From NCBI RefSeq assembly GCF_963676685.1, contig NC_092353.1, positions 51,026,001 to 51,090,000 on the forward strand: DNA of 64,000 nucleotides. Direction: 5' to 3'. The notes beneath the pieces were generated by a model, which made no database searches, was not told the DNA's origin, and saw only the letters and a program-made list of their open reading frames with translations. Both the position numbers and the translations under genes were made by a program. Positions 1-64,000 of the stretch are shown in pieces (within the stretch, counting starts at the first letter, position 1; every line of letters begins with the position of its first letter). The DNA comes from Mytilus edulis. Lineage: Eukaryota.

Positions 1-298
1 GAGTTAGAAGAGTTGTAAATTGTTTCATAACCACCAATTAACTGTTGATGTTGACACTTTATCACATTGTTTATCGAATCAAATTCTAAGTAAGAATTTT
101 GGTCTTTGTCACATATTCCAGACGAAACATTTTGGAGTCGTATATCAACAGCTTGAATTTGCAAAGTTCCTGATGTTGTTAAAGCTTTACATTTACAGTT
201 TCGTTTGGATGTTAACAATGAAGAAAAACCATACTTCAAGTGCACACTTGGTCCTTCTGTCTTCTTAAAATTGGTACAAAAATTTATTGCAGAATTGT
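1..298 (-). CDS. Internal exon (runs off the left edge) of a Cys-rich extracellular mollusc protein, possibly CUB-like
   Basis: Acceptor ttttcAG at 300-299. Phase-1 frame is open to the window edge: (D)NSAINFCTNFKKTEGPSVHLKYGFSSLLTSKRNCKCKALTTSGTLQIQAVDIRLQNVSSGICDKDQNSYLEFDSINNVIKCQHQQLIGGYETIYNSSN. Splices in frame from exon 2469-2768. Domain identity is inference. Confidence 0.75.
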
Positions 299-2468
299 CT
301 GAAAATTAGCAAACATAATTATTATCTTTTTATTCTGTAAGTAATCACAATAGCCGAAGAAACGAAAGAAGTTTACGATGGGCATTTATAATGAAAGTAA
401 TCTGTCGAAAGAAATATTTATATGCACATGTAATGGGCTGATTCAGGATTCATTTTGTTAAATAAGTTAAGGCAGTTGTATAACAGTATTCTTTCATAAC
501 AAATATGTCCTTTACTCCTCTTAACTAAAATAGAAATTTTTAAATCAGACGTGGTTTCTTAAAAATCAAAGATCTATCACAATCGTTATAATTATAGTTC
601 TTTACAGAACTTTTTATGCGTCTTCACTGTAAACTACATTTCACAATGTTTAAAATTATTTTCCAATACAGAGAACTTATTCTACGAGAATCGGGAATAT
701 AGATAAGTCACTCCCGTTAAATATTACGTTCGTTTTTGAGAATAAAACCCACTGAAGTGAAAAAAATAAATGCAGCTCAAACGACATTTTAAAATGATAG
801 ACATAAAATTATTTCAACAACATTCGATACTATTGGTTCAGAACTACTACTTAGGACCCGGTCACAAAATTCAAGAACAAGACGGAACAAATGTTTTAAT
901 AAAACATTTCATATGAACAGTTTTTACTTTGTAAAAAAATACAACAGTTGGGTAATGTTGGTATTGGAATTTCTGTAGAACCATTGTTAATTTTTTTTCG
1001 TGAGAAAACCCCAAGTAATTGAAATTAAAATAGGAAGCAAATTTTCTCTGTTGCTCAGATCAGAAGTAACTTTTTGTATTACTTTAAAACATTCGATAAC
1101 CGTTGCACTCTTGTATGCAATTAGGATAATGATGAATCAGGAAACGTTTTTTATTTGAACTTTATTCAAGCTAGCTATAAAAATGAGTTTTATGGGACAT
1201 AAGCTGTCAAATTTATGTTCATCGATTTGACCCAAATTCCCATATTTGATTTATAACATGCCAAAAACGTAACTCTGAAATAAGAAATTCGCGATGCATG
1301 GGCCCCAATTGTATACATATATCATCATTTTGTGTGTTCCATCTAATTTATAATTAAGATGACCTCTGAGGACTGCCATCTGTCACATTACAAGATATAA
1401 ACATAGATATTACTATATAAATACGTTCACACAACTAGGTACAAGAATAAACATAAACATAACTATAAATAGATGGCGACCTTGCGCTATTTGACTTTTT
1501 TGGTCTGTTTGATTCCATGTTTTGGGTTCCAAAAATTCGTTTTACCTATATAATTATGATTTTAGTGAATCTTATCAGTCAACGAAATGGTTTACTTTTG
1601 TTTTCACTTTCAACATGTTCAATATTGTCATTCTTTTTCTTTCAATGGCTAAATATCAATATCTAGCATATGGATTTAATTGAAGGTCACATTAATACGG
1701 AATCAATCAGGACGAATTATACACTTGCAATTGAATAATTTATCAGCGAGTTTTTTTTTTTTTTAGCTTATTTTGACAAATTGAACAAAACTGGCTTCTA
1801 AAAGCGAATTATTATTTAACTTTTTCACTTTAATTTATGATTGTACCTAAGAAATTCATACCTTCATTTTTTATAACACGTAACCTATGCCCCTTCAACA
1901 TTAAAAGTTAGTTGTTTTATCCTATCCATATAGGCAGCGTTCGTACAAAACCATCTCAAAGACAAAAGACAACATATTTTGCATGGTGATTAATTTTATT
2001 TTTATATGTTTTGATTATTTTCTCTCACTCAGACTTATCGTTTAATACTACATCCTCATCCCAATCCTCTTTCTCATCATCAATCACTCATTTCTCAGCA
2101 CGTACATACCACCTGTCACCTTCGTATTTTACAAACTTCTCGAATGTTACTTTTATTAATTACGGACTTCTTTTAAATGTATGTGGTTCTACCGCAAAAC
2201 CTGCTCCTGCAGCAAGCGATCTGAAATACCAGAATAGTCGTCTTATTTGTACATTTACAGATTGTTTTCCTTTCCCTATCGATCTTTCTAACTTTGCAAG
2301 GTTATGATATGTCATGCATCTATTTTGCTATCTATCTTAATTTGTTTATTGAGGATATGTTTGAGTGTTGTGGACATCGAAATATATGTGTTTTCCCTTA
2401 TTCAGTACTAGCTTTGAATTTTTTGAAGAATTAAATAGCACCAGTTTATTTTTTTTCAATAAACTCAC

Positions 2469-2768
2469 CATTTATGCATTCATATTTTAAATGCGCTTGA
2501 TTTGAGAATATCTGTGCGTTGTTTGGACATGACACTCTCTCACCCTTAATTTGCTTTTGTTTAAATCCAGATAAACCTTCGTAATAATAATTGTTTTTCC
2601 ATGAACCTGGCAATCTAAATTCTGCACATGTCGAATCAGTATAAAAGGTACAGTGGCAGCTTGAACAATTTCTTTCGTATGATATATCCCTGATTGATAT
2701 TTTCTCGTTTATATTACATATAACGGGTCGAGTTTTTCCATAACAGAAATCCTTTTCATGTACATCTC
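2469..2768 (-). CDS. 300-nt phase 1-1 exon encoding a Cys-rich (SUEL/lectin-like) domain; same gene as exon 1-298
   Basis: Acceptor ctgttttAG (2770-2769), donor G|GTGAG (2468). Translation DVHEKDFCYGKTRPVICNINEKISIRDISYERNCSSCHC...AHLKYECIN. First exon not located. Confidence 0.75.
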
Positions 2769-4074
2769 CTAAAACAGAAAGTGACATTATGTTTTCATGC
2801 ATACTTTTACTTTATAAATTGTTATTTGGATGGATAGTTGTCTCATTGGCACTTATACCACATCTTCCTATATCTATAACACATTTTCAAAAACGAGTTA
2901 TACCTACAACATGTACAAAGAGTATCAATGGATATATCATTTCCGAAAATTTACAATAAAGATTATGCATGGAGAAACACAAATATTACTAAAATGAACA
3001 TAAAAATTCATAGCCGTTATGCAGTAAAGGTCATTCTAGCATTAAAGATTTCACCGAGGTTTCTAAAATATTTCTAAATTGATCAACGAATATCAGATTA
3101 GTAGTACTTATATATGTATGTTAATTATATAAGCATGGGCATGCTGTCCACATTATGTTCGTTTGTTAAACCTTTTAGATTAATATATATACACTTAAAA
3201 AATGTATCACCAATACAATTCGTAGCAGACACTTGGTATAAACCTATTTATTCGTAACCTTTGCAAATATACTAAAAAAAACAGACATAAGTCAGATTCA
3301 GAAAAAAACTGAAAAATGGAACATTTGGAAAGGTTTTTGTTATTTCTTACAATTGACTATGACAATAATTGTTGTGTGCACTACGAAATACACATGATAT
3401 ATACGAGTAAAAACAAAAGTATATTCATGCTTTATATTACAACTGGTGTTCAAATTGCTGTGCATCTATATGTTCGAGGGAATAAGTCAGATTAGGCATT
3501 AAGCTTAAATCCTAGATAATAAGCTAACGCATAGACAGTAGGCCAATTGTCTATATAATGTTAGGCATTAGTCTCAAATCAAAGTATCTAATCTTAAACC
3601 CTAAAAACTATATCCAGGCATTTTGGCTAATGCCTTAAACGAAAATGAGAGTAAATAAAAAAGAAATGTATTCAGATTAAAATACATTTGGTACATAATA
3701 AAATAACAAGAACTGAAGTTTTTGAATATCAATTACCTGAAATAAAATTATTATTAACTAACGATGACCAAATTCATTGAATTAACCTCTTTAAATGTAT
3801 GTTTATATGTTGGTTATTTGTTTCATTGGATATCATACCACATATTTTAATTTTGTAAGAAAATTGTTATAACATTTTTTTTATTAAAAGCACGTAGCAT
3901 TGATTCTGATATAAACAAAGCGGTAAATTCATGCCCTTTATCACTCTGATCAACCTGATGTACGTCGAAAACGCAATTCTACTCTGTGCCAGTACTTAAA
4001 GTCTTTCAATCCTTTATGCGCGGATTAAAAAAAAAAGAAAAAGCAATGAATAAGATTGTAAATTAATATATACC

Positions 4075-4855
4075 TTTTTGTGTTTCGTTTTTAAATATTT
4101 GAGTGTTTTTTTTTTAAAAGGGATTAAGATTATAACACAATGTTGACTGCTATACTCCTATTTTTGACATTTTTACCTATAATGTCTGTTTGTTTTGTTA
4201 CGAATTGTTGTCAATATAATGGAATTTGATGTGACTGTTATACAAGTGAGAGCGTTAGCTAGCTATCAAACCAGGTTCAGTCCACCATTTTCTACATAAG
4301 AAAATACCAGTACAAATTCAGGAATATGACAGTTGTTATCCCTTCCATTCGTTTCATGTATTAGAGCTTTTGATTTTGTTATTTGATTAGGAACTTAGCG
4401 ACACGAGGAAAAGTCTGATTTCTTTTATCTTGTAGGTCATTAATGGTTGACTTTGAACGTTTTTGTGTTTTTGTTTTTTAAATATTTGAGTGTTTTTTTA
4501 TAGGGATTAAGATTATAACACAATGTTGACTGCTATACTCCTATTTTTTACATTTTTACCTATAATGTCTGTTTGTTTTGTTTACGAATTGTTGTCATTA
4601 TAATGGAATTTGATGTGACTGTTAAACAAGTGAGAGCTTTAGCTAGCTATAAAACCAGGTTCAGTCCACCATTTTCTACATAAGAAAATACCAGTACAAA
4701 TTCAGGAATATTACAGTTGTTATCCCTTCCATTCGTTTAATGTATTAGAGCTTTTGATTTTGTTATTTGATTAGGAACTTAGCGACAAGAGGAAAAGTCT
4801 GATTTCTTTTATCTTGTAGGTCATTAATGGTTGACTTTGAACGTTTTTGTGTTTT
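4075..4855. repeat. Recent tandem duplication, ~387-bp period, two copies of a dispersed-repeat fragment
   Basis: aaatatttgagtg starts at 4093 and 4480; the copies are nearly identical through ...ctttgaacgtttttgtg. Confidence 0.9.
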
Positions 4856-6097
4856 TTTTTGTAATACGTAAGATTCGGATTTCATCTACTGGATCTCTAA
4901 GGTCATACTCTCAGATTCATAAGCGGATATTTGAAAAGTTTCTAGGCGGCTTGAGTTATATCTGTTGATAATCTTATTGTATTTATTCAGATTCGTACTC
5001 ATAGCGTCTTTAATTTTTCAGTTAAATGATCATTATGTCAGCCGGTTCCGGGATGTTTGGTTATGAAGAGTCTACGGTCAGAATGATTTTAAAATCATGT
5101 CTTTGTCCCATTCAAAGGAATGCTAACTGACACAATCACAAATGATTATTTGCAATAGTAAAGTGTTGAAATTAATATGCTTACCGCCATCAAACATTAA
5201 AACCATTATCTTGATCGTTCTAAAATATATCTGGATAAAATGTAACATCGAAATTGTTAGAACAAGTCTACACGAGACACCTGTAGTGGTGTTCATATAA
5301 GACATATCTAAGGTCGTATCTTAAATCGACATAAGGCGGAAAAGAGAACACGTTTTACTGAATTAGTAAATCTCTCGGGCTTTTAGGCCTTGATTTTGAA
5401 ATATTAAGACATTTAAACACAAAAGCTCATCATAGATACCAGGTTATTCGTTTTGTAAGTCAGACAATCGAACCAAAGGTGAGAGTCTGGGTGTTTTTTT
5501 TTAAGAGAATAAACAATTTGGGCAAACCTGATGAAAAAAACCAGGAGAGGCGAATCCTTGTAACAGGCAAACATTTTTTACAATAAAAACAATATGACAA
5601 AATGTGGAATGCCAAATCAAATTGAAAAAGAAAAAGTTAATCCTTCTCCTTTATAGACAAAGTAAATCGAATAGCCGTAGGTACAGTTTTCACAACACAA
5701 CACTTGTTAGTAAATGTTTTTCATTTCTTTATTGACTAATGCATTGCACCAAAGAAAGAATGGAATTTTTATTGATTTGAATTATTTTTCTTATCTATAA
5801 AAATCCTTTTTTGCAATTATTGCCACATATTCCTAAAAAAATTAAAGCATTTATTTTCGGAATGAACTTGATGATGCAAGAAAATTTCAAGTGAAAATTA
5901 AAAAACTCTACAACTTTTAGTTCATATAAATTTATAAGAAACACATCAATTTTTCTAACCCAAAGTATCGATGAATTTTACTCCACAAAAATGTATCTAC
6001 GAGCACCACTGATGTGTCTTATGAAGAAGCAACGCTTAATCTGGTATCTTTGATTAAAACTGTATTTCCCCCTAACGTAACGCAGTGCACTAGATAT

Positions 6098-6537
6098 TAG
6101 TGGAGCGGCGGAGAGAACTATTTTAGAAATTTAAATTACATAAATACCTCATTGGAAAGCTGAAATCGTGTACTTTATGAAAATATGTGTCGTAAATATA
6201 AAAGCTGGTACAATGATGCCGAAAATCAAGGTCAAAGGTCATCCTTAAAAAAAATCCGATTTTCATGTATTTACCAATTTTGTTCACAAATTATTTTTTA
6301 GAGCGGGTTGGTAATAAAAAATGATTACCGAATCAGCAGTGGGGTATACGATGCAAGTAGAGTAATGTCAGTTAAGACTATTTTTACCGTCATTTGTACC
6401 ACATTTGATTTTTACGACAAACATTTTTCTGAAGTTGAATAATCGATAGACATTTTAAACCATTAAAATCCCACGAGGTATTTAGGTAATTTAAACTCGT
6501 TAACTAAGTGACTTTTTTAACATTCGCCGCTTCACTA
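6098..6537. mobile_element. Non-autonomous TIR DNA transposon (Academ-like MITE)
   Basis: TIRs TAGTGGAGCGGCGGA / TTCGCCGCTTCACTA (13/15 match), TAG...CTA termini, 3-bp TSD TAT (6095-6097, 6538-6540). Superfamily assignment is inference. Confidence 0.7.
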
Positions 6538-7759
6538 TATGGAGATGTATGTTTGTTTGTTGACCCAAACTTTCAATTGTACGTATTATATCAGTCCGAT
6601 GTCGTTAGCACTTGAAAGTGTACAAGTTCGCACTAATTTTATTTAAACTTTCTATCTTAGAATTATATAAGCAATATCTTAGACAAGGACACAATTCAAT
6701 GCAGGTGTATAATTTGTTAAATCCGTGGTTGTATTAATTATATAAAAAATCCAATTATGATCATTCCCATACTTACATTTCTTGTAGGTTTGTTATGAAA
6801 TTCATGTTAAAGATTTCAATTTTATTTGAGAGTCTGAAAATCAGCGCAGAGCTTTTTTTTACTGGAGTTATGGAATTGCACTTTCAAATGTTTTATACTT
6901 TGAACATTACATTGTAAACACTCTCACATCTAAATTTTCTGTCGAATTTTATGAAATTGATAACAAAGGCTAATATAAGTTAGGTCTTGGAAGAGTCAAC
7001 TATTTTTAGAATACTGTTTTACAAAAAATCTTGAAATACTGGTTATGATGTTATATTTTAACTGTTTATTCATACTTGCATTTATTTCTGATATTTTCAA
7101 TTGAATTCAAATGTTATAGTTTCGCGCAAAATTTTATACTATATTAGAAAATTGTTCTCACTTAAGGGATCATTATGTTTTTGAATCAAGTTCAAATAAA
7201 TGTTAAAACAATAATTACCTGAATACACAGTTAACAAATTCCATAGCAACCCTACTAACACAAAATTGTTCATATCATATGTGAAAAAGTTCATAATCAA
7301 ATTCTGTCTACGAACGTTAACAAGCGCGTCGATGCTATTTTGTTCGTATAAGGACAAAGTCTGTTTAAGTGATAAAATGACAAGTATTTGCCCTATCTGT
7401 CACTGATATGATATGATGTGTTATAAAAATAGATACAAAACACTGATTTATCAGCGTTTTATCATGAACTATGTTCTTACTGCTAAGTTCTAGTTTTTCC
7501 GACTTGGATTTTTATCACATAAATTCAGTTATCAAGGTTTCTGTGATACTTTACGAATGTACAGTTAGTGTTGACCATTTTATAATTTAACAACCAGTTT
7601 CTTATCGTTACCTTTTGGTGTTTCAATGCATATTGCTAGAATTTAGATCTTAAAAATGTTTTTTTTTCATCAATTAATAAGTATACAAGTAATAATTCAT
7701 TTTCATTTGCTTTCTAACAAAAGTTCTCAATCATAATTTATCTCTTTATTATTATGTAG

Positions 7760-8107
7760 ATAAGACAACTGTCCACAAGAGACCAACATGACACAGAAAT
7801 TAACAACTATAGGTCACAGTGCGGCCTTCAACAATGACCAAAGCCAATACCGCATAGTCAGCTATAAAAGGCCCCGATTTGAAAATGTAAAACAATTCAA
7901 ACAAGAAAACTGACGGCCTTATCTATAAAAAAAATGAAGGAAAAAAAAATATGTAACACATAAACAAACGACAACCACCAAATTACAGGCTCCTGACTTT
8001 GAACAGGCACATACATAAATAATGTGGCGGGGTTAAAAATGTAAGCGGGATCCCAACACTCCCTCTAACCTGGGACAGTGGTATAACAGTACAACATAAG
8101 AACGAAT
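7760..8107 (+). mobile_element. Dispersed non-autonomous repeat related to family A
   Basis: Shares aggctcctgactt..acagg and ggcggggttaaa...aacc blocks with 13787-14118. Its gagacaact/ggccttcaacaatg block recurs at ~18250, 37700, 38150 and 60340. Confidence 0.65.
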
Positions 8108-8995
8108 TAGAGGCAGGAAATATCAAGGGAACCTTCGAAACCTACGAGTCAAACTAGAGATGCTCCGAAAAAGTCAAAAACTGAAAAACCGCAGAAAAGA
8201 CGAACAAATTAACAATACACTAGATAAGACACTAAACACTCAGCAATATAAACCCCTATATAAAGATCCAGCATTATACTTGTGGCAGTGATCGTATTAT
8301 TCACAGCACGTACGCATTTGTTGTTTTGTGTCCCGTGTGTTGTGTCAGTGAAGTAATGACAAATTGAATATTGACTCCAAACTTTTGAAAAATTTAATGA
8401 GCATTGTTCTTTATCTTAGACATAGAATTGGGAAAATATCCTAACTTGCTTATTGATCATAGAATTTGTACATGTAAAGCAAGGATAACATTTTCCGTTA
8501 TGTAATCTTAGGTACTGCATTCAATGCCTAATGTTTAGGGGTTTTACTGACAAACTCTAAATCAGTTGTTATATCTTATCTATCTGATATTTTTCGATTT
8601 AATTTTACTTCCTGTAGAAATGATAAACAGTTGTGTAGTCCTGTGTAAAAGATGAACAAATAATTCAATCTCGAAAGAAATATGATTTTTTTTTAAAAAG
8701 AACTGTGTGTGTAAATGTATTATAATTTCATTGGTCTAAAAGAGGTTACAGGTTTAGCTAAGGTAATAACGCAGTTATTATCAAAGTCATATTTTGTCTG
8801 TATTTATACGATTTTGGTATTTTTGATTATTGTATCCTGCAGTTTGCTTGATTACCTCATCAGTAATAGTTCCCCATAATCAGCAGTTGTGTGTTTGCTC
8901 TTTTTGTGTAACACAAACCTCGTTCGTGAAATATATAATTGGTTAACATTATAAATTTTTCACATTATTTAAGATATAATTCATGGCAGCCGTAT

Positions 8996-9110
8996 ATTTG
9001 TTTTCATTAAACCATGGGTTGGGCATTTATATTCGATTAGTTTACCCTGAGCGTTAGCGAGGGGTAAAATAAGAATATAAATGCTAACCCATGGTTAAAT
9101 GAAAAGAAAT
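8996..9110. repeat. ~115-bp fold-back palindrome
   Basis: ttttcatt-aaccatgggtt-gcatttatattc...ttttaccc pairs with gggtaaaa...gaatataaatgc-aacccatggtt-aatgaaaa around the loop tgagcgttagcga. Confidence 0.8.
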
Positions 9111-9117
9111 CTAAAAA

Positions 9118-9790
9118 AAAATATAACATCAAAACCAAATACATGAATTTGGGATAGATAAGTACCGTGACACGTCTTATAGTAATATGTATTCACACTC
9201 AAAAATAAGAGAAAACAAACGACACAACGGAAACACAACGTTAAAATGTAACACACACAGAAACGAACTATAATATAACAATGGCCATATTCCTGACTTG
9301 GTACAGGACATTTTTAAAGGAAAAAATGATGGGTTGAACCTGGTTTTGTGGCATGCCAAACCTCCCTCTTTTATGGCCATGTGAAATATAACATTAAAAT
9401 GACAACACAACATTACAGGACTACAATATAAATAAATAGGAGAACATAATTGACAAAGAAACACACGAATAATAGCCAACAAAAGGCAACAAGTTTAAAA
9501 TTTTAATACGCCAGAAGTGCATTTTGTCCACACAAGACATACTAGTGACGCCCAGATACAAAAGTTCGAAAGCCGAAACAAGTACAAAATTGAACAGCAT
9601 CGAGGACCAAAAGTTCAAAAAAGTTGTGCCAAAAACGACCAGGGTTTTCTTTTAGATACCAGAACATCCCTATTATTTAGAATAATTTATACTTTTTCAA
9701 ACAGTAAATTTTATGAAATGACTATACAAAAGATATAAGATAAAACTGAAGTATTAACTAATTACAGGAAACAACCGAAATACACTTCAT
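9118..9790 (-). mobile_element. Composite repeat: Penelope-3'-like segment plus a diverged retrozyme copy with a decayed hammerhead (9508-9552)
   Basis: 9118-9185 is reverse-complement-similar to the Penelope downstream region at ~34970-35030. 9495-9770 aligns with the 360-bp retrozyme unit (caagtacaaa, aaaagttgtgccaaa). Confidence 0.6.
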
Positions 9791-10289
9791 AACCCGGCGA
9801 AATGCAGCACATCCGAATAAGTTTAAACCTCAACGCCAAGTGACGTCATATTTGAAATTGTAAAAAATGACAATACAATTACGTCACATTTGAATTTGTA
9901 AAACAGATCATCAAAAATGAAAAATGACGTCACATTTGAAAGAATAAGATAGAATAAGGATTGATTTAAGATTATATTTGAACTAAATACTGATATTACA
10001 TTTAATAACAATGCACATTCCAATACTTATTAATAGCAAACTAAGGTAGCAATTATTTATATTATATGTCCGTTTTTTTTTTAATTAAACGTCAAACGTA
10101 AACCATCGTACAGATTACGTTAAACAAAATGAAATATAATTAATGAAGGCGTTGATTAATTTTCTTTACCATAACACATGAATATAATAGAAAAGACGTG
10201 AACACATTTGACAAAATCCGATGAGAATTACAAATATAACATTAAACATTTAAACTAAATACATGAATTTGGGATAGATATTCGTTTAC

Positions 10290-10980
10290 AACATTTTAAA
10301 GAAAATTTTATTCTTAACAACAACCATTAAAACCCTAAATGCGTAAATTTTGTATAAACTAAAAGAACTAGACAATTTATTTGTTCTTGTCACGGCTGAT
10401 AAAGCAGCTAATAATATCATTATTGTTTGACGTAAATTTTAAATTGAGGTTCTGCAAAAGGAAATCACGAATTCACCAACATTCCAACTGACTCCATTTT
10501 CAGAAAACTACATCTGTAACAAACATAATCTTGTAGCTACTTCATTACAAGCAGAACCAAATACAATGAAAATCCCAACTATGTACTGGGTTCCGAAGCT
10601 ACACAAAACACCTAACAAATATAGATTTTTTCGTCTTCAAGCCATTGGTCCACTACTAAATTATCTATTCTACTTACTAGTACACTTAGTACAATCAAAA
10701 ACCGGATGATAAATTGTTCAAATAAGCCCTTTGAAAATAGTGGAATTAATTACTTTTGGAGTGTCAAAAACAAGTTGGAAGTACTTGATTAATTGCATGC
10801 TTTTATGGTAATATTCTTTATAAAGCACAAAAATGTCAGTATTCACATCAGAAGCTTACTAAATCTTTAAATAGACATATTAAGAAGGAATATAGTTACG
10901 ATACTGTTGTCAGGTCATTAAAGATTGCATATTTTGGATTTCATATTGATACACTTATAGGGTCTTAGCATCGGAACTAA
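10290..10980 (+). mobile_element. Penelope-like element RT remnant (pseudogenised, internally deleted)
   Basis: Translates through stops/frameshifts as FVLVTADKAANNIIIV*RKF...IPTMYWVPKLHKTPNKYRF/SSSHWSTTKLS...FWSVKNKLEVLD. xADKxxN and YWxPKLHK are Penelope RT N-terminal motifs. It then jumps to an ORF end (...IGS*HRN*). Confidence 0.8.
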
Positions 10981-10984
10981 ACAC

Positions 10985-11622
10985 TTAACACATTTATTTA
11001 AAAACCAGTTGTTGGCATGACACTGGTTATATTCTTCTCATATATGTCATGATTGTATGATACTAAACCCCTAACGAGAGCCTGATATTCATATGATGAA
11101 GAAGAAAATAATCTTTCAATCAGTTTAATTGAAGTCTGGAGCTCGCATGTCAGTTAACTACTAGTAGTCTGTTGTTATTTATGTATCATTGTCATTTTGT
11201 TTATTTTCTTTTGTTACGTCTTCTGACATCAAACTCGGACTTCTCTTGAACTGATTTTTTTTGTTCGTATTGTTATGCGTTTACTTTTCTACGTTGGCTA
11301 GAGGTATAGGGGGGAGGGTTGAGATCTCATAAACATGTTTAACCACGCTGCATGTTTGCGCCTGTCCCAAGTCAGGAGCCTCTGGCCTTTGTTAGTATTA
11401 TATGATTTTTTATTTTAGTTTCTTGTGTATAATTCGGAGTTTTGTATGACAATTATTATCACTGAACTAGTATACCTATTAGTGTAGGGGCCAGCTAAAG
11501 GTCGCCTCCGGGTGCGGGAATTTCTCGCTGCATTGAAGACCTGTTGGTGAACTACTGCTGTTGTCTGCTCTATGGTCGGGTTATTGTCTTTTTGACACAT
11601 TCCCCATTTCCATTCTCAATTT
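10985..11622 (-). mobile_element. Dispersed repeat family A, directly abutting the Penelope remnant
   Basis: 11295-11622 is the reverse complement of 13787-14118 (aaaattgagaatggaaatggggaatgtgtcaaa...). Confidence 0.8.
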
Positions 11623-12640
11623 TAAGATATATTGTGTAAGATTGCTATAAAGTTCAAACAATCGATTGTTATTGAATAACACGAGTTAACAATAAATAAT
11701 AAAAATATGTAATAATCACAACAAAAAATAAATAATGAATTGGATTGGTCATCAGATTTGTTTGCCTTCGTTTTTACACTTCGATACACCATGTTTCTGA
11801 AACTACTTTCGTTACCTTCACTGTTATTTTATTCATGCGCGATACACATGCACGCAGGGATCGCGAATTTTCTGCAAATTGAGTTTAAAAAAAAACCACA
11901 TAGCGATTGTTTCCATTTTAATGCACATTTATTATTATAGGAATAATACTTTAATACTGTGACATTGTTTAAAATTTTAAATTAAATAAAATTCCGCGAA
12001 ATTTCATGAATGATTTGGCATATTTACGTCATGACATTACAAGATGTAATGAAAAAATTTCAAGCGAAAGAATATTTCGTTACGTTCCAATTCGAATAAT
12101 ATCTCATTAAAATGAAGATTTTGAGGAAGGTGCTATTTCAGTTTAGAATATGTTGCATTCATCGATCATTCTTATAGATTTTAAAAGTTAATATCGTGGC
12201 ATACTCTTTAGTTACGACATGTCGTTTGTATATTTGATGGTAAATATAGTAGCCAAAATATTTAAATCATAAAATAATAATATTTGGCTTAAGAATTATA
12301 AGGATTAAACACATTTTTCTAGAGGTTATTGGTGTGTAAACCGGGCCTCTTACTCACAAACGACGGACTTTTTTCAGTTTGTAAGTTAAACGCCTCGGTT
12401 TACACTTCAATAATCTCAATAAAATGTGTTAACTCCCATAATATATTCAGGAAAGTAATAGAAAAAGAAGACATGCAACTTACATCTTGTATACATTCAT
12501 TCATGAGACAAACGTTATCCATATATAAATCCATAACATTATTTCTGTAATTATACATCTAGCTTATTTAAAAAAAACATTTCTTCACTAGTTATTTATA
12601 CTATCAGGAAATAACTAAATGAATATGATAGTAGTCTTAA

Positions 12641-13213
12641 AGTCATAAGAAACCTCAAATTAAAAAAAAATAATGCATATGTTTTTTTATAACTCAATGG
12701 ATAGTTTTCATTATAAAACTTATGTACATATACTTTTTTCTGAAGAAAATTCTTTAATTTATTCATATTTAGAAGAAGTTTACTTGATTTTAATTGCTTC
12801 CTTCCAGGAAGCAATTCCCCCGACATATTTTCCGTATGCAAAGTGACCTCAGTGTGACCCATCTCGTAAAAATCCGGTGATCGCAATACGCATGGATGTC
12901 CTTAAAATAAACTATTATCTGAATTTACATGTTAAACACGTGCTCAATTTCCATGCTTTTTTGTTGATTTTTTGTTGATTGTTGACAAACAGGTGACAAT
13001 CGTTAAACTTCGGCTACAAAACACGAACTTTAAATACCTGTCATATTTCCCCACAACACTGACCGATTGAAAAAAAAAATTGACGATTATACGAAATTTA
13101 TGCGAAAAAAATGAAAAGTTCTTGAACAGAAGACTAAGTTTATGATGTTTGTATGCATTGGTTCAAGAATTGGAAGAACATTATTTTTCACCGGTCACTC
13201 GTTTCTTATGACT
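12641..13213. mobile_element. Kolobok-like TTAA MITE (573 bp)
   Basis: Perfect 13-bp TIR AGTCATAAGAAAC / GTTTCTTATGACT; flanked by TTAA (12637-12640) and TTGA. Second copy at 41461-42021. Confidence 0.8.
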
Positions 13214-13786
13214 TTGAGCTTATATAAATATAAATCTTCCCCAACACAAAGCAACAAGCAACATGTCAAATATACATGTGTACAGAGAATATTTACATTC
13301 CAAGAGAAACAACTCTAGTCATATAACATTAATAGCATCTCAATAAACCGATATTTAATTATAAGTATAACATGATAATAACAAATAAATTCATGTGTTA
13401 AACAGAACAGTATGACGGTAACTGACAGGAATACTATATAAAATAAAACTTATAATATATGTTCATATAGTTTGGCAGATGTTTGCCCTTCACATTCAGT
13501 ATAAAAAACTCCACAAGTATAAGACATAGTTTACAGTGACATAATCTTATTATTGGTCTTTATCCTGAATATAATGTTCGCAAAAAAGGAAGACACAATT
13601 AATTCCATTATATCATTAAATCAATGTTTTTTTAAAATTTTATTTCTAATTACACTTATTAATCTTATGTCAATAACCCACCCTTCCCCCTTTGCCAATT
13701 GTGCTTAACACTACCTCTTGTTAGCCTCCCTGCCAACGGTTGATATGGCATGACTTATCGCAAATCAAGTTTTGATACACCGGCAA

Positions 13787-14118
13787 ATAAAATTGAGAAT
13801 GGAAATGGGGAATGTGTCAAAGAGACAACAACCCGACCAAATAAAAAACAACAACAGCAGAGGGTCACCAACAGGTCTTCAATGTAGCGAGAAATTCTCG
13901 CACCCAGAGGCGTCCTTCAGCTGGCCCCTAAACAAATATATACTAGTCCAGTGATAATGAACGCCATACTAATTTCCAAATTGTACACAAGAAACTAAAA
14001 TTAAAATAATACAAGACTAACAAAGGCCAGAGGCTCCTGACTTGGGACAGGCGCAAAAATGCGGCGGGGTTAAACATGTTTGTGAGATCTCAACCCTCTC
14101 CCTATACCTCTAACCAAA
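13787..14118 (+). mobile_element. Dispersed repeat family A
   Basis: High identity to 11295-11622 (reverse) and to the fragment 46645-46765 (reverse). Confidence 0.85.
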
Positions 14119-15235
14119 TAGAACATATGGCAGTGTTGATTATATTTCAAACAAAGACAGGTTTGGAAAAACTAACTGCAGATGATGCCAGACGATGATA
14201 ATTTACTTAAATCTGATATACCAATTAATAAGCCGGGAAATATAAATACCGGTTTTTGATTGGTTGAGATGAAATGGCAGACATATCAAACATATAAAAG
14301 TTTTAGTTTGTTACTCAGATTTAGTTTTTTGTCCATGGATTTATGAGTTTTGAACAGCGGTAAACTACTGTTGCTTTATATCAACTATGTTCATTACTGA
14401 ATTAGAAAAAGAGTACAAAGATTTTGCCAGCTGTTTCCCGTTTTATCCATTGTAATAGTAAGTACGAAATGATATTTTATACATAAATGAGATTCGAAAA
14501 GCGGTAAAAAGTAAAGTAACAAAAATACAGAACTCCGAGGAAAATTCAAAACGGAAAGTCAGAAATCAAGTGGCAAAATCAAAAGCTCATACTCATCAAA
14601 CGAATGGATAACAACTGTCTTATTCCTGACTTGGTACATGAATTAAACCAGTTCTGGTGGTGTCCGTTAGATTTTTTTAAAAGATGACATAAGCATTATC
14701 AATTTCTTATATTCTTGGATCAACAACTTTCTTTTAAACAAAAACTTTTCATCTACGAAAATATGACGAGAAACTTTGATCGAAACATCGTGTCATAAGA
14801 AGTGTAACGCTCCATACTCATTATGCAGATGCTATCGTAATTTTCACATTTAAGAAATACAGTTGAAGAAAATCTAATTTGTAACCTAAACATCCCCTGT
14901 AAAAACCAAAACAAATTCAAAACCACAAAATAGAAGATTATATTTCATGTTTAACTTGATAACAATTTAAAATACGTTTGCGGTATGTGGTTTATTCTTT
15001 TACGTATCAGTTAAAATTCATCACATAGTTTTACGGCTTTATTGTACAATCGGTATCGCTCATTATACTACATTGCAATCTTTATTTTTTTCAGTCTAAA
15101 TACTTATAGTTTACGGAGGAATATGAATTACTCCTAGCTGAAAATTTAATCTATTTGATTGAACTTTGTCATTAGCTTTTTCATTGCGATCTACAGAAAT
15201 GTACAGAAACAATCATTGAGAGAAGAATTTTAAAC

Positions 15236-15395
15236 CTTAGCCTTGTCCTTATTTAGCACAACTTTTTGGATGCTCTTCAACTTTGTACTTGTTTGGGTTT
15301 ATAACTATTTTGATCTGAGTGTCATTAATGAGTCTTATGTAGACGAAACGCGCGTCTTGCGTATTTAATTACAATCCTGGTACATTTGATAACTA
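15236..15395 (+). mobile_element. Retrozyme family B1 fragment with a mutated hammerhead core
   Basis: gagtgtca-TTAATGA-gtcttatgtagac-GAAAC-GCGC-GTC-ttgcgt: core CUGAUGA mutated. Ends at the family's fixed terminus (...gataacta). Confidence 0.75.
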
Positions 15396-16595
15396 ATAAG
15401 CACTTTTTAAAAAATTAAATCATAACTGAATAAATATACCCTTTCAACGCAACAAAAATTATATTTAACGTTAGATTGATATCGAAATACATTGTGTAGA
15501 GCCTTTTTAAGATAGCAATGAAAAAGCTAATGACAAAGTTTAAATATCAATGAGGCACTTGTATGCAACCATGTCTTTTTACTATTTAACTATATTTGTA
15601 TAATTTTTTTTTATCGGATATATGACGAACAATGCATATCATCAACATATACATTTCATATCTATTAAGTCAAGTAAACAGTTTTATATGAAAACAAAAT
15701 TAATAAACATTTATAAGATAGATAATCAATATTTCCTTATCAAAATACGATATGCATAATACAATAAAACAAAATGCGCTTACTTTGACTGCCAAGATGA
15801 CTGAAATTTATATTTGTTTTGCATTAGCTGGAAAGCATGCTAATAATTTCCTATTCAGCTCTTGACTAGTATCTAATGAAAATTAGTTAAGATAAAAATA
15901 ATTCTATTTAACTCGTTCTAGTAGTTATACATCTCCAGCTTTTGGTGGGGGTTCGTGTTGTTCAGTCGATACTTTTCTATGTGTGTTTTGAAAACTGTTA
16001 TAATATGATCTTTTTTGTTTGCAAGGCGTTGTCACTTAAATTCGAATTTTCAATTAGAACACGTGTTCGGTACCCTTGTATCCTCTTTGTCTAAATAGTT
16101 TTTGATTGAATGTTAAAATTAGAGATCCGGATATGTCGGATCGCCAATAAGGCTATCTAAAAAGTAAAATAACAAAAGAGACCGGATTCTGAGGAAAATT
16201 CAAAACAGACAAACCCTTATCAAATGGCAAAACAAAACACATTAAACGAATGAATAACAACTGTCTTATTCCTGATTTGGTTCAAGTATTTGATATCGAG
16301 CGTAAAAATGTAAATTAACACAACTAAAGGTCATACATAATATGCCCTTCAACAAAGATATAAATGATGTATTCCGTATGAAACATCTCAAGAGCAATAT
16401 CACAAAAAAGGACAAAAAAATAGCAAAAACAAACCAACAAAAAAAAAACAAAACGGAGGGATTTAAAACCGTAATTTTCTTGTAATTTGAATCTATAAAC
16501 GGACAATTATTGAAAGGTTTGTTGTAAATCATACCAGTACCGAAGTACTGACTACTAGGCTTATGATATCTCTGGGGAATGATATTCCACCTAAA

Positions 16596-17335
16596 ATAGT
16601 TATCAAAGGTACCAGGATTATAATTTATTACGGCAGACGTGCGTTTCGTCTACATAAGACTCATCATTGACGCTCATATCAAAACAATTGAAAAACCAAA
16701 CAAGTACAAAGTTGAAGAGCATTTAGAACCCAAAATTCAAAAAAAGTTGTGCCAAATACGGCTAAGGTAATCTACTCCTTGGAAAAGAAAACCCTTTATT
16801 TTTCGAAAAATTCAAAGTTTTGTAAACAGAAAAGAAAATTTATAAAATGACCATATTATTGATATTCATGTCAACACCGGAGTGCTGACTACTGGGCTGG
16901 TGATACCCTCGGGGACGAAACGTCCACCAACATTGGCATCGACCCAGTGGTGTAAAATAGTTATCAAAGGTACCAGGATTATAATTTATTACGCCAGACG
17001 CGCGCTTCATGTACATAAGACTCATCAGTGACGCTCATATCAAAACAATTGAAAAGCCAAACAAGTACAAAGTTGAAGAAAATTGAGGACCCAAAATTCC
17101 AAAAAAGTTGTGCCAAATACAGCTAAGGTAATCTACTCCTGGGAAAAGAAAATCTTTAGTTTTTTCGAAAAATTCAAAGTTTTTTAAACAGAAAATTTAT
17201 AAAATGACTATATTATTGATATTCATGTCAAAACCGGAGTGCTGACTACTGGGCTGGTGATACCCTCGGGGACGAAACGTCCACAAGCATTGGCATCGAC
17301 CCAGTGGTGTAAAATAGTTATCAAAGGTACCAGGA
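16596..17335 (-). mobile_element. Tandem array of non-LTR retrozyme family B1 (units 361 and 357 bp), one type-I hammerhead per unit
   Basis: atagttatcaaaggtaccagg starts at 16596, 16957 and 17314. Minus-strand HHRs at ~16630-16675 (C3>A) and ~16991-17036 (stem II and A15.1 mutated). Confidence 0.85.
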
Positions 17336-17598
17336 TACTCCTTGAAAAAGAAAATCCTTAGTTTTTCGAAAAATTCAAGCAGTATCGACCCAATTCTTAC
17401 GTTCAATGCGCTTTTCTGTTTAGTGCTTTTCTGTTTTCTGTTTTTAAAACATAAAATCACGAAAATTCAGAACTTTGAGGAATCCTCAAAAAAAGGAAAA
17501 TCAATATTCAATCTTATGATGAGTGCTTAATATGGTCAAAGATAACCAATATAAAATAAAGAAATTATACTTTAATTTCTTTTAAAAATTGATTTTAA

Positions 17599-17871
17599 GG
17601 TGGTACCTAACACTACAGGGAGATAACTCTGTAAAATAAGCTAAACGTTTTAATTACGTTGTGTTGTTAAGGGAATAATAAGCTTCTCAATGATCAAAAT
17701 AAGTGTTTGTCAAACTGCTATATAACCAGTGTAATTTTTCTGATAAAACGGTTGGTTCAAATTTTTGAAAGTTTTTATATTTTTGTCAAAGGGTCAAAGT
17801 AAATACTCCGTCAAAATTTCAAGAAAATTAAACGAGCCAAATTAATGTTAGTTAAAGTGTTGGGTACCACC
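17599..17871. mobile_element. Kolobok-like TTAA MITE (273 bp)
   Basis: TTAA|GGTGGTACCTAACACT ... AGTGTTGGGTACCACC|TTAA: 15/16 TIR and TTAA TSD. Paralog at 22875-23149. Confidence 0.85.
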
Positions 17872-18721
17872 TTAAGATAAGAGAAAAAGATAAATAACAC
17901 AATCACGGTAATGCAACAAATACTTATTAGACAGACCAAAAAAAGAAGTGTTGTTTGTTTCTGTATCTTATTTGTTTATACTGTATTCTATTAGATAGTA
18001 TGATTACAATAAAGAGGTTAATTTATGGATTTAAATACTCATACCAAATAATACATATACATACAGATGACTTTAAAACCTATATAACTGTGAAAACAAT
18101 TCATGATCCTAAATTTGGCAAGGGGTCTATTTTCAGTTTTGTTGTACACATATTTAGACTTTAACAGATTTTCCCTGTTTAAGCAATATCGTTTTTTTGA
18201 TATGGTACGCATCTATAGATATAAGGAGATGTGGTATGAATGCCAATGAGACAACTTTCAATCCAAGTCACAATTTGTAAAGGTAAACCATTATAGGTCA
18301 AAGTAATGTATCCAACACGGAGCCTGGGCTCACATCGAATAACTAACTGTAAAGGGTCGAACAAATCTCCATCAAGTATATCATTTCATTCTCATACTAA
18401 ATACATAAAGAATCAATGTCTAATTAAGCAGTACTTTTGTTACCTTTAGTAGAAACTTTTATAATATTTCGTCATAGTCTTTATGTTGAATACACAATAA
18501 AAAATTGTAACGAACGATTGTGACTGAGTATTGTACATTTGTCAGCATTTATCTTATAGTATATATTCTTATACATTAAGACTATAGCACCATTATGATA
18601 GACGAGGAGTTTTAAATTGCCTTTCGAATATTCGTTAAGGTACGCAAAAATAAATGATAGCAATGTCAATTGCGAAAGGCAGTATTTTGGACTTTAGATA
18701 TAGTGCGATGACCAAAGAATA

Positions 18722-18918
18722 CTGTACATTCAGAAATTATTGCGATGTTTTATTATTGCGAAAAATGCGACAGGGTTATAATCGCAATAATTTAACTTGT
18801 AAGTTTTTTTAAAGAATTAAATATGATTAATCTCAATATCAAAAAAATTTAAATCGCATTATAATCTAAAATGACAAAAGGGCAATAATAAATGCCCGCA
18901 TTAATTTCTAAATACTAT
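18722..18918. mobile_element. Short degraded MITE
   Basis: Left ta|ctgtacattcagaaattattgcg; right cgcattaatttctaaatacta (imperfect TIR); internal ttattgcg/cgcaataa repeats. Confidence 0.5.
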
Positions 18919-21900
18919 ATGTCATAATGCTGCTGATATTTTGATCCACATCCTCAGTTACTTCTGTTAATTTGTATTGCCACAACCGCTGACTTACACG
19001 ATATATGACTGATACATTTTCATGCAATTCTTTTAACAGAACAGGTGTTATCAATTGCTATTACCGCGCCATCTAACACGTTTTTATGGAAATTCCCTCG
19101 TTTAAGTTTAAAACTCCAGTCTTAATTTCGAGATTTAAATTCATCATATACCTTAAATAACCATTATGACAGGATAATTTGAGTCTTTGATTAATATTAG
19201 AGAAAATTAGTGTGACAAAACGTTATCAATACAATATTACCTAACATCAAACCGATTGAGTCAAAAAGCTATTAAAATTATTTTTTTAAAGAGATTTTGC
19301 ACTTGAACCGATACTACCTTTTGTTAATATTGGCCACCTACAAATATCAAAATTTAAAAGGGTTGGGATGCTATAATAATTGAATTCTTTTAGAGATATT
19401 GTTTAAAATGCCAAACTGTCAAGTATAATTAACTATGGTAAAGAAATGATTACATGACCTTTTTTTGCCATGATTTGTCTCAATCGATCGAATTGCTTCC
19501 TTAATTCAAAGAGGAAAGGGTTAAACATTCCAGTCATTTTTGTAGATTTTAATTCAATTTTTAACTTGGAGTTGATTTATCTCACAAAAAATGTGAAAAT
19601 CCGAGATACATTGAACATATACAAACATAAATTTCTATCAAAGGTTTAAATTTAAAGGGGCTGTAATGTTATATAAAGTATTTGTCACGAGTACGCATTT
19701 GTATGACGAAGTAGATATACAATTTTGTTGTAAGTGCTTCAAGTAGATGATAACAAGTAATGAGATAAAATAGAGTCATGTTGCTATATTTTCTTTATAA
19801 TCTAACAATTAAAACTAAAGTATCTCTTTTTATATATTTATTTTGAAAGGATGGTAAATGATTTGTACTGTATGCTTTGTCCAACACGTAATGTTACTGG
19901 TGTATGTGTGTGAATAAAATTTATCCGACATCCAAGTTTTAAAACTAATTAGTACATGTTATGTTGTAGATGTAGATTAGATTAAATGTAATATGTTATG
20001 ACATTTTTTAACGGGTAAAATAATTATTTTTTTTTGATAACTTCAGAGGTCTTTAACAAACACTGCATGCATGTATATTTCAACTAAAGTTTGCGTTTAA
20101 ACAAAAATCATATACATTTTATCTATATTTAAACACTTCAATATAAAGATAAAAAAAAATCATCATTTTATCATTGCTTGCATTCCACCGTAATCAAACC
20201 GGTTTGTTTGTCTAATAGATTGTCACATGTCATGCTGGTTATTACAAAAGGTTTCATTTCAAACAATAATTTCTGTTGACTTATCTATCGTCTCTTGAAA
20301 AACACTTACATAAGTAGATTTATAAATGACATATTGACATGCACTTTAATTTAGCTACGATTTGGTATAAAATTCTGGATTTTCTTCTATCTGTTTCAAT
20401 TCTTACTGTGACTTTCACAAATAATTAAACACAAAGTTTTTATGGAACTTAATTACTATAAAATAACTAAAATAAAGTTATCAGTCAAAATATTTTTATG
20501 TGAAATTTTCTTCCATTCATACATTGTGACCTGTTTAATATGTATAACGGTAGACTAATAATTATTTGAATTACAAAAATTGATATAAAATGTCAACAGC
20601 GGGATTTCCGTAACTTGAAAAATATGTAAAAAGCCACTGATTATTAAAACTACTAATGGTACTTCAACACCCACTGATAGTCAGCACATATTAATTTAAA
20701 CGACAAAGACAAAATTCAGTATTATTTTCAATATTTTTATACTATATTCCTATTTCATATGCAATTGATAAAAATAGACGATTAATAATATGGTTAAGTG
20801 AAAAAAAAAAAATATTGAAAGTAATCATTCTACGCATGTACGTGTAAGAAATGAACATGAAAAAATAAGGATTTAACATTTATATTTGATTCGAAGTAAT
20901 TTTATCGTATTAGATACTTCAGAAATTGAATTGCAGACACAGCATTTTTTAACAATCTGTAATGGAACCAACTACATGTAAGACAACCCATACTCAGCTA
21001 TACAATAGAATAGTAGATTATACATTCTATTACAGTTTACTTTAACGGTTTTGTGATAGTCTGTCAAAATGTGTAGTGTTTAACATTCAAAAACTCATCA
21101 AGAAGTCGATGGTCAAAGTGTGATTTGAGATGACAGCTTTACTGCCCGTTAATTTGTGTTTGGTTAATTTGATCAGCACTTGAAACATCAAAGGACGGTG
21201 TACATACCTAAATTGAAATACTGCTCTGTTACAAACTAATATCAATGAAAATGAAACTTTAATCTGTTTAACACTCTTAAAAAAAAGAAGTTTAAAGAGA
21301 TCTTAGTATTTTTTCAGTCTAATTAAAACCGAGACTGTTATGTTCATCTCACGACATCAGTACTTAACATGACGATAGAGTTTATCGATATCAATAAAAT
21401 TGACGAGTCAATGTATTTAGCCTAAAACAAATTACCAATCAATACAGTTGCTATTATATAATTATAAAGCAGATATAAGGTATTTCTATAGGTTATATAT
21501 ATGCATTTACGTATAGTAATATAGTACATGGCTGTAAATCCCGTTAAACATTCTTACTACTTAAAGAGAACACTTATTCTTAAAAATTCCAAGTTGATGT
21601 ATATGATCTTATAGATTATATAAATACTTTTTAATCAAATTTGATCAATGCATTCAATAATTTCTTCATCTTCATAAATATCATTGTGTTGCTCACTCCT
21701 TAGTTTTCTGTGTTGTGTTTTGTGTACTTTTGTTTGTGTACTTTTGTGTTTTTCTGCTGGTCTTTTTCTTTTTTAGCCAGGGCGTTGTCTACTTATGAAT
21801 TTGAATGCCCCATTGGTATCTATCGTTTCTCTCGTATATATGTGTAGTTTACAACAATCGAAATTTCAGTCCAATCGGAATTTCCTGATTTTCGAAAACA

Positions 21901-22874
21901 TAAAGAGTATTCCCACAGTTTTACTAAACACAAACTAAGATATATCTAGGAAAAATGATAATCTAAATTTTATCTATCATGTTTATGCCTTGATAATAAT
22001 TGTACATTAAAACAATTTTTGAAATTAAAAACAGATACAATCTCAAATTAAAAACTGATAAAATCAACCATTCGTTTATTTTTAAAGGGGTTGTCATACT
22101 ATTAAGTGAATTCAACATGAAACAGAATTAACAAAATACATACATTGTACAGATAACGCTCAGTTTTAAGTATTTGAGGTGGATAATGTTATACGTAATA
22201 TAATACCAACGTGGAATCATACCTAAAAGTATATAATAGAACCCGGAAATGAAGATAACAATTTCAAGTGAAACAAATTCGATGTCCGGTATTGTTTAAA
22301 ATAAGTTAGAGAGGAAACGAAAAAAAAAAGGCAAATTCTGTTTGACTAGTACATTTCTTATGATAAATATATGATTTTCACATTTCATGAACATGGCATA
22401 TGAAAAACCATCACATATTTATTTTAAAAAGATCGAGTTTTGCATATGCAACTTACCGCAGATTTTGCCCCAATATCAATAATTCTGCCAGCGGAAAATA
22501 CCCATTTAATGAGCCCTATTTTAAGACGCCATAACAAGAAACGTGTTTACAATGACAGCGGAATTTGTTAAGGAAGACAAATAAATACTATAACAAATTT
22601 GACAACGACGTTAACAAATTAATGGACAGTAGTTTTGAACTGTTATGGTGCTTCGTAATGATGCGTGAAGTCATTTTAGTTTAGGAAAAAATGTATATAT
22701 AATGATTATACCAGACCGATGGTAAAATAAAATTCTTTCAATTTTTTAGCATTTGTATAATACAAGATCATACAGGCACTAGTAAAAAAATGTATCATCC
22801 CTCTACCAATATGAGACCTCGACCAGCGCCTTTGACTGATACTGTCGTTTCGTGATATAACATGTTATATTTAA

Positions 22875-23149
22875 GGTGGTACCTAACACTACAAGGAGAT
22901 AGCTCTGCAAACATCAACTAAACGTTTTAATCACATTGTATTGTTAAGGAAATAGTAAGCCTCTCAATGATCAAAATTAGTGTTTGTCAAATTGCTATGT
23001 ATCCAATGAAAATTTTCCGAGAAAGTGCATGGTTCAAGTTTTATGAATTTTTTTATATTTTTGTCAAAGGGTCAAAATAAATCTTTTGTTAAAGTTTTCT
23101 GAAAATTAAACGAGCAAAATTAATTTTAGTCAAGGTGCTTGGTACCACC
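22875..23149. mobile_element. Kolobok-like TTAA MITE (275 bp)
   Basis: TTAA|GGTGGTACC ... GGTACCACC|TTAA; colinear with 17599-17871. Confidence 0.85.
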
Positions 23150-23211
23150 TTAAGATTTGGGAAATATATTATTTCAGAATACAAATAATGTAAACGGTAC
23201 ACGTTTTAATG

Positions 23212-23253
23212 CACCAGACGCGGATTTTGACAATGAATGTCACTTCAGTGATA
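23212..23253 (-). ncRNA. Decayed type-I hammerhead ribozyme, third family
   Basis: UAUCA-CUGAAGU-GACA(uucau)UGUC-AAAAU-CCGC-GUC-UGGUG. Stems I and II pair; core has A9>U and G12>A. Confidence 0.5.
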
Positions 23254-23429
23254 ATAAAGGCCATATTGTTGAACAGCCTAAATATGATACGAACATTGAA
23301 GAACTGATCAATCAAAAGGAATAAAAGTAAAACAGACAAAACCGGACCACCGTGTTCATTTGGAACCAACTGGCCCCGAATTTAAATAATATTCAGTGTG
23401 ATTATGCAGTTTATGTATAGCTAGTGGTA

Positions 23430-23850
23430 TAAAGTAATTCACAAAAATACTGAACTCCAAAGAAAATTCTAAACGAAGAGTCCCTAATCAAATGCCAATA
23501 TCAAAAGCTCAAAACATATCCAACGTATGAATAACAACTGTCATCAGGTTTTTAAGTTAGCTAAACCTCTCCACTTGTACAACAGTTGTATCAAATTTCA
23601 TTATATTGACAACGATGTGTGAACAAAACAAACAGACATAAAAGGTAAAAATGTCAAAAGTGGCGGTACAGCAGACAGCATGGTGGAATAATCTTAATCA
23701 CTTTAAAACAAATAAATAACAAAGAAGCACAAAATGGCATATATACCAAGCATATTAGCAAAAATTAAAGACAGAAATACACAAATTTACCACAGTACAA
23801 TAACACAATGACGGGATGGATAAGAACAGAGCTACGTCATATATGAATCA
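23430..23850 (+). mobile_element. Abundant dispersed repeat family C
   Basis: aaaagtaa..cacaaaaatactgaactcc.ag.aaaattc...caaacgaatggataacaactgtc block. Other copies at ~14505-14640, 16160-16285 and 39940-40050; reverse copies at ~4120-4390, 46240-46580, 50040-50195 and 50395-50535. Confidence 0.75.
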
Positions 23851-24327
23851 AAGAAACTGAATTCTGGGGAGTATTTTGTGTAAAAAATCTTCTGTATATA
23901 TCTTTCTGTGATAAGAAAAAGGAATTGAGACTCTGGTTAAGATAAACAGAACATAGGTGTGTTTTATCTGTGCAACATAATATATGGATTGGAAGTCCAC
24001 GAAATGAAATGAAGAAAAAGTCTCTATAAATGTTGGAAAAACTCGTTCTTTAACTACACAATTAGCGAAATCCTACCATAACAATCTCACTGGAAACGCC
24101 GGTTCCAAAATTTCACTACACATTAAAGTACTGCTAAAATGTTGATAAACGAATTAAGGGAATTGGTATCACCAATCCCCTTGATTAAAAGTAAATAAAA
24201 AAATCACCATATCGTACTGATACATATATAGATAACTTTCGAACTATTCAAAGTTTTTTTTATATAAATATTACTTGGTTATATAATCAATACAAGTTTG
24301 CACATACATCTTAATAGTCACATTATG

Positions 24328-24518
24328 TTAACTACTATATCGTACAATCAGTGTAGCTCTTATAACAGTATTGCATTCTGTACACTTTCTAAATTGTGCA
24401 CCACAGGACTGACATGTACATAAATGGCGGCAAGGCAACCACAACAAATTACTAAGACAGTTTCTGCAGACTTTGCAAACAAAATTCTGTACATCACTTT
24501 GTGAAGAATCCTGTTTCT
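24328..24518 (-). CDS. Terminal exon encoding an IAP/MGRN1-type C3HC4 RING finger (E3 ubiquitin ligase)
   Basis: Acceptor tttttatttcAG (24520-24519). Phase-1 frame KQDSSQSDVQNFVCKVCRNCLSNLLWLPCRHLCTCQSCGAQFRKCTECNTVIRATLIVRYSS* matches the CxxC...LPCxHxxxCxxC...CxxC pattern of zf-C3HC4_3. Not present in the ORF track. Confidence 0.8.
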
Positions 24519-25002
24519 CTGAAATAAAAATAAAAAAAATCTTAAGAAATAATATGATGGCAAGTATGAATCTTAAACACTTCTTACAAATTAATTACCA
24601 CTAGTAAAGTTTGTTTTTACATTGATACTAGTTTGTTTTTACATTGATACTTTCACTCTCTATTTTAATACCAATTATATATAGATGTTTCAAAAAGTAG
24701 AGTATATTTTAAAGAGGATGTCTCGAGTATACATATCAACATTAAAACTCTAATCTATAGCATATGCACTGTTGTTTTATAGCGTATATCTTACTTCACA
24801 CAAAGCAATCGTATGATTTTTGAACACTTGTAGACTACTGTTGTCTTTATTTACCTTGATTTCGTTGGTCTTTTGTTCTCAAAGACATCTTTATGTTTTC
24901 TATAAAATGAATGAAATAGAGTAATAAGTGACGATGAGATAAGTGTTTCTATTTCCATTCAAATGGAGTGTCTTTTATTCGTTTATAGTTTATTAGAAAA
25001 AA

Positions 25003-25133
25003 GTTATCAAAGGTACCAGGATTATAATTTAGTACGCCAGACGCGCGTTTCGTCTACATAGGACTCATCAGTGACGCTCATATCAAAATATTATAAAGCC
25101 AAACAAGCACAAAGTTGAAGAGGATTGCGGATC
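25003..25133 (-). mobile_element. Retrozyme family B1 fragment
   Basis: Matches the first 130 bp of the 16596 unit and starts at the same fixed boundary. Confidence 0.85.
25034..25079 (-). ncRNA. Intact minimal type-I hammerhead ribozyme
   Basis: GA-GCGUCA CUGAUGA GUC(CUAUGUA)GAC GAA AC(GCGC)GU C^ UGGCGU. Full catalytic core; 6-bp stem I, 3-bp stem II, 2-bp stem III with palindromic GCGC loop. Confidence 0.85.
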
Positions 25134-26276
25134 CCCCTATACATGCTATAAATAAATAGATTTACATAATTATCGTTTAACAATTGGATTTTAAACGTCA
25201 AGCTGTCTTTCAACTCAAATCGATAGTGAACATGTAATTATTTTTTACCATATCTTTAGCATTTTTATGACATGTTTTGCATCTGTTGAACAGACGAAAG
25301 TAAGCAAGCCATGCATTTAATCGTTCTATGGGAATAACCTATATCAGCCTTCCTTGATTAGGTAGCCTGAATGTGTTCGAAAACTAGTTCACACGGTCTA
25401 TGATAACATGGTAACGATTTCGTTTTCTATACCGACCGGGGTGTTATTCCTCGACCAATATCAGCTGTTGACTGACATCTCTGACTGATACGGGGGTTTC
25501 GAGATGATATGGAATTAACATAGTATTAATCTGTATACATGTATATATGACAGAACCAAAACAGAAATTACTTTCAAAATGCACATTTCAGTTATATGAT
25601 ATTTGACATATTTGAATTTATAATTCCATATCAATACTTCCGATTAATCATCAATTAATGAATATCTTGATTATTATATCTACCATTATAACGTATTTTT
25701 TACTTTAAATAAATATATTAAATAACGTGTTAGCAATCTAAACAAAAACAATAACTTAAATACTCTGTCAAACAAAATGATACTATCAATATGTACAAGT
25801 GCCTGTTTCGAGCAAGGTGTCTGTCAATCATATGTTATCGTTATTTACTGTACATCATCTTGTTTTTCTTTTCTTATATCATAAATAGGACTGTTGAATT
25901 TTCCGTTTGAAATGTTTCACATATTGTCATGTCTGGGCATGCATCTTATAATCCGATTACTTAGACTCATTTACAGTCATACTACATATTCCAATTATAT
26001 ATATATAAGGTTAACGAACATTTTTCTGATAGCCAAAGAGATAATTATCCACTGAAATTCAAATGAAATGAAAAAAGCAACAAAAGGCAAGCACGGGGCC
26101 TTCAACAGTGAGAAAACCCCATATTGGTATTAGTTGCTCGGCTATAAAACATACCTCAGAATACAGAAATTAGTATAAGCTAAATTTACCTCACCTATGG
26201 AATCTGATGTATATCAATATCAATCTGGCATATTTCTAATTGAGCTAAATATATAGCTTATTATTCACCTTTTCAG

Positions 26277-26430
26277 ATTTATTCATAAAAATGTCCAACA
26301 TGTCAATGATGATAAAGTATGGAAGTGTCTCATATGTTTAAATTTGATACGCGTACTTGACCCATCGATACTTAAAGTGCTAATAGATTAAACGGATCAC
26401 CCTACATGTTCGTAATTGATTCCTTACTAC
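26277..26430 (+). pseudogene. Possible degraded RING-like exon
   Basis: After ccttttcAG: FIHKNVQHVNDDKVWKCLICLNLIRVLDPSILKVLID*, then DHPTCS in a shifted frame. Only partial Zn ligands. Confidence 0.25.
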
Positions 26431-27044
26431 AGTAATATTTTTGTTTCAATAAAAATGATAGCCCAATTCATTGCATGCATTGTTGCTTCATATTCTTAAA
26501 ATTTAATGTATAAGATAATGGTTAACATCAATATTAGAGCGATCATTTGATCACATCTCTACTTACGATTTTTAAATGCAACTATCTTACAATCCAAATA
26601 ATTTTGTAAAACCAATAACACCTTGTTCTTTATCAATTAATGATCACCTACTACTGTTTACACCATGCTTCATAACTTTTGAATCAACTTAAAAGCTTGA
26701 GCAATTTAAGTGTTGATCTTATCTTTTGAGGGCGGGAAGGAAATAACACATGACACCGATTAGTAGAAGTGTAAAACAATATATGAGGTATAGGTATTTA
26801 TGCAAACAATTGACGGATTGAATTATAATATCAAATATCACAATCTCTTTTTAAACATTAAACATGAATCAGTTTTTCAATAGTTATAGGGAAAATCATC
26901 TATTCTTATGCAAGGGCAAATATTGTATGCTAGCTTAAATAATACTCACTAACTTAAAGATTGTTTCTTGAGATCTGAATTATATAATATGATTACAAAT
27001 AAATAATAAAAAAAAATAATCAACCCTAGCTGATCAGCATGGTG

Positions 27045-30000
27045 AATGAATGAATGAATACTTTATTTGCAAGAAGCATATACATGCTATGGCAAACGAA
27101 AATATATACAATATATGACAAACAAAAGACAGCAGAGAACAGTAGTTACAGAGTATACAATAATATTATGACAATATATGCGATCTAATTTTCCAAGCTG
27201 CATTTAAATAGTTACATAGTTTTACTGTCAGAGATTTAGAATGAGCTTGTAATTAATTATCTAACTTGTGCCGATTTGGCCAAGAACAGTAGAATAAAGG
27301 TAAAAATTCTATACGCACAGATCTATACGCTGGACATGATAAAACAAAATGATACTCGTCCTCTAAAACATTCATATTACAACACATACAAATTCTGTTT
27401 TCTCTTTGAGTATTTAGATAACGACCAACTTCAACATTTAATTTAAGTGTGCCGCTACGTAGTTTTGTTAATATAGATACATTACAATGAAAATCTAAGT
27501 ATTTTTCAAAACCAAATTCTAGTTTATATCGTTTATAAATACACAGTTTATTACATTCTTCTAAAGCTGTATTCCAGCTTTGTAAAAATTGATCTTTAAT
27601 ACCTGTTTTTATACAATCAAATGATAATTTACTAGTATCTTGTGAAATCCATACATCATAAAATCCAAGGTTACATAACATTTTTTTTACGTTAGACGCC
27701 CAATTAATTTTACCATTATTTGCATCTTTGTACAAAAGTTTATAAATTTCATATACAATATGAGGTTTATTAGTTACAATATGAATCCAATATTTCAGGA
27801 TTTTATATTTTCTCAAAATATGCAATGGCAGGTGCCCAAGTTCACCATATAAAAAATTTGTAGGGACTTTTTTACCAAGTTTCAAAATAAATCTACAAAA
27901 TCTATTATATATAAGCTCTATATCACCAGCACGATGAAAACCCCATATTTCAGACCCATAACTTAAAACGGATCCAACCATACTATCGAATAGGAAAATT
28001 TGTTGTTCAGTAGTCACATATATTTGTTTCAATGAATTTATTAGTGAAGATAAAGCTCTTGATCCTTGTTGAGATAAACGCTTTTGAGTTTGTAAAAATT
28101 TTCCATTATAGTGGAGCAATACACCGAGGTATACATAGGAGTTCACAATTTCTAATTCTCTGTCGTTGTAATAAAAACGGTTTACCACAGGCCTCCATCC
28201 ATTTCGGAAAACAACAACTTTTGTCTTCTCCGTGTTTACTTCTATGTTCCATTTATTACAATATAGTAGTAATTTATTCAGTAAATGTTGCAACACATTC
28301 GTTGATTTTCCAAAAAGTACGGTATCATCAGCAAATAAGATCAAATATATTAAAAATCCATTTAGAGACACGATGTCTTTATCTGTTTCAACGGAAATAT
28401 CTTGAATATTGTCGTTAATAAAAAACAAAAACAGCAAAGGCGATAAAGGTTCCCCTTGTTTTACACCAAGAAAATTGTCAAACGCATCTGACAGCACTCC
28501 TCCAGATCGTACACGAAGACGCACTGATGAATATAAAGTTTTAATAATAGAAACAAATTTGTTACTAATGCCATTCTTTAGCAGTTTGTATATCAAAATT
28601 CTTCTGTGTAGTTTATCAAAAGCCTCACGAAGGCACAAAAAAGCTGAAGCTTTTGTACTAAAACATGTGATATAATTCCATGCAGTGTAAAAATGGCGTC
28701 AACAGTTGAACGACCAGGACGAAAACCAAACTGATTGTCTATTAATTTCTCTTCGTCTTCCGACCACGACAGCAAACGTTCCGTTAATATGCTAGTAAAT
28801 ATCTTAGAAAGAATGCTCACCAATACAATCGGCCTGAAATTGTTAGGGTCTGACAAATCACCGCTTTTGGGTACAGGGATAACTATACATTCGGTCCAAT
28901 TATCTGGATATATTCCATTGTCAAACATAGAGTTGAAAAGAATTTTAAAAATAGGCGCAAAGAAAAGAGGATTCGCAGCTAACATTTCACCAATTATGTC
29001 ATCATTTCCCGAACTTTTGCCAGTTTTAAGTTTCTGTATAGCTTTTATAATTTCATCTTCTGTAATTTCTGAATCGAGAATATCAATACTTATTTCACCA
29101 ATGTCGGTATTGTTTAATAAATGTAAAACTTCATCACAAAGTTCTGGTGGGTTCGATCCCAAAATATTTTCGAAATAGTTCAACATCTCATTATTTTCAA
29201 CTAAACATTTTGATCTGTTTTTCGGTTTTACAGCGGACCAAAACTTTCTAGGTTCCCTTTTTGCAATATTGCAAAGTTCGATTCCTTTCCTTTTCTTGAA
29301 GTTAAACTGTGCATTACGTTTGACTTTATTAAATTTGTTTCTAGTCGTTATATATGAATGTCTATTTGTATCTGTCGGATGACGCATATAAAAATTTCTA
29401 GCAGTGTGAAATTCTTTTCGTGAATTTGCGCATTTCTCGTTAAACCATTCGTTATTTGGTCGTTTAACATATATATCGTCTCGAGATAAAACAGAGTGTC
29501 CAAAAACTTTATATGCACTTTCATAGATAGTTCGGGTTATCTCCTTCACTGCGTTATTAATATCAATTTCGGAAGATAGATCATTCACCAAACTCAAGAG
29601 GCTGTCACGATGAGACTGTAAAATTTCAATATACTCATCGCACTTATTGTTGTTCCATTTAATGAATTTATGGACTCGGGGGAGGTTTTGTTGACGAATA
29701 ACAGATAAGTCTAGTTCGAAGTAAACAGGCATGTGATCAGAAAATTCGTTCATAGGTAGCACTTTAAAATCATTGATTAATCTACATTCGCTCGGGGGCA
29801 CTAGTAGGTAGTCATTTACACTTCTTCCTTAGGCTGTACAGAACGTAAAATTACCATTTTTGTCATTACAAAGCCTGCCATTGGCTACAACTAAACCCGT
29901 GTTAAAACACATTTGTAATAGTTTACGGCCAAATGCATTAACTGTTTTGTCCATTGAACTTCTGTCAGAAATAATGGGGTTTACAACGTGCTCAACACTT

Positions 30001-30501
30001 TCGACATATTTATCTAGATCGTCATTAAGTAAAAAATCACTTAATTCACCTATGCGGCTTTTTAAATCTCCACATACCAAAACAATACCTTTATCACTAT
30101 AGTTATTTACAATACTTTCAATAATATCGTGAAAATCTATATCACATAATTGGTAATAATTAGATCTTTCGTGTGGTACATAAGAAAAACAAATAAAAAT
30201 ATCTTTATCAGTATCAAAGAAACTATGGTCAAGTTTTAACCGAATAATACCATCATTTAATTCTTTTTCAACAATAATACCGTTACATAAAAAACTCTTA
30301 CAAAAAACAGCAATACCTCCTTCATTTCTAGTACCTATATTTTTATTACGAAATACACAAGAAATTCTGTCAAAACCATCTATAACTAACAAGTTATTAT
30401 CTTTTAACCAAGTCTCACTGAGAAATAAAATATTATAATCATTTATTAAGTTCAAAAAGTCATTATCTTTGTAGACTGAAGTTAAACCATGAACATTCCA
30501 A
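27045..30501 (-). mobile_element. 5'-truncated non-LTR retrotransposon (L2/CR1 group), APE endonuclease + RT, inactivated
   Basis: APE motifs WNVHGL, LSETW, GD and SDH; RT motifs FRPI, QFGFR, GVKQG-PLSP and LFADD; C-terminal CxxC..EDEYH..C. AATAAA plus (ATTC)n 3' tail at ~27045-27068. TSD CATGGTG at 27038-27044 and 30502-30508. Confidence 0.92.
27166..30501 (-). pseudogene. LINE ORF2 broken by a stop at 29829-29831, a frameshift near 28640 and a stop at 27253-27255
   Basis: Track ORFs 29829-30512 and 28593-29801 share one frame separated by a single TAA. ORF 27253-28638 continues past its TAA as LQAHSKSLTVKLCNYLNAAWKIRSHILS* to 27166. Confidence 0.85.
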
Positions 30502-30973
30502 CATGGTGGCAATATGTAATTAATTTATGTATTTTATTGATTTGTTCAACATATAGAATTATTTAAGTTTCAAGTCTCCATTATATTTTAACAAAAGTAA
30601 TTGAATTAATCAAAGCTTTAAAAAAAAGTGGAAAACTGTTAATTAAAATCGATCAGATTTTTTTTTATCATTTTAAGAGATATTTTTTTATTTTATTCCT
30701 TTAATGCTGTCAACAATAATTAGTCAATTTTTATGTATATATACTAATTTATATATAAAAATAAAAAATAATTTATATATAAAAATCAAAAATGATAAAA
30801 AAATGATTGAATCAATAATGAGTTTGACTGTCCCTTTGGTATCTTTCGTCCCTCTTTTGTTGACTGTCTGATAATTTTTTTTATTTGTTTTAATCATCGA
30901 GGACGTGGGTTGTTCCGTTTGTCATGTCGGAGTCCTTTATTCATTGATACATGGCATTGTTTTTGGTCATTAC

Positions 30974-31328
30974 CAATGACCGTATGATGATCTAGAGTTG
31001 CTTCCATTCACGTCATTTGACATCCCCTTATTTAGTGTAGTAAGTGCGGTAAATGTTACACATTCGAAATAGGAATGCCAACATGGATATATGTTAAGAA
31101 CGGTAAAATAGAATGGTAGACGATTACATAAGGCGGTCCTCATTTGGACAGTCACAACAATAGTTGACTGGGAACATCATACGGATAAAATCTCAGCCCT
31201 TTCTTACCTAGAGAGTGGTTTCACATCATTACGACTATATTAGTATGCAAAAGTGACCCGGAAGACACAGAGATTTTACAAAAGCTTATATGACGAACAT
31301 ATCGTTGTAAAATCAATTTTGCGCTCAT
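30974..31328 (-). pseudogene. Possible degenerate BIR-like first exon of an IAP-like gene
   Basis: MSAKLILQRYVRHISF...*NHSLGKKGLRFYPYDVPSQL/CCDCPNED/...CWHSYFEC loosely follows BIR RxxSF...GFxY...CxxC...H..C order. Donor G|GTAATG at 30973. Needs a stop and frameshifts. Confidence 0.3.
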
Positions 31329-31839
31329 ATAGTAATAACCTGTTCTACTTAAGCATATAACATTAGAGAATAGGATATGAGGAAATACATCTGCTTTGTC
31401 ACAAAATTGATTAAGCTGCTGAAAAAAAGCGTTATAATTCTAATCAAACGAACTAAAAAGATGGGGCATTTCATGTACATACAAAAGCTACCTAAACTAA
31501 CGACAACAACAACCTTCAGTTAAAATGAATAATATATCCGACATGACTTGATATACACTTGGACTGTATTATTTGCCTTCATCATAATAAAAGGATTTGA
31601 TAAACATACAAGTTTAGATAAGCAATTAAAGTTATCTTTAGCATCAAAAGAAATGTAATATGTGCTATTTGTTGTGTCTTTTCAATAAATTTATCTCATT
31701 TTATTTCTTAAGCATTTCCCCACCTGATTAACATCGATAAATGCTAGTGTGACTTTTTACATTCTTAAAAAAACTTCATGTAATGTATAAGTGACACAAT
31801 TAATCTCAAACAATAGGTTATCAACTACGATGAAACGAT

Positions 31840-32908
31840 TTTTGTCGAGCCTGCAACTTTTGTTGCAGAAAGCTCGACATAGGGATAGTGATCCGGCGGC
31901 GGCGGCGTTAGCTAACTTCTTAAAAGCTTTATATTTTAGAAGGTGGAAGACCTGGATGCTTCATTCTTTGTATATAGATGCCTCATGTTACGAAGTTTCC
32001 GTCAGTCACATGTCCAATGTCCTTGACCTCATTTTCATGGTTCAGTGACCACTTGAAAAAAAAGTTCAAATTTTTTGTAATGTTGAATTCTCTCTTATTA
32101 TAAGTAATAGTATAACTATATTTGATATGTGCGTACCTTGCAAGGTCCTCATGTCTGTCAGACAGTTTTCACTTGACCTCGACCTCATTTCATGTTTTGG
32201 TGGTCAAGTCCATATCTCAGATACTATAAGCAATAGGGCTAGTATATTCGGTGTATGGAAGGACTGTAAGGTGTACATGTCCAACTGGCAGGTGTCATCT
32301 GACCTTGACCTCATTTTCATGGTTCAGTGGTTATAGTTAAATTTTTGTGTTTTGGTCTGTTGTTCTCCTACTATATGCAATAGGTCTACTATATTTGTTG
32401 TATGGAATGATTGTAAGGTGTGCATGTCTAGCGGGCAGATGTCATGTGACCTTGACCTCATTTTCATGGTTCAGTGGTCAAAGTTAAGTTTTTGAGTTTT
32501 GATCTTTTTATCTAATACTATATGCCATAGGTCAACTATATTTGGTGTATGGAAATATTTTATGATCTTTATGTCAGTCGCGCAGGTTTTATTTGACCGT
32601 GACCTCATTTTCACGGTTCATTGCACAGTGTTAAGTTTTTGTGTTTTGGTCTATTTTTCTTAAACTATAAGTAATAGGTCAACTATATATGTTGTATAGA
32701 AGCATTGTTAGCTGTACATGTCTGCCTGGCATGGTTCATCTGACCTTGACCTCATTTTCAAGGTTCATTGGTCTTTGTTTAGTTATCTTGGTTAATGTTA
32801 AGTTTATGGTACAGTTGTTATAACGCTTAGCTTTTTACTTAGGACTATCAACATAATATCAATGATTAGTATAGAAGGCGAGACATTTCAGCGTGTGCAC
32901 TCTTGTTT
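31840..32908 (-). mobile_element. Helentron-associated (HINE/pearl-like) non-autonomous element with an internal ~147-bp tandem array
   Basis: Terminal hairpin tgtcgagc-ctgcaac-tttt-gttgcag-aaa-gctcgaca and a (GGC)n microsatellite. ccttgacctcattttcatgg recurs at ~32021, 32303, 32450, 32598 and 32744. Other end ...ctcttgtttt in a T-run. Confidence 0.75.
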
Positions 32909-33904
32909 TATGTTGTGTTTTGAATAAACTTACAACCAGCTGTCAGTTTTTTTACTGTGTGTCAGATAACATATCCACACACTATAGCATGCAGTCGTGT
33001 TATTAGCCAGTCAAATTTATGTTATCAAGTTTTCCTTAAGATTTAAGATTAAAAACCAATGTATTACAGCAGTTAAATTGTTGTTAAACTGTATCCATAG
33101 TTTTACAATAAGATAGGTGATACGATCATTACACTTTGTAAAAAATGAAATTGGTTTTTATAACAAATAGTAAAACAAGTGATATTGAAATGATCGTTAA
33201 ATCGTCATTTCTAAAATTATAAAAAAGTATGTATGGTTAAGGTGGTATGGGTGTCTTTTGATATCTTTGACTGTAAATAACAGAGAACCTATAAATATTA
33301 ATATTTTAACAAGCTAAGACTATTTTTGCTTGACTTGTACTTTTTTTTTAAATTAGCATTTTGAAAATTGCGATAAGATATTTTGATATGGAAATACACA
33401 AAGCAGCATAATGTAAAAAGTGGTGAGTCCTTACTTTTGTAAAGAAAGAGAAAATTTAAAGTTGTAAAAAAGAACTTTTTTCATTAAATTTTAAAGTGAT
33501 TGAAGTCATTTGATAGTTGCCAAGTGGTCTTACTCATCCAATACATTCCAGTAAGACAAAGTAATTGTGAGAAAATAAGGGATGAATAAAACTAAAATAT
33601 TTCCGTACTAATATTAAAGTTTTTGTACAAAAGGTTACCTGTGTACGTTACTTTATTTAACGCAATTTTCCCCAGGTTATAGTTGTCTTTTGACATTGTT
33701 TGACATATCGTTTATATATTGTGCCAGAGATCAAATCCTTTTGTTCAGTGTAAGTTAAATTTTTTTGATAGTATTTCTGTTTGATAAAGTTTAGCCAAAT
33801 CAGTTGGTATTTTATAGTGTGCCTTTTAATATTGTTACATTATACTACTTTTCATGTTTGTTTGAAGGTAGGTGTTAGTTAATGTGGTTCACAAGTGTTT
33901 CTTG

Positions 33905-35070
33905 TTTCTCGCTTCATACCTTCTAAAAGACAAAAAGAAAAAGCATCTTGCGAAATTCTTTAATTCTTTTACTTTCAGATATATTGATGATGTCCTATCA
34001 TTGAATAACCCAAATTTCAGCAAATACTTAGTTCTCATATATTCCAGTGAACTTGAAATTAAGGATACTACTATACTATAAGGACGGCTTCATATCTTGA
34101 GTTTTTCCTCAATATTGACATAGATAGACGACTTAACACTAAAAGCTATGACAAAAGGGACGATACCAACTTCCATTATCAATTTCACATTTCTCCGCGA
34201 TAATATACCCTCTGCCACATCGTATGGTGTTAACATATCTCAGTTGAAACGCTATGTTCGTGCATGTTCACACCATACGGACCCCAAATAGAGGAGGTTG
34301 CTCCTCACGCAAAAATTGCTCCAACAAAGTTATGAGGAGGAAAGATTAAAAATGACACTCCGTAAATTTTATGGACACCATCACGAATTGGTTGATCCAT
34401 ACGATGTGGCTGTGTCTAAACTAACTTAGGACATGTTTACCTCGGCCTTGCTGGTGGACGTTTTGTCCTCGAGGGTATCACCAGCTCAGTAGTCAGCACT
34501 TCGGTGTTGACATCAATATCAATTATATGGTCAGTTAAATAAATTTCCTTTTGACAAAACTTAAAATTATTAGAAAAACTAAGGATTTTCTTATCCCAGG
34601 AATAGATTAACTTAGCCGTATTTGGCACAACTTTGTTAAATCATGGGTCCGTAATGCTTTTCAACTTTGTACTTGTTTGCCGTATAACTATTTTGATATG
34701 AGCGTCACTGATGAGTCTTATGTAGACGAATCGCGCGTCTGGCGTATTAAATTATAATCCTAATAATAATAGTTATCAAAGGTACCAGGATTATAATTTA
34801 ATACGCCAGACGCGCGATTCGTCTACCGTATTAAATTATAATCCTGGTACCTTTGATAACTATTAACCTCGTCTAAGATTGTGATTTATCATTTACGTTG
34901 TCTGGTCTTTTAAGTACCGAACATGAATTATTCCCGATTATGAATGTTTTCCTGAGTGTGAATTCGCATTACTATGAGACGTTCACGGTACTTGTTATCC
35001 AACATTCATGTATTAAGTTCTGATGTTGTATTCTGTGATTCTGATCGGATATTGTTAAATGTCTTATCGT
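33905..35070 (+). mobile_element. Penelope-like element RT C-terminal half plus downstream region (interrupted by a retrozyme at 34445-34865)
   Basis: FTFRYIDDVLSLNN...IYSSELEIKDT/...SYL...YDKRDD.NF/...NIPSATSYGVNISQLKRYVRAC...KFYGHHHELVDPYDVAVSKLT*DMFTS. No GIY-YIG follows the RT, consistent with an N-terminal-EN (Naiad/Chlamys-type) layout (inference). Confidence 0.8.
34445..34865 (+). mobile_element. Retrozyme family B1 insertion with TSD ACCTCG; hammerhead at 34700-34745 (A15.1>U)
   Basis: Reverse complement of the 16596 unit. ACCTCG at 34439-34444 and 34866-34871. HHR gagcgtca CTGATGA gtct-tatgt-agac GAATC GCGC GTC tggcgt. Confidence 0.85.
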
Positions 35071-35925
35071 TTGTAGTTGCAAATCTACCTTTTTTTCTAT
35101 TCGTATGTAAAATTAAAGATAGTCAATCACGCAGTTCATATCTAAGACTTTAAGGAGCTTATGATAGCAATGCACATCATCAAAAACGTTTTACTTTTTG
35201 AATGTACAACACAATGTGACATACCCATGTTCCATAATATTTTGATAGCATATATCATCCAAAGTCAATGAGGTTAACACATTGAGGTTATTATTTTACC
35301 TGTATTATAAAACCAGTGTACATAGTAGAATAATTTATCAGATCAAACTTTTGTTATAGACTACCTGTAATCGTATCCCAGATTAATTGTGTTATTAAGT
35401 TGATTTACAGATATCAAATCTGAGCCGGATCACCCCTACTCAAACCAGATTGAGTTTCTTTGTTTTCCATGCTTTCCTTTGTTCTGTTACATTTTGGCGG
35501 GAATGTCATATTCATTTTAAAATTTATAATTATCTATACTGAAAAGACTATCTATCAACATTTATGTAGAAAAAATCCAGTGTCTATGCTGGGACGAGTT
35601 GCCAGAATTTTATTCTGTGGGGTGTTAACCTTTTTTTTTTTTTTATAAATAAGTGAGTTGTCAGACTGATTGTTCAATGGGATCTAACTTTTTTCAAAAG
35701 TGATGCAAGTTGGTAAACAAGTGTGGGGCGATGTTTTAGAACGTGTCAATTGGTCAGTGGGGCGAGTTGATATGGTTTTACCTTTAATCGTCTTTTCGGG
35801 GGTCATAAAGGGTATATATTATGTAGTAATATATAAAGTATATTATAATAATTGTGGGCATTCTAAATTAGACTTTATGAATTTTAAATTGTTTTTCGTC
35901 TAGTCTTAAACAGCTGGGATGTAAA

Positions 35926-36029
35926 ATATTTATCCCATTTGGACTTGGTGTCAGTGTTAGATCACCCTCTGGCTTCCGACCATCGGGGTGATCTTACACT
36001 GTCACACCGCGTCCTCATGGGATAAATAT
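35926..36029. repeat. ~104-bp fold-back palindrome
   Basis: atatttatcccat..ggac..ggtgtcagtgt.agatcacc pairs with ggtgatct.acactgtcacacc..gtcc..atgggataaatat. Confidence 0.8.
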
Positions 36030-36655
36030 CACTAAAAGCCGTTAACCGATTTTGGTATAATATAATATGTGTGATTATTCCTTATTACTTAAAATGCTAA
36101 ATGTTTGGAATGAACATATATGAACGTAAAAGAGCTTTACAATTAAAACTATAGTATGAAGTCATTTGATATTTTAAACCATGTAAGTATATGTATGTTA
36201 AGGTTAGCAAAAAAGTGAAAAAACACGTATATATATGAGTATAAAAACATCTAGAACATATACATGACATTTGCCAATCTTATAAAAGAGTTATGGGATA
36301 TGCAATAGATACACATTAAAACATGATGTTAAATACAATTTAATGGTAAAAAAACCTTTGATAAATTAAATACACTAACAAAACAGTTTGCGATATGTGT
36401 TTCATTTTGATTTCAGAACTTAAATAATCCTACTTTAAATCTTATTCCTGTGTGTTGCTGGATACTTAAGGCATGCCTTGTTTTTTCTCTCCATATTTAC
36501 TATTATAATGAATATGAAATAAAGGCATTCGATGACGTTTTGATCTGTATCTTTAAACCAATGTAGTCATTTCAAATAAAAGCTCAAGAATTAAATGCTC
36601 TTTGCATTAAAATACTGCATCTTTTTTCGATATAATGTGTCGCTTCGAATTTCCA

Positions 36656-36831
36656 TCATTTACCCAAGCAACAAATTTCACAAGCGTTTTCTTGATCCAG
36701 ACATTTATGACATATTACATGAATACCACACGCTAATTTTCTTTCAAAGGTCGTAGATCCGCAATAAATGCATTTCTTGGTGTTATAGTCCTTAATACTT
36801 GCTAGCTTGGCCAACGGAACATTTAAATTTG
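36656..36831 (-). CDS. Terminal exon encoding a divergent RING-HC finger
   Basis: Strong acceptor ttttttctcttccAG (36833-36832). Phase-1 frame NLNVPLAKLASIKDYNTKKCIYCGSTTFERKLACGIHVICHKCLDQENACEICCLGK* = CxxC-CxxH-CxxC-CxxC. Confidence 0.65.
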
Positions 36832-39800
36832 CTGGAAGAGAAAAAAATAATGAACGTCAAACAAATGATGAAACAGATAAGCAAAAAAAATTGTTTACTA
36901 TATGTCTGAGTAAATAATATTAAGATAATATATAACAGTACTTACATCTGTTTGCTACTTTAACCATATTGAATTAAACTTTACATTCAAACAGATAATT
37001 TGCGTACATTCGAAATTTATAGAGAGTTTGTATATGAGAATGCCACTGTCAATCAATTCGGAAAATAACCATTAAAACGTGCTACATTAAACGAAGTGTT
37101 TTTTCATTAGTTGGTCAAAAATATCTTTTCAGATTAAAAAAAAAAACGCCCACCAGATCAACTATACCAGGTTCTCAAATTTGTCGCAAGCTTTTGTAAT
37201 GGTTCAGTGCATTTCGTGATAAATATATTTGTGTACGTTAAATTGTTTAAATGAAGGTATTTAAATAATTTTAGTAGTTTAACCCGAACAAAACTTATCA
37301 ATAGAATAATTTTACCTCTACTTTGATACGATATTTTATACATTATTCTTATGTTCTGTACGTGGACGATATTTAGCACTCATGAAAAGGTAAAAAGAAT
37401 CGAGGCAGCAAATCACGTGTTTCCTCTACAATTTTATATATGATTTTTTTTGTATAACATTTTGACATTTATTACCGTATTTTAAAATGCATCTCTTAAT
37501 TTATTCTATATATCAGTATAATCCTTTTGTTGTACTGTAACACCACTGTCCAAGATAAGAGGAAAATTAGGCGTTGATGTGTTACATACAAGGTTTTCGT
37601 TCATTATTTTACACATAAATTAGGCATTTAGTTTTCTCTTATGAATTGTTTTTCATTTGTCTTTCGTGGTCGTTTATGGCGGACTATGCGTTATGCACTT
37701 TGTTCATTGTTGCAGGCCAAACAGTAACCTAAAATTTGTAGTCTTATTACTTGTGGTAATTTGTGTCGTTGGCAATCATACCACGTCTTCTTTTTTAAAT
37801 GTTTAAATATCTGGTTTTTTTTTGTTAGAAAATGTTTAATCATAAAAGATCATTGTTTAATATTAGATTAGGAAAATAGATTGAAATAAGAATCTTCACT
37901 TCCTTTGAAACACTTGAAAATATGTTGAATTTCCTCACGCTCGTATTTAAACTAATCATGTAGAAGATAGCGGAAACACTCGCTGTAATTGTTTGAACAT
38001 GCCCTAGGTCAGGAATCTGATATTCATAAGTGTTTCTCGTTTTTTTTTAATATAAATTAGACTGTTGGTATTCCCGTTTGAAGTTGTTTTACACTAGTAA
38101 TGTTCGGATCCTTTATAGCTTGCGTTGAAGACCGTACTTTGGCCTATAATGGTTTACTTTTATAAATTGTGACTGGGGTGGAGAGTTGTCTCATTGGCTT
38201 TAATACCACATCTTCTCATAACTAATTAAGAAGTATTCATATAATAACAAATAATTTTCATGACTGTATTCATTTCTTAATCAAGCCAAAAAAATATAAA
38301 ACCAGCACGGTTAATAAAATATTGTTGTGCTTGTGCTTAATACAGAGAGCAAAAATTCATATCTTTTCTCAGTTATAAAATGGCCATTTAAAACTATATC
38401 ATGGTACCTTGTTATTATTTAATCGTTATTTAGACAATGGTATGTTAAATCAAAAAGCCTATTGCCGGAAGTTCTAAGTATTCATTTAACTAATACTTTT
38501 AAAAACTGCACACAGTTCTTTATTGCTCTTTTATCAAGCATAAAAACGCGGAAAAATTTAATTTTTGGTGCTTGTACTTCACACTTTTACCCATAGACAG
38601 TCAACATTGATATCTTTTCTCGGTTATCAAATAGCCATTTAAAGTATAAATCATGGAACGCTGATTAAACGATAGACAAGAGTGTGTTAATTAAAAAAAC
38701 CTGGCGTATCAGAGAAATATATAAAAAAACCTGGTTAACAGAAAGAGCATTTGACTCTATGAAAAAATTAAATCATGCTCTCAACAGAACCAAACCCCGT
38801 GAAATATCATGTCCACATCAATGTTTAGTTATAAACATTACGAGGACATATATATTTCATATAATACATACTTTAAATGACTGCATATTAGGGGGGGATT
38901 CGAAAAATGTTGATGTATTCAATAACTAGATTCATATTAATTATGCGATAAAACTATCGTTTAAGTACATGTTTTTTTTCGAATAATTCATTATTTTATT
39001 AACAATGAATTAATAAAAAATTAACATTTAAATGATATTTTGTAAAAACTTAAAACTGGCTTAGTGAATTTCATGGTGAAAAATACCCACTTGCAGTGAC
39101 AGAGACTAGTTGACAAAATTGGAAGATAAATCAAATACTTAGTTCAAGACTATATAAAAGGTAATGTAGCAAACAGATTTACCAGATTTGACTGGGATAA
39201 TCTATTTCTGGGGTAGCCTTTTTTATTTAATGAAATAGAAACTACTATTCATTACTTTTTTTCTTATTTTAGTTGAGAACTATTTTTATATTTAACCCAT
39301 TAATGATTAAACAACACCGTGTATACTAACCTAATTAACACCACATTGTTGATAATATAAATGGTTATGTATTTACTAATCATAAAACAAATCACTTAAA
39401 TAACATACAATTTAAACTGCAGACCGAACATTCGTAATGTAACTACAATGTGTAGGTCTAGCCTTCTCTTGACAGATTTACCTGGCGGTTTCTAATTTAT
39501 ACGAATTAGCAAACAGAATCCTTAGTTTTATACAGATTTACAGGTTTATTAGGAGAGTCAGTACCATATAGAGGCTGAATATTGATAATGGACAATTACT
39601 ATCAGGTAAAATAAAACATATAAAAAACAACCTAAAAACGTTGCTGGCTTAATTGATGAAACTGATTTTAGGAACAATAAACATACCGTAAAGGCATATT
39701 TATAATGTGATGGAAAGTTTCTAAGGAAAAAATAACTCTTTTCCATGTTTCACAGAGATTCCTGTTACATCCACTCGAGTTACACTTGTGTTTTACGTGT

Positions 39801-39847
39801 AAGATAGATTGACAAATACAATGTATCCCTTCCGGGTGATCACAACT

Positions 39848-40140
39848 TAAGGGGGTATATCTTGGTTCCTGAAGATAACTTGTTAACGTAAAAGTCAAGT
39901 TCATCGATGTATTGTATGTTTTTTTTAAACATATTTCATGTAAAAAGTAAAATCACAGATATACTGAACTCAGAGGAAAATCAAATCGGAAAGTCCCTAA
40001 TCACATTGCAAAATCAAATGACAAAACACATAAAAAACGAATGGACATAGATGCTTAGAATGTATTTATGAAAGTGGTTGACACAAACGGACTGATGATT
40101 TTAAGAGTAATTTTCTTACCCAAGTTCTACGTTCTTAACT
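39848..40140 (+). mobile_element. Old Kolobok-like element end, homologous to 63709-63930, interrupted by a family C insertion (~39940-40050)
   Basis: Shared blocks ttaagg.ggta.a.cttggttc, gtaaaagtcaagttcatcgatgtatt and tggttgacacaaacg.actgat.attttaagagt. Confidence 0.55.
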
Positions 40141-41460
40141 ACACTAACAAACGATTAAGGAAGGATTTTTGTAAAAACAATTAGTGGCCTCACCACTTTG
40201 TTTATGTGTTGCTATATAAACAACAGCGCATTATTTGTTGCACTGCCCCCGATTTCACATCATGCGTGAACAGTATTTTTAAAACATCAATATCATACAC
40301 TTCTTGCCTGAAGAAATTTTGCTACACGGTTCAATGGATTTTAGCTACGAAAACAATTTGAAATATTCTTGGCAATTCAAACATTCTGAACACATACAAA
40401 TATTAACAGTTGAACAAAATGAACAAATCGCAGTAAAAAACCCCGATTGCTGATCCTTTCTATTGTGAAAGAATGAGAGGCATGTGAAATCATCACAGGA
40501 GTCTGTTAAAATTATATAGACATATAAATATTACATGTAATCAGCCCTTTCCGTGGCAAATTGAAAAATAATCATGTATTTGTACATTCGAAAGATCTTG
40601 AATTGTATACGATGCTGTAAAAATACTATATCTTTTATATAATATGTATAATGCGAATGGGTACAATTTGAACTAGTTATTGAGACTACAAACTCGTTTT
40701 ATGCACAAACAAACAACATCATGTAAGTAAGATTGATACATATGATCGGCGTAATATGAGGAACCTAATCATCAATGCCAGATAAAGAACTGCAACATGT
40801 GCAAGGGGATATCTTTTAGATCAAAACAACTAGTATTACTTCCTTCTATATAGGTTATTCATGAAAGTAAATAAAAACTATTTCCATTGTATGAATAACA
40901 CGGATAAACTCTATCTTAAATATCTAACAGAGTGAGTAGCAAATGGTAAGAAACACTAAAGAATGATTTTTATCTATGACATGCTTCTTTGGGAATCAAT
41001 TTTACGAAAAATATTAACCATTTACATAAATAAAAAAATAAATTTTTATATGTTTTACAACACAAACTAAATAAAATTATATTATCCCCGAGTCTGCCTT
41101 AACATAGTTCATATTTGCACTTCTGAAATTTGATTAATTTTTTTTATAGTGACACTAAAGTGTGAACTATGAAAGCTATTACCTAACATAAAGCTTACTG
41201 ATACTTTTTAAAATGTTCCCATGGCGCGCTGACAAAATTTCATTTCAGTACTAATACCTCATAATTGTTTTTATAGATAACCCTGACATATTATCAAGCA
41301 TGACCTCCCACTATTCCAAACCATATACAAATGTGTTAGATTTAACCTAACATTTCAGATTTCATATATTAAATTCAATAATAGTTTTTCATTTTCAAAA
41401 AAAAGCAGATTAAGTTTCTTGTTCTTGGTGTAACAAAGGTATAATATGATATTAGCTTAA

Positions 41461-42021
41461 AGTCATAAGAAACCTCAAATTAAAAAAATATTATGCATAT
41501 GTTTTTTTTTATAACTAAATGGATAGTTTTCATTATACAACTTATGTACATATACTTTTTTCTGAGGAAAATTCTTTAATTTGTCCTCATTTAGAAGAAG
41601 TTTACTTATTTTTAATTGATTCCTTCCAGGAAGCAATTCGCCGATATTTTTTCCGTATGCATAGTGGCCTGAGCGTAACCCTCCTCGTAAAAATCCGTTG
41701 ATGGCAATACGCATTGATATGTCATTAAAATAAACAATTATCTGATTGTACATGTTAAACACGTGCTCATACCCATGCTTTTTGTTATTTGTTTACTATA
41801 AGGTGACAATCGTTAAATTTCAACTTCAAAACACGGCATTTAATGAGCAGCCATATTTGTTAAATTATAACAGACAGAGAGAAAAAAAATGACGATTATA
41901 CGATATATTTGCGTAAAAAACGAGAAATCGTGCACAGAGGACTAAGTTTATGATATATACATGCATTGGTTCAAGAATTGGATAAACATTATTTTTCAAC
42001 ACTCACTCATTTCATATGACT
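41461..42021. mobile_element. Kolobok-like TTAA MITE, paralog of 12641-13213
   Basis: TTAA|AGTCATAAGAAAC ... TTTCATATGACT; colinear with 12641-13213. Confidence 0.8.
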
Positions 42022-44400
42022 TAAAGGTGAGAATACATGCAATTCAATCTGAATCAGATATAAAACGACTGGTAATGAATTTTTTACAACTCTCAACAAT
42101 GTTCCTATTCTAACGAAAAGTTATGAGTGGTATTAAAAAAGAAGATTTCGGCATAGTTATAATAGGTGAATATAAATTGGTTGGAATTTTCCTGACAATT
42201 ATTTTATTGAAAAGAAATGCATTGCAATATACCAAACGTCGTACATTTTGTCAAAAAATATGTCGTCACAATTATAGTGAAGTCAGACGACCTGTCATTG
42301 AACCTCTTTCAAAAGTAAATAAAAATCCCATACTTCTAAGAAAAAAAGAAGAAGAGACCTCTTTAATCATTAATATTGTGTTTATATAACAACTTTTTTT
42401 GAAATATTTACGTTGTAATGTTCAAATGGTAAACACAAGATAGGTAAATCAATAAATATTTTGACGATCATTTGATTTTTAAAAAACTCGTGCAATCAAA
42501 ATCAAGACAACATATATATCCAGTAGTCCTTTGCTATCGGCGATTAAATATTATTCTTATGCTGAAATAGTTCCATCAGTTGTTGTAACCAAACTTAATA
42601 TGCAAATAAGTCATTTCAGAACCAAACTTTATTCACAATTTAAATTTTCAATCTCCACAGTTAATTCCTTTAAAGGGGTCAATGATTGATCATTCAAATG
42701 AGGTCATACTACATCCATTTTGATATGAATTTACGAAATATTAGATTTCACGTTTTAGACAGAAAAAACATTTGTTAAGCAGATCACATGACATTTGTTT
42801 CTCAAAATTGCTGAATCAACTAAAGATAAGTGTTAAAACATTTTTTGGATGTTACAGGTGTTCTGATTGGCTGACAGTGTTTTTGCTGATCAGATCAAAG
42901 ACATAATTTTGTAAGATGACCGTCATGACAATCAACGTTTTTTCATTGATTTACTCATGATAATAAAAACACAATAGTATTTCCTTAAGCTGAAAACAAT
43001 ACTTTTCTGTTATTAAATGTCGTGTCGTTTTCACATTTCTTCCAATTATAGTCATTTAAAAACATGTAGGTAATGGGAATTTACTCTTCGGAAAGTTTAT
43101 ATGTTCTGTTCTGTTTTGTATGGTATTTCATCTGTCTTAAAATATCTTTGTAAAATAACAACATAGGTATGAAAATCATAAAAGAAGCAAAGGATGCCAA
43201 AGGGACATTTAAAATTGTAAGTCGAAAATAAACTGACAATACTATAGCAATTAAAAACGTAACTCGACGAAAAGACATACAAAAGTTCACCAAACACCAC
43301 ATATAAACCGTAGGCGGTCTAATATTTAATTACAAGATGCTTTAAAAAAAGTCCTACTTTAAACAAAAGTCCTTCACACACTTTACAGTATCATTTGAAG
43401 TCGACGTAATCTTATATTTGCAAATTTCAGACGTTTTTTTTCAACGTTTATGATATTTGAAAACTGTATAGTTCATATAATGTAGAAGGCTAATTCAAAC
43501 TGATTAAGAACTTACTATAATAATATCGTGTATGCTGATAATAATGAGAGCGTTGCATATGCATGTGTTTTCCGTAAAACATCTTACAAGTTGATAGGTA
43601 AATGGTATAAATGTATATTTTAATAATATACATTTTCGTTTATAATGCTTTTGTATGTATTGATCTCTGCTGTTTATCATTTGTCATGTTGTAAATATGT
43701 GTTCTTTGCTATAGCATATATATTCATTTAGCAATAAAGTTCATTCATTAAATATAAAAAAAAAAACCATAGGTATGAGCTTTAGCTCAAGCTATCAACA
43801 AGCATATTACAAACATGGCAAAGTTTGCTATTCGTTGTAAGGAAACTATATTTACTGTTCAGTAATATCAATATTGATATACCATATCATGAGAGCAAAA
43901 TCAACAATAGAATAACACTTGTCGAATCAACTGTAACATTAAAACCACACATAATACAAATATTTATCTTGACTCATCATTTAAAAGAGAAAATATAGCC
44001 TACATACTGTCATTCATGTGATAAATCAAACAAGGATATTTCATTTCGGGTTACCTTTTAATTACTAAAACTAATAGACTATCGTATAATTTGGAAAAAA
44101 GGATCATCCATTCTTTCGATTGAGATAAGACATGGGATACTTTAGCCTTATTGTGATAATTACAATAATAAACAAACATTGTTGCATTCTATTCTTCAAG
44201 AGAAAGTTTTAAAAAGTCGAGTCAATAAAGGACAACTGTAGTTCTTCATTGGCAACTGTAGACCACACACGATCACCAGAAACATAAGTAACTTCATGTA
44301 AATATCTGTAATTGTTAAACCGGGATTGCATCCTGTTCGATATGAATATACACATTCTAAACTCCATTATTTCTTCAAACAGCATAGTTCACAACTTGTG

Positions 44401-44814
44401 TCAGGAACGCTCAAAGCCAAGCATTTGAAATCCGAAGAAAGATAAGTACCGAAAATCGTTGAAGAGCTATATGTAAAAAAAATACCTAAAATAAATAGCC
44501 AAATTCATCTAAAGCTAACTTTGTGTGAGGGAGTTGAAACATTGGTTTCATATTAATTTCAAAATTTATTAACGGACAATTTTAGTAAAGTTTGTTAAAT
44601 CATGTCAGTACCGAGGCACTGACTACTGAGCTGATGATACCCTAGGCGACTGATAGTCCTCCAGCAGAGGTATCGACCCAGTGATGTAAAACAAATGAAA
44701 ACTACACGAGTAATAATTTCTTCCGTCCGAAGCGCTTTTCTGGATTTACCTTCATCAGGAACGCTCAAAGCCAAACATTTGAAATCCGAAGATAGATAAG
44801 TACCGAAAATCGTT
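44401..44814 (-). mobile_element. Retrozyme family B2 (354-bp unit, ~1.2 copies)
   Basis: tcaggaacgctcaaagccaa starts at 44401 and 44755. Shares the gactactg.gctg.tgataccc...tcgacccagtg block with family B1. Confidence 0.8.
44724..44764 (-). ncRNA. Minimal type-I hammerhead ribozyme (family B2)
   Basis: CGUUC CUGAUGA A-GG(UAAAU)CC-A GAA AA(GCGC)UU C^ GGACG. Core intact, 5-bp stem I, palindromic GCGC stem III loop, weak stem II. Confidence 0.75.
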
Positions 44815-47079
44815 ATTAAGGTGCGCGAAGTTTCAGATTACTCAGTATAATACTAGGTCACATGATTAAAGCATAACTGGTGTTATTTACCTACATAGTT
44901 TTATATTACATCATATGGTAAATACTACATAGTAATTGTTTTGTATTCTTCAATTTTTGAAAAATTATTCATTTTATTAACTTTTGTAGTTATTTAAATG
45001 TTTTTTAACATGTTGGACAATATTTATAACACATACTGATGAACTAGAGAGTGCATATAGAAGTGATAAAATGCAATGTATTTAGTGATATCAAAACTAT
45101 ACAATTCGAAATTTGGAACTAACATGTGTAGTGTAGTTACGATATGCTACGTCTAGCTGCTTGTTGTTGATAGAATTAGCTGCATTTTCCTTAGTTACCA
45201 TATCAGCTTGAAGAAATTCTTAGTTGCATACACATTACAGATTTGTTAGTAAAACTATTGTTTTAAATCATTTGAATTCGATAACACAAATCCTCTAAAA
45301 ATTGATGACCATAGACATAAAAAACTTTTTGATTTGACAAGCAAAACACATGCAGATAAAAGTTGATGGTAGGATAAACACTATTAAATTGTTAGAGACT
45401 ATATTTTGCAGTGATATTCTGTTTCAAACACGCGTATGATTTATTAAAACCTATTATAACAACAGTGTATCACTTTTTCTGCGACGAGTTCCAATTTTCA
45501 TCTTTAATTCCAAATTGTGTGTTTATCTTTTCGTCGTGTAAACATTTGACATCAATCACATAACAGAGTAGTATTACTAAAAATTGTATACAAAGGGAGG
45601 TTACTCAAATTAACATTGGGGAATAAATATAAATAAAATGGAATGAAATGGAGTATTGTTACCATCACTAATGGTCTATATAACGTTTGTCTATTTAAAA
45701 TGACACATCACCCAAAGTCGCTTTATTTCTTCCTTATAAATCTAGTAGAAGGTAAAAACTGTTGCATATGTAATACACAAAAGGGACAACCTGTATATAG
45801 TCATGTATAAAAAAAAATCAGGGGGAGAACACAATTTAAAATTTTTTTTTTGTACAAACAAAACTAGTGTCAAACGTTTAGGGAAATTAAAATTCTGTAT
45901 TATTATCAATGATTTTACATGTCAACAATATCAAGTTATAACCCGGAAATTCAAAAGTCAACAAACACACTTAAAGATACATTCTCCAAACTAAACCATA
46001 GACTGGTATGCAGTCCTTAACATAGAAAATAAAATATATATTTATTTGCGTTTCATGTTGCAGGTTAAAATATATATGTACATCATCGTTGTTCTGGTAT
46101 AAAAATATTTTTATATTTAATGTCCTTTTGTCGGGACTATGTAGACCTAAGAATCCCGCCAATATGTTGTTGTGCTGTGTTACTTTTATTCAACTCTTAG
46201 CTTTATATTTGCTTATATGCTTTGTTTTCATGCCATTTTGTTTTCTTTGCTGACATATTTGATTGTTTTACAGTGATTAAGATTATAACACAATGTTAGC
46301 TGCTGTAAACATTCTTTTTGACATTTTTACCTGTTTTGTCTTGTTGTTTTTTCTTCACTCATCGTTGTCAATAAAACTGAATTTTAAAGGACTGTCATAC
46401 ACATGATACATGTGAGAGGTTTATGTAAATATACAATCTGGTTAAATCCATTTTTTTTCTGAATAGAGAAATGCCTGTACCGAGTCAGGAATATGACAGT
46501 TGTTTACAATTCGTTTGATGTGTTGAAGTTTTTGATTTTGCCATTAAAAAGGCGGCTTTCGGATTTGAATTTTCGTTTCAGTTTGTTATAAACAATGATA
46601 AAGAGACTATTTCGAAATGATAGTATATAAAGGTTATATACTATTGCCTCCGGGTGCGGGAGTTTCTCGCTACATTGAAGACCCATTGGTGGCCATCGCC
46701 TGTTGTCTAATCTATGGTCGGGTTGTTGTCGCTTTGACACATTCTCCATTTCCTTTCTCAATTTTGTAAAAATAAAAGAACGAAAAAGGTAAATAAAAAC
46801 AAAGAATCCGTCTGTCTATTTAAGATATATTAGCCTTTGACAATTTGACGGGAATAATTTATTTATTTTTTAAACTTGATATTTGGCGCTAAAAATTTCA
46901 AAATTTATGAAAAAATAAAAAGATTTGATAAAATTTTCAAATTTGGCCCTTTATATCAAATATACAATAAAATCATGAAAAAAAAAATGAAATGTGTAAT
47001 AAGAGGTAAGCGGACACATTTTGTTAATGGCACTAAATAAAATTGGAGGACTCTAAATATCATGCAAAATTAAAAATAA

Positions 47080-47888
47080 AACAAGAATGTGTCCAAAGTA
47101 CACAGATGCCCCACTCGCACTATCCTTTACCATGTTCCATGGACCGTGAAATTGGGTAATAATCTAATTTGGCATTAAAATTAGAAAGATTATAATATAG
47201 GGAACATATGTACTAAGTTTCAAGTTGATTGGACTTCAATTTTATCAAAAACTACCTTGACCAAAAACTTTAGCCTGAAACTCCCACTTTCATTTTCTAT
47301 GTTTAGTGGACCGTGAAATTGGGGTCCAAAGTCCAATTTGGCTTTAAAATTAAAAAGATCATATCATAAGCAACAAGTTTACTAAGTTTCAAGTTGATTG
47401 GACTTCAGCTTCATCAAAAACTACCTTGACCAAAAACTTTAACCTGAAACTCCCACTTTCATTTTCTATGTTCAGTGGACCGTGAATTGGGGTCAAAAGT
47501 CTAATTTGGCTTTAAAATTAGAAAGATCATATTATAAGCAACAAGTGTACTAAGTTTCAAGTTGATTGGACTTCAGCTTCATCAAAAACTACCTTGACCA
47601 AAAACTTTAACCTGAAACTCCCACTTTCATTTTCTATGTTCAGTGGACCGTGAAATTGGGGTCAAAAGTCTAATTTGGCTTTAAAATTAGAAAGATCATA
47701 TCATAAGCAACAAGTGTACTAAGTTTCAAGTTGATTGGACTTCAGCTTCATCGAAAACTACCTTGACCAAAAACTTTAACCTGAACGGACGTACAGACGG
47801 ACGGACGGACGAACGGAAGCACAGACGGTCGAACGGAGCCACAGACCAGAAAACATAATGCCCCACTACTACCGTAGGTGAGGCATAA
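47080..47888 (+). mobile_element. Helentron-associated (HINE/pearl-like) element with a ~168-bp internal satellite (~4 units)
   Basis: Starts aacaagaatgtgtcc. ggaccgtgaa recurs at 47141, 47308, 47477 and 47645. (GGAC)n microsatellite at ~47785-47835; terminal hairpin ATGCC...GGCAT. Confidence 0.8.
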
Positions 47889-49404
47889 CAAAACGAGCAA
47901 ACAATGGTAATAATGGTTATTTTTATAGCTGAAAAATAGTTTTGTATTTTTGGTTTATTTCGAAGCTTATGTCTTTTTAATTTAAATTATGAAATATTTA
48001 GGAATTTAGTAAAAGTCAAAATAGTTGTCAATGATGGAATTATATTATACATTTAAAAACCAGTTTGTGTTCAATATGTATTTTAAATTATAGAACACTT
48101 TCTATTCCATTGATACAGGTGGTGATGTACAGTGACCTATTTAAAAATTGTTTTATTGCTGTTACAACACACATGTTGAAATATATTAATAACTCTTTTT
48201 GTTTACCGAAATAAAGCGAACCATTTTAATAAACTAACACATCTTTATACATTACAAGCAATTAAGAACTCATTATGACGAGTGAGTGATCATAAACTAT
48301 CAATTTACCAATAAGTTGATACGAACATATACTACACTAAAATCAAATGGAGAGAGAAAGAAATAGTCCAGGTCTGTTCCTGTTATTAATGTTAGTTTTA
48401 AGATAGATAATACAGAATTCTGGTTACCTCTCTTTGTATAGTATATCACATGGTGTATATAAAAAGGATATGTATGATTGCCAATGAAACAACTATCCAC
48501 CAAAGTTCAAATGAAGTGGATGTAAGCAAGTTAAACAATGAGAAAACAATATTCGGCATAACTTTCTATACAATGCCCCTACATGAAAAAGAGCAAACAA
48601 TTTAAGGTAGCACAATACAGAGATTTTTTTATCCCCAATCAGACATCTTTAAACTGATGTAATTCTACTCATCCTTCTTTAATTCTTTAAAGAAAGGAGA
48701 ATGATTAATCTTTCAAATTGTGATAATTTCATTATTACATAATTATTACATAATTAATTGTTATGTAATTAGTTGCTATATTGTGATGTCCATACTTGAA
48801 TGAATTTAGCTTCTTTGTTATTCATAGCATCCCAGAATATTTTATAGATTCTTGCACAACACAGTTTGAGCTCCAAAACAGTGTCTCAGATTTTTCCTAT
48901 TGTATTTCATTCTCTCATAAATCTTCAATGAAGTTTGCAACATCAATTCATAAGAGATCACTAAATTCAATGTGGTATATATTTTGTTCTATTGATTGAT
49001 CGCCCGCATTAAGAATCCAAATTGCAGGGTCGTTTCAAATTCCGGACTTTGTAATTAACTAGGCGTCCGTTTTCGTCCGTCGTCGTTGTCACTAATTTTT
49101 ACAAAGATTATTTCTGATGAAACTACAGAGCCAAATGTAATCAAGCTTAACCAAAATCGATATTATCGAAAATACTCAGCACGATAAGTTTTACAAATAA
49201 GTCTCAAGAATGAGGAAATTTTAGAGAGCACAAAAGATCCACAAAGTAGGAAATAGAAATAAAAGTTGGTATTGCTGAAATCGTTGGTTAACTCTTATAT
49301 AAGTATTGCTAAGTGCCCTTTAATTGGGATTTTAACCAATATTTGTGGTTACGAATCGTATTAATCAAACTATTTATTGATACAAATTATAGATATATAT
49401 ATAT

Positions 49405-49682
49405 CTGATCTGTAACAATAACATCTCCATGCCTTATATATCATGTACTGTAGTACGACGCTAGATTAAAACTGACGAGGAAAGGTAACACACAGCCACC
49501 AAAAGCTTTATTTTAGTGAAGCCTAGGTGGTCGTGTGGTCTAGCGGGACGGCTGCAGTGCAGGCGATTCCGTGTCACGATATCTTAGTAGCATGGGTTCA
49601 AATCCCGGCGAGGGAAGAACAAAAATATTGCGAAAGCAAATTTACAGATCTAACATTGTTGGGTTGATGTTTAGACGAGTTG
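49405..49682 (+). mobile_element. (TA)n-inserted SINE-like element with an internal tRNA-like Pol III promoter and an upstream hammerhead-like motif
   Basis: Flanked by TA runs (~49394-49404, ~49683-49703). A box TGGTCGTGTGG (49528-49538), B box GGTTCAAATCC (49595-49605), HHR-like motif 49466-49516. Confidence 0.7.
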
Positions 49683-50584
49683 TATATATATGTTTATATA
49701 TATACAAACTTGAAAATCAAATCTGACAAGTAAGACAAGATCTGCTTATAGGAATTATTTTTTTTCATAGATGAAGAGTGTAACAAGTTTTTGTTTTTGT
49801 GCAACCACTGTGCAAACCGAAACTGTAAAATATTTATCAGCAATACAAATTCAATAATAAAGAAAAGTTCAGCCAATGTTAACTTGAACACACTATTACA
49901 TTATCTTGCCCCCGTAAGTCTTTTATGTTTTTTATTCATTTTATATGTTTCAGAGTTTAGTGAGACGTCGATATTTTTAAATCTCATAATTTCTGTCTCG
50001 CTGAATAATTAATGATTGCTATAAAACTAGGTTTAACCCACGATTTTCTTGCATGAGAAAATGCATGTTTTAAGTCAGGAATATGACGATTGTTATCCAT
50101 TCGTTTGATGTGTTTGAGGTTTTGATTTGATCATCTGATTAGGGACCTTCTGTTTTGAATTTTCCCCGGAGTTCAGTATTTTTGTGATTTTACTATTTAG
50201 AAACTAAATTCATATGCATTTTAATTCCCCCACACAATATACCGGATGGGCCAACTGACAATAATGGTCATGGTGACCTATTTGTAGATCTGAACAGTAA
50301 TGCGGTTTACAGTTTGTCTCTATATATGATAATATTTAATAACCAAAAACTGCAAAATTTCCATAAAATTACCGATCCAGGCGCAGCAACCATAAGAAAA
50401 TGCCTGTTTTAAGTCAGGAATGTGACGGTTGTTATCCATTCGTTTGATGTGTTTGAGCTTTTGATTTGATCCTCTGATATGGGACCTTCTGTTTTGAATG
50501 TTCCCCGGATTTCATTTTTTTTGTGATTTTACTAGTTAGAAACTAAATTCATATGCAGTATAATTCTCCCACACAATATACCGG

Positions 50585-51232
50585 AATCTGCTCTTGACTT
50601 AATGAACAATTGTACATCTTGTCAGATTTGCTCGAAATGCTTTAGTTCCAGATTTATGGGCCTAAAACTGCATTTAACCCTTATGTTCTATGTTTAGCCA
50701 TGTCGGCTATCTTGGTAAGTGTGGGGGTCAGCAGACCCAATTTTTAAAATAAGATATCATTAGGATAATTGTAGCCAAGTTTGGTTAATTTGTCTCAGTA
50801 GTTTCAGAGGAGAAGATGTTTGTAAAAAAGAACCAAAAATAAATGATTTGTTTTTGAAAATTGACTATAATGAGCATTAACTCCTAAATGGGTCAACTGA
50901 AAATGATGGTCATGGTGACCTATTTGTAGATCTTATTTGCTGAACAGTAATGCGGTTTACAGTTTGTCTCTATATATAATAATATTTAATAATTAGCATT
51001 TTACCACTATGTTCTATTTTTAGCCATGTCGACCATCTTAGTTGGTGGACAAGGTCATCAGACACATTCTTTTTAAAACAAGGTACCATAAGGATGATGT
51101 AGGCCAAGTTTTGTAAAAATTGGCCAAGTAGTTTTATAGGAGAAGATATTTGTAAAAGTTAACGACGACGGACGACGACGGACGCCAAGAGAATAGAAAA
51201 GTTCACTTGCTTCTTTTGGCCAGGTAAGCTTA
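50585..51232 (+). mobile_element. Degraded HINE/pearl-like element with a (GAC)n microsatellite
   Basis: Diverged internal repeats (atgttctat..ttagccatgtc...gccaagttt...aggagaagat..ttgtaaaa, twice), aacgacgacggacgacgacggacg, decayed terminal hairpin. Related reverse fragment at ~49060-49160. Confidence 0.55.
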
Positions 51233-51415
51233 AAATAGTATAAAATTGAAATATAAATAGCTCATCCATGCTATCATAACTCAAACAATCTAACAGAAGT
51301 ATCTAAACCGCTAGGATTTTCTAGGATTCCAAAATGTTGGAAACAACAGTTCCTGAAATTATTATACGTAAGAAATAAATGAAATAAGTCATTCTTCATG
51401 GTCAATTCATTTTAT

Positions 51416-51810
51416 TTAGATTTTGATGCCGCTAAAAGTTGACCACGTATCTCCAATCATGTATTTTCCATTAGTACTAATCCTGATAGATACTTTGTCA
51501 TTTTTACTCATTTGTAAAACAGCACTCTGACTAGATGGCATGTATGTAGACATCCCTTCAGCTCCAGCATGATTTCTTGCTATAATCGTGTCATTCAGTA
51601 TTAATTTTGTGTAGAAAGTCTTGCCAGTATAAGCAAGAACTGTCCAGGTGAAGTAGTAAAGTCCATCTACGCGTGCAGTGAAGACACCAGTCGACTTATC
51701 ATATCCCCCTCCGATGTTGGTTGTAACTGTGTCGAACACAACTATAGCCCCGTTACCAATATTCTGCAAATCTTTGGAATTAGATACCAGAAAACCAACC
51801 TTTCCGGAAC
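51416..51810 (-). CDS. C1q-domain-containing protein, last exon (gC1q globular head)
   Basis: Acceptor ttttaattAG (51812-51811). SGKVGFLVSNSKDLQNIGNGAIVVFDTVTTNIGGGYDKSTGVFTARVDGLYYFTW...STFSGIKI* carries the gC1q motifs FDxVxxNxG, YxxxTGxF, GxYxF and TFSG. AATAAA overlaps the stop (51416-51411). Confidence 0.95.
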
Positions 51811-52234
51811 CTAATTAAAATAGTAATTTGGATCACAAATTCATTCAGCATTGTCAGAACAATGTACAAGGTAAGTCTGTTAAATTAATAAATGTAGCGA
51901 TTACACCTAAATTCAGGAGTATCATTTGTTAATATTTTTTTTCTTTTTTGAATTCCAGGTAAATTTGATTCAAAGTGAGTAGTGTGATCTCCGCTAATTA
52001 TTAGTACATGTAGGTTTGAATATAAAAACATAAGTTCGTGGCAGTACACAATATAGAGGTCAACAACAAATAATTGTCTATACGATAGGTCAATCTCGAT
52101 CCTTCTAGAGAAGCTGTGAATTAATATAACGGAGACTATTACCAAAGTACGAAATTTAAATACATTTAAATAAAATCCTCCCCCAGCCCCTTTTTTAATA
52201 TTTAAGAATTTGATATTGATATATTCAAACTTAC

Positions 52235-52410
52235 TCGGAGTTGAAGGACTCTGGTTACAGTCACATTTTCCGTCATTATCTTCCACAAGTTTCAACTGGT
52301 ACTGAATACTCTTCATAAGACTGGCATTCGTTCGACATGATTTGTGGCAGCTTCCGCCTGATGTCAAGATGGAGGTCAGTATTGCCGCAATGGCGATAGC
52401 ATGAAAATAA
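52235..52410 (-). CDS. C1qDC exon 2: signal peptide and Cys-containing linker
   Basis: Acceptor tgttttgtAG (52412-52411), donor A|GTAAG (52234). YFHAIAIAAILTSILTSGGSCHKSCRTNASLMKSIQYQLKLVEDNDGKCDCNQSPSTP; phase 1 joins in frame to the last exon. Confidence 0.85.
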
Positions 52411-52759
52411 CTACAAAACAGTATTGTTTTATTTAAAAATATAGTATGTCTATAAGTTTGTCTTTAAAAGTTTCTGAAATTTGCTTACCCTCTGTTTGCA
52501 TAGGTTCCAATAGCCAACTCTCAAAAACGTTTTGACATGCGGTCAATTACCAAAATGTGGTGCATTTGTTTGGTCATGTGTAATAAGGTAAAGAATATGT
52601 GATTCAAATATTTGATCTGAAAGGATATTATTTACCCCTTTTTTTAACGTCAATTGTTTTGTTTTTTATAAAAGTAGATGGCCTACAATGAAATAATTCA
52701 TAAAAGAATATTAAAGATTAATATGATTTTATAATAAAAAAAATATATATAGCTCAAAC

Positions 52760-53045
52760 TCTAAATCGATCGATACAAATATATAAAGCTTTGCCATGAA
52801 GTAAGCTCTAACTCTAAATCGATCGATAGAAATATATAAATCGTTGCCATGAAGTAAGCTTTAATTCTAAATCGATCGATATAAGTATACAAAAACTGCT
52901 GACGAGGCTGCTTGTTTGATGCATGCACATTTGGAATACCAACAAACTTCGTGCTTCGCCTTAAAAAGTTGATGTTAAGACGCATATAATAAACGACTCG
53001 ACTCGAATAAGTTCGCCTTAAAAGTTGATAGTTAGGCGCATAAAA
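52760..53045. repeat. Two short local tandem duplications (~53 bp x2.3 and ~56 bp x2) in C1qDC intron 1
   Basis: tctaaatcgatcgata...ttgccatgaagtaagct repeated; ttcgccttaaaa.gttgat repeated. Confidence 0.75.
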
Positions 53046-53215
53046 TAAAAAGGAAGCCTTAACGTTTTTCTTCGTTAAGATGTTAAGAATACTAAAATAA
53101 TTCTGTTTCATTTCTAAATATCGTTTATTTTATATCTTTGTTTATATCAATAACATAAAAAAGCATGCACTTGATCACGTTACAGGCTGTTATCGAACTT
53201 AATAATTTTACCTAC

Positions 53216-53220
53216 TTCAT
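53216..53220 (-). CDS. C1qDC probable exon 1 coding part (ATG AA)
   Basis: caaaATG AA|GTAGGT gives the phase-2 junction exon 2 requires (M-N-Y-F-H...), predicting a ~190-aa secreted protein. Confidence 0.55.
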
Positions 53221-56200
53221 TTTGAATCCTCAGTTTTGATGAATTAAAGCTTTTGTTGTTTGATTGTGTAATACACTCATTGAAAATGTGGTTCACCTGA
53301 AGACATTTTATATCATCATGATCATGCAATCCTAATATCAAAACAAATAATCTAAATCCATTTTTGGCAGAGTTTTTAAAAAAAACCCCAGCTGTTACCC
53401 TTTCACAGAATTTCAAGTCACGACAAATAACAAATATGATTTCTTCTACGCAATTTTTAAAATTTAATTTAATGCTAATTTAAATGCAAAAAATAACTAT
53501 AATTGATATATTCACTTAGTTTAGTGGCTTGCTTCGTGAAGGGCATTGAAAATGAAGGGGGCTTTCCACGTTTAACAATACAATGTGGAAGACTGGCGTT
53601 ATTTCAATAATGTATGTTTCTTGGGGTGTTGCCTCTAATTATATAGAACAACTCCTTTTATTAAAATTCATTAATAAATTTCAGTTTTTGATTTTGTATA
53701 TAGTTTTGAATTTGTTTTTGTTAGATTAGTTCAATAACATAAGGTAAAGAGAATATTGCTCGATAAAAATCAAAATGAATTCTATAAAAAGCCCTTTACT
53801 ACCAATGTTCCATTTTTTTAAAGCAGCCATTTATTATGTATCTCATAGGCCAGACTGCACAGTATCAGTACTTGATAAAATATAGTTCGTGGACATATAG
53901 GGGAAATGGTTAACCAATACAATAAGTTCTGAAGACAAGCCAATGGGGCTTGAGTGACATATCGTATATTTGGCTCGTTTTTAACACTCTGGTTAGAAAA
54001 AAAACCAACAACACCTAGTTTAACTTAACTTCCGAATAGCATTAAATAGATAATATATGAGATGGCATGACACATTTGATATAATAAAAATTCAAGTTTG
54101 TAATACATTTTTGCTGGTTTATTTTTAATTTGGTATACCATGATGCTGTCATGGCTAGATGATGTATAGTTTTCGGCCTTGTCATTCATCCTGAAAACTA
54201 GACTATACCATTTACAAAATAATTGTATTTCCATTTATGCTGACAATTATCCAATGATCAGTGAGAAAGTTATATTGAAAACTTTACATTTTTCTTTACT
54301 TTTTAAATAATTGTCAGTATCTCACAGTCATATGTTTCCCCCTTCCCGTAAATCGAAACCTTCTTAGGCGTGGGACTATACAACTCAATATATTTCTAGT
54401 GTTGCTCTTCTTCTTTAGCGTAAACAAATGTAGTCTAAGGATTTAAATACATGTAGTTTGAAAATCTAGTTACAATTTGCGATCATTCATCCGGTGGGGA
54501 CTCAAATTTCTGTTTTGAACATGTCCAAAACAGGCTCATCGACAGTCGATGCACTAAGCGAGTTCCAAGAGTTGCTTACTCATTTATAGAAAAAGTTTTT
54601 TTGAAATTTAGTTTCTAGCAAATTGCCATGTTAACTAGGTCATAGCTTTGACCCCTACTATGCGATTCACTCATTTATAATAAAATGTCTGTGTTAGACA
54701 TATATGTTGTGTGAGTATATGTGTATGTGTCACACATGATATTGTCAAGTCTCGATTTTTCTAGATATTTGAGGCGAAGTATACGTAATTAACTAGTCCA
54801 CAGCTATTGTTTTTGATTTTACATGTGGATTATACTTGTAAAAATAGATCAGAATATAAAAATAAAAAAACAGGGTAACCGTGATTTTTTTTATATGGGA
54901 GATGATATCTGAGAACATGTATTTGCTAACTATTTGTATGGTTCTATTCAAATTACTTTGTGGTGGATCGTCAGTACCATAAGTAAAAGAATTCGTTTAA
55001 ATGTCGATTTTTTTTCTCAGATTAGAATATATTTAAGGGTTATTTGTAACGACAATGTCTGACATGATTCTTGGGGCTAGAAAATAAACCTCTGTGTTTT
55101 TTTTTATTTTATTAATTCGTTGAAAATATCTCCTCCAAAGCTGGTCAGAGCAAAAACAAGTTTTGACCAGTATGGAAATGATATCAACAAAAGAACCTTT
55201 GTGAGCATGCTTCAAAGACTCATAACTGCTACAGATGTCATCTGATAAAATTTCAAGTGAATGTTATGAACATCTACTAAATATGTCTAAATATCTAAAA
55301 AGTTATAGTATTCAATATGAAAAAGGTTTTGCAAAAATATTTTCTTTCATTTTTGTTTTGGTTAAATGGATACAAATATAAGTGATACCAATACAGTAAG
55401 GCAGTTTTGTTGTGGTATGAAAAATTAGTATTTAACATTAACTGTTAATTCATGCAAATTTAGAAGTAAACAAATGAATGATGAATGAAGAACATGTACA
55501 ATGAAATATACTTTTAGAAATCAATTAGGGCAGATAGGCTTTATAACTTTTGGTCTTTTTTTAACATTCTGAATGACAATTTACAATCATGATCAGTAGG
55601 CAGTACAGATGTTTAAAAATAAAGTGTAACAAAACAACTTGTAATCGTGTTGCTAGTAGCGCTAGTAGCATTGTGTGGTAAATTTGTGCTTTTTTAAAAA
55701 TTCAAATTATGGACAAAAAATGTTTGGTTCAAATCTAAATAAAATGCTTTATCGCCCCCTTATACTTACATTGTACATAGAATGAATACCACTTTGACAA
55801 TTCTTTGTACATAAAAGTTGTCTGTAAAATCTTTATTAAACAAAGAATGAATAGCATTACAATGAACTGAGCTTAAAGCAAAGCACTTTAATAATACACT
55901 TAGACAAATAGCTCAATCCAGTGATATACTTTGTACTACAGGACCTTTATGAACATCCTATCGGTCAAAACCATATACCAAAAACATGCCATATTACATG
56001 GTTTGATCAGAAGTTCTGAAAAAGACATTAATTTTATTGTCTTATTTTAATGGAATTTAAGTAAATAGACTTAAATTCAGTTATCGCTGGGGCCACTGAC
56101 GGATTGTGTTTCTTGTTTTAGATTAACCTAACACGAGTGACGTTATATTCTGTGACGTAATGTAGTCCTTTTTAGAATTTCATCGCAGCAAGCAAGCTGT

Positions 56201-57004
56201 TTAAATTTCGTAAGCGGTAAAATTGAAATGGTAAAGAAGTGTTAGTATTGTATGGTTATATCCTGCCTCATGCTTCCAATGTTTATTAGAAATTATATAA
56301 TCTATTGCCTTATGCTGCCAATGTTTATTAGAAGTAATCTTAGAAAGAATTCACTTTACCGATCGTCATTTTTAAACCATATTTCATCGTCATATTTCAT
56401 AATGTTTATGGTAATTTTTAATTTCAAAGTTACATGTACAATACTATTTTATTTAATTTTCATTCTAAATTTAACGACCTTATTAAATGCTAAAACTATG
56501 TAGAATTTATATCCAAACCCCGTTCGTGAGCAAATAATGTCAATTCATCAAATGAAATTTATTAGTTATTTTAACTTGAAGACAAAAAAAATAGATATTT
56601 TTTTTAACCTATAATATTATAGTACTAAATACATGTAAGGACTTGATCCCTTAAAAAAAAACCCAACAACATTTAAACCAATAGATCGGAATTAACTGGT
56701 ACCACCGTTGCTAAGAACGAGTTGTAGATATAAAAAAAGAAAATATTTTAATATGTCTCATGATATGATCCCATACTTGTGCTCATATAATATGTGTCAT
56801 GTTATGTCCCATTGTAATGGGTCATCCACGTCGGTGGAAAGATAAACTGCACATGACTGTACCTGCATATTTGTCATCGAATTCATTAATGAAATTTTCA
56901 TGAAAATATATAATAAGTTATTCACGGTCAAGAATATCTGTATTGTACAAATAATTAGGCTTAAGACAAGTTTAATTGAAACTTGAAAACGTTTCCTCCC
57001 CCAG

Positions 57005-57306
57005 GTCACCACCAGGCCAGTAGTCAGCACTTCGGTGTTGACATAAGTAAAAAATATATGGTCAATCTAAAAAACAAAATAATTAAAGTATGAAATTTTC
57101 GAAATATTAGGATTTTCTCATCCCAGACATAGATGACCTTATCCGTATTTAGCACAACTTTTTGGAATTTTGAATCCCCAATGCTTTTCAACTTTGTACT
57201 TGTTTAGCTTTGTATTTTGTTTTATCTGAACGTCACTAATGAGTCTTATGTAGACCCAACGCACTTCTGGCGTATACAATTATAAGCCTGGTACCTTGAT
57301 TACTAA
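57005..57306 (+). mobile_element. Diverged retrozyme family B1 copy with a decayed hammerhead (~57228-57273)
   Basis: Colinear with 34480-34760; gtca-CTAATGA-gtcttatgtagac-CCAAC-GCAC-TTC-tggcgt. Confidence 0.75.
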
Positions 57307-58166
57307 TTTACGGACAAGAAGCTTATATATTATCGCATCTCACTTTCAAACAAGGAACATATATTAAAGAAATTGAAGAAGTTATACTATAATTGATGAA
57401 TGCTATACAAAAATTGTTAAAAAAATAGAACATGTTTCTGCCTAAACAATTAATATATGTAACAATTAAGTTATTCAAGACAATTTGCAGAGCCGGAATG
57501 AAGTTTCGATATTTGTGATCTTAGCGACATCTTAAATTACAAATATATGAGCTCATATTTTGACTCCGAGTTCAACAGTATTTGATATTACTTCTTAATG
57601 TTGCGTGCTGTTTGGATAAGCAGCTAATACCAAATTTACATTTTGGTTTAAACCGGCAAGGGTTCGAAGCAATGGTCCTCTTTTCTGGTTATAATTAATG
57701 AGTTCTCAACTAAAATTTGTAATTCTCATATGGTAAAAGAGAATTTTTTTGACAATTTTTGAACTTTTAAGGTAAAATTATGTTGTATTCTACTAAATAT
57801 TTCAATGTCCAGAGAAAATGTTACGGCCATGTTCCATATTTGGAATATTTCTACTATATTGCATTTGTTTTAGTATCAACATATGCTCATTTTACAAAAA
57901 TCATACTGATTCATTTATTTCTATGAATAGTAGATGCTGCATTATAGATTTTATTGGTTCTCAAAGATTATGGATGCTCTCTCGATTAATTAATAACTTT
58001 TGTAGTTGTGAAATTGTTTTGTATAAGAAGCACTTCTTATTTCTGTATATAGCATATTTTAAAAAAGTGTCTCCGGATAATGAAGAACAAAATTAAAATT
58101 GCATCTTCACCTGTGATAGATGCTGATGTAATTCTTTTAATTTCATATTGAATACCTCAACGATTA

Positions 58167-58490
58167 GATTCTGGCTTCCAAATATTTTTAGATGCTGGCA
58201 TCCCATCACATTGGCATGATGACATCATATCAGTTTGGATACTAGTATGCCAAAATATTTGGATTCTGGCATCCCAAAATATCCGGATGCTGGCATTCCA
58301 AAATATCCGGATGCTTGCATCCCAAAAGATCTGGATGCTGGCATCCCAATATATCTGGATGCTGGCTTCCTACTATATCTGGATGCTGGCATTCCACTAT
58401 ATCTGGATGCTGGCATCCTAAATTATGCGGATGATGGCATCCCATAATATCCAGATGCTGGCATACCAAAAGATGGGGATTCTGGTATCA
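58167..58490. repeat. 21-bp minisatellite built on the palindrome GGATGC-TG-GCATCC
   Basis: About a dozen units of ctggatgctggcatcccaaaata; accounts for the DAGIP ORFs in the track. Confidence 0.9.
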
Positions 58491-60161
58491 CAACCATTCA
58501 GACAGTCCCTTTTTCATTATGTCATACGAATTTAAATGCTGCTTCCTAATCAATTTGATTTTAGTATTAATCCACCAATATAACACCCTGTACATTTCCT
58601 AAGGTTATGAAGTGTGTTGAATGCATATTAAAACAATCCAGAAAAATACTAATGAATGCCCGGAAGATGATATTTTTTTTCTTGGTTCATGTCCAGTGGC
58701 CAGTTTAGTGCATATTGAGAATATGAAATCATGGGTCAGACTGTGAAAGGTATACTTGACCAACATACTGAATTTGATTTGTAAAGTGCTAGTTCACCAT
58801 GTGAATGTGATGTCAACAATTTGATATTTATAAATCTATGTCAATGTACTAAGTTTCCAATAATTGGTAAATTTTGGTGTTATTGTTCTGACTTTGGTTA
58901 CCATTATGTAAAACATGTATACATGTTATTGACTATTGTAGTCTCGAGACAATACATTTATATATGATGACATACAATTTTCAAGTCTGATATGCTCATG
59001 TTTCGAATGTTCATAGAATAATTGTTTTGAAAATAAGCTTAATGCAATAGCCTACAGAATTGAAATCAAGTTTAGTAGTTCCCAAGGCTTTCGGAAATCA
59101 ACTAGAAATTCTTTTTTACTGAACTAGATTCTTTTTTGACAGGATAATCACACATATGATTTGGAAAAAAAAAAATACTGCTCATGTTGTAAGGCATATT
59201 ATCAATCAAATGAATTTTATTAAACCAATTTTTACTGGTCTTTGCCCAATGACCACCAACCTTGGGAATGTCTGATTAAGTAAGTCATCCAGGACATACA
59301 CTCTACAAAACAGATTGGTGACTGTACCTTTATGAAGATGCTAAATATGAGGTGCATTCAATGTATAAAGTAAGGAGATTAAAATCATTTGTTTCCCGCA
59401 CTATTGCCTGTATACAATAAAACATGTACCACAATGCTATATTTAAAAAAAATGTATTATCGATACTGGTGCAGTGTCTTTGATCTGTACGTACTGGATA
59501 TTGTCAGTATCTCTGGACTTGCTGTATACATCGTCCAATGTGTCAGTACATCATGTCAGCATCTTCTAGTATTGGAGTCTTTCCTTTCATTAACAAAACT
59601 TACATTTTCTTTATTACAATCATTATTAAACTTGTATTTTTTTCTGTATTTTATTTATTCAATATTTGTTAATCATTTAATCAAATCAGTCACACGAACT
59701 GGAACTTTCTAACTTTCTTTTATCATTTATTCCTAGTAATCTGAAATCAGCTGGAATCACAAATGATCTGGTGCTGTTTGAATGTTTCGTCGTCTGATTT
59801 TAACCTGTGCAATAACTATAAAGTGTTACGATACATTAATACACAACACATGAATAGTAACCAGAAAGGTATAGCCACTTCATCACAATTGCTGAAACGA
59901 GAAATATTATATGAAAGATTATCGACAAGAAATTTTTGTTAAAACATCACAACACTAGGGAACAGAAAGTAAATATTCATGTACAATGTATGATGTCATA
60001 CTAATGTAGTTTTAAATTAAATTAAATTTAAAGATTGCTTTCTAGCTCACTCGTGGTTTATGAATAAAAATAATACTTACACACCCCCTTCCCCACGAGA
60101 AACGCATTATTATTTGTAGAAAACCTTCATTTTAACCTCTTTTTCTTTTTTTTTTAACAAA

Positions 60162-60336
60162 ACTCATACCGCATAGTCATATATGAATCAGAGTGAATGT
60201 AAAATTTGAAATACTATGTTTTAAAAGAAAGAATGATATGCATTGCTTCTTTAAAAAACCAGTATTTCTTCTTTAAAAAAACAGTATTTCAAATTTTACA
60301 TTCACTCTGATTCATATATGACTATGCGGTATGAGT
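60162..60336. repeat. Perfect 54-bp inverted repeat with a 67-bp spacer
   Basis: Arm 60162-60215 is the exact reverse complement of 60283-60336. Confidence 0.9.
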
Positions 60337-61467
60337 CTTGTTCATTGTTAAAGGCCCTATGCTGACCTTTAATTGTAAACTGCTTAGTGCTTTATTATTT
60401 GGTTCGGTGGAGAGTTGTCTCATTGTAAGCAATGAATCATACCATTACTCAGAGATTACTCGGACTTCAAACAACTGGTTTGCAAGGCAAGCTAGGCCCA
60501 TGAGCGTAGGACTTCAGAGTAATCTCTGACGGGCACAAGTCAACTGGTTTTAGACCATTGCAAAAAAGAGGCAAACAACACATTAAATTTTTAGACCGAA
60601 AATTAAATCAAGTTTTTCGTACTTTATATTTCTTGACCTCAAAGGCTTCTTATCAGTGATGCAATGTAATGGTTTTCCTATAGGTCGTAGAGCTAGGGGT
60701 AAACATATTAATTTTGTGGACCTGATATTTTTACTGGCAATGGCCATATGGATGGTGATTACTCGTCTCGGTTCCAAGGGTTCACGTCGATCATATTTGT
60801 GTCAAAACAATTCAAATCACGCATTACGTCATGATTTTGTACACAGTCATTGGACAAAATGAGTTCCCAGTCAAAAAAAATCTTATCATTTCAACTAAAA
60901 TCGATATTTTTCAAAAAAATAATTCAAAGTAACTGTGTGAGCAATTTTCATAATATAGATACCAAAATATGTAGAAATGTCGGAAGTTTTATTATTTATA
61001 AAACCATGTCCGCCGATTTTAAACATTATTTTTAGATAACGTCATGCGGGTGTTATTTGCCGCAATAAGCACAGAAAAAAGTGCAAGCGCTTTCAGTATT
61101 AAACATTAGAAAAACTAATAAATAAGAGAATATTAAAAGGGTTATCTGTTTTCATTACTTTTCAAAAATTATTAACATCGGTAAAAGTGATTCTTAAGAA
61201 TTGATTTATTACTATGTTTACAGTCTCTGCATGAATCTCTACGCATGATGGTATATCACATCTAACGTCATAATGTCCCTGACGTCATTAAATGAAGTGT
61301 TGGGAGGAAAACAACAAACGGATTTTTGTTGTTGTATGAATTTTTTGCATTACACAAAATTATGCATTGCCATTGGAGTATATGCATAGAAATGCGGCCA
61401 AAACTATCAAGCAAAACTTGTAGGATTACTGCATTCGGATATTTTGCAATGTCTGCACTCCTACGGT

Positions 61468-61680
61468 TCTGGATGCCAGCATCCAGTTTTTTCGGTATGC
61501 CAGCATCCCAAAATAACGGGATACCAGCATCCCAATATGAAGGGATGTCAGCATCCCAATAAAACGGGATGCCAGCATCCAATAAAATCGGGATATATAG
61601 GATATTCAGCATCCAAAAAAATTAAAAAATATTAAAAAAAAGTAAAATGCAAAACTAGCATCCCAGTAAAAGTAAGATGC
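61468..61680. repeat. 21-bp minisatellite of the same motif as 58167-58490, in inverted orientation
   Basis: gggatgccagcatccc units about every 21 bp, decaying rightward. Confidence 0.85.
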
Positions 61681-63708
61681 TCCAGTACATTATTATTTTA
61701 ACAACAGCATCTACATAAAATTTTAATACTGGAAGCATAAAATCAAACAGACAGCATACGTACTATAAAAAGATGCCACCTTATGCAAAATATGAAAGCA
61801 ATTAAAAAATTGAGAAATAATTTGTCAAACTATTCAAAATTAGCATCTTTTCATTGAACTATGCTATTTCCTAGTTATTTCACGGAATGTATGAAAAAAA
61901 ACTGTACATGAGAATTTGAAATTTTAGTTGAGAACCCATTAACTGTAAATCAAACATTTTAACACAAAAAATACTTCCATGGGGGAATGCCTTTTTTGGT
62001 TTATAGTAGACCTGTTTTCTTATTTTGTTAAAACATCTCAATATATTACTAGAATATTGCATTTAATGTTGTAACACAAACAGTCACTGAAACTGGAAAT
62101 AACGTGTGATTGTGCCATCAAAATATTATGTACTGCAATGTACGCCAACATGTGTAGGATTCAGTTATATATCGAAATTGGAAACGTATACCTCGTGAGA
62201 ACAAAATGATGTATGCAATTAAATACGAATCTAAATATCTGCTCTCCCATATATTACTGAAAATTACAAAGGTATTATAAGGACACGTTTTGTCTATAAT
62301 TGTAAACTAAATATTCTGTTAAGTTTATTGCAAGAGATAAGAATGCTAATGGCCTATCGTAAAGTATTGAAGTTTTGACAAGTTCAAAATTGTTATTGAT
62401 TTCATAAAACCCATCAAACAAATGGAAAAAACGGTTAAATGCCTGAATTGGTAAAGGCATTTCCTTATGTTGAAAGTGTTGGATTAAACCTTATCTAGAT
62501 AAACCTTTCACTTGTATGATATTCGCAGAAAATTTCATTTTATTGACAACAGTGTGTGAAGAAAGAAAACATAAATTACAGATAAAAATGGCAAAAATAT
62601 TAAGATGACAAACAAAATCAGTACCTAGAAACTATAATTCAAGATTATCATGTACTTTTTTGTGAAGTTGATAAAGAATATTAATCATCAAGGTCTTGTT
62701 ATCTTTTGATGAACTTTCATAGAGAAAAGACGAGATGTTCTTAGACATAACCCTGGTTTATCAACGTTCTGTTGATACATTCGTTTAAAAAGTCTGATTA
62801 GCAGTTTCAGGCTTTTGAATACCAAATAACAATATGTAAACAAGAGAAGAAATTCAAGGAAGAGTATCTTTTTAAGAAGATGAAGATAAAGGGGTCTGTT
62901 CCTAGGTGAGAAAAATAAATTACAGTTTATTATCATAATTAATGTCGATAATGAGTGGTGATATGCATAGTCCAGGTTCCTGTACAAATTGTGACTTGGA
63001 TTGATAATTGTCGCATTGGCACTCATACCGCAATAAGATTTAAAATTGTTATGAAAACTAAACATTATGACGTTACAATTTCAATAACAATTCGGCCTGA
63101 TCAGAGTTAATAACGCTTATTGATCATGTTGATTATTAGAAAGTCCTTATATTTAATACCTATCGAAGCCAAATATAAAGTACAATGATTACTGGTCAGT
63201 CTATTATAAAAGTAGATCACAATATGAAGTGCATGAACATAACGAAAGGAAAAAGGAGTATATTTCGCAATCTGTCCATTATCTATCATGCTTTCAGCAC
63301 TTGTTTACGCTTAAGTGGTTTCTTCTTATCTTAGTTTAAAAACACATAAAAACACATTCTAACATCTACCAGAGACAGCAAAAAGTGAGAAAGCTAATTA
63401 TTGTCACTACTGTTAAAGTTTATATGAACGTTAAAAGATCTGTTTTTCGTAGACGTTATAATTATGTTTCATAATTAACTTAACAATTACAAGACACGTT
63501 ATGTAATAGAAAAGATGAAAAATTCATAAAAGGACAAATATAAAATGTTTAGGAGAACATCTATAATATCTTTAGGGACTAGCCTTTTTAACGCGCTTTC
63601 TGACAGTAAATAGTAATGTTCTCAAACTTAATGCACACCGTCGAAGCTGATTTAAGTTCCACAAGCGATAATACTTGATGTTTACCAATGGCGAAGTATC
63701 TAATTCAC

Positions 63709-63930
63709 TTAAGGTGGTAGACCTTGGTTCAGGGAGATAACTCTTTAAATCAGTTAAGCGTTTGTAAAAGTCAAGTTCATCGATGTATTTTAAGCATTTA
63801 CCTGAAACAGATTGAAATTAATCTATGTAACCTAGAAGCTTAAAATATATTTTTGAAAATGGTTGACACAAACGTACTGATCATTTTAAGAGTTATTTCC
63901 CTTAATCTAGGTCTACCTCCTTAAATCATG
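63709..63930 (+). mobile_element. Kolobok-like element left end
   Basis: TTAA|GGTGGTA...cagggagataactct resembles the 17599 MITE start; homologous to 39848-40140. Confidence 0.55.
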
Positions 63931-64000
63931 CCCTATAAAGCGGAAATATAACCTCAAAATTATTCATTATCACACCAATGTTTTACTTGGTTTGTACCGC

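Follow-up and report, generated by a model that had tools for sequence, protein, structure and literature searches.

Several described systems share features with the repeat family reported here. About 5000 type I hammerhead ribozymes have been reported in repeats of 350-390 bp in Mytilus galloprovincialis (Cervera and de la Pena 2020; PMC7229834). Non-LTR retrozymes (PMC7229834; bioRxiv 10.64898/2026.07.22.740005) and the present element are alike in being protein-free short tandem units in dispersed arrays, with mobilization by Penelope-like elements (PLEs) proposed and RNA circles possible for both. The element differs from the retrozymes in its unit length (442 bp, not 350-390 bp), in having no conserved hammerhead and in carrying internal A and B boxes. 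We also find in this genome a separate abundant family, distinct from the element, which has textbook hammerheads detected by Rfam at a spacing of ~355-368 bp; as matched by description, it is likely to be the published mussel retrozyme. The initial annotation of the locus did not recognize its proposed hybrid as described in mussels; retrozymes as such are described there, and the element is probably a different family.

The Sm-alpha and Sj-alpha repeats of Schistosoma (PMC6765202) likewise hold a Pol III-type promoter within tandem repeats, such that an upstream unit transcribes the next. The Sm-alpha hammerhead is active, whereas that of the element is degenerate, and the insertion ends of the element match those of PLEs. 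According to Craig et al. 2021 (PMC8557442), PLEs are recognized by a 3' end that is fixed, by truncation at the 5' end, and by inversions and partial tandems. The element has all four, and it further shares with EN+ PLEs of Neptune/Nematis type, and with non-autonomous derivatives such as Chlamys MRC1, a tail, a preference for (TA)n and a possible, modest similarity near the end to an autonomous family. The tail is ~90 nt in the element and in the local autonomous families, compared with 30-40 bp in the elements of that source, from which the element also differs in its tRNA-type promoter and its lack of a conserved hammerhead. Non-autonomous elements with a Pol III promoter derived from a small RNA are otherwise represented by the TRIMp3 elements Cassandra, Helenus and Ajax (PMC10886601), in which the promoter is internal to the terminal repeat, and by bivalve tRNA-SINEs (PMC11481361), for which tandems are also described; the helpers of these are LTR elements or LINEs, whereas the likely helper of the element is a Penelope.

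The sequence analysed, referred to here as the window, is a stretch of 64,000 nucleotides from Mytilus edulis (assembly GCF_963676685.1, contig NC_092353.1, positions 51,026,001 to 51,090,000 of the forward strand); other loci are cited by number (L). The features of the copy in the window are listed in Table 1. The initial annotation had described a 280-bp element, and the motifs that it named (TTAAAA, CTGACGA, TTTTAG, the A-box-like and B-box-like sequences and the TA runs on both sides) are all found where it placed them. Its upstream 115 bp does belong to the repeat, but the size was misjudged: the copy is really a truncated piece of a unit of ~442 bp. Against the majority sequence built from 73 full units it shows 11 differences, and it belongs to an older subfamily. 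The A-box-like and B-box-like motifs are assigned from the box consensus.

Table 1. Features of the element copy and its flanks, by position in the window.
Feature	Position	Strand	Remarks
(TA)n run at 5' junction	49393-49404	+	Target remnant; copy truncated at this point
Truncated element copy	49405-49682	+	Unit positions 165-442 of the ~442-bp repeat unit
Hammerhead-like stretch	49466-49516	+	Probable relic; not conserved family-wide as a ribozyme
TTAAAA	49466-71	+	
Hammerhead core heptamer CTGACGA	49472-78	+	Intact in window copy
Conserved hairpin	49489-49537	+	Arms 49489-500 and 49526-37, plus 49505-10 and 49517-22 (covarying)
GAAA position	49501-04	+	Reads AAAA; G12 mutated in window copy
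TTTTAG	49511-16	+	
Hairpin loop, T-rich, hypervariable	49511-49516	+	Candidate Pol III terminator; only T4 in window copy
5'-junction hotspot of other copies	49517-49520	+	8-11 nt before A box; predicted Pol III start
A-box-like motif, tRNA-type promoter	49528-49538	+	Assigned from box consensus
B-box-like motif	49595-49605	+	Assigned from box consensus; no ARAGORN tRNA cloverleaf
Fixed 3' end region	49640-49682	+	AGAC at 49673-76, similar to the termini of families C, D and G (Neptune-type Penelope)
(TA)n target run, 3' junction	49683-49703	+	

Three other features of the window were noted. Exons of what is likely a C1q-domain gene, judged by eye from the translation, lie at 51416-52463 on the minus strand, ~1.7 kb from the element. 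A frameshifted LINE with endonuclease-like and RT-like frames (by eye) occupies 27253-30524, also on the minus strand. A tandem array of 169-bp units with ACGG repeats after it (47113-47846) resembles the pearl or Helitron-type repeats of bivalves.

A first search of the 1.37-Gb genome with the window fragment gave 2664 candidates, the matches lying mostly on 14 large contigs. Two exact patterns, one for an anchor and one for the A-box region, gave 3937 and 4446 matches, respectively, and none in the controls, so that anchor matches number ~4,000. The flanks of 73 distinct full units define a protein-free unit of ~442 bp, and tandem arrays of such short units reach six to seven units. The 3' termini of 202 arrays fall at the unit end in 119 cases, near position 100 in 30 and elsewhere in 53, and a second fixed end lies 94 nt past the fixed 3' end, with both ends in TA runs. 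The proposal that the element targets (TA)n is upheld, TATATA following 89 of the 119 unit-end termini. The 5' starts (n = 160) are scattered over the whole unit. An insertion typically opens with a 3' fragment and continues with at least one full unit, and inverted pieces are often present. Together with the tail, this is the structural pattern of a non-autonomous Penelope-like element. Kinship with retrozyme-type and Penelope-type elements is supported, the initial annotation having suggested a retrozyme hybrid. Among 72 long copies, the divergence of subfamilies from their own majority is 0.1% (n = 19), 1.0% (n = 10) and, for the type found in the window, 3.3% (n = 12). A metagenome scan matched two contigs, both of the same family, and gave no distant relatives, and the motifs of the element had no match in 12 of the 33 supplements of PMC10294476. 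At six loci (L098, L136, L142, L168, L182 and L188) we note TA-targeting families, both PLEs and non-autonomous elements, nested in one another's ends.

The tRNA-like internal promoter boxes put forward in the initial annotation are supported, the A-box region having 4446 exact matches. ARAGORN called no tRNA in the window or the element. The permuted layout was also correctly recognized: the promoter lies inside the insertion unit. Its head is internal in most copies and the 3' end resembles those of PLEs, where a tRNA-SINE would have its head at the 5' end and a LINE-like 3' tail. In the first junction sets, 5' junctions concentrate at unit positions 276-282. The start-site set comprised the first 100 of the 4446 A-box matches; the upstream anchor was present in 53 as well, and the other 47 were read. 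Among these 47, as judged by eye, 12 (plus one ambiguous copy) start 8-11 nt before the A box, three start closer to it and ten (nine of them independent) start in the next 57 nt upstream; one is internally deleted and 20 are intact. The excess at the hotspot (12 of 21, p = 1.2e-6) refers to an interval defined by the earlier junction sets, with loci L071 and L079 present in both, and TA/AG microhomology may contribute to it. The hotspot lies where a Pol III start is expected, and RNA polymerase III is likely to transcribe the element from the internal tRNA-type promoter.

The hotspot coincides with the 3' arm of a conserved hairpin, the loop of which contains the only run of five or more T residues in the majority unit. 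This run is interrupted in some subfamilies, some of which have no T4, and a T4 at unit position 108 would have to be read through. Pol III products usually have paired ends and a U tail. An RNA running from the hotspot to the T run of the next unit would be ~440 nt in length and would have both properties. The arms of the hairpin would form the 3' and 5' ends of this unit-length RNA, and the rotated unit RNA is predicted to fold with its ends paired (pair probabilities of 0.87-1.0). Across 27 distinct sequences the hairpin has 93.8% of its cells paired, with four two-sided pairs, the search pattern itself having fixed columns 71-81 of the alignment; its covariation score was reached by none of 500 shuffles, but relatedness alone can inflate such a score. 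At least four of five pairs are kept in all 64 copies that were not chosen by similarity to the window. We also note that (GA)n expansions occur exactly at the 5'-junction hotspot in L226, L239 and L254, as if a reverse transcriptase had stuttered at the 5' end of an RNA.

Two full-length sister families show a comparable organization. The first, E2 (L113:2086-2820, L170 and L189-L218), has 475-bp units, 190 matches to its A-box pattern and multi-unit arrays with the same layout and a cleaner A box; its alignment to the element scores 179.5, compared with a shuffle maximum of 54. The second, E3 (L061:1860-2290 and L138:1950-2700), is ~430 bp in length, has degenerate A and B boxes and has the end sequence TAGGCA, similar to that of another Neptune-type family (L097). 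In both sisters the hairpin is predicted with different letters, and both are without the hammerhead core.

Several families with an intact open reading frame for RT with a GIY-YIG endonuclease at the C terminus are present in the genome. The CX2-5CxxC linker that marks Neptune and Nematis (PMC8557442) occurs in all four families examined and in family G; we apply the label Neptune-type from this motif, common to Nematis too. In families C, D and G the terminal AGAC precedes TA, and an end of this kind recurs 89, 93 and 96 nt further on; in the element and its two sisters the second end lies at 94, 88 and 89 nt. In an anchored test designed after this layout had been seen, the interior between the two ends scored z = 2.8 against family C (one of 300 shuffles as high) for the element and 4.6 and 4.7 (none of 300) for the sisters; against D and G the likeness is weaker (z of 0.2-2.4). 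Unanchored local alignments to families C and D do not reach significance, 34 and 106 of 300 shuffles doing equally well, and for 3'-end local alignments 199 and 96 of 300 shuffles scored as high. Any terminal likeness to an autonomous PLE is modest and consists of the two-end layout and the anchored comparison with family C. The next bases of the element are TA-rich at both ends, so that a nicked (TA)n target could prime inside the RNA. In our view, the element is likely to be inserted by a Neptune-type Penelope RT/GIY-YIG endonuclease.

PLE families A and B also have ends in TA runs but are without AGAC ends. Naiad was rejected as a helper: two of four short element motifs were absent from the PMC8557442 supplement and one had a chance-like match, and the Naiad 3' regions inspected are without obvious similarity to the element. 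The Naiad protein at L100 matches, by eye, the published Naiad_Mgal sequence.

The most consistent interpretation of these data is that the family is a Penelope-dependent, non-autonomous element of Pol III type which inserts in (TA)n and carries a probable hammerhead relic. We consider this reading probable, the transcription, circularity and partner of the element being what we infer. In a tandem pair, Pol III would start ~10 nt before the A box, read past the unit end into the next unit and terminate in the T run that immediately precedes the following start site. The product would be an RNA of ~440 nt, its ends paired into a stem and its 3' end bearing an oligo-U tail. A Penelope enzyme would then nick (TA)n and prime within the RNA at either of the two sites at which AGAC is followed by TA. 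Where the reverse transcriptase halted at the RNA 5' end, the hotspot would result; where it crossed the paired ends, by a template jump or on a ligated circle, it would leave partial tandems, and these would rebuild the promoter-terminator pair.

An alternative that overlaps with this reading keeps the same element and partner but takes as main template a closed, ribozyme-independent RNA circle that is copied repeatedly, the linear Pol III RNA being its precursor. We regard it as possible, if doubtful. The sequence data that bear on it are assembled contigs of eight runs, selected for holding the query. Five small runs from five studies, which we guess to be RNA, contain a closed 441-nt cycle without flanks, as a single 471-nt contig (441 + 30) in X1, X2 and X13 and as closed cycles in X9 and X17. 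The cycle is of the variant with U at hammerhead core position 9 (U9) and closes across the predicted start and stop; if the contigs are RNA, it implies that a linear unit RNA is not the sole form. Arrays of six to seven units also suit a circle, and paired RNA ends would favour ligation. Cyclic contigs can, however, also come from read-through RNA or from DNA in tandem, the choice of runs depended on the query and their RNA status is a guess, and a circle alone predicts no 5'-junction hotspot. One metatranscriptome carries both variants, and two runs, X3 (1705 contigs) and X10 (5486 contigs), have the appearance of DNA. The loop differs between adjacent units in five of 12 close pairs, compared with two of 12 for a control A run, and this comparison did not discriminate between a circle and template jumping.

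The initial annotation had read the hammerhead-like stretch as a type I hammerhead which, active as a dimer, cuts multimers before the tRNA head in the manner of Sm-alpha and the retrozymes. We find this very unlikely and consider the stretch a probable relic. Judged by the core consensus C3 U4 G5 A6 N7 G8 A9 (PMC3088659), the statement that only G12 departs from the core holds for the window copy but not for the family, in which CTGACGA is kept in 1175 of 3937 anchored copies and broken in ~70%. Position 9 is mostly U, including in the two youngest subfamilies (0.1% and 1.0%) as well as in the cyclic contigs. A hand count of the first 100 listed anchored copies gave 67 T, 30 A and 3 G, and counts by script, in two sets assembled without regard to similarity, gave 17 T to 16 A and 18 T to 13 A; A9 is retained in the diverged copies L215, L167 and L007. 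According to PMC3088659, mutation leads to a drastic loss of activity at most core positions, with some natural variants being active. The G looked for at 49501 is indeed found in most copies (46 of 51 aligned rows, from loci picked by likeness to the window and with five rows duplicated from overlapping loci), and GAAA is present in 61 of 64 copies not picked by similarity. When the unit was shuffled 5000 times, a CUGANGA..GAAA pair appeared on the sense strand in 1.1% of cases, which indicates that the core-like pair is probably not due to chance.

The 6-bp stem I of the initial annotation needs the A at 49515, a minority base found in 10 of 51 rows, the consensus being four A-U pairs; minimal PLE hammerheads with a stem I of 4-5 bp are weakly active as dimers (PMC4209133). 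Covariation of stems I and II, which the initial annotation had proposed as a check, was absent, stems I-III showing no two-sided change in 27 distinct sequences; stem I is 72% paired and the base of stem II 74%, and all 500 shuffles were equally well paired. The full descriptor fits five of the 64 unbiased copies in the original register, where the GCUU loop of stem III is not self-complementary, and three of 64 in an alternative register with a 2-nt loop, which AGCU fits. AGCU after GAA is also the register of the clean minimal hammerheads in the 3' regions of the local Neptune-type families D and G. Unlike in a retrozyme, a complete hammerhead is not found in every unit.

The conserved hairpin overlaps the hammerhead bases, the two folds are mutually exclusive, and their predicted energies are -24 to -31 kcal/mol for the hairpin and +3 to +5 kcal/mol for the hammerhead. 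A register that uses the covarying hairpin as stem III was rejected, as it has no partner for stem I and a C at 16.1. When hammerhead cores were sought at other sites and on the minus strand, E1 (L072) and E3 had none, and E2 has one loose core match, outside the homologous site. Rfam gave no ribozyme or tRNA match in the window or in four loci with the element family; the search did detect the canonical hammerhead of the retrozyme (33 bits), yet not the minimal one of family D, and is thus insensitive to minimal forms. The insertions do not reflect the cut predicted after 49510 either: the excess of 5' junctions lies instead at 49517-49520, and the T run expected after such a cut is clearly included in none of 13 hotspot junctions. 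A core lost in most copies, stems that do not covary, a rival hairpin that does and sister families without the core all argue against self-cleavage.

Also very unlikely is an ordinary tRNA-derived SINE or satellite, duplicated in tandem at the DNA level and mobilized by a LINE, since, for all that A and B boxes are present and SINE tandems occur in bivalves (PMC11481361), the inserted unit has its promoter inside, the two (TA)n ends, partial tandems and inversions fit PLEs, the inter-end stretch resembles a PLE, and no TA-tailed entry of ~440 bp occurs among 30 of the 37 Mytilida rows of that source.

Returning to the Penelope-dependent Pol III element, we suggest a fuller history only tentatively, and think it rather unlikely in all its parts. 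The family may be a Penelope-derived, retrozyme-like parasite that gained a tRNA promoter and lost its hammerhead, so that the Pol III start and stop would bound the RNA, a conserved terminal stem would join its ends, and the RNA would be closed into a ribozyme-independent circle or crossed by the Penelope RT. If this history is true, the family would be a class of SINE helped by a Penelope element, and would offer a new path to tandem or circular templates.

SINEs ride on LINEs, and Pol III TRIMs ride on LTR elements. Our searches of the open-access literature returned no Pol III element with a Penelope helper. The spread of three sister families without a conserved hammerhead bears on the purpose of the hammerheads of PLEs. 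The genome holds both a subfamily that has diverged by ~0.1% and an intact candidate for the helper, which makes PLE trans-mobilization, internal priming at (TA)n and the origin of partial tandems directly testable.

Further Penelope families and hammerhead-like motifs were noted in the same genome. Family C (L127, L128, L135 and L136) is a young, intact Neptune-type family encoding 911 amino acids, with near-identical tandem and inverted copies and a hammerhead-like 3' motif of atypical core. Families D and G (L131, L142 and L169) are 77% identical over the C-terminal 150 amino acids and have near-identical minimal hammerheads, with U4C in D. A different hammerhead-like core recurs in L125, L127, L134 and L138; it reads CTGAAGA..GAAA and has a stem II of 4 bp. 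A further PLE family (L130:2964-6100, L091, L092 and L101) has a second, downstream Cys/His-rich reading frame and a canonical-looking hammerhead ~800 nt after the main stop.
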